Shown: piece by piece, positions 1 to 64,000 of the stretch
How the letters are laid out: every line of letters starts with the position of its first letter
Numbering within the stretch: the stretch's first letter is position 1
Source: Eubacteriales bacterium
Lineage (GTDB): Bacteria > Bacillota > Clostridia > Oscillospirales > CAG-272
Reading direction: 5' to 3'
Assembly (NCBI GenBank): GCA_045632925.1
Contig: JAZQXP010000057.1
Span: 1,126-65,125 of the forward strand
Length of the DNA stretch: 64,000 nt
Made by a program: the position numbers and the translations under genes
Notes under the pieces: generated by a model
What the model was told of the DNA's origin: nothing
The model's database searches: none
The model's input: only the letters and a program-made list of their open reading frames with translations

Positions 1-951
1 AGTTCTGCCGCAGGAGCATTTCTTTCTCGAAAGAACGCAGATATCGCGGGTGCGGTAGCGGAGAAGCGGGAAGCCTTCCTTATCAAGGCTTGTGAATACG
101 AGCTCGCCCTTCGAGCCTTCGGGAAGAACCTCGCCAGTTTCGGGGTCGATGATTTCGGCGTAGAAGTGGTCCTCGTTGATATGCATACCCGTCTGAGACT
201 CGCATTCGAATGCTACGCCGGGGCCCGAGGTCTCGGTGAGACCGTAGATATCGTATGCCTTGATGCCGAGCGATTTTTCGATGTCGCGGCGCATCTCCTC
301 TGTCCAGGGCTCTGCACCGAAGATACCCGCCTTGAGGTCGATATCGTCGGGAGTGAGACCCATTTCCTTGAGGGTCTCGCCGATGTATGCGGCATAGGAG
401 GGAGTACAGCAAAGAATGGTTGCGTGGAGGTCGCGCATGAACTGGATCTGACGCTCGGTGTTGCCCGAGGACATCGGAAGAGTCAGGCATCCGACCTTAT
501 GCGAGCCGCCGTTGAGACCGGGACCGCCCGTGAAGAGGCCGTAGCCGTATGCAACCTGGCAAACGTCCTCGTTGGTGCCGCCGACAGCAGTTACCGCACG
601 CGCACAGCAATCCTCCCACATATCGACGTCAGCCTGCGTGTAGAATGCTACGACACGTCTGCCCGTCGTACCCGAGGTGGACTGAATACGGACGCAGTTC
701 TTGAGATCTGTGCCGAGGAGTCCGTAGGGATAAGCGTCGCGGAGATCGGCTTTGGTGAGGAAGGGAAGCTTATGAATATCGTCAATGCTCTTGATGTCGT
801 CGGGGGTGACACCCTTTGCGTCCATCAGGTCACGGTAATATTTTACGTTTTCATAAACGCGCTTTACCTGCTTTACAAGTTTTTCGGACTGAAGCGCCCG
901 CATATCCTCGAGCGCCATGCACTCGAATTCGGGCTGGTAGTATTTCGCCAT
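1..951 (-). CDS. paaK: Phenylacetate-CoA ligase (runs off the left edge of the window)
   Basis: Not in the ORF track because it is truncated by the window edge. Manual translation from ATG at 951 (AAGGAG RBS at 961-966) gives MAKYYQPEFECMALEDMRALQSEKLVKQVKRVYENVKYYRDLMDAKGVTPDDIKSIDDIHKLPFLTKADLRDAYPYGL..., followed by the P-loop-like IQSTSGTTGRR. This is typical of PaaK. Confidence 0.9.
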   Translation of the reverse strand, partial: MAKYYQPEFECMALEDMRALQSEKLVKQVKRVYENVKYYRDLMDAKGVTPDDIKSIDDIHKLPFLTKADLRDAYPYGLLGTDLKNCVRIQSTSGTTGRRVVAFYTQADVDMWEDCCARAVTAVGGTNEDVCQVAYGYGLFTGGPGLNGGSHKVGCLTLPMSSGNTERQIQFMRDLHATILCCTPSYAAYIGETLKEMGLTPDDIDLKAGIFGAEPWTEEMRRDIEKSLGIKAYDIYGLTETSGPGVAFECESQTGMHINEDHFYAEIIDPETGEVLPEGSKGELVFTSLDKEGFPLLRYRTRDICVLSRKKCSCGRT

Positions 952-1231
952 CGGAATGGTCTCCTTGCTATAGAAATTGGTATAATTATACACCTATATG
1001 CGCGATTTGTCAAGAAAAAATGAATAATTATTTATAAAATTGAAAGTTGGGATGAATAAACCGGTTTTACACGAGTCTTTAAAAGAGAACACATGTTACT
1101 GCATCAATGCAAAGATGTAAACAAATTGTTAAATTAATACCCAAAACGTTGACTTTCAAAATACTATTTTGTATAATATATTTAAAGGCAAGTACCGCCT
1201 TTCAAATTATGATGAACGAGGAGAAAAACAA

Positions 1232-2887
1232 ATGAAAAGAAAATCATTGATCACAAAAATTATCGCACTTTGTTTAGCATGTTTCATTTTAGTAACCCCG
1301 CTCACTATTAATGCCGTCGATTACTCAGTTAATGAAGACGGCGCGGTTATGGCGGGATTGCCGCAATCAAACCGTATATATACGATATATACGCAGAATA
1401 ACAAGGTTTTTGATGTCATCAATGGATCAACGGCAAACAATTCCGAAGTTTGGACTTATACTTATTCGGGAGCTATGTGCCAAGAATGGAAATTTATTTT
1501 CGTTTCGATAACATCAGATGGAGAATGGGAATATGCTATTCAGGATACCAAAAGTCAAAAATATTTGACGGTTGTAAATTCATCATCTGCTTCAGGCTCT
1601 GAATTAGTAATTACAGCCAAACCGAGTTCAGGTTATTCGTCTTCGCAACTTTTCAAGGTACAGCAAATCGCAGCAAGTATGAGATATCGTATTCTAACCA
1701 AATATAGTAATTATTCTCTTGCAATAGGATATAATTCATCTGGATATCTGCGACAGCTTTCAACATCTGATGCTACAACACAACTGTATTTGGAAGAATC
1801 AGCCCCGTATCATGGATTACAAGAAGGCTATGTTCATATACAAAAGTATAATACTGTGTATTCATCAGAAGATCAATTTTTAGGTTTGGATGTTGATAAT
1901 AGTGCTTTGGATTATACACAATTCGATAATTCGACGGCATTTGAATGGTATGTAATATATCGCGGAGATGGCTACTATTCTATATCTTCAAATGGATACT
2001 TTTTATCTTCATCAGGAACTTCAGTGGGACATCTTGTTTCGACCACAGGAGATTATTCTGAAAGTGATTGTCTATGGAGGATTATCAATAATGGTACCTA
2101 CTATCAAATTGCTCCCAAAACAGCGGTTTCAGAGAACACAGTTTCAGCCGTTTTGGGAATTGCTAACAACACACCTAAATTAGTAGCAAGCAATACGGGC
2201 GAATGGAGAATAATACGTTCACATTACTATTATAATTATGATATGACTATCTATGCGGCAGAGGACTTTACACATAGCAATGCATATGGTTCGCATGCAG
2301 ATATTTTTCATTATGCTTGCGCATCCTTATATTTAAAAGGACAAGAAAACCAAAAACTGATCTTTACCGTTGATGAGCTCAATACGACAGTGAATGATAT
2401 TGCTACTCTTCTTGACCGAAGCAGATTCTTTTTGTTAAGAGCTCATGGAACTCAGAATTCATTTCTTTTAAATGCGCGAGATGGCAATAAGAATAATATA
2501 GGAAATGCAGTTACTTTCGGTTTATCTCTGTTAGACCCAAACCAAACCGACGTAAATGATTTGAGCAACCTCCATTGTGCTATGTTTATTTCATGTGAGT
2601 CTGCACAGGGAGCGTATAGTAATGGATCGCAATCTAACTTTGTTAAGGCAATAGTTGCGAAAGGTGCACAAAGCGCTATAGGCTTTGATGGTGGGGTTGA
2701 TTGCCAAAAAGCTTCTTCGTTTGCAGATAAGTTTTTTAATTATTACGCAAATCCAAATAATATTGGCATGATGAATGTTTTAGCTCGACAAGCGTTTTTA
2801 GAAGCATTGGAACAAACCGAAGCCTTGTCGGGAGAAGACTATAAACCGTACTTCTGGAACGGAAGTGTTGAGGAAAAGCTTAATTAA
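1232..2887 (+). CDS. Secreted protein with ricin-B/beta-trefoil-like repeats and a C-terminal caspase/gingipain-fold-like domain
   Basis: ATG at 1232 after a GAGGAG RBS, and a signal peptide. Ricin-type motifs (VFDVINGSTANNSEV..MCQEWKF; SQLFKV; FEWYV; LWRII). The C-terminus has RAHG...FISC...AIGF. AT-rich compared with its neighbours. Confidence 0.6.
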   Translation: MKRKSLITKIIALCLACFILVTPLTINAVDYSVNEDGAVMAGLPQSNRIYTIYTQNNKVFDVINGSTANNSEVWTYTYSGAMCQEWKFIFVSITSDGEWEYAIQDTKSQKYLTVVNSSSASGSELVITAKPSSGYSSSQLFKVQQIAASMRYRILTKYSNYSLAIGYNSSGYLRQLSTSDATTQLYLEESAPYHGLQEGYVHIQKYNTVYSSEDQFLGLDVDNSALDYTQFDNSTAFEWYVIYRGDGYYSISSNGYFLSSSGTSVGHLVSTTGDYSESDCLWRIINNGTYYQIAPKTAVSENTVSAVLGIANNTPKLVASNTGEWRIIRSHYYYNYDMTIYAAEDFTHSNAYGSHADIFHYACASLYLKGQENQKLIFTVDELNTTVNDIATLLDRSRFFLLRAHGTQNSFLLNARDGNKNNIGNAVTFGLSLLDPNQTDVNDLSNLHCAMFISCESAQGAYSNGSQSNFVKAIVAKGAQSAIGFDGGVDCQKASSFADKFFNYYANPNNIGMMNVLARQAFLEALEQTEALSGEDYKPYFWNGSVEEKLN

Positions 2888-2961
2888 CAGGTATACTGCG
2901 TGTTTTAACCATCATAATTATTAATCGCATAATTATTAATTGATTTGAAAGGAGATTTGCC

Positions 2962-3858
2962 ATGAAAAAACACCTTATGATATTGTCATTCGCTCTCGCA
3001 CTCATAATGCTATTTGGTGCATGCAACGCATCTCCCGATGTTGAGCCTGATGTTGAAAAATCGGGAAATGAAAGAGATCATCTTGCATATGAGGTATATA
3101 CAGCATACATCGGTGCTTCCGGAGTGGAAGGCACGAGTGGGAGAATCGAGGCTTCAAAAAAACTGTTATATTTAAGCGAAGCAGATATTCCCGCGCCGAC
3201 AAAAAATACGATTTCGATAGAAGTTTTTGGTAAAAGCCGCAATGCAGAATTCAGCAAAACAAAAGTGTGGGCGGTGTTTACTCCTTCTTATATATACAGT
3301 ACATCTGAAGGAGATGAAATAACGGTTGATTCTTCCGGAAAAATCATATCATTTACATCCTCTTCATCTTCCTCGAATATTATAGAATATGTTGATCAAG
3401 ATAAAGCTTTAACTCCCGAAGAATCACATGCAAAAGCTACCGAATATCTTATCAAGCTGTTTGGCAAGAAGATATTATCGCAATATTCTGCCGAGTTGCC
3501 TGATACGTCGATGAGTGTTGTAAGGATTCGTTTCCGTAGAAATAATTTTGATTTCGGATCGTATTCGATAACTGATAAAATAATCATAAAGCTGGATGAG
3601 GAAGGTAATCTGCTTGGTTACGACCTATATAATGTCGGTGCTTATGATAATAAAAAGATCCCTACAGGTTTTAACGACGAGAAAATCAAAGAGATCATTA
3701 ATGCCTCTTTGATAGACAATAAATCAGATATCGAGGTTTCAGACCAAAGAAATCTTGTTATTCTTTCTGACGGAAGAATGGCATGCAATACATGCTTCAG
3801 GCTGATAGACGGCGAGGCTGCAGGCGAATGGGCGAGTGTCTTGATACCTTTGGAATAA
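2962..3858 (+). CDS. Hypothetical lipoprotein
   Basis: AAAGGAG RBS; lipobox LFGAC; AT-rich; co-oriented with the upstream gene. Confidence 0.7.
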   Translation: MKKHLMILSFALALIMLFGACNASPDVEPDVEKSGNERDHLAYEVYTAYIGASGVEGTSGRIEASKKLLYLSEADIPAPTKNTISIEVFGKSRNAEFSKTKVWAVFTPSYIYSTSEGDEITVDSSGKIISFTSSSSSSNIIEYVDQDKALTPEESHAKATEYLIKLFGKKILSQYSAELPDTSMSVVRIRFRRNNFDFGSYSITDKIIIKLDEEGNLLGYDLYNVGAYDNKKIPTGFNDEKIKEIINASLIDNKSDIEVSDQRNLVILSDGRMACNTCFRLIDGEAAGEWASVLIPLE

Positions 3859-3869
3859 TTTAAGGCAAT

Positions 3870-3907
3870 ACCGCACGGTTGGGTGTTTAAAACCGTGCGG
3901 TGTTTTT
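3870..3907 (+). terminator. Intrinsic terminator between convergent genes
   Basis: ACCGCACGGTT...AACCGTGCGGT stem followed by a T-tract. Confidence 0.7.
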
Positions 3908-3908
3908 A

Positions 3909-4394
3909 TCACATGTTCAAAAGATAATTGTCGGCTTCCAATCTTGAGGTAAATATGATTATATTTTTATCTTTATATTTTCGCAGTAACTCGATCACCC
4001 TCGGGCGGCTTTCCTCGTTGTATTTTCTGACGAATTCGATGAATTCGAGGTCGGGCTCGGTCTCGACCCACGGCATGTCCGCACGGGGCTTGCCACGGCG
4101 TTCTTCAACTCCCGCGATGCAGACCTCGACGGGGTAATCGAGGAAGATGACGGTGTCGCAGGCTTCCATACGGAGCTCGAGCGTCGAGCCGTAGTTGCCG
4201 TCGATGATCCATTTGGGCAGAGCAACGGTTTCTCGGAGTGCCGCGCGGAATTCCTCCTTCGGCTTTGTCGTTCGGTCAGGGTTCCAGTACATCATATCGA
4301 GGTAGTGAAGCGGCAGACCCGTCTTTTCCCGCAAAGCGCGGGCAAAAGTGCTTTTGCCGCTTCCGGGACAGCCGATTATCATAATGCGCTTCAT
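3909..4394 (-). CDS. Adenylate kinase-like / topology modulation protein (FlaR-like P-loop NTPase)
   Basis: GCPGSGKST Walker A; LHYLD; WIIDGNY motif typical of this family. Confidence 0.85.
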   Translation of the reverse strand: MKRIMIIGCPGSGKSTFARALREKTGLPLHYLDMMYWNPDRTTKPKEEFRAALRETVALPKWIIDGNYGSTLELRMEACDTVIFLDYPVEVCIAGVEERRGKPRADMPWVETEPDLEFIEFVRKYNEESRPRVIELLRKYKDKNIIIFTSRLEADNYLLNM

Positions 4395-4511
4395 CAGGTC
4401 ACCTCCGTTTTTTTCTTTATTATATCAAAAGGAAGAAAGATTGTCAAGGAAGCCCTTGATTTTTTTGGCTTTTTGTGATATTATTATCCTATAAATTCTA
4501 AGGAGATCGCT

Positions 4512-5288
4512 ATGAACATTCTTCGTGAAAAGATCATAAAGGGTGAGAAGACCTGCGGTACGCTCGTCAGCCTCACCGATCCCGCGCTATGCGAGATAAT
4601 GGGCATCGTTGGATATGACTACATCTGGATAGATATGGAGCACACTTATATGTCGTATAAGGAGGTACTCTGCCACCTGAATGCGGCAAGGTCGGTCGGC
4701 GCGGCATCTGTGGTAAGACTGCCGCAAAACGATCTGACGGTAACAAAAAAGATCCTCGAGATGGGTCCCGAGGGCATCATATTCCCGATGATGCGAACGC
4801 CCGAGGAGGTTCGCGAGATGATCGGTGCAACGCTATATCCGCCCCACGGTACTCGCGGCTTCGGTCCGATGAGAGCTATCCGCTACGGCGAGACCGACTG
4901 CAAGCATTATACCGACGAGGAAAGCTTCGAGCTTTGCCGCTTTATGCAGATCGAGCACGTTGAATGCGTTGAAAATCTTGAGGAAATAGTCAAGATCCCT
5001 TATATCGACGGATTTATCTTCGGTCCGAACGATCTTTCGGGCTCTCTCGGCGAGCTTGGAAACGTTTTCGGCGATAAAACGATGGAGCAGATCCGCCGGG
5101 CGCTCAAGATCGTCAAGGAAAACGGCAAATACGTCGGACTCGCAACGGGTGATCTTCGCCCCGAAACGCTTCGTTTCTGGTCGGAGCTCGGGATAGATAT
5201 GATGACTGTCGGCGCCGATTGGAATTTTGTTTTTGACGCCGCGAAGAACACGAGAAATCTGCTTCAGAAATATCATATGGAGGCGTAA
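4512..5288 (+). CDS. HpcH/HpaI family aldolase
   Basis: GYDYIWIDMEH, YPPHGTRGFG, QIEH and FGPNDLS motifs. Confidence 0.9.
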   Translation: MNILREKIIKGEKTCGTLVSLTDPALCEIMGIVGYDYIWIDMEHTYMSYKEVLCHLNAARSVGAASVVRLPQNDLTVTKKILEMGPEGIIFPMMRTPEEVREMIGATLYPPHGTRGFGPMRAIRYGETDCKHYTDEESFELCRFMQIEHVECVENLEEIVKIPYIDGFIFGPNDLSGSLGELGNVFGDKTMEQIRRALKIVKENGKYVGLATGDLRPETLRFWSELGIDMMTVGADWNFVFDAAKNTRNLLQKYHMEA

Positions 5289-5289
5289 G

Positions 5290-6237
5290 ATGAGGCTCAT
5301 AAAGCAGGAATTTATCTTCGGCGAGCCGCTTCCGACGCCCGAATGCCACGCATCGACCGTTATCGTCGGAGAGGACGGCAGAAGGCTCGCGGCTTGGTTT
5401 GCGGGAACAAAGGAGGCAAATCCCGACGTTCTCATCTTTGTCAGCAGATTTGAGGACGGAAAATGGAGCGATCCGCGCGCCGTTACTCCCGAGGTCGGCG
5501 TTCAGCATTGGAACCCCGTCCTTTTCCAAATGAACGGAGAGGTCGTGCTCTTTTATAAAATGGGCTATCCCATTGCAGATTGGCACACGAGGTATATAAC
5601 GTCGAAGAACTTCGGCGAAACCTGGTCGGAGCCGCGCGAGCTTGTACCGGGCGACGTGAGCGGAGGCAGAGGCCCCGTCAAAAATAAGCCCATACGCATC
5701 TCGAACGGTAATATCCTTGCTCCGGGATCTACGGAGAGAGGACCCTGGCGTTGCTTTGTCGATATTTATGACGGCAAAGAATGGCGTAAGCGCGATATCC
5801 CCGTCACTCTCGAGGGAGCGGAGAAGATCAACGTCATCCAGCCGACTCTTTGGGAAAGCTCGGAGGGAAATATCCACGCGCTTATACGCTCCAATATCGG
5901 CAGAATTTACCGCTCGGATTCAAAGGATCACGGCGAGAGCTGGTCGCCGATATACCCCACCGATATGCCGAACAATAACAGCGGAATAGATTGCGTGAAG
6001 CTCTCCGACGGAAGGATCGTGCTTCTTTGTAATCCCGTAGAAAAGAATTGGGGTCCGAGAACGCCGCTTTCGCTCTATATTTCGGATAATAACGGCGAGA
6101 GCTTTGAAAAAATTCTCGATCTTGAAACCGATGAGGGTGGATTTGCATATCCCTCGGTCGTTGAGTGTGGCGGACGTTTGCATATCGTTTATACCTATAA
6201 CCGCAAAAAGATCGTTTACGCGGAAATTGAAATATAA
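5290..6237 (+). CDS. BNR/Asp-box sialidase-like protein
   Basis: ECHAST, AWFAGTKE, WNPVL, Asp-boxes (SKNFGETW, SKDHGESW, SDNNGESF), NNNSGID, AYPS. ATG at 5290 directly follows the aldolase stop. Confidence 0.85.
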   Translation: MRLIKQEFIFGEPLPTPECHASTVIVGEDGRRLAAWFAGTKEANPDVLIFVSRFEDGKWSDPRAVTPEVGVQHWNPVLFQMNGEVVLFYKMGYPIADWHTRYITSKNFGETWSEPRELVPGDVSGGRGPVKNKPIRISNGNILAPGSTERGPWRCFVDIYDGKEWRKRDIPVTLEGAEKINVIQPTLWESSEGNIHALIRSNIGRIYRSDSKDHGESWSPIYPTDMPNNNSGIDCVKLSDGRIVLLCNPVEKNWGPRTPLSLYISDNNGESFEKILDLETDEGGFAYPSVVECGGRLHIVYTYNRKKIVYAEIEI

Positions 6238-6255
6238 TGAAAAGAGGATCTTATT

Positions 6256-6924
6256 TTGTTTAAAACCGAAGCACATCTGCATACCTATCCCATATCCTCC
6301 TGCGCACAGCTTACTCCCGTCGAGCAGGTCAGACTCTTCAAGGAGGCGGGTTACGATACAATCATCGTTTCCGATCATTTTTCTCCCCACCATTTCAAGA
6401 AGCTCGGCGAGCATCTTACCTTTGCCGAGAAGGTTGATAAGCTCTGCGACGCTTATCTCGAGGCAAAGGCGGAGGGCGACCGCATCGGTCTTACCGTTCT
6501 TTTCTCGGTCGAACTCAGTTTCCATAAGAATCACTATCTGCTTTACGGCGTAACGCGCGAGTTCCTCAAGCTCCGTGAGGATATTTTCGATATCGATATA
6601 GACGAGCTTTACGCTCATCTCAAGGCACACGGCATAACCATCATCCAGGCGCATTCGCACAGAGCGGAGAAATGCGTGCCCCATCCGCATCATGTTGACG
6701 GCTTTGAGCTGAATTTCAATCTGCGTAAGGATAATTATAATGAAAGAACCCTGCAGGTCGCAAAGGATTATGATCTGCCGCTGACGATCGGCTCGGATGC
6801 TCACAGACCCGAGGACGTGGGCGTTTCCGCAACGCTTTCCGAGGAGAAGATCACAAGTGTTGAGCAGTATCTCGAGCTTGTCTTCGAAAGAAAGCTTACC
6901 CTTTCTATCGGAACCGACTATTGA
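6256..6924 (+). CDS. PHP domain protein (phosphoesterase)
   Basis: HLHT..S, SDH, QAH and GSDAH metal-binding motifs. TTG start. Confidence 0.85.
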   Translation: MFKTEAHLHTYPISSCAQLTPVEQVRLFKEAGYDTIIVSDHFSPHHFKKLGEHLTFAEKVDKLCDAYLEAKAEGDRIGLTVLFSVELSFHKNHYLLYGVTREFLKLREDIFDIDIDELYAHLKAHGITIIQAHSHRAEKCVPHPHHVDGFELNFNLRKDNYNERTLQVAKDYDLPLTIGSDAHRPEDVGVSATLSEEKITSVEQYLELVFERKLTLSIGTDY

Positions 6925-6943
6925 TCGCATATTATCAACATAC

Positions 6944-6975
6944 AAAAAGCCGAGGCATTGTACCTCGGCTTTTTT
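6944..6975. terminator. Bidirectional intrinsic terminator
   Basis: AAAAAGCCGAGG-cattgta-CCTCGGCTTTTT. Confidence 0.8.
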
Positions 6976-7138
6976 GATGAAAAAATGCATTTTATCCCCA
7001 AAAACATACGTTTTATCCCAAATTTCGTTTTTGGGCGGATTTTGTGATATAATGATAGTGTGGAAATAGATCATCTTTCTTAATAAAGAAAATTTCCTCG
7101 CTCGCGAGGAGATTTACCTCACTTCTTACCTCTTCACT

Positions 7139-7606
7139 CTAAGAAAGCATACCCTCTTGCTCCTTCGCGTGCCGAGCTTCATCAGCCGCGAGCTTTGAGA
7201 AGAGCGATGCTGCCGCAAGGTCGCCGCAGCGTTCGGCTATTGCGGCGAGTCTGCGGTAGTTTTCCGAGGCGCGCCTTTCGTCCATAATGTTGTTCTTCAG
7301 CGCACGCGTAGCGGCGACGGGCGCGCGGCTGTCGCGATCCTCGCAAAGATTAATCCTGCCCGAGTTGCGGACGGCACTCCGCTCGGCGGGATCGCATCCG
7401 AGTCGGAGGATCAGCTCGCCGAGAGAACGGTGATGGTGCATCTCCTCCATGGCGAGCCGCTCAAAATACTCGGAAAGCTCGGGCAGGGCATCGGCAAAAA
7501 CTATCGATAAGTAAAGATATTCGGAGATCGAATTGAGCTCGCCCGCGCGTGCCCTTGCAGCTTCGTTTGCAAGCGGAATATTTTTCTGATGTGAATTGTT
7601 TGTCAT
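7139..7606 (-). CDS. Ferritin-like / rubrerythrin-type di-metal protein (possibly spore-coat associated)
   Basis: Paired ExxH motifs (EEMHH, DEARH) and GELNSISEYLY. Confidence 0.7.
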   Translation of the reverse strand: MTNNSHQKNIPLANEAARARAGELNSISEYLYLSIVFADALPELSEYFERLAMEEMHHHRSLGELILRLGCDPAERSAVRNSGRINLCEDRDSRAPVAATRALKNNIMDERRASENYRRLAAIAERCGDLAAASLFSKLAADEARHAKEQEGMLS

Positions 7607-7788
7607 CTTTCAGTCCTCACAAATATGTTTTCATCAACAGTTTATGCCCCGCGCGCGGATCGGTTAATCAATTCCGAATAAAATATTAAAAAAACACGAA
7701 AAAGTTTTGAAATTCCTATTGACAATCGCGTGACCGTATGTTATAATTTGAATAGTGAAATTTTAATACCTTGAAAGGATTAAATAAA

Positions 7789-8739
7789 ATGGATATTACC
7801 TCTGTTGCGAGTCTTTCCGCAAATATCACAGAAAACGTGAGCCGCGTTATCTTCGGTAAGAAGCGCGAGATCGAGCTTATTGTCATCTCGCTCCTTGCGG
7901 GCGGACACATTCTCCTCGACGATATCCCCGGAACGGGCAAGACCACGCTCGCGCGTGCGCTTGCGAAGTCGATCTCGGGCGACGTGAAGAGAATTCAATT
8001 CACTCCCGACCTGCTCCCCTCCGACATCACGGGAATCAATTACTTTGACCAAAAGACCTCGGATTTCGTATTTCGTCCGGGTCCCGTTTTCACGAATATC
8101 CTCATTGCCGACGAGATCAACCGTACCACACCGCGAACCCAGTCGGCTCTTCTTGAATGTATGGGAGAGAAGCAGACTACGGTTGACGGCGTGACCTATA
8201 AGCTCGCGGACACCTTCTTCGTTATCGCAACGCAGAACCCGATCGAGTCGCAGGGCACATTCCCGCTTCCCGAGGCGCAGACCGACAGATTTTTCATGAA
8301 GCTCGCGCTCGGATATCCCGACAGAGATAACGAAATGGCAATGATGGACGTCCACGGCTCGGCGTCGCCTCTTGAGTCTCTCGCGCCCGTTTGCACCTGC
8401 GCCGATATCGTTGCGGCGGGTAATGCGGCTAGGGGAGTGACCGTCACCGAGCCCGTCAAGGATTATATCCTCCGAATCGTTGACGCGACGAGAAACAATA
8501 ACCGCATTTCGATGGGCGTCAGCCCTCGTGGAACTCTCGCGCTTCTGAATGCCGCGCGCATCGCCGCCGCAGTTGACGGACGCGACTATTGTATTCCCGA
8601 TGACGTCCGCCGCGTAGCCGTACCCGTCCTCGCGCACAGAATCATCTCTCGCACACAGAGCACCGTCAGAATGTCGGATACAAACGAAAAGCTGATAGAA
8701 TTCGTGCTCGATTCGGTAGAAGCGCCCGTCGGTCGCTGA
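7789..8739 (+). CDS. moxR: MoxR family AAA+ ATPase
   Basis: GHILLDDIPGTGKT, RIQFTPDLLPSDITG, ADEINR, ATQNPIE, FPLPEAQTDRF, SPRG. Start set at ATG 7789. Confidence 0.95.
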   Translation: MDITSVASLSANITENVSRVIFGKKREIELIVISLLAGGHILLDDIPGTGKTTLARALAKSISGDVKRIQFTPDLLPSDITGINYFDQKTSDFVFRPGPVFTNILIADEINRTTPRTQSALLECMGEKQTTVDGVTYKLADTFFVIATQNPIESQGTFPLPEAQTDRFFMKLALGYPDRDNEMAMMDVHGSASPLESLAPVCTCADIVAAGNAARGVTVTEPVKDYILRIVDATRNNNRISMGVSPRGTLALLNAARIAAAVDGRDYCIPDDVRRVAVPVLAHRIISRTQSTVRMSDTNEKLIEFVLDSVEAPVGR

Positions 8740-8834
8740 CGCGACCGAGTTAATGTCACGCAAAGCGTGAGTTAATGTTGCCGACGGCAAGTTAAGATCG
8801 CGCAAAGCGCGAGTTAATGTTCGCCTGCGGCGAA
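8729..8834. repeat. Mini-hairpin array A: 5 variable GC hairpins separated by 4 seven-nt linkers (GTTAATG/GTTAAGA)
   Basis: tcggtcgc-tgac-gcgaccga GTTAATG tcacgc-aaa-gcgtga GTTAATG ttgcc-gac-ggcaa GTTAAGA tcgcgc-aaa-gcgcga GTTAATG ttcgcc-tgc-ggcgaa. The first hairpin contains the moxR stop codon. Confidence 0.9.
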
Positions 8835-8870
8835 GACCAATAGGAATTATTTTATTAGAAATAAAAGGCT

Positions 8871-9030
8871 GAAAGTTTTTGAAGATACTTAAGAAACTTT
8901 TTTCAAAAAGTTTCTTAAGTCGAGCTCCGCAGAGCTCGAAATATCTCTTGCGCTTCGAGCCGACTGCGCCCCGCAGGCGGCTCGGAAGGAGTCAAACATT
9001 CCCTCGCGGGGATGTTTGCGCTCCTTCAAC
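8871..9030 (+). repeat. Structured dispersed repeat R, copy 1
   Basis: GAAAGTTTT...CTTGCGCTTC(stem)GGAAGGAGTCAAAC(stem)GTTTGCGCTCCTTCA. Homologous to 10491-10736 (-), 13631-13776 and 37469-37632. Confidence 0.9.
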
Positions 9031-9052
9031 ATTTGACAGAAAGGAAATTTCC

Positions 9053-9517
9053 ATGGGTATATTATTCGAACTGCTGACCTCTCTGGCATTCAGCATTCAT
9101 GCTTTCAGAGATTACAAATCCTATGAAGACGAGATCAACAGCGCGGCGTTCAACGTTTTCAATGAGAAAACACGAAAAACGATCCTTTTGGCAATAAGCT
9201 TTCTTAACTATGCATTTCTAGCCGTGATCTGCGTTATGGCTTGTATAGAAATAGGCTCGCAGATCGATCTATCCGATGCGGCAAGAGACGTAACGCTTGC
9301 TCAGATCCGATCAAATATTCTGATTTACACAGTTGTTATGCCGTTGCTCTATTTCAAAAGAAAAAAGATCGTCCGCGAGCTTGTCCGCGAATTTGAGCAC
9401 GGCCGTACCGAAACCTATTCCGACGCCGAGCTCTACGCCTACGTCCGCGAGCATATCGTCATAACAAAAAAGGAAATGTCGCGGATGCTGAGGACGATCC
9501 GGAAAGATCCTCGTTGA
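9053..9517 (+). CDS. Hypothetical membrane protein
   Basis: AAGGA RBS then ATG 9053; about 3 hydrophobic segments. The upstream extension in the ORF track is repeat R read-through. Confidence 0.65.
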   Translation: MGILFELLTSLAFSIHAFRDYKSYEDEINSAAFNVFNEKTRKTILLAISFLNYAFLAVICVMACIEIGSQIDLSDAARDVTLAQIRSNILIYTVVMPLLYFKRKKIVRELVREFEHGRTETYSDAELYAYVREHIVITKKEMSRMLRTIRKDPR

Positions 9518-9559
9518 CGAACAAATAAACAATTAATCAAAAAATAAGGTGGTATTGTT

Positions 9560-9976
9560 ATGAAAAACTTGATTAAATACGTATGTATAGCTATGATCGT
9601 TCTTGCGGCTTTCAGCGGCTTTTTCGAAGGCTACTTATTACTTCGCTCTTCTATGGGCGCACCCGCGCAGTTTACCATTTCCTTTGTCAACCACATCTTA
9701 ATGCTGGTTGCGGGCATAATGGGACTGAAATTCCGCGATGATGACGAAAGACAAAAGATGCTCGCGGGAATATCGGGAATGCAGACGATCTTCTGCCTGC
9801 TTTCCGTGTTTGTTGACCGTTATTCGATCCTGATAGCTATCAAAACGCTCGGTATCGGTGATTGGCTGTCGATCATTTGCTCGGTCGTTCTTCTTGTTTA
9901 CTATGTTCAGGGTATGATCAGGGTGAAGAAAAAACGTCAGCAGGACGAGTCGGTGACAAATTCAGCAATTAATTAA
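9560..9976 (+). CDS. Hypothetical membrane protein (about 4 TM)
   Basis: AAGGTGG RBS; four hydrophobic helices. Confidence 0.7.
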   Translation: MKNLIKYVCIAMIVLAAFSGFFEGYLLLRSSMGAPAQFTISFVNHILMLVAGIMGLKFRDDDERQKMLAGISGMQTIFCLLSVFVDRYSILIAIKTLGIGDWLSIICSVVLLVYYVQGMIRVKKKRQQDESVTNSAIN

Positions 9977-9985
9977 TATTACGAG

Positions 9986-10132
9986 TCCGTAGGGACCAAC
10001 CTCCTCGGCGGTCCGGACCCAATTGAATTAATGCTGTGTATTTAATCGAGAGATTTTTATTTCAGCTTCTGAATTTAGTCAATGTTATATTATTGTGCGG
10101 CTCGGACCGCCGAGGACGTCGGTCCCTACGGA
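9986..10132. repeat. REPIN-like doublet of GTAG-type REP palindromes
   Basis: TCCGTAGGGACCAACCTCCTCGGCGGTCCG (9986-10015) and an inverted copy (10103-10132, 28/30 identical) around an AT-rich spacer. Confidence 0.85.
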
Positions 10133-10164
10133 TTTTGTCTTTAAAGATTACTAAGGAGTAACAT

Positions 10165-10494
10165 ATGAAGCTCAAAATAATACTACTTTTAACCCTGCTT
10201 CTTATATTGACTCTGACGCTTACCTCTTGCCAAGTGAATTGGTTTGGCGAAAGCTATGACGTGCCGTGGTACGTTGTGGCGATCCCGACGCTGATAATCT
10301 GCGGTATCGCTTTTTTCATAGCGGGCATAAGCATCGCAAAGAAGCTTTACGTCTGCCCAAAATGCGGCAGCGAATTCCATCCCGATTTCTGGCTCGCTAT
10401 GTGCTCGATGCATATCGGCAGCGACAGATATTTCAAATGCCCCAAATGCGGACATAAGGGATTTTGTACGGTTTCAAGAAATAATAAAGAGTGA
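10165..10494 (+). CDS. Small membrane/lipoprotein with C-terminal zinc ribbon
   Basis: AAGGAG RBS; LTSC lipobox-like motif, a TM helix and CPKC...CPKC. Its stop codon lies inside the end of repeat R copy 2. Confidence 0.75.
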   Translation: MKLKIILLLTLLLILTLTLTSCQVNWFGESYDVPWYVVAIPTLIICGIAFFIAGISIAKKLYVCPKCGSEFHPDFWLAMCSMHIGSDRYFKCPKCGHKGFCTVSRNNKE

Positions 10495-10736
10495 AGGAGC
10501 GCAAACCTTCCGAAAAGGAAGGTTTGACTCCTTCCAAACCGCCGGCAGGGACGCCGTCGGTTTGAAGCGCAAGGAAAATTCCGACCTCTGTGGAGCGCGA
10601 CTTAAGGCGTTGCCTTAAGAATCCGTGCGGCTCTGTCGGTTTTCCTTGGAAAACGGCGGTGTTTAGCCGCCGAGGCAGAGTCGTAGCTTGCCGTAGGCAA
10701 GCATAAGCTTCTTGAAAAAGCTTGACCAAAACTTTC
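10491..10736 (-). repeat. Structured dispersed repeat R, copy 2 (inverted, with extra internal hairpins)
   Basis: The reverse complement reads GAAAGTTTTGGTCAAGCTTTTTCAAGAAGCTT...CTTGCGCTTCAAACCG..CGGTTTGGAAGGAGTCAAACCTTCC..GGAAGGTTTGCGCTCCTTCA. Confidence 0.9.
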
Positions 10737-10776
10737 CGCTATAATTGATTTTCGCTCGGCGAAAATCTTCCTTCAT

Positions 10777-10877
10777 TTCGCCGTAGGCGAATCATCATTC
10801 TGCGAAGCAGATCATCATTCACGCGTAGCGTGATCATAATTCCGCCAAAGGCGGATCATCATTCGCCCGAAGGGCGA
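10777..10877. repeat. Mini-hairpin array B: 5 variable GC hairpins separated by 4 seven-nt linkers (TCATCAT/TCATAAT)
   Basis: ttcgcc-gta-ggcgaa TCATCAT tctgc-gaa-gcaga TCATCAT tcacgc-gta-gcgtga TCATAAT tccgcc-aaa-ggcgga TCATCAT tcgccc-gaa-gggcga. Confidence 0.9.
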
Positions 10878-10898
10878 TTACCCCCAAGGAGGTCCATC

Positions 10899-12161
10899 GT
10901 GCTCTTCATCGCTGTCGGCATTGCCGTCGTAGCCGCGGTGCTCATTCAGTACTTCGTCTATAAGAAAACAGGCTTTTCAAATATCGAATACAGCGCGACG
11001 CTCTCCTCGGGCGAGGTCTTTGAGGGCGATGACGTCTATCTCTATGAGGAGATAAGGAATAACGGCGCGCTCCCGATGCCATATATCAAGATCGATACCG
11101 ATCTGCCCGACGGTATCGTGTTTACCTTGCTCGAGTCGTCCGTGACCGATCCCGGCGGTATCTTCTCGAAGAATATGACCGTCTCGAAGGGCGCGGCTAA
11201 GCGCGAGACCGAACGCCTGCGTAAGATCAAGCATACCTCGTCGATCCAGTCGCTCTTCGTGCTCCGACCCTACGCCTGCATCCGCCGCCGTTGGAGACTC
11301 ACCTGCAAAAAGCGCGGCGACTTTCAACTCAAGGGCGTGCTTGCAACTGCAAGCGACATCCTCGGCATCGGAGTTCACTCCAAGCTCATCGAGCTCTCGA
11401 ATACAGAGCGAAACAGACTGATAGTTCTTCCGCGCCCCGAGGATCTTGCGGGGAATTATACCTCGTCGCGCTACCTTTGCGGCGACATAATTTCTGAGAT
11501 CTGCCCCGTGACCGATCCCTTGCGCCGTTGCGGTGCGCGCGAGTATCTGACGAGCGATCCGATGAGCCGCATCAACTGGAAATCCACCGCGGCACACGGC
11601 AAGCTTATGGTCAACATCGAGGAGAAAACGGTGCGCCATCGCTTCTCGCTACTGCTGAATATGTCCTCGAGACAGATCGAAAAATTCGACGTCCCCTCCG
11701 ACCCCGCGGCGATCGAGCGATGCATCACGCTCTGCACCTCGATCCTCGACAGAATTGCGGCGGAGGACGTTCCCGTGAAATTCTTTTCGAACTATCCGCC
11801 CGAGGATATGAAGGAATTCGGCGGCGAGGCTGTCTCGGATGATGAGATCGGGCAGAAGGTCGGCGTCTGCGGACCCTTCCGCGGCTCGCGCGATATGATC
11901 TATGCGCTTCGTATGCTTGCAATGCTGAAAATGAAGATCTCGACCCCGATCGACCGCGTCTTCGATCACATCGTTGCCCATCCCGAGCTCTACCGCGAAA
12001 ACGAAAACATGATTATCGTAACGTCATACATCGATCGCAGAATGATGAATCTGCGCGATGCGCTTGCCGCCGAGGGTGTCCGCGTGATCTTCTACGTTGC
12101 AACGACACGCAACGAGGTCGGCGCGCTCAGCGAGGAAAATGACGTTTATTTCCGAGTTTAA
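10899..12161 (+). CDS. DUF58 (VWA-like) protein, MoxR partner
   Basis: GTG start after AAGGAGG; N-terminal TM; KRGDF, GAREYLTSDPMSRINWKSTAAHGKLMV DUF58 signature. Confidence 0.9.
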   Translation: MLFIAVGIAVVAAVLIQYFVYKKTGFSNIEYSATLSSGEVFEGDDVYLYEEIRNNGALPMPYIKIDTDLPDGIVFTLLESSVTDPGGIFSKNMTVSKGAAKRETERLRKIKHTSSIQSLFVLRPYACIRRRWRLTCKKRGDFQLKGVLATASDILGIGVHSKLIELSNTERNRLIVLPRPEDLAGNYTSSRYLCGDIISEICPVTDPLRRCGAREYLTSDPMSRINWKSTAAHGKLMVNIEEKTVRHRFSLLLNMSSRQIEKFDVPSDPAAIERCITLCTSILDRIAAEDVPVKFFSNYPPEDMKEFGGEAVSDDEIGQKVGVCGPFRGSRDMIYALRMLAMLKMKISTPIDRVFDHIVAHPELYRENENMIIVTSYIDRRMMNLRDALAAEGVRVIFYVATTRNEVGALSEENDVYFRV

Positions 12162-12171
12162 GGAGGTAAAA

Positions 12172-13626
12172 ATGAGAACAAAAAATAAGAATACCTCCCG
12201 GATCAGCAACCCGAGCTTTACCATCCTCGGCTTCCTCGGCGTTTACTTCGTGGTCTGTGCCGCGATCGCGCCCTTTGTGGCGTACGGATTCCTCCAAAAT
12301 CTCGCGGTTTTTGCGCTGATATTCATACTTATGGCGTTTGGATATTTCCTGCAAGCGGGAGTCAGCGCGGCAACGGGCTTCAAGCGAGAGCTTGAGACAC
12401 GCGCCTACGAGCCCGAGTATAAGTATTTCAAGCAAAACCGCGCCTTTCCTGTCTGGGTCATCGCGCTGATCCTTTCGGTCTTTGTCAGCAAGCTGACAGA
12501 TATGTACCTTTTCGAGCGATCAAAGCAACCGACCGTGGTATACGATCCCGATTCGATCCTTCCTTTCCTTGCCGCCGCGACGTTCGTGATCGTCGTTGCG
12601 CTCGGCTCATTCGTATGGTTCTTTCCCTATAACCGAATAATGACGGCAAAGGGACTTTATATCGGCGTGACGGTCAATCTTGTCGTCTTCTCGCTCCATT
12701 CGATGGTCCGCTCACCCGGAGTGGTGACCGTCGGTGTCTGCCTTATCGGCTACGCGTTCTGCGCGCTCGTTGCCGCAAATCAGTATTCGCTCGGCAGAAC
12801 GTATCGCGGCACTATCGTATCCTTTATGACGCCGCAGACGAGAAAATATAATCTCCTCTTGTCCCTCGGACTCGTCGGATTCTTCTGCATCCTGCTCTTT
12901 CTCGCGTACCTGATCGTCAACGGTCTCCGCGTTTGCGTGCTCTTTGTGCTTGCCGCGATAATCCGCGCCTTCAGCGACGAGGACGTAGGCTACACCGAGG
13001 AGGAAGACGAGATCTCATCGAGCCTTTCTGATATGCTCTGGGGCAAGCAGGATGTCGTCAGCTCGGCGAATTACTGGCTTTTCTGGATCTTCGTGGTCTT
13101 TTCGATCATTCTGCTGATCGTCGTTCTTATCCGCCGCCGTGCTGAATTTCAGCGATTCGTCGCGTGGCTGAAGGCTTGGATCGTATCCCTTTTCGAGATC
13201 ATCTGGCTTCCGATACGCGATCAATTCGAGCACGACGATTATTATTTCACCAATTACGTCGACGAGGAGCTGAAGCTCCAGAAAAACGAGCTCAAGGCGA
13301 AGCGCAGAGAAGAAAACCGCGCGCGGATGACCTGGAGTGAATTCAACCTCAGCCTCCGAATGAAAAAGTCGGAGGAGGAAAAATACCGCTTTGCCTACTC
13401 GACCTTCGTTTCACAGCTGCTCAAGATGCCGATGTTCGTGAGAAAATCGGATACACCGCGCAAGATATGCGAGCGACTTACCGCGAGCGGACGCGTGGCG
13501 TCGAAGCAGGAGATCGAAATGATCACCGAAGCCTTCGAGCAGATCGAATTTGCAGACAGACCCGCAACCCCCGAGACCGAAAAGGCACTCGACGCGCTTT
13601 GCGATAAGATAAGAGAGAATATGTAA
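12172..13626 (+). CDS. Polytopic membrane protein with a DUF4129-like C-terminus (third gene of the moxR operon)
   Basis: AGGAGG RBS; about 9 TM segments; C-terminal KSDTPRKI...ITEAFEQIEF resembles DUF4129. Confidence 0.7.
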   Translation: MRTKNKNTSRISNPSFTILGFLGVYFVVCAAIAPFVAYGFLQNLAVFALIFILMAFGYFLQAGVSAATGFKRELETRAYEPEYKYFKQNRAFPVWVIALILSVFVSKLTDMYLFERSKQPTVVYDPDSILPFLAAATFVIVVALGSFVWFFPYNRIMTAKGLYIGVTVNLVVFSLHSMVRSPGVVTVGVCLIGYAFCALVAANQYSLGRTYRGTIVSFMTPQTRKYNLLLSLGLVGFFCILLFLAYLIVNGLRVCVLFVLAAIIRAFSDEDVGYTEEEDEISSSLSDMLWGKQDVVSSANYWLFWIFVVFSIILLIVVLIRRRAEFQRFVAWLKAWIVSLFEIIWLPIRDQFEHDDYYFTNYVDEELKLQKNELKAKRREENRARMTWSEFNLSLRMKKSEEEKYRFAYSTFVSQLLKMPMFVRKSDTPRKICERLTASGRVASKQEIEMITEAFEQIEFADRPATPETEKALDALCDKIRENM

Positions 13627-13630
13627 AGAG

Positions 13631-13776
13631 GAAAGTTTTGATCAAACTTTTTCAAAAGTTTGCGGAGCTCGAGGCAGAGCCTCGAAATACTTCTGCGCTT
13701 CGAACCGACTGCGCCCCTGCAGGCGGTTCGGAAGGAGTCAAACCTTCCCTTATCGGAAGGTTTGTGCTCCTTCAAC
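13631..13776 (+). repeat. Structured dispersed repeat R, copy 3
   Basis: GAAAGTTTTGATCAAACTTTTTCAAAAGTTTG...TGCGCTTCGAACCG..CGGTTCGGAAGGAGTCAAACCTTCC..GGAAGGTTTGTGCTCCTTCAAC. Confidence 0.9.
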
Positions 13777-13827
13777 TTATAAAAACAAAATTATAGGATA
13801 TCTACAATAAACAAAGAAAGAAATAAA

Positions 13828-14397
13828 ATGAAAGACCTTCCAAATGATCTGAAATCCCATATCAGCCGAGTGATCTTGAAGAGAGCGATCCCCTGCGCGA
13901 TACTGCTTGCGGCGTGCGGTGCTTTGCTTTTCTTCCTCGGCGAGCGAATATTCAATATGGACAACGTGCAGATGCGGATATTCTGCTACATCGTCGTTAT
14001 GCTGATCCCCTTTGTCGTGACGGGTGTGCCGATGAAGCTCATTGACCGAACCTATTGCGGCGAGGTCATCGAAGCGAGAGTGAAGAGGACCGTTGATAAC
14101 GAGTCCTACGTCAAGCCCACACTCGAGCATATGTACTTCAAAAACACCGTCTACCTCGACGTCCGTCTCGATAACGGCAAGGAGATCACGGTCAAGGCTT
14201 ACGAGGGCAGGGACGACGATCTGAATCCATATTTTTATCATAAGGGCGACCGAGTTTTCCACCTCTACGGCTCGAAATACACGATAGTTCTGCCCTCCGA
14301 GACCGCGAACGCTGTCCGTTGTCCCGTTTGCGGTATCAAAAATCTCAGTGAAAACGGAAAATGTGCCGATTGCGGGCATACTTTGGTAACAAAATAA
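13828..14397 (+). CDS. Hypothetical membrane protein with C-terminal zinc ribbon
   Basis: Two TM helices; CPVC...CADC at the C-terminus. Confidence 0.7.
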   Translation: MKDLPNDLKSHISRVILKRAIPCAILLAACGALLFFLGERIFNMDNVQMRIFCYIVVMLIPFVVTGVPMKLIDRTYCGEVIEARVKRTVDNESYVKPTLEHMYFKNTVYLDVRLDNGKEITVKAYEGRDDDLNPYFYHKGDRVFHLYGSKYTIVLPSETANAVRCPVCGIKNLSENGKCADCGHTLVTK

Positions 14398-14411
14398 TTC
14401 AAAAAAATAGG

Positions 14412-14448
14412 TTGACAATATCCTAAAATTTGTGGTATAATATTGTCA
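14412..14448 (+). promoter_or_regulatory. SigA promoter with inverted operator for phd-doc
   Basis: TTGACA(14412)-18-TATAAT(14436). Inverted repeat TGACAATAT / ATATTGTCA overlaps both boxes. Confidence 0.65.
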
Positions 14449-14470
14449 TAATCCGAAAAGGAGAAGAGAA

Positions 14471-14713
14471 ATGAATATTGATACCAAAAGGATAGTGTCG
14501 ATCTCCGAGGCGAATCAGAATTTCTCGCGTGTTGCAAGAATGACTGACAAGCACGGCGAGATCTATATTTTCAAGAACAACAAGCCGAAGTATAAATTGG
14601 TCGATATAGAAAGCTGCACAGACATCGAAATGACCGACGATGAAAAGATCGATTTCGTTGCCGCAAGGATCCTGAAGCTTTACCGTCCTGCGTTTGAGGA
14701 GCTTGCAAAATGA
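14471..14713 (+). CDS. phd: Phd/YefM family antitoxin
   Basis: IVSISEANQNFSRVAR...IYIFKNNKPKY; overlaps the doc start (ATGA). Confidence 0.9.
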   Translation: MNIDTKRIVSISEANQNFSRVARMTDKHGEIYIFKNNKPKYKLVDIESCTDIEMTDDEKIDFVAARILKLYRPAFEELAK

Positions 14714-15084
14714 TCAGATTGAGTAACGAAAAGGTTTTGCTTTTGCACAGGCTCATCACCGAGGAAACGGGAGGCGACCCGAACGTACGCGATATCGCTC
14801 TGCTTGACAGTGCGCTTGAATCGGCGTTTGCGACCTTTGACGGCGTCGAGCTCTACCCGACGAAGCAGGAAAAGGGCGCGCGGATCGGTTATTCGCTTAT
14901 ATCGAACCACGCTTTTGTTGACGGAAATAAGCGAATAGGAATGTTCGTGATGATGATCTTCCTTGAGATCAACGGGATCGTGATCCGTCCGAGCAACGAG
15001 GAATTCGCCCGCGTCGGACTTGCCGTAGCGGCGGGAGAGATGAAGTACGCCGATCTTCTTGAATGGATTCTTGAAAATGAATAA
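14710..15084 (+). CDS. doc: Doc (Fic/Doc) toxin
   Basis: LLDSAL...FDGVELYPT and HAFVDGNKRIG Doc motif. Confidence 0.92.
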   Translation: MIRLSNEKVLLLHRLITEETGGDPNVRDIALLDSALESAFATFDGVELYPTKQEKGARIGYSLISNHAFVDGNKRIGMFVMMIFLEINGIVIRPSNEEFARVGLAVAAGEMKYADLLEWILENE

Positions 15085-15132
15085 AAATCAGGCAATATCA
15101 GACCCGAAAGGGAATGGTATTGCTTGATTTTT
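15085..15132. repeat. Terminator-like hairpin, copy 1 of a direct repeat flanking the ATPase gene
   Basis: AGGCAATATCAGACCCGAAAGGGAATGGTATTGCTTGATTTT, nearly identical to 16491-16533. Confidence 0.8.
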
Positions 15133-15237
15133 TAAATAACACTGTGAATAATGGATTATTACTTGACAAATATGATATAATATGATATAATGACTTTGAA
15201 AAAAGTCAACATGTCGAAAAAATTCAAAGAGGATGCT

Positions 15238-16485
15238 ATGATAAAGAGAGATTTATATTTACAAAGATTGATCGACAGAATGGAAAATGGCGCGGTCAAG
15301 GTTATAACGGGAATAAGAAGATGCGGAAAATCAACTTTGCTTTTTAATTTGTTTTATGATTATTTGAAAAGCACGGGAGTGAAAGAAGACCATATAATTA
15401 CCTATAAGCTTGATAATATCAAAAGCAGAAGGCTGAGAAACGCAGAGGTCTTGTACGATGCCGTTGCGGAGCAAATCAGAGATAATAATACGTATTATGT
15501 TTTTTTGGATGAGATTCAATATGTAGAGGATTTTTCCGAGCTTGTTAACAGTCTCAATCAGATTTCAAATGTTGATCTGTATGTTACCGGAAGTAATTCG
15601 AAATTCCTGTCGGACGATATTCTTACGGAATTTCGCGGAAGAGGTGACGAGGTGAGAGTGTATCCGCTGTCTTTCTCGGAGTTTTGTTCGGCTTTTGACG
15701 GGGATAAATACGAGGCGTGGGAGGAATATTTCACATACGGCGGTATGCCCGCGATATTTGAACAGCGTACAGAGGAGCAAAAGGCACTTTATCTGCGCAA
15801 TCTTGTGTCAAAGGTATATCTGTCTGATATTATTGACCGCAGGAAAGTAGTGTATAAGGACGAGCTTGATTCAATGGTCGATCTTCTTTGTTCCGCTATA
15901 GGGTCGCTGACAAATCCGAGTAAGATCTCCAAAACTCTCGCATCTGCCAAAGGAAAGTCGATCAGCGACATTACTGCAAAAAGCTATCTTGATCATCTTT
16001 GCGATGCTTTCTTGTTTGATGTGGCAAAGAGATATGACGTTAAGGGCAGAAAGTATCTGTCCACACCGTCGAAATATTACATTTCCGATGTCGGATTGCG
16101 CAATGCAAGGCTAAACTTCCGTCAGCAGGAAGAAAATCATATTATGGAAAACATAATATATAATGAGCTGAAGAGCCGTGGTTATCTTGTTGACGTGGGT
16201 GTTGTTGAAGCTACCGAAACGGTGGACGGCAAGCGAAAGCAAATATCGCTGGAGGTGGATTTTATTGCTACAAAGGGTAACAAAAAGTATTATATACAAT
16301 CCGCTTACGAGATAAGCAGTCGCGAAAAGCTGATCCAGGAGCGAAGGTCTCTTTTGAAAATTAACGATTCGTTCAAGAAAATTATTATCGTGAAGGATAA
16401 TATCAAGCCCAGAATCGATGAGGACGGAATCGTTACTATCGGTATAATCGGATTTTTGCTTGATCCGGACAGCTTGAATATATAA
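15238..16485 (+). CDS. AAA_14 / DUF4143 ATP-binding protein
   Basis: ITGIRRCGKS, FLDEIQ, TGSNS, YGGMP, KYYISDVG, EVDFI..YIQS. AT-rich; has its own TTGACA/TATAAT promoter. Confidence 0.9.
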   Translation: MIKRDLYLQRLIDRMENGAVKVITGIRRCGKSTLLFNLFYDYLKSTGVKEDHIITYKLDNIKSRRLRNAEVLYDAVAEQIRDNNTYYVFLDEIQYVEDFSELVNSLNQISNVDLYVTGSNSKFLSDDILTEFRGRGDEVRVYPLSFSEFCSAFDGDKYEAWEEYFTYGGMPAIFEQRTEEQKALYLRNLVSKVYLSDIIDRRKVVYKDELDSMVDLLCSAIGSLTNPSKISKTLASAKGKSISDITAKSYLDHLCDAFLFDVAKRYDVKGRKYLSTPSKYYISDVGLRNARLNFRQQEENHIMENIIYNELKSRGYLVDVGVVEATETVDGKRKQISLEVDFIATKGNKKYYIQSAYEISSREKLIQERRSLLKINDSFKKIIIVKDNIKPRIDEDGIVTIGIIGFLLDPDSLNI

Positions 16486-16490
16486 TAATA

Positions 16491-16533
16491 AGGCAATATC
16501 AGACCTGAATGGGAATGATATTGCCTTAATTTT
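16491..16533. repeat. Terminator-like hairpin, copy 2 of the direct repeat
   Basis: AGGCAATATCAGACCTGAATGGGAATGATATTGCCTTAATTTT. Confidence 0.8.
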
Positions 16534-16542
16534 AATTATGAA

Positions 16543-17136
16543 TCAGATAAGATCGCGCACCCAAAGCGACTTGAATTCTTTCGTCCAATAACGCTTCGGA
16601 AGGACCATTACCGAGTCGCAATCGGGTGAGGAGATGATTGGAAGGAGGCTGCCGCAGAGCTTTCTGCGAGGCAGAAGCTTTCTGAATATCAGGATCGGTA
16701 AAAAACGTATCTTTATCTTACGACCTTCGCGTTCGGTCGATATGGTAAAGCCGGAACGGTCGCGCTCGTCGGTTATGACTCTTGCGAGCTCGCGCCATTC
16801 CTCGGGAACCAAGTCGAGCGGCAGATCCTTATATTGATAGATCGCATGGGCTGCCTCCTCCAATATATCGGGGTGCTCTTCGATATAAGGGTCGGTTGAG
16901 TATACGATATGCGCGGGGTGATCGGTGTGCGGAAACCAATCGAACAGAATGGTATTCGCTTGAACTATGTATGCGTAACAAACGCTTCCGTTTTTGAGCA
17001 GGGTCTTTTTCTCGCTGAAAAAAAGAGTCATCGGATCGCTCGTCTTCATCCATTTGGGTCGCTTGAGATAAATATTTCTCAAACGCTTTTCTTCGTATCG
17101 GCTTTGCATTTCTTTCAGTTCGTCATAAAGCTCCAT
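16543..17136 (-). CDS. Hypothetical protein
   Basis: 197-aa ORF with an AAGGAGG RBS; no family recognised. Confidence 0.7.
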   Translation of the reverse strand: MELYDELKEMQSRYEEKRLRNIYLKRPKWMKTSDPMTLFFSEKKTLLKNGSVCYAYIVQANTILFDWFPHTDHPAHIVYSTDPYIEEHPDILEEAAHAIYQYKDLPLDLVPEEWRELARVITDERDRSGFTISTEREGRKIKIRFLPILIFRKLLPRRKLCGSLLPIISSPDCDSVMVLPKRYWTKEFKSLWVRDLI

Positions 17137-17186
17137 CGGTTTGCCTCCTTTGCTGTAACTGATACAATTATATCATAATTAAACTC

Positions 17187-17228
17187 AAAAAGCAATAGTG
17201 CAGAAGCGAACTTCCGCACTATTGCTTT
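17187..17228 (-). terminator. Intrinsic terminator after spoIVB
   Basis: AAAGCAATAGTGC..GAAG cgaa CTTC..GCACTATTGCTTT. Confidence 0.7.
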
Positions 17229-17244
17229 ATTTGAAAAACTGACG

Positions 17245-18285
17245 TTACTTCATAGCCTCAAGCATATTATCGATAAAAATGCCGTAGCCGCGGGTGGGGT
17301 CGGAGACAAGGACGTGCGTGACGGCTCCGACAAGCTTTCCGTTCTGGATTATCGGACTGCCCGACATTCCCTGTACGATTCCGCCCGTCTGCTTTATCAG
17401 CTCGGGGTCGGTTATTTTGACGGTGAAGCATCGTCCGCCCGATGCGCTCGTGTCGATCGAGGAGAGCTCTGCCTTGTATTCCCTCGTCACTCCGTCCTCA
17501 AGAGTGCAGAGAATTGTTGCCGCGCCGCCCTTGACCTCGTTTTTGTGTGCCACGGGGATCGCGCCGTAGAGCGATTTCGGTATCTCGGAATAAATACCGA
17601 AAATGCCGCAATCGGTATTCCCCGTGACCGCTCCGAGCTTTTCGGGCTTAAAGCTCCCTCGTATTTCGCCGGGGTCGCCCGAAGCTCCGCGCTTTATCCC
17701 GCCTATATTGACTCCGAGAAGCACACCGCGTCCGAGAGGCATCGGTTTGCCCGTGTCTGCGTCGCAGATACCGTGCCCAAGTCCGCCGAAAAGCCCCGTC
17801 TTCGGGTCAATGAAGGTTACGGTGCCGATACCCGCGCCGCTGTCGCGTACCCAGATACCCGTCTTGTAACCGCTCTCTTCAAGCCTCGGCGTGACGCGCG
17901 CAGTAAGCTCACGTCCATCGCGGCGCAGGGTGAATTCCACCTCTTTGCCGCCCGCTTCGTCGACCGCGCGGCTGAGCGAATCGGCATCGCTTATCTCGAT
18001 GCCGTCTACCTTTAATATAACGTCGTTTACTCTGACTCCCGCGGCGTACGCGGGGCTCGATTGTCCTTCGGGGATGCCGACGACAAGCACTCCCTCGGTA
18101 AAGAATCTGACACCGAAGACCATCCCGCCGGGGATCAAGGTCTTCTCCTCGCTTGATGCCGCGGCGTATACGGGAGTTGCCTTCGCCATTCCCGCGATAT
18201 TCCGCCCGCCTCCCGTCAGAAGGAGTGCCGCCATCATTGTGCAGACGTATGCCGCCAGTCTGCCTTTTTTCCATAATATTCGCAT
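17245..18285 (-). CDS. spoIVB: SpoIVB serine peptidase (S55, PDZ)
   Basis: LIPGG..FGV, PDZ segment, WVRDSGAGIGTVTF, GLGHGI, GIVQGMSGSPIIQNGKLVGAVTHV. Start uncertain (18285 or 18303). Confidence 0.93.
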   Translation of the reverse strand: MRILWKKGRLAAYVCTMMAALLLTGGGRNIAGMAKATPVYAAASSEEKTLIPGGMVFGVRFFTEGVLVVGIPEGQSSPAYAAGVRVNDVILKVDGIEISDADSLSRAVDEAGGKEVEFTLRRDGRELTARVTPRLEESGYKTGIWVRDSGAGIGTVTFIDPKTGLFGGLGHGICDADTGKPMPLGRGVLLGVNIGGIKRGASGDPGEIRGSFKPEKLGAVTGNTDCGIFGIYSEIPKSLYGAIPVAHKNEVKGGAATILCTLEDGVTREYKAELSSIDTSASGGRCFTVKITDPELIKQTGGIVQGMSGSPIIQNGKLVGAVTHVLVSDPTRGYGIFIDNMLEAMK

Positions 18286-18419
18286 AAGATCCACCGGTTC
18301 CAAGTCTTATCGCGGTAAATCATTCGTTTGGTTTGCCGCAATAATAATTTGCCCCCTAATCGGGAAATGATGTGTAGAAAAATTCAATCGCGGTGCCATT
18401 TTTCGGCTCGAAAAATAAT

Positions 18420-18490
18420 TTGTTAATAAACTAATTATTCTCTTGACTTTTCGGAAAAATTTGCTATAATATTAGTTAGTTTACTAACAA
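18420..18490 (+). promoter_or_regulatory. Promoter flanked by inverted putative MarR operators
   Basis: TTGACT(18443)...TG-c-TATAAT(18465). TTGTTAATAAACTAA (18420) and inverted TTAGTTTACTAACAA (18476). Confidence 0.6.
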
Positions 18491-18513
18491 ACTAATTTCA
18501 AAGGAGAATCAAA

Positions 18514-18978
18514 ATGAAAAAAGTCCCTCTTCCCGATGATATGCTGACACCTCCGATGTTGATAGGTCAGATTTCGCGTATGCAGAGATGCACGCTCAGA
18601 TCAAGGGAAAACGATCCGATAATGACGCAGAACAGCTGTCGCTCGCTGCTTTTCTGCCTTTCCCACGAGGAAGGAATAACCCAACTCGAGCTTTCCCACC
18701 GCGCGGGACTCAAGCCGCCGACGGTCAGCGTCGCGCTCAAGCATCTTGAGGACGAGGGTTATATCGTCCGCGAGGTCGACGCCGACGACAAGCGCGCCGC
18801 GAGAGTTTATCTCTCCGATAAGGGTCACGCTCTTGAGCGCGAAAACACCGAACGCTTCAACAGAGTCGATGACGAAATGATGCGCGGATTTACCGACGAG
18901 GAGATCGCACAGCTGAGACAAATGCTCCTGCGTATTCGCGATAATCTTGAATGCTCGAAGGGAAAATGTGAAAAATGA
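18514..18978 (+). CDS. MarR family transcriptional regulator
   Basis: GITQLELS...PTVSVALKHLEDEGYIVR..DADDKR. Confidence 0.92.
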   Translation: MKKVPLPDDMLTPPMLIGQISRMQRCTLRSRENDPIMTQNSCRSLLFCLSHEEGITQLELSHRAGLKPPTVSVALKHLEDEGYIVREVDADDKRAARVYLSDKGHALERENTERFNRVDDEMMRGFTDEEIAQLRQMLLRIRDNLECSKGKCEK

Positions 18979-20801
18979 AAAAGCTGATTCCTTACCTTAA
19001 ACCCTACTGGTTTGTGGCGATGATCTCACCTATTATGATGATAGGCGAGGTTCTTGGCGACCTTTGCCTGCCCTACCTGATGTCTTACATAGTAAATTTC
19101 GGCGTTGAGGGATATTCACCCGCCGACCCGAAGCACGGCTCGGCACTTGCCGCGAGCCTTATCGATCTCTTCCTCGGCGCGGATGCGACGAGAATGGAGA
19201 TCATCATCCTCTTCGGCATACTGATGCTTTGTGTCACGCTCGTCGGCGGATTCTTCGGAACTTTTTGCGCCTACACAGCCGCAAAGGCTTCGCAGGGCTT
19301 CGGCAATGACCTTCGCCGCGATGCTTATGCGCACGTTATGGCACTCTCGGTCGAGCAGACGGATAAGTTCACCACCGGCTCGCTCGTTACGAGAATGACG
19401 AACGATATCACGGTCCTCGTCGAATTCGTTGAGCATATGCTCCGAATGGTCGTCCGTTCGCCCATGTTCTTCATCGGCGGCACGGTTATGCTCCTCTCGC
19501 TCAATATCAATTTCGGTATCGTTCTGCTTTGCACGCTTCCGATCCAGCTTTTTGCGATGGTTTTCATCATCCGCAAGGCTGTTCCGCTTTTCTCCGAGGT
19601 TCAGAAGAAGCTTGACCGCATCAACTCTGTTGCCCGCGAGAACATCGGCGGTGCGCGAGTCATCAAGGCTTACGTCCGCGAGGAATACGAATGCGATCGC
19701 TTTGAGACCGCGAACAGCGAGATGCGCGATACAAACCTCAAGGTTCAGCTCCTCCTCGTTTTCATAAACCCGATCCTCATCGTCGCGCTCGCGTTTGCAA
19801 CGGTCGCCATCATCTATATCGGCGGCTGGCAGGTGCAGATCGAGGCGGCGGGTATGACCACGGGTACCATTATGGCGGCGATCACATACGTTACGCAGGT
19901 CGTAAACTCGCTTATGATGCTGACGATGATCTTCCAGACGATTTCGCGCGCGGGCGCATCCTCTAGACGAGTTATCGAGGTGCTTGAATCCGAGCCCGTC
20001 ATTAAGGGTGGCAATGAGACCGATGGCGTTCGATCCGATTACGCCATCGAATTCCGCGGAGTTGACTTCAAATATCCGAATACCGCGGGCAAGAACGTGC
20101 TCTCGGATATTTCCCTCAAGGTAAAGCACGGCGAGACTCTTGCCGTCATCGGCGCAACGGGATCGGGCAAATCCTCGCTGATCTCGCTGATCCCGAGATA
20201 TTACGATGCCGTAAAGGGCAAGGTCTACATCGACGGACGCGAGATCTCCGAGTATTCGCTTCCCGCACTCCGCCAAAAGATCGGTTACGTTATGCAGAAG
20301 AGCGAGCTCTTCTCGGACACTATCGCAAACAATATCAAATGGGGCAAGGACGATGCGACCGCAGAGGAGATCCGCGCGGCGGCATCGATCGCGCAGGCGG
20401 ATTCATTCGTCTCCGAATTTACCGATGGCTACGACACCTTCATAGCAGAGAAGGGCGCGTCGCTTTCGGGCGGTCAGAAGCAGAGGCTCTCGATCGCGCG
20501 CGCACTCGTCCGCAAGCCCGAGATACTCATACTCGACGATGCGACCTCCGCGCTCGACCTTGCAACGGAGTCCCGTCTCCGCACGGCACTTCACGAGTCC
20601 TTGAAGGATACCACCGTGATTATGGTCGCGCAGAGAATCGCCAGCGTAAAGCACGCGGACAGAATTGCCGTAATCGAATCCGACGGACGCATCATCCATT
20701 GCGCTCCGCACGATGAATTGCTGAAGATCAGCGAGACCTACCGCGATATCTGCTCGTCGCAGAGACAAAATATTGAAGAACCCGAAGGAGGTGCGGAATA
20801 A
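18975..20801 (+). CDS. ABC exporter ATP-binding/permease subunit (heterodimer, degenerate site)
   Basis: TM domain; GATGSGKS, LSGGQKQR, ILDDAT, AQR (degenerate D/Q subunit). Confidence 0.93.
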   Translation: MKKLIPYLKPYWFVAMISPIMMIGEVLGDLCLPYLMSYIVNFGVEGYSPADPKHGSALAASLIDLFLGADATRMEIIILFGILMLCVTLVGGFFGTFCAYTAAKASQGFGNDLRRDAYAHVMALSVEQTDKFTTGSLVTRMTNDITVLVEFVEHMLRMVVRSPMFFIGGTVMLLSLNINFGIVLLCTLPIQLFAMVFIIRKAVPLFSEVQKKLDRINSVARENIGGARVIKAYVREEYECDRFETANSEMRDTNLKVQLLLVFINPILIVALAFATVAIIYIGGWQVQIEAAGMTTGTIMAAITYVTQVVNSLMMLTMIFQTISRAGASSRRVIEVLESEPVIKGGNETDGVRSDYAIEFRGVDFKYPNTAGKNVLSDISLKVKHGETLAVIGATGSGKSSLISLIPRYYDAVKGKVYIDGREISEYSLPALRQKIGYVMQKSELFSDTIANNIKWGKDDATAEEIRAAASIAQADSFVSEFTDGYDTFIAEKGASLSGGQKQRLSIARALVRKPEILILDDATSALDLATESRLRTALHESLKDTTVIMVAQRIASVKHADRIAVIESDGRIIHCAPHDELLKISETYRDICSSQRQNIEEPEGGAE

Positions 20802-22687
20802 TGGCTGAACAGAGACCTCCCGAAAGACAGGAAGTAAAGATGAATCTCCGACCCGGCGGAGGACCCGGCGGTCCCGGAGGAATGAATGCGCGTATCAACC
20901 GCGAAAAGCCGAAGAATATGGGCAAGACGATCTCGCGCCTGCTCCGCTACTCGGGCAAGAGCTCGTGGATCCTCGTATTCCTTATCATTGCAACCTTTGT
21001 CGTAACCGTTGCCGACGTCCTCAACCCGATGTTCCAGCAGCTTGCGATCGACGAGTTTTATTTCGACGATGCGCTGAAGCTCAGAGTCGATATGAAGTCA
21101 CTCACGGGCGTGCTTCTTATAATGTTCTGCGCATATCTTATCCGCGCGCTCAGCCAGCTTATCCAGGGCAGAGTTGCCGCAAAGCTCGCGCAGAATACCG
21201 TTTACCACATCCGCCGCGATCTTTTCAATAAGATCTCGAAGCTTCCGATCAGCTATACCGACCGCCACCGCCACGGCGACATTATGAGCCGCCTTACAAA
21301 CGATGCCGAAAACGTATCAACGGCAATGTCGCAGTCGCTGACCGCGCTTTTCTCGGGCGTTCTGACCCTTATCGGCGCGCTCATAATGATGCTCCACTAC
21401 AGCTGGATCGTGACCCTCGTTGCGATCGTGACGATACCGATAACTATTTTAGTATCGTCAACTCTCGCAAAATTTATGCGAAAATATTTCATTCGCCGCC
21501 AAAAGCTTCTCGGTCAGCTCAACGGACAGATCGAGGAGATGGTCACGGGCTACAAGACCGTAATGGCTTACGGCAAGGAGCCCGACGCGATCGAGAAATT
21601 TGGCGAGATCTCGGATAATTTCCGATCCTGCTCGATCTCTGCGCGTGTCTGGGGCTCGATTATGGGTCCCGTTATGAACTTTATCGGTAACCTGCAGTAC
21701 GTTATGATCGCCGCAGTAGGCGGATATCTGATCCTCAACTCGGATCCCGTTACGGGCGCGGCGTTCACGATCGGCTCGGTCCAGGCGATGCTCTCCTACT
21801 CGAAGAAGTTCTCGCATCCGATCAATATGATCGCAAATCAGTATTCGACGATCCTTACCGCACTTGCGGGCGCGGAGAGAATCTTCGAGATCCTTGACTC
21901 GAGCCCTGAGATCGACGAGGGCAAAGAAAAGATCGATATCGCCGCTATGCGCGGAGACATCGAATTCAAGGATATTGACTTCTCCTACGTTGAGGGCGAG
22001 AAGGTCCTCAAGGGGCTCAACCTCAGCGTCAAGGCGGGACAGAAGGTTGCAATCGTTGGCGCGACGGGCTCGGGTAAGACCACCATCGTAAACCTTTTGA
22101 CGAGATTCTACGAGCCCGACAGCGGTACGATTACGGTCGACGGCGTTGATATCACAACGATCCCGAAGGCTGATCTCCGCCGTGCGATCGCGATAGTTCT
22201 TCAGGATACCGTCCTTTTCTCGGACACCATCGAGAAGAATATCAAATACGGCAGAGAAGATGCCGACGACGAGGATATGAAGCGCGCGGCGCATACGTCA
22301 TACGCCGATTTCTTCATTGACCGTCTGCCCGATGGCTACGCGACGGAGCTTGCCGAGTCGGGAAGCAATCTCTCGCAGGGTCAGAGACAGCTGCTCTCGA
22401 TCTCGCGCGCGGTGCTTGCCGATCCGAGAATCCTCATCCTCGACGAGGCAACCTCCTCCGTCGATACGAGAACCGAGATGCATATCCAGAAGGCTATGCT
22501 CGCGCTTATGAAGAACCGCACCTCGCTCGTCATCGCGCACCGTCTTTCGACTATCCGCGATGCGGACGTCATCGTTGTTCTGAATCACGGTGTGATCGTC
22601 GAATCGGGAAGCCACGAGGAGCTTCTGGCTCTCGGCGGAGAGTATCATAAGCTCTATTCGAATCAGTTTGCGGGAATCGCAACATGA
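20801..22687 (+). CDS. ABC exporter ATP-binding/permease subunit (heterodimer partner)
   Basis: GATGSGKT, LSQGQRQ, ILDEATS, AHRLST. Confidence 0.93.
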   Translation: MAEQRPPERQEVKMNLRPGGGPGGPGGMNARINREKPKNMGKTISRLLRYSGKSSWILVFLIIATFVVTVADVLNPMFQQLAIDEFYFDDALKLRVDMKSLTGVLLIMFCAYLIRALSQLIQGRVAAKLAQNTVYHIRRDLFNKISKLPISYTDRHRHGDIMSRLTNDAENVSTAMSQSLTALFSGVLTLIGALIMMLHYSWIVTLVAIVTIPITILVSSTLAKFMRKYFIRRQKLLGQLNGQIEEMVTGYKTVMAYGKEPDAIEKFGEISDNFRSCSISARVWGSIMGPVMNFIGNLQYVMIAAVGGYLILNSDPVTGAAFTIGSVQAMLSYSKKFSHPINMIANQYSTILTALAGAERIFEILDSSPEIDEGKEKIDIAAMRGDIEFKDIDFSYVEGEKVLKGLNLSVKAGQKVAIVGATGSGKTTIVNLLTRFYEPDSGTITVDGVDITTIPKADLRRAIAIVLQDTVLFSDTIEKNIKYGREDADDEDMKRAAHTSYADFFIDRLPDGYATELAESGSNLSQGQRQLLSISRAVLADPRILILDEATSSVDTRTEMHIQKAMLALMKNRTSLVIAHRLSTIRDADVIVVLNHGVIVESGSHEELLALGGEYHKLYSNQFAGIAT

Positions 22688-23454
22688 TAAGCGATTTTGA
22701 AAGAGAGAAATTCCGCGCGATCTGCCGCGATATTCTGACAGTCAGAACCGCGGCGGAGGGCGGCGGGATCGGAACTCTCAATGAAAAAAGAATGCATATC
22801 GCTCTCAAACGCTTTGTCTGCTCGGATGAAACAAAATACGAGGCGGATATGGGCAAGCGTTTTGTTGCCGATATCAAGCTCGACGAGGAGATTTTTGAGA
22901 TCCAGACGGGCTCGCTCTATCCGCTCAAGGCAAAGCTTGAGCATTATATCGAGACCTCGGATTGCCACGTGACGGTCGTTCATCCGATCCCGATGCGGCG
23001 TTTCCGCATATGGATCGACCCCGAAACGGGCGAGTCTCAGCCGAGAAAGCGTGTCCCCGGAGTATCAAACGTCTTCGGCGAGGCACACGAGCTCGTTTAT
23101 ATCTCGGAGGCACTCGCCACGGGCAGAGTTGCGGTATGGTTCCTCTTCATCGAGGAGGAGGAATACCGCTTCCTCGACGGCAGAGGAAAGGATAAAAAAC
23201 GCCATTCCTCGCGCTTTGAGAGATTGCCCGTCGATATAATCGACGAGGTCGTTTTTGCCGAACCGCAGGATTTCCTCGAGCTCATTCCCGAGGGGCTTCC
23301 CGAAAGCTTCACGGTGGAGGAATACCGAAGGGCTGCAAAGATAATCCACGGCAAGCACGCCTATATGGCTGTCGCGGCACTCCAAAACCTCGGAGTTGTC
23401 GAGGAAACCGAGAAAAAGGGCAGAGCGAAGGCGTGGAGAATAAGCCACTTGTAA
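22684..23454 (+). CDS. Conserved hypothetical protein, possible PD-(D/E)xK nuclease fold
   Basis: GIGTLNEK..H..LK and VADI...FEIQTG pattern; start overlaps the ABC gene stop. Confidence 0.55.
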   Translation: MISDFEREKFRAICRDILTVRTAAEGGGIGTLNEKRMHIALKRFVCSDETKYEADMGKRFVADIKLDEEIFEIQTGSLYPLKAKLEHYIETSDCHVTVVHPIPMRRFRIWIDPETGESQPRKRVPGVSNVFGEAHELVYISEALATGRVAVWFLFIEEEEYRFLDGRGKDKKRHSSRFERLPVDIIDEVVFAEPQDFLELIPEGLPESFTVEEYRRAAKIIHGKHAYMAVAALQNLGVVEETEKKGRAKAWRISHL

Positions 23455-23499
23455 AACTGTGTTTTATAATCTGCTACAGGATAAATAGGAGGAATACTT

Positions 23500-24696
23500 A
23501 TGAAACGATTAAAAGCAATTTTGGCTGTAATTTTCATTTCGGCACTTGCGATTCTTCTCTGCGCTTGTTTTTCTGAAAGAGAAAGCGGCGACGCTTCGAC
23601 CGCTCCCGAATTGACTCTCGGCGCATTGCCCGATTATTCGGATGCACACGCCGAGGACGCGCCCTATATCGTCTTTTCCTCCGACCTTGAGCCGATCGCG
23701 GCTGAGCGCATCGAGGAGGTAAGACAGGCGTTTTACAGGATGATCTACAAAATCGAAGTTGATGCACAGACCGCATTTTTAAAAAAGACCGGGCTTGAGG
23801 GTAATGAGATTGAAAACGCGGCACAAAATTCGGCTGTCGAATTAGCTTTACGCGGTAAAAGTACGCTTTTGAACCGCGAAAACCTCGAGATCGACGACAG
23901 CCTCAGCCACGTGAATCTCTACACCTCGCGCTATTACGGCACAGTCGGCGGCTGCGAGATTATTTCGATCCATTCCTTTACGGAGAAGGAAAGCTCGATC
24001 GAGCTCGGCGGCGTGAAGATCGCCAATCCCACTCCTTTTTACGTCTACGTCTGCCGCGGCGAGGAGATGATCCCGCTTGCCGAAGCATACGAAAAGGAAT
24101 GGCTGACCGCGATCGACATCCTTCTGATCTCAAAGCGTAACAGCGATTTCAATTCGTATTGGAAAGTGAATTATGCGGATAAGAAGACCGACTACAGCTA
24201 CGTGAAATTCACCGATGATCTTGAAGATCTTTCGGACGAAATGATCGCCCAGATCGAGGCGCGTATGTATACGGATGCCTATGAGGAACGATACAACGCG
24301 GAATTTGAGAATTACACCGAAAGGTATGGCGGCATTTACAGCGAAGAAAAGATCGACGCGGCTTGCTCCTGGTTTGCCGCAATAAGCGGAAACGCGAGCC
24401 ACGATTATTTTATGGAAAACTCGAATTCTGATCTGATCGGCTGGAGATATTACGGAATCGTCTCGGGCTATGCCGTTTTTGCGAAAGCGGGTCCGAGCCA
24501 GGCTGTAACCAGGTTTGACCTCGGCGGCAATAAGATCGTTTTCGGTACAGGAACCGAAATGTGGGTCTACAGCAGAGATTCGGGCATCGTAGAAATCAAG
24601 GATGCCTACGACAAAGGACTCCTCGGCGAGGGGGACGTTGCGAAGATCGCGGAGAGACACGGGGCGTATGAGGATTATATTGTGAGAAGACGGTGA
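23500..24696 (+). CDS. Lipoprotein with an internally duplicated domain
   Basis: Lipobox LCAC; two copies of RYYG..G....LGG.KI......V.....I....AY.K..L...D...I..R. Confidence 0.75.
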   Translation: MKRLKAILAVIFISALAILLCACFSERESGDASTAPELTLGALPDYSDAHAEDAPYIVFSSDLEPIAAERIEEVRQAFYRMIYKIEVDAQTAFLKKTGLEGNEIENAAQNSAVELALRGKSTLLNRENLEIDDSLSHVNLYTSRYYGTVGGCEIISIHSFTEKESSIELGGVKIANPTPFYVYVCRGEEMIPLAEAYEKEWLTAIDILLISKRNSDFNSYWKVNYADKKTDYSYVKFTDDLEDLSDEMIAQIEARMYTDAYEERYNAEFENYTERYGGIYSEEKIDAACSWFAAISGNASHDYFMENSNSDLIGWRYYGIVSGYAVFAKAGPSQAVTRFDLGGNKIVFGTGTEMWVYSRDSGIVEIKDAYDKGLLGEGDVAKIAERHGAYEDYIVRRR

Positions 24697-24703
24697 TCAA
24701 GGA

Positions 24704-25017
24704 AAGTGCAGAGTGCAGAATGCAGAATGCAGAGTTAATGAAATTTTTCTCGCGTTGCTCGAAAAATATCTGTGCGATAATTATATTTGGCTTTGATAAA
24801 ACATCGTCAAACTGTAACTAATAACAACTAAAGAAAAATACTCGGCAATCAATGAAGATTACTTCAAAGATTTCCGAGTATCTTTTTATTTACCAAATTA
24901 TTGTTTATCGCAAAACAATAGTTTGTCAAAGCAAAACATAATTATTTAACTTCTAATTTCCGAGCTCGCTCGGAAATTTTCCTTAACTCTGCATTCTGCA
25001 CTTTGCACTTTGCACTT
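24704..25017. repeat. Heptamer-armed giant palindrome ((TGCAGAA)n arms, central hairpin)
   Basis: Left arm AAGTGCAGAGTGCAGAATGCAGAATGCAGAGTTAA plus a hairpin; the right arm is its inverse. Central stem ATACTCGG...CCGAGTAT at 24838-24881. Confidence 0.85.
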
Positions 25018-25018
25018 A

Positions 25019-27913
25019 CTAAATGTCGTACTTCGCCAGAATCTGCGCGGGTGTCTTACGGAGCAGCGCGGCTATCGGCAGGATACCGAAGAGTATGCAG
25101 GTTCCGATAAGGAAGACGAGCGTAAGTGCGCCGAGCCAGAATGGGAAGTAGAAGGTCGCCGCCGTGACTCCGCCGTTTGCAAGAGAGGTAGCAATATATG
25201 CGCCGATGATGAAGCCGACGGTCAGCGTCTGCAGAGCTATCGCGGTCGATTCGACGGCAAACTTGAAGATCATATTCTTCTTCGAGACGCCGACGGCGCG
25301 GTAGATTCCGATCTCGCGGACCTTCGAGAGCATCGAGGATCGCATTATGAAATAGATGCAGATGCACATCAGAAGCAGACCGAGAATGAGAGCCACGATG
25401 CTTGCGATGATCTCAATCCGGCTTTCCGAGATCGCCATTCCGAGCAGGATCGTCGGGGTGATGAAGGTGTAGTCGATCTCCTCTTCATCGAGCGCGGGAA
25501 GCTCGGGAAATTCAGCGCGGAGGAATGCCTCGGTTGCCTCGGGGTCGGTGCTGTGCATAACGAGGGTGTTCGACGAGTAATTATACTTTCCGTTCTCGCT
25601 GAAGTAGTAATCCGTCAGCGCAACGGGATGTGTCTCGCCAAAGCCGAGGATGGCGTTTGCGTAGTCCTCGTCCGAGAGATATACCACGGTCGGGCTGTAG
25701 CGCGAGGAATTATGGTAGCTGTTTCTGTTGTAGAAGTTCGAGCAATCGCGCAGGAGTGCGTAGTAGTCCTGCTCGTATTTACCAAGCTCGGTCGCGGAAA
25801 GCTTTTCGGGGAGCGAGCCGTGCTCTTCACGGTACTTGCAGGCGGCGTAGTATTCGATATCGCCGACAGAGACGAAGAGAGCATCCTCGTTGCCCTCGAT
25901 GAAGTAGCACATCAGCCAGGCATCGTCATATCCCGTAAGCAGACAATGGAGCGCGTATTCATCAAGATGGGAATAGTGGCTTGCGAGCTTTTCGTAATAG
26001 CTACCCGATCCGTCCGTCTTGATGCCGTTGGATTCGAGCCAGAAGTTGTAATCCGAGAAGCCGTAGCCACCGGGATAGACCTTGCTTGCCACCAGCTCAA
26101 TTCCGCTTACCTTGAAGGTCTCGCCCTCCTTCGGGAGATAATCGACGTCGACTGTCGATCCGATCATAGCCTCACCGGGTGCGATCTCGATTCCGTAGTC
26201 GGATGCGGCGACGAGCGAGAGGCGGTTGTTGCCGTTTCTTGTAAAGGTTGTGGCGACCGTCATAAGATCATAGTAGACCGCGAGCTCACCGGTGTCAACG
26301 ATCGCGGCAATGCGCATCTTATCCGCGCTGTTGTTGCCGTAGCCGCCGTAGCGTGTGTTCGCGAGATTGCAGTTGATCAGCTCCTCGTAGTCCGAAATAT
26401 AATCGTAAGTCGCCGTCTTGAGGATTATATCTGCGGCAAGCTTCGAGAGAACGACGTCGTTCTTATCGAGCTTATCGGTACTGCCCGCGAGGACCTCGCC
26501 CTCGATCAGATCGTGGGGAAGGAGCTGTGCGTTTACGCAGTAGGCATCGTAATTGCTGTAGTTGAAGGTCTCAAAGATACCCGTTGCAATGCGGATATAC
26601 TGTCCCGACATATCGAAATAGCGCGATGTGTAGTAGAAATCAAGGCAAGCCTCGTCCTTCTTTATTGCTTCGGCGAGCTTGTTCTGATCGACGGCGTCGA
26701 GCGAGAGGTAGAACATATTCTGATTCGTCTCGGATTCGACGGTGTCGTAGACCGCGATGCCCGAGGCGCAGTAGGAGAGCAGGACCGTGAAGACAAGGGC
26801 AAAGCAGATGAGATAGGACGCGGCAAAGACGTTCGATGCCTTGGCGACCTTCTTGCCCTTGCGGATCTTCTTGCCCGAGAGAATCTTGCTTCCGCTCTTG
26901 AGCGACGAGAAGAATGTGAAGAGCTTGCCGTATTTCTTGCCCTCAAAGCTCGAAAGGAGCGAGAGATCGAGTCGGCTTTCCTTCTTCGCGTCCTCTTTTT
27001 TCTCAAAAGTTCCCTCGTGGAGCTTGGTCTCTCCGTATTCGTCAACGACGTGAACACCGGGGGTATCGACGCGGAGATAGAGCTTGCCGCCGTCATTGAC
27101 TACCGTAAGCTTGATCCCGCCCTCTGCGGGCTCGCCGTAGTAGTCGATGCTGACCGCGCCCGCATCCTCACTCGATTTCTCGAATTCGCCGAGGTAGACG
27201 TGGTTTTTGTTCCTTGCAACAAAGCCCGAGGAGACGTCATTCTCCTTGACGGACGTGATCCTTCCGTCGGTGATACCGATGACGCGGTCGCAATAGCTGT
27301 CAACGAGGTTTGCCTCGTGCGTGACGAGCAGGACGAGACGGGTCTCGGCAATTTCGCGGAGGATGTCCATTATCATAACCGTGTTGGTCTCGTCGAGGTT
27401 ACCCGTGGGCTCGTCGGCGAGAATGATATCGGGCGACTTGACGATCGCGCGAGCGATAGCGATACGCTGCTTCTGACCGCCCGAAAGGGTGTCGGGATAG
27501 CGGCTTGCGTACTGCGCCATTCCGACAGCGGAAAGCGCGGACATAGTGCGCTCGCGGATAGCGTCAAAGTCCTGCTTGTCGCTCATACCGCAGAGGCGGA
27601 GCGCATCCGCGACGTTATCAAAGCAGGTCGCGCCCGTGTTGAGATTGTAGTTTTGGAAGATATAGCCGATATGGCGGTTGCGCAGAGCATCCGAATCCGT
27701 CGTGATCTTCTTGCCGTCGATCTCAACAGAGCCCGAAAGATAGGAATCGAGTCCGCCGACGACGTTGAGGAGCGTGGTCTTACCGCATCCGCTTCTGCCG
27801 AAGATGGCAACCATACCGCGCTCGGGCAGGTCGAGGGAGATGTCGTTGAGGACGTGGATCTCGTTCTGCTTGCCGCGGTTGAAGTATTTGTTGAGAGAAT
27901 TGATCTTAATCAT
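25019..27913 (-). CDS. MacB-like ABC transporter (ATPase + FtsX permease fusion)
   Basis: GRSGCGKT, LSGGQKQR, ADEPTGNLD, C-terminal REIGIYRAVG FtsX motif. ATG 27913 after GGAGGTG. Confidence 0.9.
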   Translation of the reverse strand: MIKINSLNKYFNRGKQNEIHVLNDISLDLPERGMVAIFGRSGCGKTTLLNVVGGLDSYLSGSVEIDGKKITTDSDALRNRHIGYIFQNYNLNTGATCFDNVADALRLCGMSDKQDFDAIRERTMSALSAVGMAQYASRYPDTLSGGQKQRIAIARAIVKSPDIILADEPTGNLDETNTVMIMDILREIAETRLVLLVTHEANLVDSYCDRVIGITDGRITSVKENDVSSGFVARNKNHVYLGEFEKSSEDAGAVSIDYYGEPAEGGIKLTVVNDGGKLYLRVDTPGVHVVDEYGETKLHEGTFEKKEDAKKESRLDLSLLSSFEGKKYGKLFTFFSSLKSGSKILSGKKIRKGKKVAKASNVFAASYLICFALVFTVLLSYCASGIAVYDTVESETNQNMFYLSLDAVDQNKLAEAIKKDEACLDFYYTSRYFDMSGQYIRIATGIFETFNYSNYDAYCVNAQLLPHDLIEGEVLAGSTDKLDKNDVVLSKLAADIILKTATYDYISDYEELINCNLANTRYGGYGNNSADKMRIAAIVDTGELAVYYDLMTVATTFTRNGNNRLSLVAASDYGIEIAPGEAMIGSTVDVDYLPKEGETFKVSGIELVASKVYPGGYGFSDYNFWLESNGIKTDGSGSYYEKLASHYSHLDEYALHCLLTGYDDAWLMCYFIEGNEDALFVSVGDIEYYAACKYREEHGSLPEKLSATELGKYEQDYYALLRDCSNFYNRNSYHNSSRYSPTVVYLSDEDYANAILGFGETHPVALTDYYFSENGKYNYSSNTLVMHSTDPEATEAFLRAEFPELPALDEEEIDYTFITPTILLGMAISESRIEIIASIVALILGLLLMCICIYFIMRSSMLSKVREIGIYRAVGVSKKNMIFKFAVESTAIALQTLTVGFIIGAYIATSLANGGVTAATFYFPFWLGALTLVFLIGTCILFGILPIAALLRKTPAQILAKYDI

Positions 27914-30125
27914 TGAGCTCACCTCCCGTCAGAGTCTTTTTGACGCTTCCTTCAAAGAGCTTGCTCTGCTGCTTTTGCGAAACGCGGAGCGCAATAAGAA
28001 GGAGACCCGCGCAGATCAGCGCGTACTGCCAACCGTAGAGATAGGTGAAATATCCGTTGAAGGTGGGCGACGAGAATATCAGCGCGGCGACTCCGAAGAG
28101 TGCGGCTGCCGCGGGGATCAGCGCGATCACCGAGCGCATATACATCGAGATCTTGATGACCGAGGTTCTGATACCCATCGAGCGCATGATTGCGATGTCG
28201 TTCTTGAAGGAAACTATCGAGCGCGATTGGCAAAGTCTGATGAAGAACGCGAGAGCGAGCACCCCGCCGAGCCATACCGCTGCCATAAGGAGCACGAGGA
28301 AGCCGTACGCGAATTTCTCAAAGGCGTCGGGCTCGAATTTGGTGTTCGAGAGAACTGCGATGTATCCGGAATCGAGGAGCTTATCCGCGGCACGTCGCGC
28401 CTCGGCATCGCTATTGAAGAGGAGCGAGAACTGCGAATAGTCGCGCTCGGCGTAGATATCCGCGAGCTTCTTGATGAGATCGATTCCGATCGTGCAGGCG
28501 TAGTAGCCGTCATAGTCGCGCATATCCTCGGGAAGCTCGTCGGCGATCTTATCGGCAGCGATCACGATCTCGCTGTCGGGGATCTCGGGCATACTGACGA
28601 CCGATTCGCCGCTCATATCGTAGCCGAGACCCTTGGATAAATAGATGCTGTCGCCGAGCTCGCGGCTGACAGATATATCATAGGAAGAGAATATGAACAT
28701 TCCGTCGCCTTCCGCGCTGTTCATCATGATCTGATTCGAGCTCTGAAGCAGGGCGAGGATGCGTGACATAGTATCAAAGTCGGATTCGGTGACGTACGCC
28801 TCGGGATCGAGGTTGTTGTCGTAAAAGTAGGAGATTCCGGTTACTGTGAAGGAGACGCTCTGGCAGTAGACCTTGGTCTCGCCGAGGATGACGTCCTCGT
28901 AATTCTTCTGCTCGGAGATCGGGAGCCTCAAAAGGATCTCGCCGTCCTCGTCGGGCAGAGTGCCCTCGAAGGAGCCGCTATGCTCGCTGACGGGGAGAAG
29001 ACGCCCGCCGAGGTCTCTGTAATAGTAAAAGTTGCCGGGTGTGTATCGGTTGATTATGGAAACCTTGTTGTCGAGAATGTAGTCACATTTGACGTAGCCG
29101 AGGGCTCTGTGCTCGTCGGCAAGCGATTCGATCTCCTCGACGGTAGGGATCTCGCCGTCTCGTCTGACGGTAACGAGTCGTCCCTTCTTGTAGTCGAACA
29201 TATCAAAGGAGAATTGCTCGACGATATCGCGGTCGAAGCAGATTGAGGTCATGAGAAATACGCCGAGCATTCCGACAGCCATGAGTAGGCAGGTGAAGAC
29301 CGCAAGCTTCGGGCGGGATGCGAAGACGTGTCCTCCGAGCGCGATGCCGTCCTTGAGATCTGCACCGAATTCTTTTGCGTTGAACTTCTTTTTCTTTGCG
29401 GGGATATATTCGAATTTCTTTTTCTCGGTTACCTTCTGTTCTGCGGGCTTTTCGCCGCGGTCGAATTCAACCGAGCCGTCAAAGATGCGTATGTGTCTCG
29501 TCGCGCAATGCTCGACCTCCTCGTAATTGTGCGTTACGATGATGAGGAGCTTATCCCTTGAGACTTCGCGCAGAAGGTCGATGATCTCCTTGGAGGTCGC
29601 TTCGTCGAGGTTGCCCGTGGGTTCGTCCGCGAGGATAATGGGGCTGTCCTTTGCGAGGGCACGCGCGATAACGGTCCTCTGCTTCTGACCGCCCGATAGC
29701 TTCGAGCCCTTCTGGCGGAGATGCTTTTCCATACCGACTCTCGTGAGCAGCTCGACGGCACGGCGGCGTCGCTCGCGGCGGTCCTTTATATGCATCAAGG
29801 CAAGCTCCACGTTCTGGAGAACGGTATAGCTTTCAAGGATGTTGTAATCCTGGAATATGAATGAGATGTATTTTGAGCGGTATTCCTCCCAATCGGCTTC
29901 GAGGTAATGAGAAGTAGGCTCGCCCTCGATATAAAGCTCACCCTCCTCGTAGCTGTCCATACCGCTGATTACGTTGAGCAGGGTAGATTTACCCGAGCCG
30001 GATGCGCCCGTGATTGCAACGAATTCGCCACGCTCGAAGGCAAGATCAACGCCGCGGATTCCGACAGCGACGCTTCCCTCCGAATAGTATATCTTACCGA
30101 TGCCCGAAAGCTTCAAAAGAGACAT
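27906..30125 (-). CDS. MacB-like ABC transporter (ATPase + FtsX permease fusion)
   Basis: GASGSGKS, LSGGQKQR, ADEPTGNLD, DIAIMRSMG. ATG 30125 after AAAGGAG. Confidence 0.9.
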   Translation of the reverse strand: MSLLKLSGIGKIYYSEGSVAVGIRGVDLAFERGEFVAITGASGSGKSTLLNVISGMDSYEEGELYIEGEPTSHYLEADWEEYRSKYISFIFQDYNILESYTVLQNVELALMHIKDRRERRRRAVELLTRVGMEKHLRQKGSKLSGGQKQRTVIARALAKDSPIILADEPTGNLDEATSKEIIDLLREVSRDKLLIIVTHNYEEVEHCATRHIRIFDGSVEFDRGEKPAEQKVTEKKKFEYIPAKKKKFNAKEFGADLKDGIALGGHVFASRPKLAVFTCLLMAVGMLGVFLMTSICFDRDIVEQFSFDMFDYKKGRLVTVRRDGEIPTVEEIESLADEHRALGYVKCDYILDNKVSIINRYTPGNFYYYRDLGGRLLPVSEHSGSFEGTLPDEDGEILLRLPISEQKNYEDVILGETKVYCQSVSFTVTGISYFYDNNLDPEAYVTESDFDTMSRILALLQSSNQIMMNSAEGDGMFIFSSYDISVSRELGDSIYLSKGLGYDMSGESVVSMPEIPDSEIVIAADKIADELPEDMRDYDGYYACTIGIDLIKKLADIYAERDYSQFSLLFNSDAEARRAADKLLDSGYIAVLSNTKFEPDAFEKFAYGFLVLLMAAVWLGGVLALAFFIRLCQSRSIVSFKNDIAIMRSMGIRTSVIKISMYMRSVIALIPAAAALFGVAALIFSSPTFNGYFTYLYGWQYALICAGLLLIALRVSQKQQSKLFEGSVKKTLTGGELND

Positions 30126-30368
30126 AATCAATCTCCTTTCATTTGTCTTTGTCTCTATTATATCACATATCATATTAAAATGAAATAGAAATATGATTAA
30201 AATTTTCTTAATGTGCGGGAATTGATTTAATTATATCACATAATTATCCCGATTTGCGAGATTTGGGATAAATAATATGTTTTTTGGGATAATTTAAATA
30301 AAAAGTGCAGAACGCTATGTTCTCCCTTGCGAAGGGAGATGTTCATAGTTTGAAATTTAAGCGCATAT

Positions 30369-30556
30369 CTCTCCCTCCACCGTCGTCAAGCGACGGTCCC
30401 CCTCCCTCCTCAGAGGGAGGCAAGGAGCTTGTGCTAACATAGAATACAGAGACATTATTAGCAAAATTTTATCAAGAAAGCTATGTTTGCACTTATAAAC
30501 CTCGCCTCCCTCTGAGGAGGGAGGGGGACCACGCGAAGGCGTGGTGGAGGGAGAGA
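30369..30556. repeat. Inverted doublet of GC-rich REP-like palindromes
   Basis: CTCTCCCTCCACC..GGTCCCCCTCCCTCCTCAGAGGGAGGC (30369-30421) and its inverse (30500-30556) around an AT-rich spacer. Confidence 0.85.
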
Positions 30557-30704
30557 GGATCTTAACTTCAAGCTCATATAGCTTCGTTCTTGTCACTCTT
30601 ATATCGGTAGCTCGAACATTAATCACAATTTCCCCCATTCATATTGACACGCGCCTTTCTCGGTGCTATAATAATCATATACTTGAAAAGAGAGGTATGA
30701 CCTT

Positions 30705-31628
30705 ATGAAAATATACGGCAGTATTGATGAGCTTATCGGCGCGACACCGATACTGAGGCTTGCGAAGACCGAAAAAGCCGAGGATGCGAAAGCCACGATA
30801 CTCGCAAAGCTCGAATATTTCAATCCCGCGGGATCGGCTAAGGATCGCGTTGCGCTGAATATGATAAACGACGCGGAGAAGCGAGGACTTATCAGTGCGG
30901 GCGCGACTCTTATCGAGCCGACATCGGGCAACACGGGAATCGGTCTTGCCGCTGTCGGAGTTCACAGAGGCTACAAGGTCATCGTCGTTATGCCCGATAA
31001 TATGTCGCTCGAGAGACAAAAGCTGATGAAGGCTTACGGCGCGGTGGTCATTCTGACTCCCGCTTCGGAGGGAATGAGCGGTTCTATCAAAAAGGCGAAG
31101 GAGATCGCGGCGAAAACGCAGAATTCCTTCATTCCAAGCCAGTTTGACAACCCCGCGAATGCGGAGGCTCATTATCTTTCGACGGGACGCGAGATATGGA
31201 ACGACACCGACGGCAAGGTTGACATTTTTGTCGCGGGTGTCGGTACGGGCGGAACGCTCACGGGTTCTGCGCGTTATTTAAAGGAAATGAATCCGAACGT
31301 AAAGGTCGTCGCCGTTGAGCCCGACACCTCGGCAGTTCTTTCGGGCAAGCCCGCCGGAGCACACGGACTTTCTGGTATCGGTGCGGGATTCATCCCCAAG
31401 GTGCTTGACCGCTCGCTCATTGATGAAATAATGACAGTTTCCGTCGATGAAGCGAAAAATGCCTGCCGTAATCTTGCGGCGAGAGAGGGAATTCTCGTCG
31501 GGATCTCATCGGGCGCGGCACTTTCTGCTGCAATCAAGCTTGCCAAGCTCGAGGAAAACCGAGGCAAGAATATCGTTGTTATCCTCCCCGACGGAGGAGA
31601 GAGATATCTCAGTACAGACCTTTTTTGA
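30705..31628 (+). CDS. cysK: Cysteine synthase A
   Basis: KLEYFNPAGSAKDR, EPTSGNTG, GVGTGGT, GISSGA. Confidence 0.96.
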   Translation: MKIYGSIDELIGATPILRLAKTEKAEDAKATILAKLEYFNPAGSAKDRVALNMINDAEKRGLISAGATLIEPTSGNTGIGLAAVGVHRGYKVIVVMPDNMSLERQKLMKAYGAVVILTPASEGMSGSIKKAKEIAAKTQNSFIPSQFDNPANAEAHYLSTGREIWNDTDGKVDIFVAGVGTGGTLTGSARYLKEMNPNVKVVAVEPDTSAVLSGKPAGAHGLSGIGAGFIPKVLDRSLIDEIMTVSVDEAKNACRNLAAREGILVGISSGAALSAAIKLAKLEENRGKNIVVILPDGGERYLSTDLF

Positions 31629-31665
31629 GTGCAGAGTTCAGAGTTAAGAATGCAGAGTTTAGGTA

Positions 31666-31701
31666 AAAAAACCTCAACCGCTTTGGCGGTTGAGGTTTTT
31701 T
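31666..31701. terminator. Bidirectional terminator
   Basis: AAAAAACCTCAACCGC-tttg-GCGGTTGAGGTTTTTT between convergent genes. Confidence 0.85.
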
Positions 31702-31704
31702 ATA

Positions 31705-33399
31705 TTAGTCGATAGTCATATCGATCTTGAATCTTGTGATCTTGCGGAGGGTGTTCTTGGGGAAGGGAGTGGTTCTGATCTTGAGAACACCGATCTTCTT
31801 ATAAGGAACGGCGGTCTTGTTGTACTCGTCGATGAAGGGCTTGATGTGAGCCTTTACGTCCTCAATGCCGTTTGCCTTGATATAGTCCTCGTCGGGGAAG
31901 ATCTCGGCGACGATCGCGTTGTGCGCGAGACCTCTCTTGCTCTGACCCTCGTAAACGACGATATCGAGAATGCCGGGGGTAGCGATGAGAGCGTTTTCGA
32001 TCTCCTCGGGATATACGTTCTTGCCGTTTGAGAGGATGATGAGGTTCTTCTTACGTCCGGTGATGAAGAGGATGCCGTCCTCGCGCTGCTTGCCGTAGTC
32101 ACCTGTGCGGAAGAAGCCGTCCTCGGTGAAGGCGTTAGCGGTTGCCTCGGGATCGTTATAATAGCCGAGCATTACGTTCGGGCCCTTGACGCAGATCTCG
32201 CCCTCGCCGTCCTCGTTGGGATCGAGAATGAGGATCTCATCGCAGTCAAGGGGAGTACCGATACTGCCCTGAACGTTGTTGAGCGAGCGGTTTACGGAAA
32301 CGATGGGAGCGCACTCGGTGATGCCGTAGCCGTTGAGAGTGGTGATGCCCATTGCGGAGAAGAAGTCGACGATCTCGGGGTTGATGGGTGCGCCGCCCGT
32401 GATGATCATCTTGACCTCGCCGCCGAATGCCGCGCGAACCTGCGCGAAGATCTTCTTGCGGAGGTCGATACCGATCTTGCACATACCGTTGCTGAGCTTG
32501 ATCATACGCTTGATAAGCTTTTCCTTGCCCTGGTTCTTGATGTTAGCCCAGATCTTGCGGTAGAAGGTTTCAAGATAGAGGGGAACGAGAACGAGATGCT
32601 CGGGCTTCTGCTCGGAGAGCTCCTTCGTGATGTAGCGGAGACCGCCCGAGATGAAGATCTCGGAGCCGATGATGGTGTGGCCAACGATCATAACCGAGGA
32701 ACCGAAGGTGTGGTGGGGAGGAAGAACGCCGACGGTCTTGTCACCGAAGTCGATGTAGGGAATAACCGTGGTCATGTCCGAGAGAACTGCGTTCTGCGAA
32801 AGCATAACTCCCTTGCCCTTGCCCGTGGTTCCCGATGTGAAAACGAGAAGCGCGAGAGCGTCGGGATCGATTTCTGCGTGGTAGTAGGGATCGGGATTAT
32901 GCTCAAACTTCGGCTTACCCGCACGCATAGTTGCGCGGAGGTTGCGCTCGGTCTCCTTAGCCGCAAGGTAAACGGGCTCTGCCTCGAGCTTTACTGCGGA
33001 TGCGATGTGCTCTGCCTTAGCCTTGATATCCTCGTCGCAGAAGAGGAAGGATGCGCCTGCCTTCTGAACGGTGTCGGCAAGGTCCTCGGGCTGCCATTCG
33101 GGATCAAGGGGAACGAGAACGCCGCCGATCGAGAGAACGGCATAGTATGTGAGTACCCAGTCGTAGCTGAACTTACCGATGATAGCGCAATGCTTGCCCG
33201 AGCAGCCCATATCGGAGAGCTCACAAGCGAGGGAACGAACGTCATCGCGGAGGCTCGAGAACTTGATCTTGGTGATCTCGGACTTTGCGGTGCGGCGGAA
33301 GGAGTATGCAATTCTGTCGGCATAGGTCTCGCCCGCGTACTCAACGAGCTCGCGCATATTTGTGAAATTGAGTTTTTCGTGAAGCTGATACTTATTCAT
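31705..33399 (-). CDS. Long-chain fatty acid-CoA ligase (AMP-binding)
   Basis: FTSGTTGKGKGV, GYGITE, FRTGDYG, GRKKNLIILSNGKNVYPEEIE. Confidence 0.92.
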   Translation of the reverse strand: MNKYQLHEKLNFTNMRELVEYAGETYADRIAYSFRRTAKSEITKIKFSSLRDDVRSLACELSDMGCSGKHCAIIGKFSYDWVLTYYAVLSIGGVLVPLDPEWQPEDLADTVQKAGASFLFCDEDIKAKAEHIASAVKLEAEPVYLAAKETERNLRATMRAGKPKFEHNPDPYYHAEIDPDALALLVFTSGTTGKGKGVMLSQNAVLSDMTTVIPYIDFGDKTVGVLPPHHTFGSSVMIVGHTIIGSEIFISGGLRYITKELSEQKPEHLVLVPLYLETFYRKIWANIKNQGKEKLIKRMIKLSNGMCKIGIDLRKKIFAQVRAAFGGEVKMIITGGAPINPEIVDFFSAMGITTLNGYGITECAPIVSVNRSLNNVQGSIGTPLDCDEILILDPNEDGEGEICVKGPNVMLGYYNDPEATANAFTEDGFFRTGDYGKQREDGILFITGRKKNLIILSNGKNVYPEEIENALIATPGILDIVVYEGQSKRGLAHNAIVAEIFPDEDYIKANGIEDVKAHIKPFIDEYNKTAVPYKKIGVLKIRTTPFPKNTLRKITRFKIDMTID

Positions 33400-33420
33400 A
33401 ATATAATACCCTTTCGGAAA

Positions 33421-34005
33421 TTAATTTACTCTTTTTAGTCCTTCAAGCAGGAAGGAGAAGCTGTATTTGAAATCCGCGATAGCCTTTTCCTTTGGCAGAC
33501 CGCGTGCGACCGCATCGGTGTTGTAGCCTCGGCAGAAGCACCAGATCGAGTAGGCGAGGATGTCCTCGTCGACATCCTTTATAAGCTTATGCTCTTTGGC
33601 GTAAACTATTAATTTTTTGATCTGATCCGTCCACCAGGCGCGGTTGAGCTCGCCGATAGAATCCTCCTCGAAGATGTACTGATTGAATTTCATCTTGACC
33701 TCGTAGGAGAAGAGAAGCGAGCGGCTGAGAACGTCCTTGACGTACTCGAAGAAATCGTCCTCGAGCTTTATCGGCGATTCAAATGCCGAATGGATCTTGA
33801 CGATCGTGTTGCGGTAAACGATATCGAGGACAGATTCGATATTTGGGAAGCGGTTGTAGAAAACGCGGTTTGAGATGTCGAGCTTGCGCAGTATCTGACG
33901 GACTGTCAGAGTCGCGGCGCCGCCCTCCATTGCGATCTCCTCAACGGCATCAATAATTTTCTGTGACATTTCGTCTTGGATAAGGCTTACGGCAGCCTCG
34001 GGCAT
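33421..34005 (-). CDS. TetR/AcrR family regulator
   Basis: LTVRQILRKLDISNRVFYNRF HTH; ATG 34005 after GAGGTG. Confidence 0.85.
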   Translation of the reverse strand: MPEAAVSLIQDEMSQKIIDAVEEIAMEGGAATLTVRQILRKLDISNRVFYNRFPNIESVLDIVYRNTIVKIHSAFESPIKLEDDFFEYVKDVLSRSLLFSYEVKMKFNQYIFEEDSIGELNRAWWTDQIKKLIVYAKEHKLIKDVDEDILAYSIWCFCRGYNTDAVARGLPKEKAIADFKYSFSFLLEGLKRVN

Positions 34006-34168
34006 AATATCACCTCTTTCGTAGAAAAACCGAGGATCAAGAGCCTCGGCACATGCTGTGCTGATATTATAGCACACCTTGTGCTGAATGTCAAGGGTTT
34101 GGATCAATATTTACTTTTTGTTCAAAAAGAGACAAAATAATGGCGGACACAAAATCCGCCATTATATT

Positions 34169-35011
34169 TTAATTATCAGTTGCTTCCGTAAATTCCTTCC
34201 GCGCCATATCCTGAAGAGAGCGGAGAAGTGCGGGGGCTTTACCGCCGACGGGCTTGCCGTCGATCTCATCTGCCGCGAGGCAGAAGGATCCGACGGAGGA
34301 GATGATGACCTCGTCCGCATCCATCATCTCGTCAAGAGTGAAGGCTTCCTCGGATACGGGGATGCCGAGAATGCCGCAATAGCGGATGAGATTTGCGCGC
34401 GCGATGCCGGGGAGGATGAGATTATCTGTCGGCGCGGTGCGGAAAACGCCATCCTTTATAATATGTACGTTCGAGTGCGCGCATTCGGTGACTCGTCCGT
34501 CGCGGTGGAAGACCGTCTCATCACAGCCTGCGAGGGCAGCCTTTTGCGAAGCCATGACCGAGGGGAGGAGATTGAGAGTCTTTATGTCGCAGTGCAGAAA
34601 ACGCGTGTCAGGCTCGGTGATGAGCTTGATCCTTGCGTAGACGTCCTTTACCTTCGTCGGACGCAGAATGACCCATACGTTTCCGCGGCTCATCTCGCCG
34701 TAAACGTGATTCCTCGGCGCGGTACCGCGAGTGACCTGAAAGTAAACGAACTGCTCGCCGTCATCGACCTGAGTTACGAGACGGCTGATGAGTGCGCAGA
34801 GATCCTCGGGCGTGTGCGGGATGCCGATGCCGAGCCTGTCGGCACTTCTGTAGAGACGCGCTACGTGCTCTTTGAGCTGCCAGACTATGTGGTTGCGCGA
34901 GTAGGTCGCATCGTAAACTCCGTCGCCAAAATAGCAAACGCGGTCGTTCATCGGTATTCTCATATCATCGATCGGCGAAATTTTGCCGTTGTAATAAGCT
35001 AAGTCCTTCAT
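34169..35011 (-). CDS. dat: D-amino-acid aminotransferase (PLP class IV)
   Basis: DRVCYFGDGVY, YFQVTRG, DIKTLNLL, TECAHSN, ILPGI. Confidence 0.88.
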   Translation of the reverse strand: MKDLAYYNGKISPIDDMRIPMNDRVCYFGDGVYDATYSRNHIVWQLKEHVARLYRSADRLGIGIPHTPEDLCALISRLVTQVDDGEQFVYFQVTRGTAPRNHVYGEMSRGNVWVILRPTKVKDVYARIKLITEPDTRFLHCDIKTLNLLPSVMASQKAALAGCDETVFHRDGRVTECAHSNVHIIKDGVFRTAPTDNLILPGIARANLIRYCGILGIPVSEEAFTLDEMMDADEVIISSVGSFCLAADEIDGKPVGGKAPALLRSLQDMARKEFTEATDN

Positions 35012-35149
35012 AATCCTGCCTCCGAAATTTATGTAAAGAGTTATTATCCTATATTAAAGTATATCACGACTCGGAGGAAAAGTCAAGCGAAAACAAAAAA
35101 CTCCGAAAAGGTGTTGACAAATCGGAGGAAATGTTATATAATATTAGCA

Positions 35150-35236
35150 GAGGGACACCGATGACGGTTGCCGCCTCTCTAAGTAGTTATAAGATAACCG
35201 CTAAGATGGCTAAACTTGGGCGGTTATCTTTTTTTG
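35150..35236 (+). ncRNA. Putative antisense antitoxin RNA of a type I TA
   Basis: TTGACA (35114) plus a -10-like box upstream; no good ORF. Ends at hairpin AGATAACCGC...GCGGTTATCT + T-run, which overlaps the 3' end of the toxin ORF. Confidence 0.55.
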
Positions 35237-35310
35237 TTTTTGAAACAGGCAATAATGGCAATCACGAGCATTGCGATCTTTATCAGATCATCCCATGTAA
35301 TGTAATCCAT
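35224..35310 (-). CDS. 28-aa hydrophobic peptide, putative type I (holin-like) toxin
   Basis: Below the ORF track cutoff: MDYITWDDLIKIAMLVIAIIACFKNKKR. Strong GGAGGTGG RBS; own TTGACT..TATAAT promoter at about 35446-35418; single TM plus basic tail. Confidence 0.7.
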   Translation of the reverse strand: MDYITWDDLIKIAMLVIAIIACFKNKKR

Positions 35311-35581
35311 AATACCACCTCCCTCCTTACGGAGGAAGGCAAAAAGACGACGCTTCCTCCGAATGAAAGGAAGCAACCGCCACCGAAATGGTGTCCCTGA
35401 GGGCTTTCGCCGAATTAATTATATCACACCTGGGCGGAAAAGTCAATGCCGATCGTCAAATTGTGTTGTGGTGATTGGTGCTTTTTTGTTCAACCCTACA
35501 AAAATAAAAACTACCATTGACAAAACCGAATTTTTATTATATAATATAATAGTATAAAAATTTACTCTAACGGAGGAAAAA

Positions 35582-36409
35582 ATGGATAACGCAAAGCTTC
35601 AGATGCTCAAAGAAACAGCCGTACAGATCCGTCTCGGCGTTCTTGAGGGCGTACACGCAGCAGCATCGGGCCATCCCGGAGGATCGCTCTCGATCGCTGA
35701 CATCATGACATATCTCTATTTCTCGGAGATGAACGTCAACCCCGCTGATCCCAAAAATCCCGACCGCGACAGACTCGTTCTTTCGAAGGGTCACACAGCT
35801 CCCGCACTTTACGCAGCTCTCGCAGAGAAGGGCTTCTTCTCTAAGGACGAGCTCAAGAATCTCCGCCAGGTCGGTTCCTTCCTTCAGGGTCACCCCGATA
35901 TGAAGGGCACTCCCGGTGTTGATATGACCACCGGTTCTCTCGGTCTCGGCGTTTCCGCTGCTTGCGGAATGGCTCTCGCGGCTAAGATCGACGGTAAGGA
36001 TTACCGTACATACGCTATCATCGGCGACGGTGAATCCCAGGAGGGTCAGGTTTGGGAGGCTGCTATGTTTGCCGCTCACTACAAGCTTGACAATCTCTGC
36101 TTCATTCTCGTCCTCAACGGTCTCCAGATCGACGGTAAGATCACCGAGGTTATGACCCCCACTCCCCACGACAAGAAGTTTGAAGGCTTCGGCTTCAACG
36201 TAATTCTTGCAAATGCTCACGATTTCGAGTCGATCGAGGCAGCTTTCGCCGCTGCTCGCGCTTGCAAGGGCAAGCCCTCGGTAATCATCGCAAATTCGGT
36301 AAAGGGCAAGGGCGTTTCCTTTATGGAAGATCAGGCAGGCTGGCACGGTTCCGCTCCCAACGACGAGCAGTACGAGCAGGCAGTAGCCGAGATCAAGGCA
36401 AGCCTTTGA
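35582..36409 (+). CDS. tkt: Transketolase, N-terminal subunit
   Basis: SGHPGGSLS, DRLVLSKGH, LQGHP, GDGESQEG TPP motif. Confidence 0.95.
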   Translation: MDNAKLQMLKETAVQIRLGVLEGVHAAASGHPGGSLSIADIMTYLYFSEMNVNPADPKNPDRDRLVLSKGHTAPALYAALAEKGFFSKDELKNLRQVGSFLQGHPDMKGTPGVDMTTGSLGLGVSAACGMALAAKIDGKDYRTYAIIGDGESQEGQVWEAAMFAAHYKLDNLCFILVLNGLQIDGKITEVMTPTPHDKKFEGFGFNVILANAHDFESIEAAFAAARACKGKPSVIIANSVKGKGVSFMEDQAGWHGSAPNDEQYEQAVAEIKASL

Positions 36410-36424
36410 TAGGAGGTAGTTAAA

Positions 36425-37366
36425 ATGGCACAGAAAATAGCAACAAGAGAATCCTACGGTAACGCGCTTGCGGCTCTCGGCGAGAAGTACGATTTTGTCG
36501 TTCTCGACGCTGACCTCGCGGCTGCTACAAAGACCGGCGTTTTCAAGAAGAAGTTCCCCGAAAGATTTTTCGACTGCGGTATCGCAGAGGGCAATATGAT
36601 GACGGTTGCGGCAGGTATCGCGACCACCGGCAAGCCCGTTTTCGCATCCACCTTCGCAATGTTCGCAGCAGGACGTGCTTTTGAGCAGGTTCGTAACTCG
36701 ATCGCATACCCCCACCTCAACGTAAAGATCGGCGCGACTCACGCGGGTATAACCGTCGGTGAGGACGGCGCAACACACCAGTGTCTCGAGGACCTCGGCG
36801 TTATGAGAACCATCCCCGGTATGGTAGTTCTCAACCCCGCCGATGACGTAGAGGCTCGCGCGGCTGTTGAGTGGGCACTTAACTACGTTGGTCCCGTTTA
36901 CATCCGTTTCGGCAGACTTGCAGTTCCGGTAGTATTCGACGAGGCTGATTATAAGTTTGAGTTCGGCAAGAACCTCACCGTCCGCGAGGGTACTGACGTT
37001 ACCATTATGGCAACAGGTACTATGCTTTACATGGCTATCGAGGCGGCTGAAAAGCTCGCCGAGGAAGGCATTTCCGCAAGAGTTACCAACGTACATACCA
37101 TCAAGCCTATTGATAAGGAAGACATTATCGAGGCGGCAAAGACCACGGGATGCATCGTCACCGCAGAGGAGCACAACATCATGGGCGGTCTCGGCGCGGC
37201 TGTTGCCGAGGTTGTTTGCGAGAACTGCCCCGTTCCTGTTCTCCGCGTAGGCGTTGAGGATAAGTTCGGTAAGTCGGGCAAGGTTCCCGCACTTCTCGAG
37301 GCTTACGGTCTCACCACAGAGAATATCGTTGCAAAGGCTAAGGCAGCTATTGCAGCTAAGAAATAA
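36425..37366 (+). CDS. tkt: Transketolase, C-terminal subunit
   Basis: GIAEGNM, GEDGATHQ, EEHNIMGGLG. Confidence 0.95.
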   Translation: MAQKIATRESYGNALAALGEKYDFVVLDADLAAATKTGVFKKKFPERFFDCGIAEGNMMTVAAGIATTGKPVFASTFAMFAAGRAFEQVRNSIAYPHLNVKIGATHAGITVGEDGATHQCLEDLGVMRTIPGMVVLNPADDVEARAAVEWALNYVGPVYIRFGRLAVPVVFDEADYKFEFGKNLTVREGTDVTIMATGTMLYMAIEAAEKLAEEGISARVTNVHTIKPIDKEDIIEAAKTTGCIVTAEEHNIMGGLGAAVAEVVCENCPVPVLRVGVEDKFGKSGKVPALLEAYGLTTENIVAKAKAAIAAKK

Positions 37367-37369
37367 TCT

Positions 37370-37401
37370 AAAAACGGCAAGCTTTCGGGCTTGCCGTTTT
37401 T
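37370..37401 (+). terminator. Intrinsic terminator
   Basis: AAAAACGGCAAGC-tttcgg-GCTTGCCGTTTTT. Confidence 0.85.
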
Positions 37402-37468
37402 AAGTGGACAGTGGTTAGTGGACAGTGGACAGAAAGATGCGGGCTGATATTTTTGCTTTGCAATAGCG

Positions 37469-37632
37469 GAAAAGTTTGATCAAACTTTTCAAAGTTTGCG
37501 GATTCTTAAGGCGGAGCCTTAAGTCGACCTCCGCAGAGGTCGAAACACTCCTTGCGCTTCAAGCGGGCGGCGTCCCTGCCGACCGCTTGGAAGGAGTAAA
37601 ATCTCCCCTTGTGGGAGATTTTTGCTCCTTCA
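37469..37632 (+). repeat. Structured dispersed repeat R, copy 4
   Basis: GAAAAGTTTGATCAAACTTTTCAAAGTTTG...CTTGCGCTTCAAGCGG..CCGCTTGGAAGGAGTAAAATCTCCC..GGGAGATTTTTGCTCCTTCA. Confidence 0.85.
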
Positions 37633-37669
37633 TTTTTTATTAAGCTGAAATTTCCGCGCCCTTTAAGAG

Positions 37670-38110
37670 GTACCCCACCCCTGCCCCCTCCTCGTAAACC
37701 GAGGAGGGGAACCTCGCGAGCGGTCAAGTCTTGTTCAGCTACAGAGATTTTGCCGATATCCTATAATTTTGCATCGTTAAATAGGGACCCACCCCTTACT
37801 CCCCTCCCGTCAACCGGGAGGGGATACTCAAGAGTGCGAGCTCCTGCGCTCAGCTACAGAGATTTTGCCGATATCCTATAATTCTGTATCTGCAAATCGG
37901 GACCCATCCCCCGCCCCCCGTCTCGCTGCGGCTCGGTCACGCCGCGGGTCTGACAGTCCACAGGACTGTCATTCAATACCGCGTCGCCGCTTTGCTACCC
38001 GTAAACCGGGAAGGGAAGGAGTGCGTTGCTCGAAGAATGTTTGCTGAACTTTGGACTGTCATTCAATACCTAGTTGCTGCTTGGCTAACCGTAAAGTGGG
38101 AAGGGGAGAA
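37670..38110. repeat. Tandem ~115-bp units with CCCCTCC-GTAAAC-GGAGGGG hairpins and a nested insertion
   Basis: CAGCTACAGAGATTTTGCCGATATCCTATAATT at 37736 and 37851; three hairpin units; GGACTGTCATTCAATACC occurs twice. Confidence 0.75.
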
Positions 38111-38179
38111 TGGAGCTCAGACTTCGTTGTGCGACACTCTGAACATTGCGGTATTTTTTGCTTCTTCATTTTATTAATC

Positions 38180-40009
38180 TTAATCAGCTATAGTGAATAC
38201 CACTTCTCCACGTGTATTAATAATGGTATTACCGTTAACAATAGCAACAGATTCCGCACCTTCCCCTTTGAAATCGGTTGCGGACTGAAATTGAGGCTGA
38301 ATAACCCATTTTCCAGTTTTAATATCAACATATCCAAATAATCCGTTTTGTGTGTTTTTGGCAATTACATAATGCCAATCTAACTCAGAGATATCTTCAT
38401 TGCCACTGTATGAATAATAATAAGTATAGTACCGATAATTTATGGTTTGGTCTTTTTCATATCCTAAATCAAATTCATTTTGTGCAGAAAAAACCAACTC
38501 TTTATTCGGGTTTATTATTGTACTGAACAATGTTCCGTTCATGTTTTTCAACAATAAACAATAGTATTCGTTTCCTTCGTAAATCCACGAACGTACAGCT
38601 TTTATTTTCGCTCCGGATAATTCCTTAAAATCTTTTTTAAAGTCAACGATTATATTTTCTCCGGTAGAATCCAATATGTACTCAATATCAATATAATATT
38701 CATTAAGAGTATCTCTTTCGGCTCTTTGAGTAAAATATCCATCCCAAATTCCTCTTGCTGTGAGTAAATGTGCTGCTGCTTGCCATTCTCCATCCTTGCA
38801 CATAGGCGTTATTGTTTGATTCAACTCATAAACCAATGTAGCCTCGGGAGAAACGCAAATGTTTACTCCATATTCAAGTGCACTGCTATCGAATGTAAGA
38901 TACCGCACATTACCATTTTTATCAAAAAAGTAATTTCCATTTACAGAGCTAATGTTCTGCCTTGAAATACCTTTACTATAAAAACCAATAAGGTCAACTA
39001 ATGCATATTCGCATTGATCAGCATATAATCCACTGCCTTTTTTTATAATTTCTTTAACATACGCAAACCCGTATTCATTAGGCGAACTGTATACTCCTGC
39101 ATTTTTAGCATTATTAATTTCCACCGCTAGTTCTCCCCAGTAATTATAATAACTCATAGAGTATTCTGTACCGGAAATAGTTTCTTTCGATGACTCAACC
39201 CAAAAATATTTATTGATGTATTCACCGATAACATCGTTTTTTCCTGCTGTGTAAACCACATTGCCCAAAAAATTAATAACTAAAGTTACACCATCTTTTT
39301 CAACTATAGCTAATTCATCAAGTTTTTCTGGTGCACTGCTATACTGTGCAGGAATAGCTAATTCACCTTTAGTATTAATATATCCGTAGTTGCCGTCTAT
39401 CTTTACTCTCGCTAAATCTGTGTAGAATCTTCCCGCAGACAGATAACAAGGCTCGATAACGATCTCTCCCTTGTTATTGATATAGCCGTAACCTTTATTG
39501 GTGGATATAAGAGCAAGGCCGTTCCAAAATTCGTCGATTGAATAAATTTTGAGTTCGGGATATATTACCTCAGTTTCAAGAACTGTACCGCAAAGCGAAC
39601 AAGTAAGATTTTTGCTTCCATTTTCTGATGAAGTCGCATCCTTAATAACAATCCACTCGCCTTGTTTATGTCCGGTCGATAAAACTGTTTCTTGTGCCAA
39701 TAAAACAATATTGCAATTATTGCAATGTTTGCCTTCTGAAAGTCCATTAGTTGTACAGGTTGGGGGAACAGCTTCATCGATAACTTCTGTATGCCCAAGT
39801 GCAGATATGTTCTGCTTTTCTTCCTCGCCGCAAATACAAATGCGCTTTTGTGTACCGTCAGTTATGCAAGTGGCTTCCTGAGTGGTTATCCAATCGCTCC
39901 AAGAATGAGTATGTTCTTCTGTGATTTCCGATGTGGTATTATTGCTGCAAGAAACCCAAACGCATACAGATATCAATAGGGCGATAAGTAGGATTGCAGT
40001 TTTTTTCAT
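38180..40009 (-). CDS. WG-repeat surface lipoprotein with His/Cys-rich repeats
   Basis: ATG 40009 after AAGGAGG; lipobox WVSC; HTHSW..ATC..DG..C.CG repeats; YGYINNKGEIVI, YGYINTKGELAI and FGYVDIKTGKWVI WG repeats. AT-rich. Confidence 0.85.
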   Translation of the reverse strand: MKKTAILLIALLISVCVWVSCSNNTTSEITEEHTHSWSDWITTQEATCITDGTQKRICICGEEEKQNISALGHTEVIDEAVPPTCTTNGLSEGKHCNNCNIVLLAQETVLSTGHKQGEWIVIKDATSSENGSKNLTCSLCGTVLETEVIYPELKIYSIDEFWNGLALISTNKGYGYINNKGEIVIEPCYLSAGRFYTDLARVKIDGNYGYINTKGELAIPAQYSSAPEKLDELAIVEKDGVTLVINFLGNVVYTAGKNDVIGEYINKYFWVESSKETISGTEYSMSYYNYWGELAVEINNAKNAGVYSSPNEYGFAYVKEIIKKGSGLYADQCEYALVDLIGFYSKGISRQNISSVNGNYFFDKNGNVRYLTFDSSALEYGVNICVSPEATLVYELNQTITPMCKDGEWQAAAHLLTARGIWDGYFTQRAERDTLNEYYIDIEYILDSTGENIIVDFKKDFKELSGAKIKAVRSWIYEGNEYYCLLLKNMNGTLFSTIINPNKELVFSAQNEFDLGYEKDQTINYRYYTYYYSYSGNEDISELDWHYVIAKNTQNGLFGYVDIKTGKWVIQPQFQSATDFKGEGAESVAIVNGNTIINTRGEVVFTIAD

Positions 40010-40044
40010 TATCTTTTCCTCCTTTGAAATGAAAAATATAAAAT

Positions 40045-40275
40045 AAAAAGTGCGCCAACCGAAGTTGACGCACCGAAAAACGCAAACCCCGATTGTCGCC
40101 AAACAAATTTCAAGCAATCGGAAGGACATTTCGTCGTACACAATTAACCATTAGGAATTTGCGCTTTTGCCAAATTCGAATGATTAATTATAGTACGCCG
40201 AAAAAAGGTATAATTCACCCTTTCCTAAAAAAGAGAAAAATATCCCTGAGATCACTTATGAAATTTGTTTGGCAT
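40045..40275 (-). promoter_or_regulatory. Structured 5' leader ending in an intrinsic terminator, with a 15-bp inverted partner upstream
   Basis: Minus strand: AAAAGCGCAAATTCC/GGGGTTTGCGTTTTT stem, CCGATTG/CAATCGG stem, then terminator GTGCGTCAAC-ttcg-GTTGGCGCAC-TTTTT before the RBS. GCCAAACAAATTTCA (40098-40112) is inverted at 40259-40273. Confidence 0.55.
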
Positions 40276-40445
40276 CCCTATTATATCACATCTTTTTCTT
40301 TTTGTAAACCATAATTTTGAAATTTTCGAGCAATTATTATCATATATTATGTTTGCCTCGAAAAATTCCCACAAAAACCTTGACAACCGCCCTGATTAAT
40401 GATAAAATAATATTTAATTATTTTCACAGGCAAAGGAGAAAGAAA

Positions 40446-41654
40446 ATGATCAACCGCGCACACAAAATGGATCATGTTCATTCGGATATCCGTGGGCCTC
40501 TTTACGTTGAATCTCAAAGGATGATCAAAGAGGGCATAGACGTCCTCAGACTTAATACGGGTAATCCCGCGACGTTTGGCTTTACGCTTCCGGACAGCAT
40601 CCGCGAGGCTATGCTTGCGGGACTCGATAACGCCGTCGCCTACTGCGACCCCAAGGGTATGCCCGAGGCGAGACAGGCGATCTATGAATATCATCTCGGA
40701 AAAGGACTTGTCGGCATTTCGCCCGACGACATATATATCGGAAACGGAGTCAGCGAGCTTGTAACGATGGCTCTCAATGTCTTCCTCAACACGGGAGACG
40801 AGCTTCTTATGCCCGCGCCGAGCTACTCGCTCTGGAGCAACTCTGCCTATCTCGCGGGCGGCAAACCCGTCTTCTACCGTTGCGACGAGGAGAATCATTG
40901 GTACCCCGACCTTGATGACCTCCGCTCGAAGATCACCTCGCGTACACGCGGAATGGTCATCATCAACCCCAACAACCCGACGGGTGCGGTCTACCCTCGC
41001 GAGGTGCTTGAGGAAATGATCAAGATCGCACGCGAGAACGATCTCGTTATCTTCTCGGACGAGATCTACGACCGACTCCTTATGGACGGAGTAGAGCATA
41101 TCTCGCCCGCATCCCTAGCTCCCGATCTCTTTACGGTTACCTTCAACGGACTTTCAAAGTCGCACGTCATCTGCGGCTTCCGTTGCGCCTGGATGATCTT
41201 TTCGGGCAGAAAAGACTGGGCGCAGGACTATATGGAGGGCATCTTCCAGCTTGCGGCGATGCGTCTTTGCTCGACCACTCTGCCCCAGCTTGCCATCCCC
41301 GCCGCACTTAAGGACACCGAGAGCACAAAGGCTATGATGCGTCCCGGCGGAAGACTTTACGAGCAGAGCGCGGCAACTATGCGCGAGCTTGCAAAGATCG
41401 AGGGCATCTCCTGCGTTAAGAACAACGCGGCGTTCTACGTTTTTCCGAAGCTCGATATCAAGAAGTTCAATATCTCCTCGGACAAAAAGTTTGCGTTTGA
41501 CCTGCTGCATCAGAAGCACATCCTCATCGTCCCCGGCAGCGGCTTTGACTGGACAACTCCCGACCACTTCCGAATCGTTATGCTCCCCGACGCAGAAAGA
41601 ATGGCGAAGGCGATACGCGATATTGGAGATTTTCTGAAGGATTACAGACAGTAA
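40446..41654 (+). CDS. alaA: Alanine (glutamate-pyruvate) aminotransferase, class I/II
   Basis: DIRGP, LNTGNPA, GNGVSEL, INPNNPTG, SDEIYD, NGLSKSH, PDHFRIV. Confidence 0.88.
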   Translation: MINRAHKMDHVHSDIRGPLYVESQRMIKEGIDVLRLNTGNPATFGFTLPDSIREAMLAGLDNAVAYCDPKGMPEARQAIYEYHLGKGLVGISPDDIYIGNGVSELVTMALNVFLNTGDELLMPAPSYSLWSNSAYLAGGKPVFYRCDEENHWYPDLDDLRSKITSRTRGMVIINPNNPTGAVYPREVLEEMIKIARENDLVIFSDEIYDRLLMDGVEHISPASLAPDLFTVTFNGLSKSHVICGFRCAWMIFSGRKDWAQDYMEGIFQLAAMRLCSTTLPQLAIPAALKDTESTKAMMRPGGRLYEQSAATMRELAKIEGISCVKNNAAFYVFPKLDIKKFNISSDKKFAFDLLHQKHILIVPGSGFDWTTPDHFRIVMLPDAERMAKAIRDIGDFLKDYRQ

Positions 41655-41946
41655 ACTGAATGCAAAATGCAAAATGCAAAATGCAAAATTATTAATAGGA
41701 AAAAATCCGCTTTGTGCGGATTTTTTCTTTAAAATAAAAAAGTTAATATTTTTGTCGAAAAAATTCCAAAATGGGTTGACAAAATGCGCGAGGGGTGGTA
41801 AAATAAAGCAACTTCAAAAACCGAACGAGACATTCTCTGTAAACCCGCCGCCCGCAAGACATTTTAATTTGATTTTTACATCTTAGTGCGCAAGCGGCCT
41901 CCCGCCGGCTGAGAATGTTAGTGCCACACATTCCGCCGTAAAAGTA

Positions 41947-44220
41947 ATGATGGACAAACTCCTTGTCAACTCCCTTCTGACCGAAGAAGAAATTGCAGAA
42001 CTTAAAGGTAGGGAGACTCCGGGGCATCCCTGGATATTCGCAATTGTTGGTGATATTTCGATCCTGTCGAACTATTGCCGAAGTGTGTTGCTTGTAAGCG
42101 ACATTGAAGTCACCACTCATGAGTTCAACACTCACCACGCAGGAAAAACCATCCGTATAGAGGATATTGAGAAGACTCATACCCGCCGTATGTACGGAAA
42201 CGCAATGCTCTGTCTCGAGCTTAAAAACGGTCTTGAAGAAAAAATATTCCGCTATACCTTCAGCGTAAATACCCTCTGCGAGGGAGCTTCCACATTTATC
42301 AACTCTCTCGTCAAGGGCGAGGATATCGGCGAAGCTACCGAATGCATGAAGGCTATCTACGAGAAACAGCTCTCCGTCTGCCCCAAGTGCGGACGTACTT
42401 TGGCGTCTCCCGGAGCGGAATGTCTCAACTGCGCAAGCAAGAAAAAGCTTGTCGGCAAGCTCAGCAAGTACATCATCCCCGAGTGGAAGAAGCTGATCCT
42501 TTCGGTTCTCCTTTCGATCACATCGACAGCACTTGCTCTGATTCCGCCTATGCTGACAAAGTCACTCATTGACGAAATTCTGCCGAACAACAACGCCGCT
42601 ATGCTTATGCAGGTGGTAATTCTGTTGATCTCGCTGCAGATCGTCAGCCATATCATAAGCGGTACGCGCGGATACGTCCTTCGTCTGGTAGCAGACAGGA
42701 TAGTATCGAATCTCCGTAACGACGTTTACGAAAAGGCGCAGTATCTGCCGATGCGATTCTACGATAAGACCTCGACGGGTGCTGTCATCAACCGTATCTC
42801 GGGCGACAGCTCGACGATCCAGTCCTTTATGCTTCGTATAACGCAGGAGGTAGTCGTTCAGTTCTTCAAGATGGTGGGCATAGTTATCGTTATGCTCGTT
42901 ATGAATCCGAAGCTGACGCTCCTCTCGCTTATTCCCGTTCCGCTTGTTGTAATCGGTTCGCGTATCTTTGGTAAGAAGATCCGTCCCTTCTATCTCCGAA
43001 TCTGGAGAAGATGGACAGCCGTTTCCTCCATACTTACAGACACCATCCCCGGTATCCGTGTCGTAAAATCCTTCACCAATGAGAAGAACACCACCGCCCG
43101 CTTCAAGGAGAAGAACGAGGAGTGGTATAGGACCGATACCTCCGCCGCAAAGATACTTAATGCGTTCCCCGCGATCGTTGGTACCTTCATCGGTCTCGGA
43201 TCTGTCGTTATCTGGGCATTCGGCGGCAATATGGTTATTGATGCGCAGCTTTCGGGCATCGAGACAAGCCTTACCGTCGGTACTCTCGTAATCTTCATCA
43301 ACTATGCTTCGATGTTCTACGAGCCCGTAAACTTTTTTGCAAACCTCAACGACTCCTTCCAGCACTTCCTCGCATCCGCCGAGAGAATCCTCGATATTCT
43401 TGACGCCGAGCCCGAGCACAACTTCGGCGAGGGCAAGAATATGGTCGAGTTCAAGGGTAAGATCGAGTTCAAGAACGTAAACTTCTCCTTCGACCGCACC
43501 AAGAAGACGCTGAAGAATATTAACCTCGTAATCGAGCCAGGCGACATTGTCGGTATCGTCGGTACCACGGGCTCGGGTAAATCGACGCTTATCAACCTCC
43601 TTCTCCGTTATTACGATCATTATGACGGCGAGATCCTTGTTGATGACATCAATATCCGCGATATAGATATGTCGCACTTCCGCGGACAGATCGGCTTCGT
43701 TCAGCAGGAGCCCCTGATGTTCCACGATACGATCTTCAATAACATCGCGTACGGCTGTCCCGACTGCCCCGTTGAGAAGGTTCTCGAGGCGGCGGACATC
43801 GCAAACGCGCACGAGTTCATCGTCCGTCAGCCCGACGGCTATGACGCGGTTCTCGGCGAGCGCGGCGTAGGTCTTTCGGGCGGTGAGAGACAGAGAGTCT
43901 CGATCGCGCGCGCGATGCTGAAGAATCCCTCGATCCTCGTATTCGACGAGGCGACCGCATCGGTTGACTCGGAGACCGAGCATCTGATCCAGGAGGCTAT
44001 CGAACGCCTCATTTCGGGCAGAACCACCATTATGATCGCGCACAGACTTTCCACCCTTTCTAAGGCGAACAAGATCGTCGTTATCGACAAGGGCGAGATT
44101 ATCGAGTGCGGCTCTCCCGAGGAGCTTCTTGCGCTCAAGGGTAAGTACTACCGCCTCGTAGAGATCCAGTCGATGTCCGAAAAGGTCAACGAAGCCAAGA
44201 AGGCTGACAGATTCGAATAA
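41947..44220 (+). CDS. ABC transporter ATP-binding/permease with N-terminal extension and CxxC..CxxC
   Basis: CPKC..CLNC, TM domain, GTTGSGKS, LSGGERQR, FDEATAS. Confidence 0.9.
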   Translation: MMDKLLVNSLLTEEEIAELKGRETPGHPWIFAIVGDISILSNYCRSVLLVSDIEVTTHEFNTHHAGKTIRIEDIEKTHTRRMYGNAMLCLELKNGLEEKIFRYTFSVNTLCEGASTFINSLVKGEDIGEATECMKAIYEKQLSVCPKCGRTLASPGAECLNCASKKKLVGKLSKYIIPEWKKLILSVLLSITSTALALIPPMLTKSLIDEILPNNNAAMLMQVVILLISLQIVSHIISGTRGYVLRLVADRIVSNLRNDVYEKAQYLPMRFYDKTSTGAVINRISGDSSTIQSFMLRITQEVVVQFFKMVGIVIVMLVMNPKLTLLSLIPVPLVVIGSRIFGKKIRPFYLRIWRRWTAVSSILTDTIPGIRVVKSFTNEKNTTARFKEKNEEWYRTDTSAAKILNAFPAIVGTFIGLGSVVIWAFGGNMVIDAQLSGIETSLTVGTLVIFINYASMFYEPVNFFANLNDSFQHFLASAERILDILDAEPEHNFGEGKNMVEFKGKIEFKNVNFSFDRTKKTLKNINLVIEPGDIVGIVGTTGSGKSTLINLLLRYYDHYDGEILVDDINIRDIDMSHFRGQIGFVQQEPLMFHDTIFNNIAYGCPDCPVEKVLEAADIANAHEFIVRQPDGYDAVLGERGVGLSGGERQRVSIARAMLKNPSILVFDEATASVDSETEHLIQEAIERLISGRTTIMIAHRLSTLSKANKIVVIDKGEIIECGSPEELLALKGKYYRLVEIQSMSEKVNEAKKADRFE

Positions 44221-44233
44221 GGAGGGAAGGACT

Positions 44234-44719
44234 ATGGCACTTAGATATCTTGATAAGACCGCAAAGATCGAGATGACCGACGTTTATTACGTTCAGCTCA
44301 CGCTCGCGGACGGCACAGTTTACGAGAACGTCGAGCTCCGCAGGCTCTTCCCGATCTCGGATAAATTCAACTACATTTCGCTTCTCGACAAGGACGAGCA
44401 CGAGATCGCAATGATAAAGTCGCTCGACGATATCACCACCGACAGCGCGGCGGCGATAAAGGCTTGCTTCTACGATTATTACCGCATCCCGAAGATCACG
44501 AAGATCACAGAGTGTGACGATAAGACGGGTATGCTCAAGATGACGGTCGAGACCGATCACGGCCCCGCTACCTTCCGCATCCGCAACCGTCACAGCGATA
44601 TGAAGACCTATCCCGGCGACCGCGTTATCATCCGCGACTCGAACGATAACCGTTACGAGATCGAGAATCTTAACAACCTCGACCGTAAGAGCTGGCTTCT
44701 TGTTGCAAGTTTTCTTTAA
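44234..44719 (+). CDS. DUF1854-like protein
   Basis: RRLFPIS..YISL, YRIPKITKI, VETDHG, IRDSNDNRYEI..LDRKS; follows this type of ABC transporter. Confidence 0.8.
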   Translation: MALRYLDKTAKIEMTDVYYVQLTLADGTVYENVELRRLFPISDKFNYISLLDKDEHEIAMIKSLDDITTDSAAAIKACFYDYYRIPKITKITECDDKTGMLKMTVETDHGPATFRIRNRHSDMKTYPGDRVIIRDSNDNRYEIENLNNLDRKSWLLVASFL

Positions 44720-44727
44720 TAAAAATG

Positions 44728-44757
44728 ACCGCTTCTCCAAACGGAGAAGCGGTTTTT
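44728..44757. terminator. Terminator between convergent genes
   Basis: ACCGCTTCTCC-aaac-GGAGAAGCGGT-TTTT. Confidence 0.8.
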
Positions 44758-44759
44758 CT

Positions 44760-47738
44760 TTAGAATTGTTTGTAAAAAGCCTCGTTTATTTTGTCGGCTA
44801 TTTCAAGCATATCGTTTTTGTTGACCTTTACTACCTGTCTGTCGTAGGTGACGAGACCGTTTGTTTCGTCCTCGACGTCGCTGACCTGTGTGTAGACGGC
44901 GGCGCAGAGTCCGCGGTCGATCATCGGGATGACCTCGTCGAGGTAGAGCGATTTGAGCGCTTCACCGAATTTTTCGGTGTCTGTGAAGAAGCTGTATCCG
45001 TAGGTTTTGTCAAGATTGAAGGAATGTCCCTCGATCTTGCAGGAGTAACCGCCGAATTCCGAGAGGACGAGCGGGCGGTCGGGGTTGTTTTTTAGATCGA
45101 GCTTCTTGAAATAGATATGCTCGCTCTGCACGTCGCTTTCCTTTTCGGCGAACCATCCCGAGGTCGCGTCCCAAATGCGGGAGGGATCGAGTGCCTTGAG
45201 TCTGCGGTAGTTTTCGTCGGCGTCAAACTGTCCCCAGCCCTCGTTGAAGATCGTGTAATAGACAACCGAGGGGTGGTTATAGAGAAGTCTTACGGTCATT
45301 GCACTGTCGGTTTCAAAGGTGGTGCGGCGGACGTCACTTGCACGGTGTGTGATGCCTTTTTTCAGACCGATCGTGGGCAGCGCGGTGTCGATGAGGAAAT
45401 TATATTTTCCGCTGTTGACCATATCTTGAAAGACGATCATACCGTATTTGTCGCAGTAATAGTAGAAGAGCTCGGACTCTACTTTAATATGCTTGCGGAG
45501 CATATTGAAGCCGAGCTCCTTCATTTTGAGGATGTCGTAGCGGTAGCCCTCGGGCGTTGCGGGGGTGTAGATGCCGTCGCTGTAGTAGCCCTGATCGAGC
45601 AGACCGTGGAAGAAATAGGGCTTTTCGTTGAGGGTTATATAGGACTTGCCGCCGATCTTTGCCGTGCCGACCGTGCGGAGTGCGAAGTAGGATCCGATCT
45701 TGTCCTCGCTCGATTCAAGGGTGAACTCGTATAGATAGGGGTCTTCGGGAGTCCAAAGATGCGGGTTTTCAATCTTTAATTCAAATTCATCGCCTCGGAA
45801 GCGGTATTGCTTGCCATCCGCGAGGGTGATGACCTTTTCATCCGCGCCGCCCTTGATCTTGAATTTGACGGAATCGAGAGAGGGCGTCATTTTTATGCGC
45901 TTGATATAGTTTTCGGGAACAGCCTCGAGCCACACAGCCTGCCAGATGCCGCTGATCGGAGTGTACCACATTCCGCCGCGCTTTTTCGACTGCTTTCCGT
46001 ATGCGAGATCGGTATCAAGATCGTCGATGACGTCAACCCCGATCGTGTTCTCGCCGTCACTCAGATAGTCCGTGATATCAAACTCAACGGGCAAATATCC
46101 GCCGGCAAGAATGTCGAGATTATGCTCACCTATCTTGAGCATAAAGATCTGATCGACCGCGCCGAAGTGAAGGATGATGCGTCCGTCGCGCATTTCCTCG
46201 GGCAGAGTGAATTTTTTGGTATATTTGTAGACTTCGAATCTCTTCTTTTCGCGTTCGATACCCGAAAGCCTCGATTCGGGCGGGAAGGGAACTTTTATTT
46301 TGCCGAGGTCGATCTCGTCACCGCTTATGACCGAAAGCTCCCACTCGCCGCAAAGCGACATATAGGAGTCGCGCTTCATCTGCGGGCGGGGATATTCGGT
46401 CCAATCGGTTGAGTTATCGTCCTCAAAGGGAGTGCGGAGATCCTTACAGAGACGCGGCTTGTTGAAGAATTTCGATGCGACGAGAAGGATGAGTACAAGA
46501 ACCGCGATCGGTACGAGTGCCGCCAGGAAGATGTTTTCGTTCGGCACGAAGGACTCGGTGCCGTCGTTGTTGACGATCTTTTCGGCGTTTGCAAGCACGG
46601 ATTTGCCGATGAAGGGGCCGATTATGCCGGGGAGGAGCACCTGAGAGAAGATGCGGACCCCCTGGAGTCTGCCCGCCTTATCTTCGGGGGTGAGCTCACG
46701 GATCTTCGCGCCGAAGACAGCCATTCCCGAGAGGTAACCGCACATCATAAGGAGCGAGCCTATGAATACGGGTGCTTTTGCTTTGAAAATGAAGAGAACG
46801 ATATATCCGAGCGCGAGCCACGCGAGTGAAAATGCGGAAGAGAAGCCAAAGCCCTTCTTGTCGTAGACCTTGCCCCAGAAAGCGGTGGCAATCGATGCGA
46901 GGATGATCGCGGGTGCCATTACGAGGACGTAATCCGCCATTCCGAGCGATACCTCATAATATATAATAAGGTAGGGCATAAATATTTGGATCGAGATATT
47001 GAAGATCACGAACGCCGCGAGGTAGAAGTAGAACGCGGGATTCGACTTCACCGTCGAGGGCATAAAGCCGTAGAAAACGTTCTTGATGTATCCCGTCTCG
47101 GATGGCGCTGGGCAGCGGTCATCGATAATGAACAAACCGAGGATACCGATCAGGAGCGTTGCCGCACCGATGATAATAAATATCTTGCTCCAGCTCTGCG
47201 GGTCGCCGAGATCAAGCGACATAAAGCCGCCGAATACGACGAGGATGGCAACGAGCGGCATCATCGAGTTGATGCCTTCAACTGCGCCGCGGTTGGTCGA
47301 GTCTGTTGAGTCGGTCAGCCACGCATTGTACGCCGCGTCGTTTGCAGACGATCCGAAGAAGGTCATAATGCAGTCGAGGATGACCGTCATAGTGACTCCG
47401 ATCGCCGCCGCGCTTGTGACCGCGGGGAAGACGGCTTCGATATAGTCGAGCTTCATAAGCGCAAAGCCGTATATCGAGAAGCCCCAAAGGATATAACCGC
47501 CGCAGATGAAGATCTTGCGCTTACCGATGCGGTCGGAGAGCGCGCCGATGAATACGGTGGTCAGCGTTGCCGCGACCGCGCTTGCGGCGACCATCAGCGA
47601 GATGTCCTCGGCGGAGGCATTGAACATTTTGTAGATAAAGACGTTGAGGTACATATTCTCAACAACCCACGCGATCTGTCCCATCAGCCCGAAAAGCACG
47701 AGCGCGAGCCAGAAGCGTCCCGAAAGCTTGGTTTTCAT
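44760..47738 (-). CDS. MFS transporter fused to a GH2 glycoside hydrolase
   Basis: About 420-aa 12-TM MFS (GALSDRIGKRK), then EYPRPQM, LHFGAVD, GKQ..GGMWYTPISGIWQ, LDQGYY, FNMLRKHIK, FNEGWGQF, LSEFGG, all in one frame. Confidence 0.88.
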   Translation of the reverse strand: MKTKLSGRFWLALVLFGLMGQIAWVVENMYLNVFIYKMFNASAEDISLMVAASAVAATLTTVFIGALSDRIGKRKIFICGGYILWGFSIYGFALMKLDYIEAVFPAVTSAAAIGVTMTVILDCIMTFFGSSANDAAYNAWLTDSTDSTNRGAVEGINSMMPLVAILVVFGGFMSLDLGDPQSWSKIFIIIGAATLLIGILGLFIIDDRCPAPSETGYIKNVFYGFMPSTVKSNPAFYFYLAAFVIFNISIQIFMPYLIIYYEVSLGMADYVLVMAPAIILASIATAFWGKVYDKKGFGFSSAFSLAWLALGYIVLFIFKAKAPVFIGSLLMMCGYLSGMAVFGAKIRELTPEDKAGRLQGVRIFSQVLLPGIIGPFIGKSVLANAEKIVNNDGTESFVPNENIFLAALVPIAVLVLILLVASKFFNKPRLCKDLRTPFEDDNSTDWTEYPRPQMKRDSYMSLCGEWELSVISGDEIDLGKIKVPFPPESRLSGIEREKKRFEVYKYTKKFTLPEEMRDGRIILHFGAVDQIFMLKIGEHNLDILAGGYLPVEFDITDYLSDGENTIGVDVIDDLDTDLAYGKQSKKRGGMWYTPISGIWQAVWLEAVPENYIKRIKMTPSLDSVKFKIKGGADEKVITLADGKQYRFRGDEFELKIENPHLWTPEDPYLYEFTLESSEDKIGSYFALRTVGTAKIGGKSYITLNEKPYFFHGLLDQGYYSDGIYTPATPEGYRYDILKMKELGFNMLRKHIKVESELFYYYCDKYGMIVFQDMVNSGKYNFLIDTALPTIGLKKGITHRASDVRRTTFETDSAMTVRLLYNHPSVVYYTIFNEGWGQFDADENYRRLKALDPSRIWDATSGWFAEKESDVQSEHIYFKKLDLKNNPDRPLVLSEFGGYSCKIEGHSFNLDKTYGYSFFTDTEKFGEALKSLYLDEVIPMIDRGLCAAVYTQVSDVEDETNGLVTYDRQVVKVNKNDMLEIADKINEAFYKQF

Positions 47739-47863
47739 TTGTTTGTCTCCTTGATGTGTTTATACTAAAATTGTAACACAAACTTACCCAAATGTCAATG
47801 AAAGATTGACATTTGACTGTTTTAGTGATATAATTTACTTAATAAATATCGGAGGATATAAAA

Positions 47864-48583
47864 ATGGATTACGGTATTCAGCTTTACAGCATCAGAGATC
47901 TTGCAAAGGAAAATTTCGAGGAGGCAGTTGCAACAGCGGCGCGCCTCGGATATGCTTCTATAGAATTTGCCGGATTTTTCGGCAGAAGTTCCGAGCAAGT
48001 AAATAAGGCAATGAACGATGCGGGCATCCGAATCTGCGGTACACACAGCGGATGGGCGGACCTCGCAAACGATTACGAAAACACCCTCCGTTTCCATAAG
48101 GAGATCGGAAACAAGCATTACACGATCCCCGGCGCGGATCTTTCCACTCCCGAAAAGCTCCGCGATTTCGTTGAATTCTTGAATTTTATGACCCCGAAGC
48201 TTGCGGGGGAGGGCATTGAGCTCGCTTACCACAACCACGCGCGCGAGTTTATCGTGAACGATTTCGGTGTAAGAACGCATGACGTTCTTGCCGCTGAAAC
48301 AAAGGTAAACTTCGAGATTGACACATATTGGGCATTCGTCGGCGGAGAGGATCCCGTCAAGGTCCTTGAAAAGTACGCGCACAGAATGTCGCTGATCCAT
48401 CTCAAGGACGGTAACGCCGCAGGCAAGGGCAAGTCGCTCGGACTCGGCGAGGCTCCTCTTGCGGATATCGTCAGCGCGGCAAAGAGACTAGGCCTTTATA
48501 TGATCGTTGAGAGCGAGGGTCAGGATCCCGACGGACCCGCAGAGATCGGCCGCTGCATTGATTGGCTGAAGACAAATGGATAA
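47864..48583 (+). CDS. Sugar phosphate isomerase/epimerase (TIM barrel)
   Basis: GIQLYSIRD, YHNH..EF, EIDTYW, IHLKD, IVESE. Confidence 0.88.
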   Translation: MDYGIQLYSIRDLAKENFEEAVATAARLGYASIEFAGFFGRSSEQVNKAMNDAGIRICGTHSGWADLANDYENTLRFHKEIGNKHYTIPGADLSTPEKLRDFVEFLNFMTPKLAGEGIELAYHNHAREFIVNDFGVRTHDVLAAETKVNFEIDTYWAFVGGEDPVKVLEKYAHRMSLIHLKDGNAAGKGKSLGLGEAPLADIVSAAKRLGLYMIVESEGQDPDGPAEIGRCIDWLKTNG

Positions 48584-49949
48584 AATCGAATCGACCAAAA
48601 ATAAAAAACGCCGCAGACCTCTCGGTACGGCGGCGATAATGGCACTCGGATTCCTTGCGATCATCGTGATCGGAACTCTTCTTCTGATGCTTCCGATTTC
48701 GAGCACATCGGGACAGTTCACATCGCCATTGACTGCGGCGTTCACTGCGGTCAGCGCGACCTGCGTGACGGGACTTGTTGTGGTCGAGAGCGGAGTTTAC
48801 TGGAGCGTTTTCGGCAAATGTCTGATAATTCTGCTGATACAGATCGGCGGTCTCGGATTTATGACAATGGCGGTGCTCCTCTCGGTCATTATCAGACGGC
48901 AACTCTCCCCCCGCGACCGCGTTCTCGTTGCCGCATCCTACGGAATCAACGATTACGGCGGGATCAACGTCCTTGTCAAAAGGATACTCCTTGGCACTCT
49001 TGCGATCGAGGGAACGGGGGCTATACTGCTTTCAACCGTCTTCATTCCCGAATACGGTTTCGGAAAGGGGCTTGCCTACAGCGTTTTCCATTCGATCTCG
49101 GGCTTCTGCAACGCGGGATTTGATATCCTCGGAAACGGCAATTCGCTCGGCGCATACTCGGATAACCCTATCGTTTGCATCACGATAATGCTTCTGATCC
49201 TCCTTGGCGGTATCGGTTTCCCCGTCTGGAACGAGTTTATCGGAAGAAAAAAGGGACAGAGATTCAGCGTTTACACCAAATTCGTTCTGATCCTCAGCGC
49301 GGTCTACGTTCTCGGCGGTGCGATGATCATTGCCCTGCTCGAGTGGAATAATCCCGAAACTCTCGGGGCGATGAGTTTCGGCGAGAAGATTCTCAATGCC
49401 TTTTTTGAATCGATGACCTGGCGTACCGCGGGTTTCATCACCTTTGACAACGCGCCTCTCGGCGACGGTACGAAGCTTCTCGGATGCTTTATAATGTTCA
49501 CGGGCGGTGCTTCTGCATCGACCGCGGGCGGCGTGAAGCTTGCGACGATCGGTATCATCGCGCTGGCTTCCTACACGGTTGCCGTTGGTCGGAGCGAGAT
49601 CAATTTCATGCGCCGCCGAATACCTTACTCTGCGGTATTGCAGGCTCTCGCGCTTGTCGTCATTCAGCTTGTTCTGACCGTGACGGCAACGCTCATCTGC
49701 ATTTCAGCCTGCAACGGAATGGGATTTTCCGCGATCGATCTGCTTTACGAGGTTGTTTCGGCGGGTGCCACCGTCGGAATATCCGCGGGACTCACCCCAA
49801 GCCTTCCCGTCGCGGCAAAGATTACCTTGATGTTTATGATGTATTTCGGGCGCGTCGGAATTCTGACGATAACCTGCTCGCTTATGGGACGCGTATCGGG
49901 CTCGCATTCCGCGATAACGTATCCCGACGCCAATATTTTGATAGGATAG
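48576..49949 (+). CDS. ktrB: Trk/Ktr potassium uptake membrane subunit
   Basis: FTAVSATCVTGL, IQIGGLG, SGFCNAGF, RTAGF, GGVK, GATVG, GRVG. Confidence 0.9.
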   Translation: MDKIESTKNKKRRRPLGTAAIMALGFLAIIVIGTLLLMLPISSTSGQFTSPLTAAFTAVSATCVTGLVVVESGVYWSVFGKCLIILLIQIGGLGFMTMAVLLSVIIRRQLSPRDRVLVAASYGINDYGGINVLVKRILLGTLAIEGTGAILLSTVFIPEYGFGKGLAYSVFHSISGFCNAGFDILGNGNSLGAYSDNPIVCITIMLLILLGGIGFPVWNEFIGRKKGQRFSVYTKFVLILSAVYVLGGAMIIALLEWNNPETLGAMSFGEKILNAFFESMTWRTAGFITFDNAPLGDGTKLLGCFIMFTGGASASTAGGVKLATIGIIALASYTVAVGRSEINFMRRRIPYSAVLQALALVVIQLVLTVTATLICISACNGMGFSAIDLLYEVVSAGATVGISAGLTPSLPVAAKITLMFMMYFGRVGILTITCSLMGRVSGSHSAITYPDANILIG

Positions 49950-49956
49950 GTAAAAA

Positions 49957-50610
49957 ATGAAAAGCTTTTGTATTATAGGTCTCGGAAAATTCGGCACCTC
50001 GCTTGCAAACGCCCTCGTTGACGCGGGCAAGCAGGTTATGGTAATCGACACCGATTCCGAGAAGGTGACCGTGATCGCCGACAACGTGACGAATGCCGTC
50101 ATCGGTGACGCGACGAATATGGGTCTGCTCAAGGCTTCGGGCGTGTCGGATTACGACTGCGCCGTTGTCTGTATGACCGAAAATATCAGCGACATTATTC
50201 TGATCACGATCCAGCTCAAGGAGCTCGGCGTCAAATACGTTATCTCCCGTGCGGTCAACGACGGACACAAGAAGGTGCTTTGCCACGTAGGCGCCGACGA
50301 GATCGTTTATCCCGAGCACGATATGGGCGAGCGACTCGCCTTCAGACTCTCGAATGCGACCATCACCGATTTCGTGCAGTTCAAGGGATACAAGGTCGTT
50401 GAGATGGTCGTTCCCGAGGCGTGGGTCGGTAAGGACCTTATCACACTCAATCTCCGTAAGGCGTACGGCGTTAATATAATCGCAGTCAGATATAATGACG
50501 GCAGTATCGACGTTTCTCCATCGCCGACAAGAGAGTTCAATGCGGGCGAGATCGTTTCTGTCGTCGGCGACGACAAGGACATAGACCTGATGACGGCGAA
50601 GGTCAAGTAA
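49957..50610 (+). CDS. ktrA: Trk/Ktr potassium uptake NAD-binding (RCK) subunit
   Basis: IIGLGKFG, GADEIVYPE, LNLRKAYGVNII. Confidence 0.9.
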   Translation: MKSFCIIGLGKFGTSLANALVDAGKQVMVIDTDSEKVTVIADNVTNAVIGDATNMGLLKASGVSDYDCAVVCMTENISDIILITIQLKELGVKYVISRAVNDGHKKVLCHVGADEIVYPEHDMGERLAFRLSNATITDFVQFKGYKVVEMVVPEAWVGKDLITLNLRKAYGVNIIAVRYNDGSIDVSPSPTREFNAGEIVSVVGDDKDIDLMTAKVK

Positions 50611-51028
50611 TATTTTTCATAATCGAATTCAGCAGATCGCGCTCACCCGCGGTCTGCTTTTTTTCTTTGCCGCGTAAGCTCTGCCAGAGATCGCGCGCCT
50701 TTTTAAGTCGGCGGTAGACGGTTCTGTCGTCGCAATGAAGCTCGTCGGCGAGACGGCGCACACGAAGCGTGACTTCATTTACTCGCAGTCTGCGAGATGC
50801 GGCAATGAAATAGACGTCCCTGACCGCGCGGAGTGCGATCGTATCGCACGATAGCTCGAGCAAACGCAGAGTGTCGAAGACCGCGAGCATATCAAGCGCG
50901 GCAGAGTCGCGGCAGATCCCGCGTATTCGGCAAATTATTCCGAGCGCGGATTCCGAGCCGCAAAGCCCGAGCCGCGCATAAGTCCTGAAAGCGCGAACCG
51001 CCGCCTCATCCTTCGGTTCTTTTTTCAT
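50603..51028 (-). CDS. Hypothetical protein with C-terminal HTH, SOS-boxed
   Basis: AGGAGG RBS; LADELHCDDRTVYRRLKKAR HTH-like segment. Confidence 0.7.
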   Translation of the reverse strand: MKKEPKDEAAVRAFRTYARLGLCGSESALGIICRIRGICRDSAALDMLAVFDTLRLLELSCDTIALRAVRDVYFIAASRRLRVNEVTLRVRRLADELHCDDRTVYRRLKKARDLWQSLRGKEKKQTAGERDLLNSIMKNIT

Positions 51029-51041
51029 AATACCTCCTATA

Positions 51042-51088
51042 GAACAGATGTTCTATATTATTATACTACATAATTATGAGAATGTCAA
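51042..51088 (-). promoter_or_regulatory. Consensus SigA promoter plus LexA (Cheo) box
   Basis: Minus strand TTGACA(51088-51083)-17-TATAAT(51065-51060). GAAC-AGAT-GTTC at 51042-51053 lies between the promoter and the RBS. Confidence 0.75.
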
Positions 51089-51100
51089 GAGCTTGCGATG

Positions 51101-51475
51101 AATGTAAAATGCAGAATGCAAAATTCAAAATGCAAAATGCAAAATGCAAAATGCAAAATGCAAAATGAGGTAGCTTTTCGAACGTTGCTCGAAAAGCATA
51201 TTACAATAATTCTGTTTTGTCTTAATAATCCTTTGTCAGGTTTAAACCGATAATAAGCAAATAGAAAAATCGAGATGTAACGGAGCAAAAGCCTCAAAAC
51301 ATCTCGATTTTTTGTTAATTAATTCGTTTGACTAATAATTTTGCAAATCTTCGGATCAGCACTTTATAATAAGCTATCACGCAGAAACAAAATTATCGGT
51401 ATAATAATTTCCTAGCGAAGCGACGGAAATTTTCCTCAACTCTGCACTCTGCATTCTGCATTCTGCATTTTCATT
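51101..51475. repeat. Heptamer-armed giant palindrome ((TGCAAAA)n / (TTCTGCA)n arms, central hairpin)
   Basis: About 9 heptamers plus a TTTTCGA..TCGAAAA hairpin; inverse arm at 51406-51475; central AAAAATCGAGATGT..ACATCTCGATTTTT at 51265-51312. Confidence 0.85.
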
Positions 51476-52686
51476 CACTCCGGCAAAAGGCTTCCGTCCG
51501 CAAGCATATGCAGGTCCTTTTCGTGGATGAAGCAGATTACGTATGCCGGGTCGGTCTTTCCAATGACCGTCGGATTGAGCTCGGGGGATGTGCGATAGAT
51601 CGTGTTACCGAAGGTGTTTGAGAAATAGTCGATCATGATGATCTTATCCCATTCGGAAGAGAACTGGAACTGGATCCTCGGCATTGGCGGAAGCTCATCC
51701 TTGTAGTTTCGCTTCGCGTATGCCATATCGTATTCGTAATCCTCGAAGCTCAGATAAATCTGATATTTCTGAACAAAGTCGGTCGAGAGGGATACGGTTC
51801 GGTTTTTGATCTCGTTCTCGAGACTTGTTTTTCTGGCAAGAACCTTTCCGGCCGTCGTATGATGGACGAGGTCTCCCGCGTCAAGCTCGACGGGTGTGAC
51901 CTCCTTGCGAATAAATGAGGGAAGCTTATTCAGGACCGCGCGGTAGGCGTAATAGGCACCGCGGCTGTTGAGCGAATCCTCGGTGTTATTGTAAAGCTCT
52001 CCGTTTTCCTTGGCGTTGTGGAGCTTATCGGTAAGGTCGAGATAGTTTTGCACGGCTCTCTTGCCGAGATAGCGCGTTACGACCTTCAGCCTTGTGTCCT
52101 CGCTGATATTTCCCATATAGTCGGGCATGAGCTCGGGATATATCGTTTGCGAGTTTGGGATGATGATGAAATAGATCTCCGTACCGTGCTCTCTGTATTC
52201 CTCGGTAAGCTCGCTGATACCGTTGAAATAGCGGTTCAGCTCGCTTTCTGTCGGCTTGAGCTCACCGAAATAATCGGCAACGTAGCTATATCCCGTGTCC
52301 TCATCAACGGTCGGGAAGAGAAATTCATCGTCTCCGAGAAGGACTTCGGACGTGGGCAGGCGGTTGAAAAGATTGTAGTCTACCTTAATTATATTGCCTC
52401 GGATCTTCTTCGAGAGATAGAATGTATCGGCGAAATCCGAGATAATGATGTTCGGGTGATCCTCGCCGTCGTAGTAGTCGTCGACAAGCTCCTCCGAGCC
52501 GAGGTATGCAGAAACTCCGATATTGACAAGGAAGGAAAGCAGTATTCCGACAAAGAGCACGATGATGATCACGCCGAGGGCGCGAGAGCTCTTGCCGACG
52601 GGAAGTATGTTTTCTATATGCGATTCTGTGCCGATGTTGAGTCCCATAGGCTCATTCTGCTTGTAAAGCTGCTGCGGCGCGTTCAT
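51475..52686 (-). CDS. AlgJ/AlgX-like SGNH O-acetyltransferase homolog (catalytic motif degenerate)
   Basis: N-terminal TM; LGDDEFLF, IIPNSQTIYPELMP, LYNNTEDSLNSRGAYYAY (canonical TDxHWN..GAY). Confidence 0.7.
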   Translation of the reverse strand: MNAPQQLYKQNEPMGLNIGTESHIENILPVGKSSRALGVIIIVLFVGILLSFLVNIGVSAYLGSEELVDDYYDGEDHPNIIISDFADTFYLSKKIRGNIIKVDYNLFNRLPTSEVLLGDDEFLFPTVDEDTGYSYVADYFGELKPTESELNRYFNGISELTEEYREHGTEIYFIIIPNSQTIYPELMPDYMGNISEDTRLKVVTRYLGKRAVQNYLDLTDKLHNAKENGELYNNTEDSLNSRGAYYAYRAVLNKLPSFIRKEVTPVELDAGDLVHHTTAGKVLARKTSLENEIKNRTVSLSTDFVQKYQIYLSFEDYEYDMAYAKRNYKDELPPMPRIQFQFSSEWDKIIMIDYFSNTFGNTIYRTSPELNPTVIGKTDPAYVICFIHEKDLHMLADGSLLPE

Positions 52687-52701
52687 TTTGTTCTCCTTTC
52701 A

Positions 52702-54147
52702 TCAGAATATTATGTCGCGGAAGGGCTCTGTTGCGAGCGATGGATACTGGGGAAGATAATAGTAAATGCAAAGCACGAATACCGCCAGGATCAGAAGCGA
52801 CCAGCACCATCTGACGGGCGCGAATTTTACGAAGGGGGATTGATGCCTTTGGGAAATGACACCAAGTATCATAGGAAGCTGAACGAGGAGTATCAGCGCA
52901 AGCACCAGAGGAAATTCAAGGTTAAAGAAGGTCTGGTTGATCAGGTAGGACTGTAGCGGCATCGCGAAGGTCATATTACCGAAAACGATCTCAAGGCTCG
53001 ACATATCGCGGGTCTTGATAAGCATCCAGAACACGATAACGAAGAGGTAGGTTACGATAAAGGAGAGCGGCTTTAGGCATTTATGTTTATTAAGGAAGGC
53101 TCCGATGTCGAACATTCCGTCAAGAATTGCGGGAAGCAGGAGGATAGCTATTGCAGGCAGGACCTTGATTCCGATCTTGAACCACAAAAGCAGAGCGAGC
53201 GCGCAGACGGAGGATACCACGGCGTTCAGCATACGCGCGCGGGCTCCCTGTTTGTTCTCGATATCAAGGGCTCTTGTGAGAGGCGCGCGGATATAATCTG
53301 CGATCCAGGAGGAGAGGCTCGAGAGGAAGTTCCTTGCGTACTGCATGGGGGTGCAGACGAGTATGCAGGATCCGAAATCGGGGGCAAGATGTATTCCGAG
53401 CATCGCGGATATGCCTCGCGCCATATCCGAATATCCGGAAAAGCCGAAGTATACCGAAACGAGCAACAGCAACGCGAGCATCAAACCTACGTCAAGGCTG
53501 ATGGGCTCCTCGGTGAAGTGCAGAAGCCTTTCAACGATCGAGTCGTAATATTCGTCGACGATCGCCGCGATTGCAACTCTCTTGATGAATCCGCGGACGA
53601 AAAGCATTATACCCGAGGCGACTCCGGGCGCCGAAAAGTGCATATTTTCGGGCTTGATCATCTCCTCAAAATGCTTGTATTTGATTACGGGACCGGCGAT
53701 CATAACGGGGAAGAAGGTGACGTAGGTCAGTACGTCGATGAAGCTTCGCGGCATTTTTGCGTCGCCTCGCCGAACGTCTGAAATGCAGGAGAAGGAGGCA
53801 AGCAGGTAGAAGGATGCTCCGATGGGGAGATACTGTCTTGCGGCATCCTCATCAGCCCATACGCCGAGGTATCTGAGCACCGCCAGCGCGCCGATAAGTA
53901 CGACTGTGACGAAGATCATAACGTATCTGCTGCGCACGCTGAAGACCGCGAAGGTCGCGCAGTAGGTGAAGATCGCGCAGATCAGCAAAAAGAGGATCGA
54001 TGCGGGGCTTTCAAGATTCGCAAGAGTATAGAAGGCGATGCTGAAGGCACATATTGCACGAGGTCTGTATTTCGGCGGTGTCAGGGTGTAGATGCCGAGC
54101 ATTATGGGTAAAAAAAGCAGCAGAAAAACAGGTGACGTGAATAACAT
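52702..54147 (-). CDS. MBOAT family AlgI/DltB-like protein (catalytic His absent)
   Basis: MLFTSPVFLLLFLP, LPIGASFY, FFPVMIAGPVIKY, FSGYSDMA; the WHG motif is replaced by WFK. Confidence 0.85.
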   Translation of the reverse strand: MLFTSPVFLLLFLPIMLGIYTLTPPKYRPRAICAFSIAFYTLANLESPASILFLLICAIFTYCATFAVFSVRSRYVMIFVTVVLIGALAVLRYLGVWADEDAARQYLPIGASFYLLASFSCISDVRRGDAKMPRSFIDVLTYVTFFPVMIAGPVIKYKHFEEMIKPENMHFSAPGVASGIMLFVRGFIKRVAIAAIVDEYYDSIVERLLHFTEEPISLDVGLMLALLLLVSVYFGFSGYSDMARGISAMLGIHLAPDFGSCILVCTPMQYARNFLSSLSSWIADYIRAPLTRALDIENKQGARARMLNAVVSSVCALALLLWFKIGIKVLPAIAILLLPAILDGMFDIGAFLNKHKCLKPLSFIVTYLFVIVFWMLIKTRDMSSLEIVFGNMTFAMPLQSYLINQTFFNLEFPLVLALILLVQLPMILGVISQRHQSPFVKFAPVRWCWSLLILAVFVLCIYYYLPQYPSLATEPFRDIIF

Positions 54148-54354
54148 TTCTATCTCCTCCTTTTCTGCTTAATATAATTCGATATAATATATTAATATAA
54201 TATCACATTCGCGGGAATAATTCAAGAGCTATGCCGTTTCGGTAAAATAAGTTAATAAAAAAATATACAATTTGTCAAAAAAGCATTGACAAATGAAGAG
54301 AAATATAGTAAAATTAAACTACCAAAATTTAATAACCTGGAAAGGAATAGCACT

Positions 54355-55935
54355 ATGAAAAAAGCTTTATCACTCGTGCTGTTTGCAGCAATGCTCATTT
54401 CCCTCGTTGCATTCAACATCAATGCGGCTTGGGACGGCACAACCGTTTCCGCATCCCTTAAGGGTGAAGGAACTGCAGACTCCCCCTACCTCGTTGAGTC
54501 CGCTGAGGATCTTGCATATCTCGCAAAGTCCGTAAACGAGGGCAACACCTATGAGGGCAAGTACATCATTCAGACTGCCGATATCGATCTCGGCGGCAAG
54601 GAATGGACTCCTATCGGATTCCAGAAGATCAACGGCGCTGAAGTTGACGCTCCCTTCTCGGGTGTTTACAGCGGCCTCGGTCACAAGGTAACCGGTCTTT
54701 GGATCTCCAAAGTTCCCACAAACCACACAGGTCTCTTCGGATACGTAATGTCCGGTGAGGTCGAGGCGGGTATCGCAAACCTCACCGTTGAGGGCGCGAT
54801 CACTCTCGACGGCGTAGCTTCCTCCAATATCGGTATCGGCGGTATCGCAGGCTCGGTAGGCAAGGACACCTCCGCTTTCAAGGCAAACGTAGTTCTTGCA
54901 AACTGCACTTCGAACGTTGCTGTTACTCTTACTAACTGCACCGCAGAGCCCAGAGTCGGCGGTCTTACCGGTTACGTCTTCTACGGTAAGGTTCAGAACT
55001 GCGTATCGAACGGCGACGTAAGTGTTACCGCTTCGAACCAGACCAGAGTTGCAGGCTTCGTAGGCCAGACCAACCGTACACACTTCCTCAACTGCGTATC
55101 GAACGGCACCGTATACGGTGAGGTTACCGTTGGCGCAAAGGCAGGCAGAGTTGCAGGTATCGCATCCGTTATCACCCGTGGCGGCGTTAAGGGCGACGAG
55201 GACAACGCAACCTACACCATATTCGAAAACTGCATCAACAACGGTGCCATCACCGGTAAGGGCATGCAGAACGTATGGGTAGCAGGTATCGGCGCTGACT
55301 TCTACGTAAACGCAGGTACTTGGGCAGGCAAGGACGCACGCGTTAAGTTCATCAACTGTGTAAACACCGGCGCTATCTACTCCGAGACCAACAACACCGG
55401 ATTCTTCCCGCACGCGGGCGGTATCGCAGGCTACACCCAGAACGGCTACACCGAGTACGAGTTCATCGGCTGTGTAAACAACGCAGAGATCTCGAGCGTA
55501 GGCGGTAAGGAAGTACGTGCAGGCGGCATCGTAGGTTCGGTTTACGCAAAGGCAGCTGAGTACAAGTTCGATCAGTGTGTCGCTATCGGCGAACTCAAGT
55601 CCACTTGCTTCTCACTTGCAAACAAGGATACCGCTCTTGCAACCTCCACAGCAAATGCTGACGCGGCTACGATCATTGCAGCGATCGCCAACGTTGAAGG
55701 ACAGCTGAAGCCCTCCGAGCTCACAATCGCAGGCTTTGATCCATCCAAGGGACTCCCTGAGCCCGAGGTTACCGAGCCCGAGACCACTCCCGCTCCCGAA
55801 ACCACAGAGCCCGCTCCCGAGACCACAGCTCCCTCTGAGGCTGAGCCCACCGGCGACTCCGCTCTGGTCTTCGTAGCAATCGCTATCATCTCCCTCTGCG
55901 GAGTTGCAGTTGTTGCAAAGAGACGCGAGAACTAA
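54355..55935 (+). CDS. Cell-surface beta-helix/GLUG-motif protein with PETT linker and C-terminal anchor
   Basis: Signal peptide; GEGTADSPYL, ADIDLGGKEWTPIG, repeated GGIAG / NCxNxG; (PETT)n; PTGD + TM + KRR tail. Confidence 0.8.
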   Translation: MKKALSLVLFAAMLISLVAFNINAAWDGTTVSASLKGEGTADSPYLVESAEDLAYLAKSVNEGNTYEGKYIIQTADIDLGGKEWTPIGFQKINGAEVDAPFSGVYSGLGHKVTGLWISKVPTNHTGLFGYVMSGEVEAGIANLTVEGAITLDGVASSNIGIGGIAGSVGKDTSAFKANVVLANCTSNVAVTLTNCTAEPRVGGLTGYVFYGKVQNCVSNGDVSVTASNQTRVAGFVGQTNRTHFLNCVSNGTVYGEVTVGAKAGRVAGIASVITRGGVKGDEDNATYTIFENCINNGAITGKGMQNVWVAGIGADFYVNAGTWAGKDARVKFINCVNTGAIYSETNNTGFFPHAGGIAGYTQNGYTEYEFIGCVNNAEISSVGGKEVRAGGIVGSVYAKAAEYKFDQCVAIGELKSTCFSLANKDTALATSTANADAATIIAAIANVEGQLKPSELTIAGFDPSKGLPEPEVTEPETTPAPETTEPAPETTAPSEAEPTGDSALVFVAIAIISLCGVAVVAKRREN

Positions 55936-55967
55936 TAAAAAAGAGCGCTTCGGCGGTCTTTTTTATT

Positions 55968-56111
55968 AGGTAAGAGGTAAGAAGTAATAGTGAAGAAGTA
56001 TGGAAACTTTTCTCGCAAGGCTCGAAAAGTATTATAATTAAAATGAAAATTTTCGAGCGAAGCGACGGAAATTCACCATACTTCTTGCCTATTCACTATT
56101 ACCTCTTCCTT
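55968..56111. repeat. Short heptamer-armed palindrome ((TAAGARG)n arms) between two terminators
   Basis: GGTAAGAGGTAAGAAGTAATAGTGAAGAAGTATGG + hairpin ... hairpin + CCATACTTCTT..CTATTCACTATTACCTCTT. Flanked by terminators at about 55936-55966 and 56113-56142. Confidence 0.7.
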
Positions 56112-56142
56112 TAAAAAGCCGCCTCTTCGGAGGCGGCTTTTA

Positions 56143-56385
56143 TTATGCTTTTACGATGTAATTTTCGATCTCTGTGAAGAAGGGATCTGCGCTGCTTGTA
56201 TGAGCGGTAAGCTCAAGCTCCTCTCTGAGGTCGAGGCAGAACATGCCCATGATCGATTTTCCGTCAACCGTGTAGCGGCCCGACTTGAGCTCGATATCAA
56301 AGTCGTACTTGCCTGCAACAGCGACGAAATTGTAGAGATCTGCGATCGTAACAAGACGGATCTTTACTACTGTGATTGTTTCCAT
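56143..56385 (-). CDS. HPr-family protein (retains the Ser46 motif, lacks His15)
   Basis: VDGKSIMG motif; no GLHARP. Confidence 0.85.
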   Translation of the reverse strand: METITVVKIRLVTIADLYNFVAVAGKYDFDIELKSGRYTVDGKSIMGMFCLDLREELELTAHTSSADPFFTEIENYIVKA

Positions 56386-56699
56386 AATTTGTACCTCCGT
56401 GGATTTTTATATCAATAATATTTTACCATTACAGAGGATAAATGTCAATAAGAAAATCGTGAATTTGAGCGAAAAATCGTACGACATTTTGCGTCAATTT
56501 AATTTACCTTTTTTACATCTTCGACAATATTATACAAATATATAACAAAATCGTTATATAAGCATAAAACTAAAACAAAAGTCAAATAAAAAATATTCGA
56601 CAAACATCTAATAAAAAAGATTAAATCGGGTATTGCAAAATGGATAAAAATGTTGTATAATATTATATATAAGTATGTGATTTATTAAAGGACAATAAT

Positions 56700-58823
56700 A
56701 TGGCAGTAAAAAAAACAGAAACGAAATCAAAGAAAGCAGCTTCCGCAGAGCCCGCGAAGAAGGCTCGTGCGGCGGCTAAAAGCACTGCTGCGGAAACGAA
56801 AAAGAAGGCTCCTTCATCGGACGATCCCGCGGCGTATAATAACGACAGTATAGTCCTTCTCAAGGGTGCGGACAGAGTAAGAAAGCGTCCGAGCGTCATC
56901 TTCGGCTCGGACAATATCGAAGGCTGCAAGCATTGCTTCTTCGAGATCCTTGCCAATGCGATCGACGAGGCGAATGCGGGCTACGGACGCGAGATCAGAG
57001 TATCCGCATACAACGACCACTCGATGAAGGTCGAGGATTTCGGACGCGGAGTTCCCCTCGGATTCAACGAGAAGGAAGGCAGATACAACTGGGAGCTCGT
57101 TTTCTGCGAGCTTTTCGCGGGCGGCAAGATGGACAATAATAACGACGAGGCGGTCTATAAATCCTCGCTCGGAACAAACGGTCTCGGCGCCTGTGCAACT
57201 CAGTACGCATCCTCATTTATGACCGTCGATTCATTCGACGGTAAGTTTGTAAGCTCTATCAGATTTGAAAAGGGAGAGCCTGTGACCGAGCTTGAAAGAT
57301 ACGAGCTTGCTCCCTCGGACAGACGAACCGGAACCGTGATCCATTGGCGTCCCGACCTCGAGGTCTTCACGGATATCAACATCCCCTACGACTATTTCAA
57401 GGAGGTCCTCCACCGTCAGGCGGCGATCAACTACGGCGTTAAATTCCTGCTTGAGCTCGAGGATGAGAACGGCAAGTTCGAGAACTTTGAATATTACTAT
57501 TCCGCCGAGGACGGTCTGCGCGAGTATCTCAACGAGCTTTGCGAGAACAAGTCGCTGACCGAGCCCGTCGTCTGGAAATCCAAGACGAGAGGTAAGGACC
57601 GCGGCGACAGACAGGAATATCCTCTTGAGGCTGACTACGTTTTCTGCTTCACACAGGCAACGGGTATTCAGGAATACTACCACAACTCGAGCTACCTCGA
57701 GCACGGCGGTTCGCCCGAAAAGGCGGTACGTGCGGCATTTGTCAGCGCGATAGATAAGTATCTGCGCGACATGGGCAAGTACAACAAGACCGAACAGAAA
57801 TCGAAGATCACATTCGCCGATATCGCGGACAGCCTTGTGCTCGTAATCTCGAGCCACTCTACCGTCGCGTCATATGAAAACCAGACCAAGAAGGCGATCA
57901 CGAACTCCTTTATTCAGGAGTCGATGACCGAGGTGCTTAAGGAAAACCTTGCGACCTATTTCGTCGAGAAGCCCGCGGAGGCAGAGAAGATCGCCAACCA
58001 GGTGCTCCTCAATAAGAGAAGCCGCGAGAGCGCAGAGAGAAGCAGGATCGACATCAAGAAGAAGCTTTCGGCTTCGATGGACGTTTCCTACCGCGTTGAG
58101 AAATTCGTCGGTTGCCGCTCGAAGGACCCCGAGGTCCGCGAGCTCTATATAGTGGAGGGTGACTCTGCTCTTACTTCCTGTAAGCTCGCGCGCGAGGCGG
58201 AATTCCAGGCGATCATTCCCGTCCGAGGAAAGACCCTCAACTGTATGAAGAGCGACTACAAGCAGATCTTCGCAAGTGAGATCATCGTTGACCTCCTTCG
58301 CGTTATCGGCTGCGGAGTCGAGCTTGACGCCAAGGCAAAGAAGCACAGCGATATGAGCGAGTTCGATCTTTCGGCACTTCGCTGGTCGAAGATCATAATC
58401 TGTACCGATGCCGACGAGGACGGCTTCCAGATCAGAACCCTGCTTCTGACCATGTTCTACCGTCTCCTTCCCACCCTTATCGAAAAGGGCAAGATCTTCA
58501 TCGCTGAAACTCCCCTATACGAGATCACAACGAAGGACGACACCTATTTCGCCTACGACGAAAAGGAGAAGGCGGAGATCCTCAAGAAGATCGGCGACAA
58601 GAAATACACTCTCCAACGATCGAAGGGTCTTGGCGAGAACGAGGCGCAAATGATGTCGCGTACCACTATGAAGCCCGCAACGCGCAGGCTCATCGCCGTC
58701 AAGCCCGCAGATGCGGCGGCGACCGAGGAGATCTTCGACGTTCTCCTTGGAAACAACCTTGCGGGAAGAAAGACATTTATCGCGGAACACGCGGGTGAAT
58801 ATATGAAGGACGTTGACGTCTGA
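56700..58823 (+). CDS. Type IIA topoisomerase subunit B (GyrB/ParE-like)
   Basis: VRKRPSV, EILANAIDE, VEDFGRG, LGTNGLG, LYIVEGDSA, PVRGK, TDADEDG, QRSKGLGE. Confidence 0.93.
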   Translation: MAVKKTETKSKKAASAEPAKKARAAAKSTAAETKKKAPSSDDPAAYNNDSIVLLKGADRVRKRPSVIFGSDNIEGCKHCFFEILANAIDEANAGYGREIRVSAYNDHSMKVEDFGRGVPLGFNEKEGRYNWELVFCELFAGGKMDNNNDEAVYKSSLGTNGLGACATQYASSFMTVDSFDGKFVSSIRFEKGEPVTELERYELAPSDRRTGTVIHWRPDLEVFTDINIPYDYFKEVLHRQAAINYGVKFLLELEDENGKFENFEYYYSAEDGLREYLNELCENKSLTEPVVWKSKTRGKDRGDRQEYPLEADYVFCFTQATGIQEYYHNSSYLEHGGSPEKAVRAAFVSAIDKYLRDMGKYNKTEQKSKITFADIADSLVLVISSHSTVASYENQTKKAITNSFIQESMTEVLKENLATYFVEKPAEAEKIANQVLLNKRSRESAERSRIDIKKKLSASMDVSYRVEKFVGCRSKDPEVRELYIVEGDSALTSCKLAREAEFQAIIPVRGKTLNCMKSDYKQIFASEIIVDLLRVIGCGVELDAKAKKHSDMSEFDLSALRWSKIIICTDADEDGFQIRTLLLTMFYRLLPTLIEKGKIFIAETPLYEITTKDDTYFAYDEKEKAEILKKIGDKKYTLQRSKGLGENEAQMMSRTTMKPATRRLIAVKPADAAATEEIFDVLLGNNLAGRKTFIAEHAGEYMKDVDV

Positions 58824-58840
58824 CGGAAAGGATTATTGAT

Positions 58841-60562
58841 ATGAAACGACTTATTTCCATTGCAGCTCTGCTGCTCGCGCTCATTACCCTTATCCCCACG
58901 CTTATCGCATGTAAGCCCGAAGAGCCCGTCGAGAGCGCGGCTCCGGACACCACAGCTCCCGAGATCGTTGAGACCGATCCTCCCGCTCCCGAGGGAATCA
59001 AGGTGACCAAGGAGGGCAAGGCTCTCTTTACCATCATCCGACCCGACGAGTCCACTCAGTCGATCTACAATCTTGCGAGAGACCTCGGAGATGCGATCGA
59101 GAAGATCACGGGTGCCGAATGCAAGCAGGACACCGACTTTAAGAGCTGGAACACCGTCCGTGACCCCGAAAAGTACGAGATACTTCTCGGATATACAAAT
59201 TATGACGAGACTCTCGAGGTGCTCAAGGATATCAAGTACTACGATTATGCCATCGTTCAGCGCGGCAACAAGATCGTTATCGCCGCCTACACCGAGGCGA
59301 GCCTCAAAAAGGCGCTGACCTATTTCCGCAACAATATGGTCGATAAGATCGAAAAGGATGCCGACGGTGATTTCGCTCTTCCCTTTGAAGAGAAGATCCA
59401 CAGAGGCAAGTACAGCGTTGAATCGCTGACCCTCGACGGTAATCCCATCGAAAATTACGTTGTCGTTTACGGCAAGGGAACTACCTCGGGCGAGAAGGTC
59501 GCTCAGAGTGTTGTTGACGTTATCGCGAGTGCGACGGGTATCTATCTCCCCATCGTCAGCGACAAGGAAGCCGCTGTTGATTGCGAGATCCTTGCGGGCA
59601 AGACCAACCGTCCCGAGAGCGCGGGCGTTGACAGCCTTGCAAATCTCAGCTACAACGTATCCCTTCAGTCGGGCAAGCTCGTTATCGACTGCCTCAGCGC
59701 AGAGACGGGCGACGCGGCTGTACGTAAGCTTTACGCATCCAAGATGTCCTCGGGCGGAAAGGTCGAGCTGACCTCGGGCGATCTTTGTGAAGGCACTCTC
59801 CTCATCGAGCCCGAAATGCCTATGACCGCGGGAAGCGACCTCCGTATCATTACTTATAACGTGCTCACCGAAAAGTGGGGCGGCACCGAGACCTCCGCGA
59901 GAGCAGAGTATTTCGGCGCGTTCCTTGACGTATACAAGCCCGACATCGTCGGTGTTCAGGAGGTATGCGACAAGTGGCGCAAGTATATGCCCGACCGTAT
60001 CGGCAACTACAAGCTGATCGGAACGGTTCGTAAGGACGGCGGACAAAGCTATTCCGCGATCGTATACGATTCCTCGAAGTACGAGGTCCTCGCTCAGGGC
60101 GTTGACACCTATTCCTACCACGCAAGCGCAGAATGCCGCAATATGTCCTGGGCAATATTTATGGAACCCGCGACAGGCGTGAAGTTTGCCTTCATCTCGA
60201 CCCACTGGGATTTCGGTGACGAGGAGAACAAGCAGCAGATGCGTAAGGTCCAGGCTGATGAAATGAGCGCAAAGATCGCGGCTCTCAAGGCTGAGTATAA
60301 TTGCCCCGTTATTATCACAGGTGACTTTAACTGCAGTAACGTCTCTGATTCTTATAATTACTTTATGAGTATCAACGGAATGACCAACGCAATCACTAAT
60401 TCCGAGTATTATTATAACGCCAAGGGTACAAACACCATCGACTTTATTATGATCACTAACGGCGACGGTGTTTTCAAGGGTTACAGAAAGCTGATCGATA
60501 ACGGAATCGCACAGATCTCCGACCACCCCGCAAACCTTGCGGATATCGATCTTTTGCCATAA
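58841..60562 (+). CDS. Lipoprotein with C-terminal endonuclease/exonuclease/phosphatase domain
   Basis: Lipobox LIAC; two EIL(L/A)G.TN domains; ITYNVL, GVQE, STHWD, TGDFN, IDFI, ISDH. Confidence 0.85.
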   Translation: MKRLISIAALLLALITLIPTLIACKPEEPVESAAPDTTAPEIVETDPPAPEGIKVTKEGKALFTIIRPDESTQSIYNLARDLGDAIEKITGAECKQDTDFKSWNTVRDPEKYEILLGYTNYDETLEVLKDIKYYDYAIVQRGNKIVIAAYTEASLKKALTYFRNNMVDKIEKDADGDFALPFEEKIHRGKYSVESLTLDGNPIENYVVVYGKGTTSGEKVAQSVVDVIASATGIYLPIVSDKEAAVDCEILAGKTNRPESAGVDSLANLSYNVSLQSGKLVIDCLSAETGDAAVRKLYASKMSSGGKVELTSGDLCEGTLLIEPEMPMTAGSDLRIITYNVLTEKWGGTETSARAEYFGAFLDVYKPDIVGVQEVCDKWRKYMPDRIGNYKLIGTVRKDGGQSYSAIVYDSSKYEVLAQGVDTYSYHASAECRNMSWAIFMEPATGVKFAFISTHWDFGDEENKQQMRKVQADEMSAKIAALKAEYNCPVIITGDFNCSNVSDSYNYFMSINGMTNAITNSEYYYNAKGTNTIDFIMITNGDGVFKGYRKLIDNGIAQISDHPANLADIDLLP

Positions 60563-60726
60563 ATTAATAATTTACGGACCGATGACGAATCGGTCCGTTT
60601 GTTTTGAGAGACGAATTAGGGTATTAATTTTAGAAAAAACAAAAAAGTTGCGCGCGCAACTATTGACTGTATGCGCAATATGTGATATAATATTGGTGTT
60701 AATTAATGAACATTTCGGAGGATAAT

Positions 60727-62148
60727 ATGAGCAACGAAAGAAGACAGCCGAACGTGCTGTTTATTATGGCTGACCAGTTCCGCGGAGACTGGATGAGCTG
60801 TGTCGGCGGTCCCGCAAGGACACCGAATCTTGACGCGATCGCAAGCGAGGGCGTGGTCTTCACGCAGTGCTCGACCTGCGCGCCTCTTTGCGTTCCCGCG
60901 AGAATAGGACTTTTCTCGGGCAAGTATGCGCACACAACGGGTGCGTGGGATAATCAGAAATTCATCCTCTCGCCCGACGCGAATATCTGGTCGAAGCAGC
61001 TGCGTGATCTCGGATACGCGACCTCTCTCTTCGGAAAGACGCATATCCACGGCGGAAGCGGCGACTTTATCGCGCGCGAGCCGATGGTCGAGGCTTACGG
61101 CTTTGACGTTGTAAATGAGATCACGGGTCCGCACGCCGCCTGCAAATCGCGCACTTATATGACCGAACGCTGGGCGGAGAAGGGTCTGCTTGATGCCTTC
61201 GCAAAGGATATCAAGAGACGCGGAAAGACTCCCTTTGCCGAGCCATCGCCTCTTCCTCTTGAGGAATATTATGACGTTTACGTCGGTAACTGCGGCGTTG
61301 ATTATCTGAAGAATTATGACGGCGACAAGCCCTGGTTCTGTCACGTCAGCTTCGGCGGACCTCACGAGCCCTGGGATTCTCCCGAGCCATACGCAAGTAT
61401 GTACAGTAAGGAAGATATGCCCGCACCCCGTCCCGTAATGCAGAACGCAAATCCCGAGCGTCCGAGGGGCGAGACCGACTTCCGTATGCATAAGCTGCAG
61501 ATCCATTGCACGCCCGATAAAGCTCTCGAGATTCGTGCGGATTACAGCGGAAACTGCACTCTGATCGACGAAATGATCGGAAGGATTGTTGACGTTATCA
61601 AATCTCGCGGCGAATGGGAGAACACGGTCGTGCTCTTTACGTCCGACCACGGCGAGATGAACGGCGATCAGGAATTCGTAAATAAGCGCACCTTCCTTGA
61701 CGGCGCGCTCAATATCCCGCTCGTTATCCGCACGCCCGAGACTATCGGAAAGGGCGGCATCAAGACCGATGCCCTCGTCAGCCTCATCGACGTCGGACCG
61801 ACTCTCATCGAGCTCTGCGGCGGATCGATAGATTATCCCCAGTGCGGAAGGTCGCTCTGCGGAGTGCTTGACGGAAGCTGTGAAAAGCCGCGCGATTACG
61901 TCCTCAGCGAGCTTTCGGGCGAGATCATGTATATGGATGATGAATGGAAGGCACTCGTCAACGTCCACGGCGAGATCTATATGCTCTTCGACCGCAAGAA
62001 TGACCCCGAGGAGCAGTTCAACCTCGCGGCATCCGATGCGGCACGCGAGACCGAAAATATGCTCCGTGCCAAGATCATGAAGGCGATTGCAGAAAACATC
62101 ATCATCCCATCGACGCAGGTGCAGACCTCGAAGGCTATTACGAGGTAA
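60727..62148 (+). CDS. Cys-type sulfatase
   Basis: PNVLFIMADQ, CVPAR (CxPxR), GKTH, PHEP, TSDHGE. Confidence 0.92.
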   Translation: MSNERRQPNVLFIMADQFRGDWMSCVGGPARTPNLDAIASEGVVFTQCSTCAPLCVPARIGLFSGKYAHTTGAWDNQKFILSPDANIWSKQLRDLGYATSLFGKTHIHGGSGDFIAREPMVEAYGFDVVNEITGPHAACKSRTYMTERWAEKGLLDAFAKDIKRRGKTPFAEPSPLPLEEYYDVYVGNCGVDYLKNYDGDKPWFCHVSFGGPHEPWDSPEPYASMYSKEDMPAPRPVMQNANPERPRGETDFRMHKLQIHCTPDKALEIRADYSGNCTLIDEMIGRIVDVIKSRGEWENTVVLFTSDHGEMNGDQEFVNKRTFLDGALNIPLVIRTPETIGKGGIKTDALVSLIDVGPTLIELCGGSIDYPQCGRSLCGVLDGSCEKPRDYVLSELSGEIMYMDDEWKALVNVHGEIYMLFDRKNDPEEQFNLAASDAARETENMLRAKIMKAIAENIIIPSTQVQTSKAITR

Positions 62149-62151
62149 TAA

Positions 62152-62420
62152 GCGGACAGTGGACAGTGGACAGTGGACAGTGGTCAGAAAGATGCGAAGT
62201 TTGATCTTCAATTTTGTTCAGTGCACTTAGAATTTCGTCAGATAATTAAAATTATTATTGTATAAGTGAATAGAAAATCTCGGATATTTTGAAGTTCAAT
62301 CTTCTCAATATCCGAGATTTTTCTTTATAATTCAATTATTTATCGGTACAGCAAACAGAAAGTACTAATTAAATTATCATTCGCATCTTTCTGACCACTG
62401 TCCACTGTCCACTGTTCACT
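62152..62420. repeat. Heptamer-armed giant palindrome ((GGACAGT)n arms, central hairpin)
   Basis: (GGACAGT)4-GGTCAGAAAGATGCGAA ... TTCGCATCTTTCTGACC-(ACTGTCC)n; central AAAATCTCGGATATT..AATATCCGAGATTTT at 62272-62324. Confidence 0.9.
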
Positions 62421-62979
62421 CGAGTCTCCTTCCGCTCTTTTTGAGCAATCTTTTCAGCAGCTCGGAGAGCGGCAGGACGAGCATCCCCGTGAAGATATTT
62501 GATACCCCGTGAAGGATGTCAAAATAGAATCCGGAGGCGATCCAGGCGAGCGTTTGCTCGAAGTTAAAGCCGTAAAGAAGCGCCTGTCCGGGGGCGTAAA
62601 TGATGCCGAAAGCGAAGCCGTGAAGCGCGCATACTGCGGGATAGACGATCGCGGCAACTCCGCGCGGCATTTTTTTCGGCAGGAGCATAGTCATGCCCCA
62701 GAGAACTGTCCATACGTAGAGATAAGGAATCCACCATTCGGCGAATCCGGCGTATATCCCTTGAACGATCACGTATAGGTAGATCGGGATCAGCGCCTTG
62801 AAGCGGAAGACCACGGTGTAGAGCATAACAAGCATCCCGAGCAGGTGGATGTTTGGAAACGCTTCCATTATGATCTTTGAGCAGAACATCAGCGCGCCGA
62901 GCATAGCGAACAGCGACATCTCAAAGATGTGGTTCGACATGCGTCGGAGGCGGCTTTTATTTTGTGTAGGTGAGTTCAT
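62416..62979 (-). CDS. ECF transporter S component, CbrT-like (cobalamin)
   Basis: PNIHL, WWIPYLYVW, G..FD..HG motifs; lies downstream of a B12 riboswitch. Start uncertain (62979 or 62940). Confidence 0.75.
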   Translation of the reverse strand: MNSPTQNKSRLRRMSNHIFEMSLFAMLGALMFCSKIIMEAFPNIHLLGMLVMLYTVVFRFKALIPIYLYVIVQGIYAGFAEWWIPYLYVWTVLWGMTMLLPKKMPRGVAAIVYPAVCALHGFAFGIIYAPGQALLYGFNFEQTLAWIASGFYFDILHGVSNIFTGMLVLPLSELLKRLLKKSGRRLE

Positions 62980-63439
62980 ATACTTCGCCGTCGGCGATCG
63001 CAGTGCCGTCAACGCCGGTCATCATATATTCGCCGTTCTTCGAGAAGCCCCAGTAGCTCTGGTCAACGTCGTAGTCCGCGGTTATGCCGTTGACGACCTT
63101 GACGTAGAGACCGAAATCGCCCTGATCTCCTGCGATAAGATTATGCGCGAGAAGAGCCTCGCCAAGCGTCTTTGCGTCGGTCTTGATCGTGAAGGTGACA
63201 GATTTGTCTTCGACAATGACCTTGACGGTGACGGTCTTTGCGCCCTCGCCGAAGGTGGTGTCCTCGAGATAGGTCGCGCTTGCCCAGAGACCTTCGGGAG
63301 CAATGGTTCCGCCCGCCTCGTTTTCTGCACCCGACGGAGTCTGCGGAGTCTCGGTTTCGTCCTTCTTGCAGGAGAAGAGGCAGAGGGTCATAAGAAGCGC
63401 CAGAATCAGCGCGAGTGTTGATTTGATCGTGTTTTTCAT
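62957..63439 (-). CDS. DUF4430 lipoprotein (putative cobalamin-binding)
   Basis: ATG 63439 after AAGGA; lipobox LFSC; GLYVKVVNG..YWGFSKNGEYMMTGVD. Confidence 0.8.
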   Translation of the reverse strand: MKNTIKSTLALILALLMTLCLFSCKKDETETPQTPSGAENEAGGTIAPEGLWASATYLEDTTFGEGAKTVTVKVIVEDKSVTFTIKTDAKTLGEALLAHNLIAGDQGDFGLYVKVVNGITADYDVDQSYWGFSKNGEYMMTGVDGTAIADGEVYELTYTK

Positions 63440-63665
63440 TTTTTGATTCCTTTCTTTTTTATAGCCATTGCAATAACCCCGTAAAATCCAATAAGATTCG
63501 TTTTTTCGGTGGCTTTGCCGACGAAAAAACACCGCTAAGACGAGCAAAGCGAGTCCGCGCGCCGAGGGGAGCTGTCAAAATCTTTGATTTTGACAAGTGG
63601 CGATAAGCGCGCGTTCTCAATTGGAAAACGCAGTTTTACAATTGGATAAATCAAAAGGATAAAGC

Positions 63666-63694
63666 AAAAAGCACTCTCCATTGAGAGTGCAAAA
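63666..63694 (-). terminator. Riboswitch-associated terminator
   Basis: Minus strand GCACTCTC-aatg-GAGAGTGC-TTTTT. Confidence 0.65.
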
Positions 63695-63762
63695 CAAGAG
63701 ATAGCCTGCCCTATCTCACATTCGCCTGCTCTCCCAAATTGCCCAAGAGTTTTTTCGCGTGT

Positions 63763-63902
63763 CACGGTCCGATAAGCATTCCGACTTGAGAAGCGAGGCT
63801 TCAGTTACGGTAATGGCTGTTGCCGCGGACTTGCACCGCGATTTCCTTATCCCCGAATGGAACCATCCGACAACCGAGCATAGAGCCCGAGATGAACCGT
63901 GT
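63763..63902 (-). ncRNA. Cobalamin riboswitch
   Basis: Minus strand AAGGAAATCGCGGTGCAAGTCCGCGGCAACAGCCATTACCGTAA...AAGTCGGAATGC (B12 box); P1 CACGGTT/GACCGTG; upstream of the DUF4430 and CbrT-like genes. Confidence 0.85.
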
Positions 63903-64000
63903 TTATTCTTTTGTTTGAGGATATTATAGCATAATATAATAGAAAAATCAATAAAAAATCTAAAAAAACTCAAAAAAATTCGAAAAAGGTATTGCATTTT

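Follow-up and report, generated by a model that had tools for sequence, protein, structure and literature searches.

The mirror-symmetric set of hairpin elements between moxR and a DUF58-like gene is probably the outer appearance of a hypervariable, lineage-specific gene island that encodes small membrane proteins and in which every non-coding gap is occupied by structured repeats of three unrelated dispersed families: Gut-1-like tandem-hairpin arrays (A and B), mosaic R elements (R+ and R-), and a GTAG-headed REPIN. These repeats have polarity and structure and are scattered through the genome, they change regardless of the cargo genes, and relatives differ in which genes the island carries. 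Two "array then R" composites in opposite orientation produce the symmetry: in each, the R end faces the island and the array end abuts a conserved gene of the operon (at the moxR stop codon or at the DUF58 ribosome-binding site). The bracket consists of a common composite repeat, present twice, and a REPIN, and does not represent a new gene-capture system; in one sub-clade, the moxR/DUF58 gap is a hot spot at which genes for small membrane and zinc-ribbon proteins are shuffled.

The window (i.e., the whole 64-kb stretch analyzed) belongs to a 2.46-Mb draft genome (G000). The order proposed by the initial annotation, running from the moxR stop through array A, R+, three small open reading frames with a REP doublet, R- and array B to the DUF58-like gene, was recovered in full (Table 1). 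A 12/12 sigma-70-like promoter lies upstream of moxR (7719-7747). As a MoxR-DUF58 operon, the locus has a clear MoxR member, while its partner carries the "DUF58" label only in the sense that PF01882 is its best Pfam match, at a score below the cut-off; two of eight orthologues score 19 and 22.6 bits on the same model and the other six show no match, but the adjacency to moxR is kept in 11 congeners. A profile search for recombinase and integrase families found none among the 45 predicted window proteins, which is the scope within which the initial annotation's statement that the window encodes no recombinase holds.

Table 1. Features at and around the moxR/DUF58 gap (window coordinates).
Feature	Position	Strand	Remarks
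moxR (AAA_3 ATPase), first conserved operon gene	7789..8739	+	PF07726 205.7 bits, plus AAA_lid_2
Array A, five hairpins	8729..8834	+	Linkers GTTAATG/GTTAAGA, forward polarity
Degenerate distal module of array A (GACCAATAGGAATTATTTTATTAG...)	8835..8859	+	Recognized by comparison with other arrays
R+, mosaic multi-hairpin repeat	8860..9030	+	Ends in GGAAGGAG...CTCCTTC hairpin, 22 nt before the orf1 ATG
orf1, 154 aa, N-terminal TM helices	9053..9517	+	No Pfam/NCBIfam match
orf2, 138 aa, multi-TM	9560..9976	+	No family match
REPIN doublet	9986..10132	.	GTAG-headed REP units 9989-10015 (+) and 10103-10129 (-)
orf3, 109 aa, signal/TM segment and CxxC...CxxC zinc ribbon	10165..10494	+	Sub-threshold zinc-ribbon matches only
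R-, second R-family copy, inverted relative to R+	10490..10746	-	Extra internal insert; overlaps the orf3 stop
Array B	10747..10877	-	Long distal hairpin 10747-10767, then TTCCTTCAT, then five hairpins with TCATCAT linkers
DUF58-like gene, second conserved operon gene	10899..12161	+	PF01882 13.3 bits (cut-off 23.4); moxR-adjacent in 11 congeners
DUF4129 membrane protein, third operon gene	12172..13626	+	PF13559 26.6 bits
Third R copy	13644..13776	+	Directly 3' of the DUF4129 gene, 5' of gene 13828-14397

Comparison of the junction among relatives bears out that the segment is an insertion into the operon: moxR and the DUF58-like gene are 9-290 nt apart in 11 congeners, with neither cargo nor repeats between them. 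In the sub-clade, the same flanks enclose two to at least six small membrane-protein genes and close relatives carry differing gene sets, an outcome that the initial annotation had anticipated. The empty-site genomes are devoid of R elements and of the two array classes found at the locus, and thus the insertion of the island and the invasion by the repeats are inseparable in time. The cargo is compositionally foreign (GC of 0.44-0.45 vs. 0.533 +/- 0.029; codon score of about 0 vs. 0.253 +/- 0.092; 0.454 and -0.016, respectively, for orf1), so some vehicle must have imported it, and orf1 shares 48-57% identity with its counterparts in relatives compared to 87-98% for the flanking genes. The cargo families also exist apart from the repeats. 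Homologues of orf2 occur in 5/38 genus genomes, and two of these lie at a different locus that is devoid of repeats; those of orf3 occur in 20/38, some without the operon and without repeats; no R element or array was found near the orf2 and orf3 homologues at other loci. Differences in cargo may stem from genes being deleted or replaced; recombination, either through the conserved flanks or from one R module to another, is the probable route and would not involve a repeat-specific recombinase.

At the locus itself, all five hairpins of array A are perfect and its four 7-nt linkers are GTTAATG (three times) and GTTAAGA; the final codons of moxR form hairpin 1, with the stop (TGA, 8737-8739) in its loop, consistent with the initial annotation, which had placed this stop within array A. 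The degenerate distal module of array A takes the place of the "GTTTAAGGTA + long hairpin" of other arrays. Array B, the forward polarity of which is the minus strand, has linkers TCATCAT (three times) and TCATAAT in its five-hairpin part (10777-10877), and a sixth, longer hairpin is joined to this part via a 9-nt spacer. Hence, the description of exactly five hairpins and four seven-nucleotide linkers fits array A but not array B. The 21 nt between the end of array B and the GTG start codon contain nothing but the ribosome-binding site AAGGAGG, so array B does end just before this site as described, and TRF reports period-22 arrays at 8746-8820 and 10777-10873. The two arrays were also described as an inverted pair, which is correct for their polarity, but their linker classes differ and their complementarity is just 15 nt. 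The inversion of the two R copies was confirmed (inverted matches of 59 nt at 81%, 41 nt at 80%, and 20 nt at 90% identity), and so was the presence of the orf3 stop (10492-10494) within the first bases of R-. The segments of the REP doublet (9986-10015 and 10103-10132) are 93% complementary.

Each family extends well beyond the locus. There are 45 tandem-hairpin arrays in G000 compared to none in the block-shuffled genome. When array units were delimited by linkers alone, 106/133 inter-linker segments paired perfectly (>=5 bp) vs. 5/2660 random segments, and Watson-Crick pairs occupied 231/246 cells, with 2-4 pair types at three stem positions, a value that 0/1000 shuffles reached. The units are hairpins of 13-17 nt with a 22-nt period, number up to six or more, have stems that differ inside one array, and are all arranged head-to-tail, an orientation read from the bias of the loops (44 forward TTC/TAC/TGC loops vs. 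3 GAA). The array ends are not inverted repeats of each other, one being TTCTG-TCGCGC... and the other the long hairpin plus TTTCGATTT. The hairpin end lies <=15 nt from the stop of a co-oriented gene in 20/45 arrays and <=60 nt in 28/45, compared to 3/45 arrays with the distal end <=15 nt from any gene boundary; some arrays are located upstream of genes in antisense polarity. The distal end has the form "(A/G)T(G/T)AAGGT(A/G) + long hairpin" and in many cases an R element starts after it; array-then-R composites are therefore recurrent (e.g., C10, C86, C94, C42, C18, C50, and C64). The R family comprises 57 elements in G000 and is present in 13/38 genus genomes, and REP units number 31 in G000, all with the GTAG head (31/31), forming 11 full doublets that include 9989-10129.

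The arrays may act in the transcript, as stable hairpin stacks after stop codons or between cistrons, in which case protection of 3' ends or attenuation of read-through and translation would be candidate roles. That the array-R composites are kept by selection as regulatory insulators, combining a processing site or terminator with new start signals so that the island is expressed separately from moxR and the DUF58-like gene, seems improbable to us. The composites do fill the entire gap and end exactly at the stop codon and the ribosome-binding site, the R end keeps a distance of ~22 nt from the start of the cargo, regardless of which gene comes first, and the RNA fold of 8725-9056 is strong (-141.9 kcal/mol, z = -9.1); however, the same operon context exists without array A in G010, G001 and others and without R- in G005, and neither terminator-like sites (7 in a consensus scan vs. 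4.4 +/- 2.3 in shuffles) nor promoter-like sites are in excess.

Whether the repeats delimit a cassette was judged by how they vary relative to the genes. Array A is found in 3/10 genomes with a visible moxR end (G000, G042 and G005; it is orthologous in the latter two, with the same five stems) and is absent from G010, G001, G018, G003, L054, L056 and L057, whereas array B has orthologues in all occupied genomes, with different linkers. Most occupied genomes have R+ after the moxR stop. R- is missing from G005, G001, L054, L056 and one metagenome contig (joint 10466>10743), and the REPIN from G005, G010 and metagenome contigs. For instance, G005 has all three cargo genes but neither R- nor the REPIN, the left border of G018 and G003 has no repeat at all, and metagenome contigs present forms without R-, without the REPIN, or without most of R+. 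Further, the paired inverted brackets that the initial annotation expected to recur genome-wide do not: outward-facing pairs around genes account for 1/11 neighboring array pairs and 1/17 neighboring R pairs, and that one pair is the moxR-DUF58 locus. Other bracketed units could have escaped detection, since the assembly is 77.8% complete and consists of 104 contigs, many of which end in repeats. Because the repeats vary independently of the genes and no bracket recurs, the locus is better described as a variable island that repeats have colonized than as a palindrome-delimited cassette. Accordingly, a variable insertion, a REPIN and a RAYT homologue survive from the proposed gene-capture cassette, but the palindromes as its borders or means of mobilization do not, given that the families are dispersed, the repeats vary independently of the cargo, and the class of array B changes between genomes. 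Repeats and island are nonetheless associated somehow, with five repeats in four gaps compared to about 0.26 expected from genome counts. Also weighing against this description, the island lies between inverted R copies in the majority of occupied genomes.

Alternatively, a single insertion into the moxR/DUF58 gap might have brought in the island as a composite bounded by two inverted R elements (MITE-flanked and composite-transposon-like), with arrays, REPIN and deletions following later. Several observations favor this scenario: R+ and R- are inverted with matching ends outward, both are present in G000, G010 and G042, and G006, G003, G018 and G043 have R- and, upstream, at least an R module or an R+ end; empty sites exist; the cargo composition is atypical; and R elements are indel-polymorphic elsewhere (e.g., the C64 copy is absent in G005). 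However, in G018 and G003 an orf1-like gene begins 31 nt after moxR with no R there, R modules are found inside the island too, neither a target-site duplication nor a terminal inverted repeat is definable for R elements, the family has no associated transposase, the arrangement occurs in just 1/17 neighboring R pairs, and the one R indel examined (C64) resembles a microhomology deletion and not precise excision. We consider a single composite entry unlikely, if somewhat less so than the insulator scenario.

The REP doublet is indeed of the REPIN type with a RAYT homologue elsewhere in the genome, which supports this part of the initial annotation. It resembles published REPINs in its GTAG heads, imperfect palindromes and ~141-nt inverted pair (Nunvar 2010, PMC2817692; Di Nocera 2013, PMC3733652), and a perfect REPIN doublet lies 2 nt from a RAYT homologue on another contig, C66 (PF01797, 27.7 bits, cut-off 23; NF047646, 55.5 bits, cut-off 80). 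This doublet is upstream of the gene and none is downstream; that is, REPs stand on one side only, in contrast to the REPIN/RAYT systems described in the accessible parts of these papers, where the gene lies between two inverted REPs. Unlike the REPs and REPINs described there, the arrays and R elements have no GTAG/CGTC tag and adjoin neither RAYT gene of G000. The same parts of the two papers contain no occurrence of Firmicutes or Clostridia. The original proposal, in which a HUH/RAYT-type enzyme acts in trans on arrays and R copies as the recombination sites of non-autonomous cassettes that bring genes into operons, would accommodate the variable cargo between conserved flanks, the two RAYT-family genes in G000, and the compensatory change that maintains hairpin structure. 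We nevertheless regard it as very improbable: arrays and R elements vary independently of cargo, the arrangement is unique in the genome, the proposal failed its own genome-wide test, the C66 RAYT adjoins a GTAG REPIN only and the second gene (RAYT-2) has unique flanks, and RAYT homologues occur in just 8/38 genus genomes, several with internal stops, and in none of eight array-rich ones (G042, G005, G001, G018, G003, G014, G022 and G024).

Returning to the colonized island, the arrays are divergent relatives of the Rfam Gut-1 RNA motif (RF01706). Array B scores 24 bits (10765-10842, minus strand) against a gathering score of 50, in an alignment that spans the whole 77-position model on the array forward strand; array A has no RF01706 match at E<=1, and no match at the gathering level was found within the window. 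Elsewhere in G000, four loci exceed the cut-off (50.1-58.2 bits). Gut-1 matches above the cut-off occur in 26/38 genus genomes vs. 0/14 control genomes, with up to 80 matches per genome, the behavior of a high-copy interspersed repeat, and 4 of the best six matches are located after the stop of a protein ORF or after a tRNA-Leu gene. Like Gut-1, the arrays have three or more hairpins in tandem, covariation in the stems, and a linker constant at ~7 nt, although its sequence differs. The Gut-1 seed alignment shows tandem short GC hairpins with compensating variable stems and a ~7-nt linker GUGAAAU (Weinberg et al. 2010, PMC2864571), compared to GUUAAUG/GUUAAGA and AUGAUGA in arrays A and B, which score <=24 bits. 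A distal "GTTAAGGTA + AATTTGCC hairpin" module is common to above-cut-off Gut-1 copies and A/B-type arrays in G000; specifically, "GTTAAGGTA/ATGAAGGTG + AATTT(C/G)C...hairpin" is seen at the above-cut-off C93 and C66 copies and at A/B-type arrays, and is degenerate at array A. Gut-1 is presented in the accessible part of PMC2864571 as "human gut only" and as a probable free-standing non-coding RNA, whereas related loci come from genomes with ruminant- and horse-gut titles; the literature searched that names Gut-1 states, in its accessible text, neither a host organism nor a function. Gut-1 thus gains a host lineage and a genomic behavior, i.e., a high-copy, polar, gene-end repeat in a genus of uncultured gut Clostridia.

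Linkers follow dialects by genome (ATGATGA in G000 and G005, GTTAAGA in G042, ATGGTTA in G010, GTGATAA in G001, ATGATAA in G018). Orthologous array sites in G042 and G005 mostly retain an array while unit number and class vary, which marks the arrays as long-established at these positions. Array B itself is of the GTTAAGA class in G042 and of the ATGATGA class in G000 and G005, a switch between genomes with DUF58-like proteins 98% identical, and heptamer-only arrays are found in the same slot. Array change may be minisatellite-like, with units gained or lost and whole arrays replaced. A more speculative possibility, which we entertain only tentatively, is that arrays are rewritten by a trans-acting machinery that reads the 7-nt linker, for example a hypothetical single-strand hairpin transposase inserting 22-nt "hairpin + linker" units beside an existing linker and seeding at stop-codon-like sequences; heptamer-only arrays would then be the linker repeated without hairpins. 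Such machinery would account for arrays as shuffles of a small stem stock, for their growth up to stop codons and ribosome-binding sites, and for orthologous arrays (A and B included) that stay fixed in place while their linkers follow the genome-wide dialect. Concerted, genome-specific linker change at conserved sites points to a trans-acting partner or an unusual conversion process.

Integron cassette arrays consist of gene-attC units, the attC sites being hairpins, next to an integrase gene and attI. The island shares with them small promoterless genes separated by imperfect palindromes that fold single-stranded, and a gene content that varies between strains, but its repeats do not follow each gene and are dispersed genome-wide over many contigs rather than gathered in one array; with this dispersal and no integrase or recombinase among the 45 window proteins scanned, the locus does not fit an integron cassette array. 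BIMEs, which are clusters of REPs (PMC2817692), are similar in their regularly spaced palindromic units, conserved linkers and mosaic intergenic elements that combine modules; however, BIME units, as far as the accessible text describes them, measure about 35 nt and switch orientation from one to the next, and the arrays were not assigned to BIMEs because all units of one array share polarity (loop bias, distal module). In architecture, the arrays also recall pneumococcal BOX elements, boxA-(boxB)n-boxC (Croucher 2011, PMC3049150), which, in the portion of that paper available, are modular composites (fixed modules at the ends, tandem modules in varying numbers between them), differ in length from strain to strain (more so with more modules), and have predicted RNA folding with a proposed 3' end stabilization. 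The arrays depart from BOX in that their internal units are hairpins with differing stems; in addition, neither terminal inverted repeats nor target duplications turned up, the orthologous sites compared having yielded no clean filled-vs-empty pair for an entire array. Finally, clusters of hairpins acting as intrinsic terminators, with several hairpins <15 nt apart and <=80 nt past stop codons (Gupta & Pal 2021, PMC8355165), are similar in placement but are, according to the accessible text, unrelated and locus-specific, whereas the arrays form a repeat family with constant linkers, may have at least six units, and also occur upstream of genes in antisense polarity.

The placement of the third R copy after the DUF4129 gene is repeated in relatives. 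The gene that follows it (13828-14397) occupies the slot of an orfX-family gene in two close relatives, a likeness of position.

Between moxR and the next operon gene lie three small open reading frames (orf1, orf2 and orf3, hereafter the island or its cargo), interleaved with tandem-hairpin arrays at either end (arrays A and B), two inverted copies of a mosaic repeat (R+ and R-) and, in the middle, a GTAG-headed REP doublet (REPIN). The hairpin/R/REP layout in the initial annotation proved an accurate description when the sequence was re-read, with the gene order taken from direct reading of 7400-12200 and an ORF listing; the codon-score gene caller misses orf1 and orf3 and mis-starts the gene after the island. 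Each array consists of five perfect hairpins (stems of 5-8 bp, loops of 3-4 nt) joined by four 7-nt linkers, array B having an additional longer hairpin at its cargo-side end, and TRF calls period-22 repeats at both; over a stretch of about 120 nt, R+ and R- align as inverted copies with 80-90% identity. Rfam at gathering level gave no matches across the whole window, and a promoter/terminator consensus scan of 7600-11000 showed no excess relative to shuffles. The gene after the island, previously called DUF58, can be termed only DUF58-like, as its protein scores 13.3 bits vs. a cut-off of 23.4 (two of eight orthologues score 19 and 22.6 bits); a PDB sequence search with it returned no matches. 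moxR has paralogues at C81:45096-47002 (53% identical; followed by a DUF58-like gene, 25% identical) and C52:52566-53468 (44% identical) of the source draft genome. A 341-aa antisense ORF (7780-8805, minus strand) covers all of moxR and exceeds it in length; it is probably spurious, codon scoring favoring moxR. Downstream of the operon, after a gene at 13828-14397, lies a Phd/YefM antitoxin and Fic/Doc toxin pair (14471-15084).

Features of the locus, and tandem heptamer pairs elsewhere in the window
Feature	Position	Strand	Remark
moxR	7789-8739	+	AAA_3, 205.7 bits
Array A	8729-8834	+	
R+	about 8860-9030		
orf1	9053-9517	+	
orf2	9560-9976	+	
REP doublet	9986-10015 / 10103-10132		inverted 30-nt pair
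orf3	10165-10494	+	
R-	10490-10746		
Array B	10747-10877		includes longer cargo-side hairpin
DUF58-like gene	start 10899	+	GTG start; 420 aa
DUF4129 protein gene	12172-13626	+	
Heptamer pair	24705-24735 / 24986-25017		
Heptamer pair	51101-51167 / 51441-51469		
Heptamer pair	62154-62187 / 62391-62420		

All three repeat kinds belong to families dispersed through the genome. A scan of the 2.46-Mb, 104-contig draft revealed 45 arrays of at least three perfect hairpins with near-identical linkers, vs. none in the block-shuffled genome. To escape circularity, array units were redefined by their linkers alone, and perfect pairing of at least 5 bp from both ends was then found in 106/133 inter-linker segments vs. 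5/2660 random genomic segments. Across 41 distinct 15-nt units, 231 of 246 cells hold Watson-Crick pairs, a value reached by none of 1000 shuffles, and the three inner-middle stem positions use two to four pair types; the 28 distinct array stems all have the form T(C/T)..GC. Loop bias was rejected as evidence for a strand-specific function, since common descent of the units explains the bias equally well. The R family has 57 merged copies in the genome and the GTAG-headed REP family 31 units, including 11 complete doublets, the middle doublet of the island among them. Many contig ends fall in these repeats.

The gap between moxR and the DUF58-like gene is variable among relatives, and both the empty sites and the alternative cargo anticipated by the initial annotation exist. 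Homologues of the DUF58-like protein occur in 19 of the 24 congeners sampled. The two genes lie 9-125 nt apart in 11 genomes (290 nt in G017), with no cargo homologues and no arrays in the gap; genome-wide, neither R copies nor hairpin-array matches of the two classes turned up in these 11 genomes, their sole pattern match (in G020) being a coding look-alike. Across 38 genus genomes, the R family is present in 13, the GTTAAKR array pattern in 11 and the ATGATGA pattern in seven, two of the latter being coding look-alikes. In the R-bearing sub-clade, the gap is occupied by differing sets drawn from about seven small-protein families (table below). The cargo genes are AT-richer, with atypical codon use, and orf1 shares only 48-57% identity between genomes in which the genes on either side are 87-98% identical. 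The searches assigned the cargo to no family or function: its proteins gave nothing over cut-off against NCBIfam, orf1 and orf2 matched only unnamed clusters in the Protein Atlas (scores 0.82 and 0.90), and viral contigs searched with orf3 and orf2 gave no relatives; orf3 and orfX carry zinc ribbons.

Gap content and linker dialects in the source genome (G000) and relatives; orfX, orfX', X1 and X2 are relatives' cargo, and dialect numbers are triple-linker pattern matches per genome
Genome or locus	Gap content	ATGATGA	GTTAAKR	RTGRTWA	Array B linker (reverse complement in brackets)
G000	orf1-orf2-orf3	20	32	0	TCATCAT (ATGATGA)
G005	orf1-orf2-orf3	8	30	0	TCATCAT (ATGATGA)
G042	X1a-X1b-orfX'-orf1-orf2, 23-residue orf3 remnant	2	41	0	TCTTAAC (GTTAAGA)
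G010	orf1-orf2-orfX-orf3	0	1	29, mostly ATGGTTA	TAACCAT (ATGGTTA)
G001	X1-X2	0	0	40, mostly GTGATAA (six = coding-like 24-nt repeat)	TTATCAC/T
L054, L056	X1-X2				
G018		0	20	17, ATGATAA	TTATCAT
G006	start as in G042, plus orfX-orf3				
G003	X1-X2-orfX'-orf3				
G043	X2, R module, orf3				
L059	orfX-like fragment, R module, orf3				

The initial annotation read this arrangement as a palindrome-delimited capture cassette, and the variable insertion and a RAYT (REP-associated tyrosine transposase) acting in trans on the REPIN are the parts of that interpretation that stand; its central idea, the cassette itself, does not. As for the repeats as borders, only one of 11 neighboring array pairs (within 6 kb) and one of 17 neighboring R pairs genome-wide face outward around genes, in both cases at this locus, in a genome that is 77.8% complete and broken at repeats; three other array pairs mark the ends of convergent genes. 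The initial annotation had itself named such a lack of recurrent inverted pairs around genes as refuting its reading. Array A with the same five stems is found only in G000, G042 and G005, while the moxR stop is followed directly by R+ in G010, G001, L054, L056 and L057, and in G018 and G003 an orf1-like gene starts 31 nt after moxR with no repeat between. Further R modules are found within the island and downstream of the DUF4129 gene, and homologues of orf2 and orf3 at other loci have no such repeats nearby. Contigs of four public runs contained no joint bypassing the complete island and no back-joint of the kind a circle would give, a result of little weight because contigs drop rare forms (all runs are represented by contigs, and the best contains 0.27 of the sampled words). 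R- is absent from G001, L054 and L056, and G005 has the same three cargo genes without R- and without the REPIN. Metagenome contigs from other samples include forms that skip R- (10466>10743) or have the REPIN replaced (9983>10222), and one low-depth contig from an RNA library skips most of R+ (8844>9016); read cover in such libraries is no proof of transcription. The cassette system appears highly improbable. Alternatively, the island might descend from one R-flanked composite insertion that later eroded. We regard this single-insertion scenario as unlikely, and favor as the probable course of events that independent repeat families colonized the island.

Taking the strand with ATGATGA or GTTAAGA linkers as forward, the arrays are polar. 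For 20 of the 45, the start coincides with the stop codon of a gene in the same orientation or is no more than 15 nt from it, and for 28 the distance is at most 60 nt; in some arrays the stop codon is inside the first hairpin or linker. The distal end comes as near as 15 nt to a gene boundary in just three of the 45. The distal module is fixed: a linker-like (A/G)T(G/T)AAGGT(A/G), a longer AT-flanked GC hairpin, and then TTTCGATTT. An R element often starts directly after it, so that array then R recurs as a composite. Some arrays, a minority that includes array B, are reversed and lie just upstream of a ribosome-binding site, five at 16-60 nt from the start codon and one at 12 nt; array B is mis-scored in this tabulation because the codon-score caller errs there, its true distance being 21 nt. 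That the repeats are regulatory insulators maintained by selection would be compatible with such placement beside stops and starts; we judge it a distinctly improbable account.

In a permissive Rfam scan, the minus strand of array B aligned end to end with Gut-1 RNA (RF01706) at 24 bits (E-value 0.0083 when 201 nt were searched, 0.099 with 2.4 kb). The Gut-1 model and seed alignment consist of three hairpins joined by GUGAAAU. Matches at E<=0.01 occur in 30 of 38 genus genomes (up to 80 per genome) and copies over the 50-bit cut-off in 26; of 14 well-known control genomes, a single one gave a match, under the cut-off, and none passed it. The source genome has four above-cut-off copies, whose distal module is that of the A/B-type arrays. 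Two of the six best-scoring matches, all from other genomes, come after the stop of a 450-aa ORF; another two, which represent one orthologous locus, come after a tRNA-Leu gene and its terminator-like hairpin; at L111:55-244 and L112:1501-1691, in two genomes, an above-cut-off array lies ~33 nt downstream of tRNA-Leu(TAG) on the same strand. Arrays A and B share the plan and flanks of Gut-1 but fall short of the threshold for Rfam membership. We therefore class both as new linker variants of a kind already known but barely characterized. Weinberg et al. (PMC2864571) describe Gut-1 as "human gut only" and likely a free-standing non-coding RNA; a full-text literature search for the name returned that paper and a methods paper only.

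How the arrays change was assessed against 352,683 bases of G042 (22 arrays) and 20 stretches of G005 (24 arrays). For most arrays with both flanks on one G042 contig, the corresponding site there also carries an array. Five arrays (C52:805, C90:15228, C63:2548, C63:2682 and C72:15419) carry ATGATGA linkers here and GTTAAGA in G042, and the first hairpin beside the stop codon is retained in the switched arrays. Of 11 sites displayed for G005, nine are of the same class and one is switched, while at the remaining site the array here is a single degenerate hairpin beside a retained long hairpin; unit numbers differ (3 vs. 5; 4 vs. 5), and an indel with TCC microhomology affects one R copy. Array B itself belongs to the ATGATGA class in G000 and G005 and to the GTTAAGA class in G042, although the DUF58-like proteins are 98% identical; pair counting on its aligned orthologues was dropped because their units are reshuffled between genomes. 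Each array has uniform linkers, and these tend to match a dialect shared across the genome, with exceptions (G006 and G003 are ambiguous; G043 does not fit). Independent point mutations cannot account for a change at three of the seven positions in each linker of an array; whole arrays must have been replaced or converted. The boldest reading, which we consider doubtful, is that a linker-specific trans-acting machinery writes them.

Where array A is absent, moxR ends in ATC/GTA/ATT GGA CGA/AGA TAA, whereas in the three genomes with array A it ends in (G/A)TC GGT CGC TGA, which supplies the 5' arm (TCGGTCGC) of a hairpin of 8 bp with the stop codon in the loop. The three changes within nine bases are synonymous or stop-to-stop, and all are towards pairing. 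This suggests that the first hairpin was fitted onto the coding end of moxR, or that conversion overwrote that end. In E. coli, translation termination is reportedly impaired when a REP lies near the stop codon.

The suggestion that the REP doublet is acted on in trans is reasonable. Contig C66 encodes a 191-aa ORF with a Y1-transposase match (PF01797, 27.7 bits) and an HxH motif region, for which REP-associated tyrosine transposase is the top NCBIfam hit (55.5 bits, under the cut-off of 80). A perfect copy of the REP doublet begins 2 nt upstream of it; the downstream side has no REP. The enzyme for the doublet is thus probably encoded outside the window. A second RAYT-family gene (C25:23463-24161, i.e., L036:1192-1893, minus strand; 233 aa, 36.6% identical to the C66 copy) sits between ordinary genes, where its flanking sequence is unique and lacks REPs, and its homologues in relatives often have internal stops. 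RAYT is an unlikely driver of array change because homologues occur in only 8/38 genus genomes, several broken, and are lacking in several array-rich ones; as the arrays' enzyme it was rejected, with neither adjacency nor co-occurrence. GTAG repeats have been reported in Proteobacteria, Cyanobacteria, Chloroflexi and the PVC group (PMC2817692, PMC3733652), and the accessible portions of these two papers do not mention Firmicutes.

Longer arrays, of at least 10 consecutive units, occur in relatives (G010:C96:1581-1808; G001:C48:132848-133007 and 142988-143130), with linkers of ATGGTTA (20-nt period) or GTGATAA. The tandem repeat GTGGTAATCGGTTCGGTAACCGGA, 24 nt long (G001:C23:5629-5899; contig ends of G047:C12 and C23; G048:C80), fits the linker pattern yet is no hairpin array, and is probably a coding or other repeat. 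Finally, tandem heptamers (AGTGCAG, AATGCAA x9.6, GGACAGT and complements) stand in the window where a hairpin array would otherwise be expected, with a stop codon on one side and a linker-like "AGTTAATGA/AATGAGGTA + long hairpin" module on the other. They resemble linker-only arrays and are arranged as inverted pairs where convergent genes end; elsewhere, heptamer runs also follow long hairpins at C18, C50 and C95.
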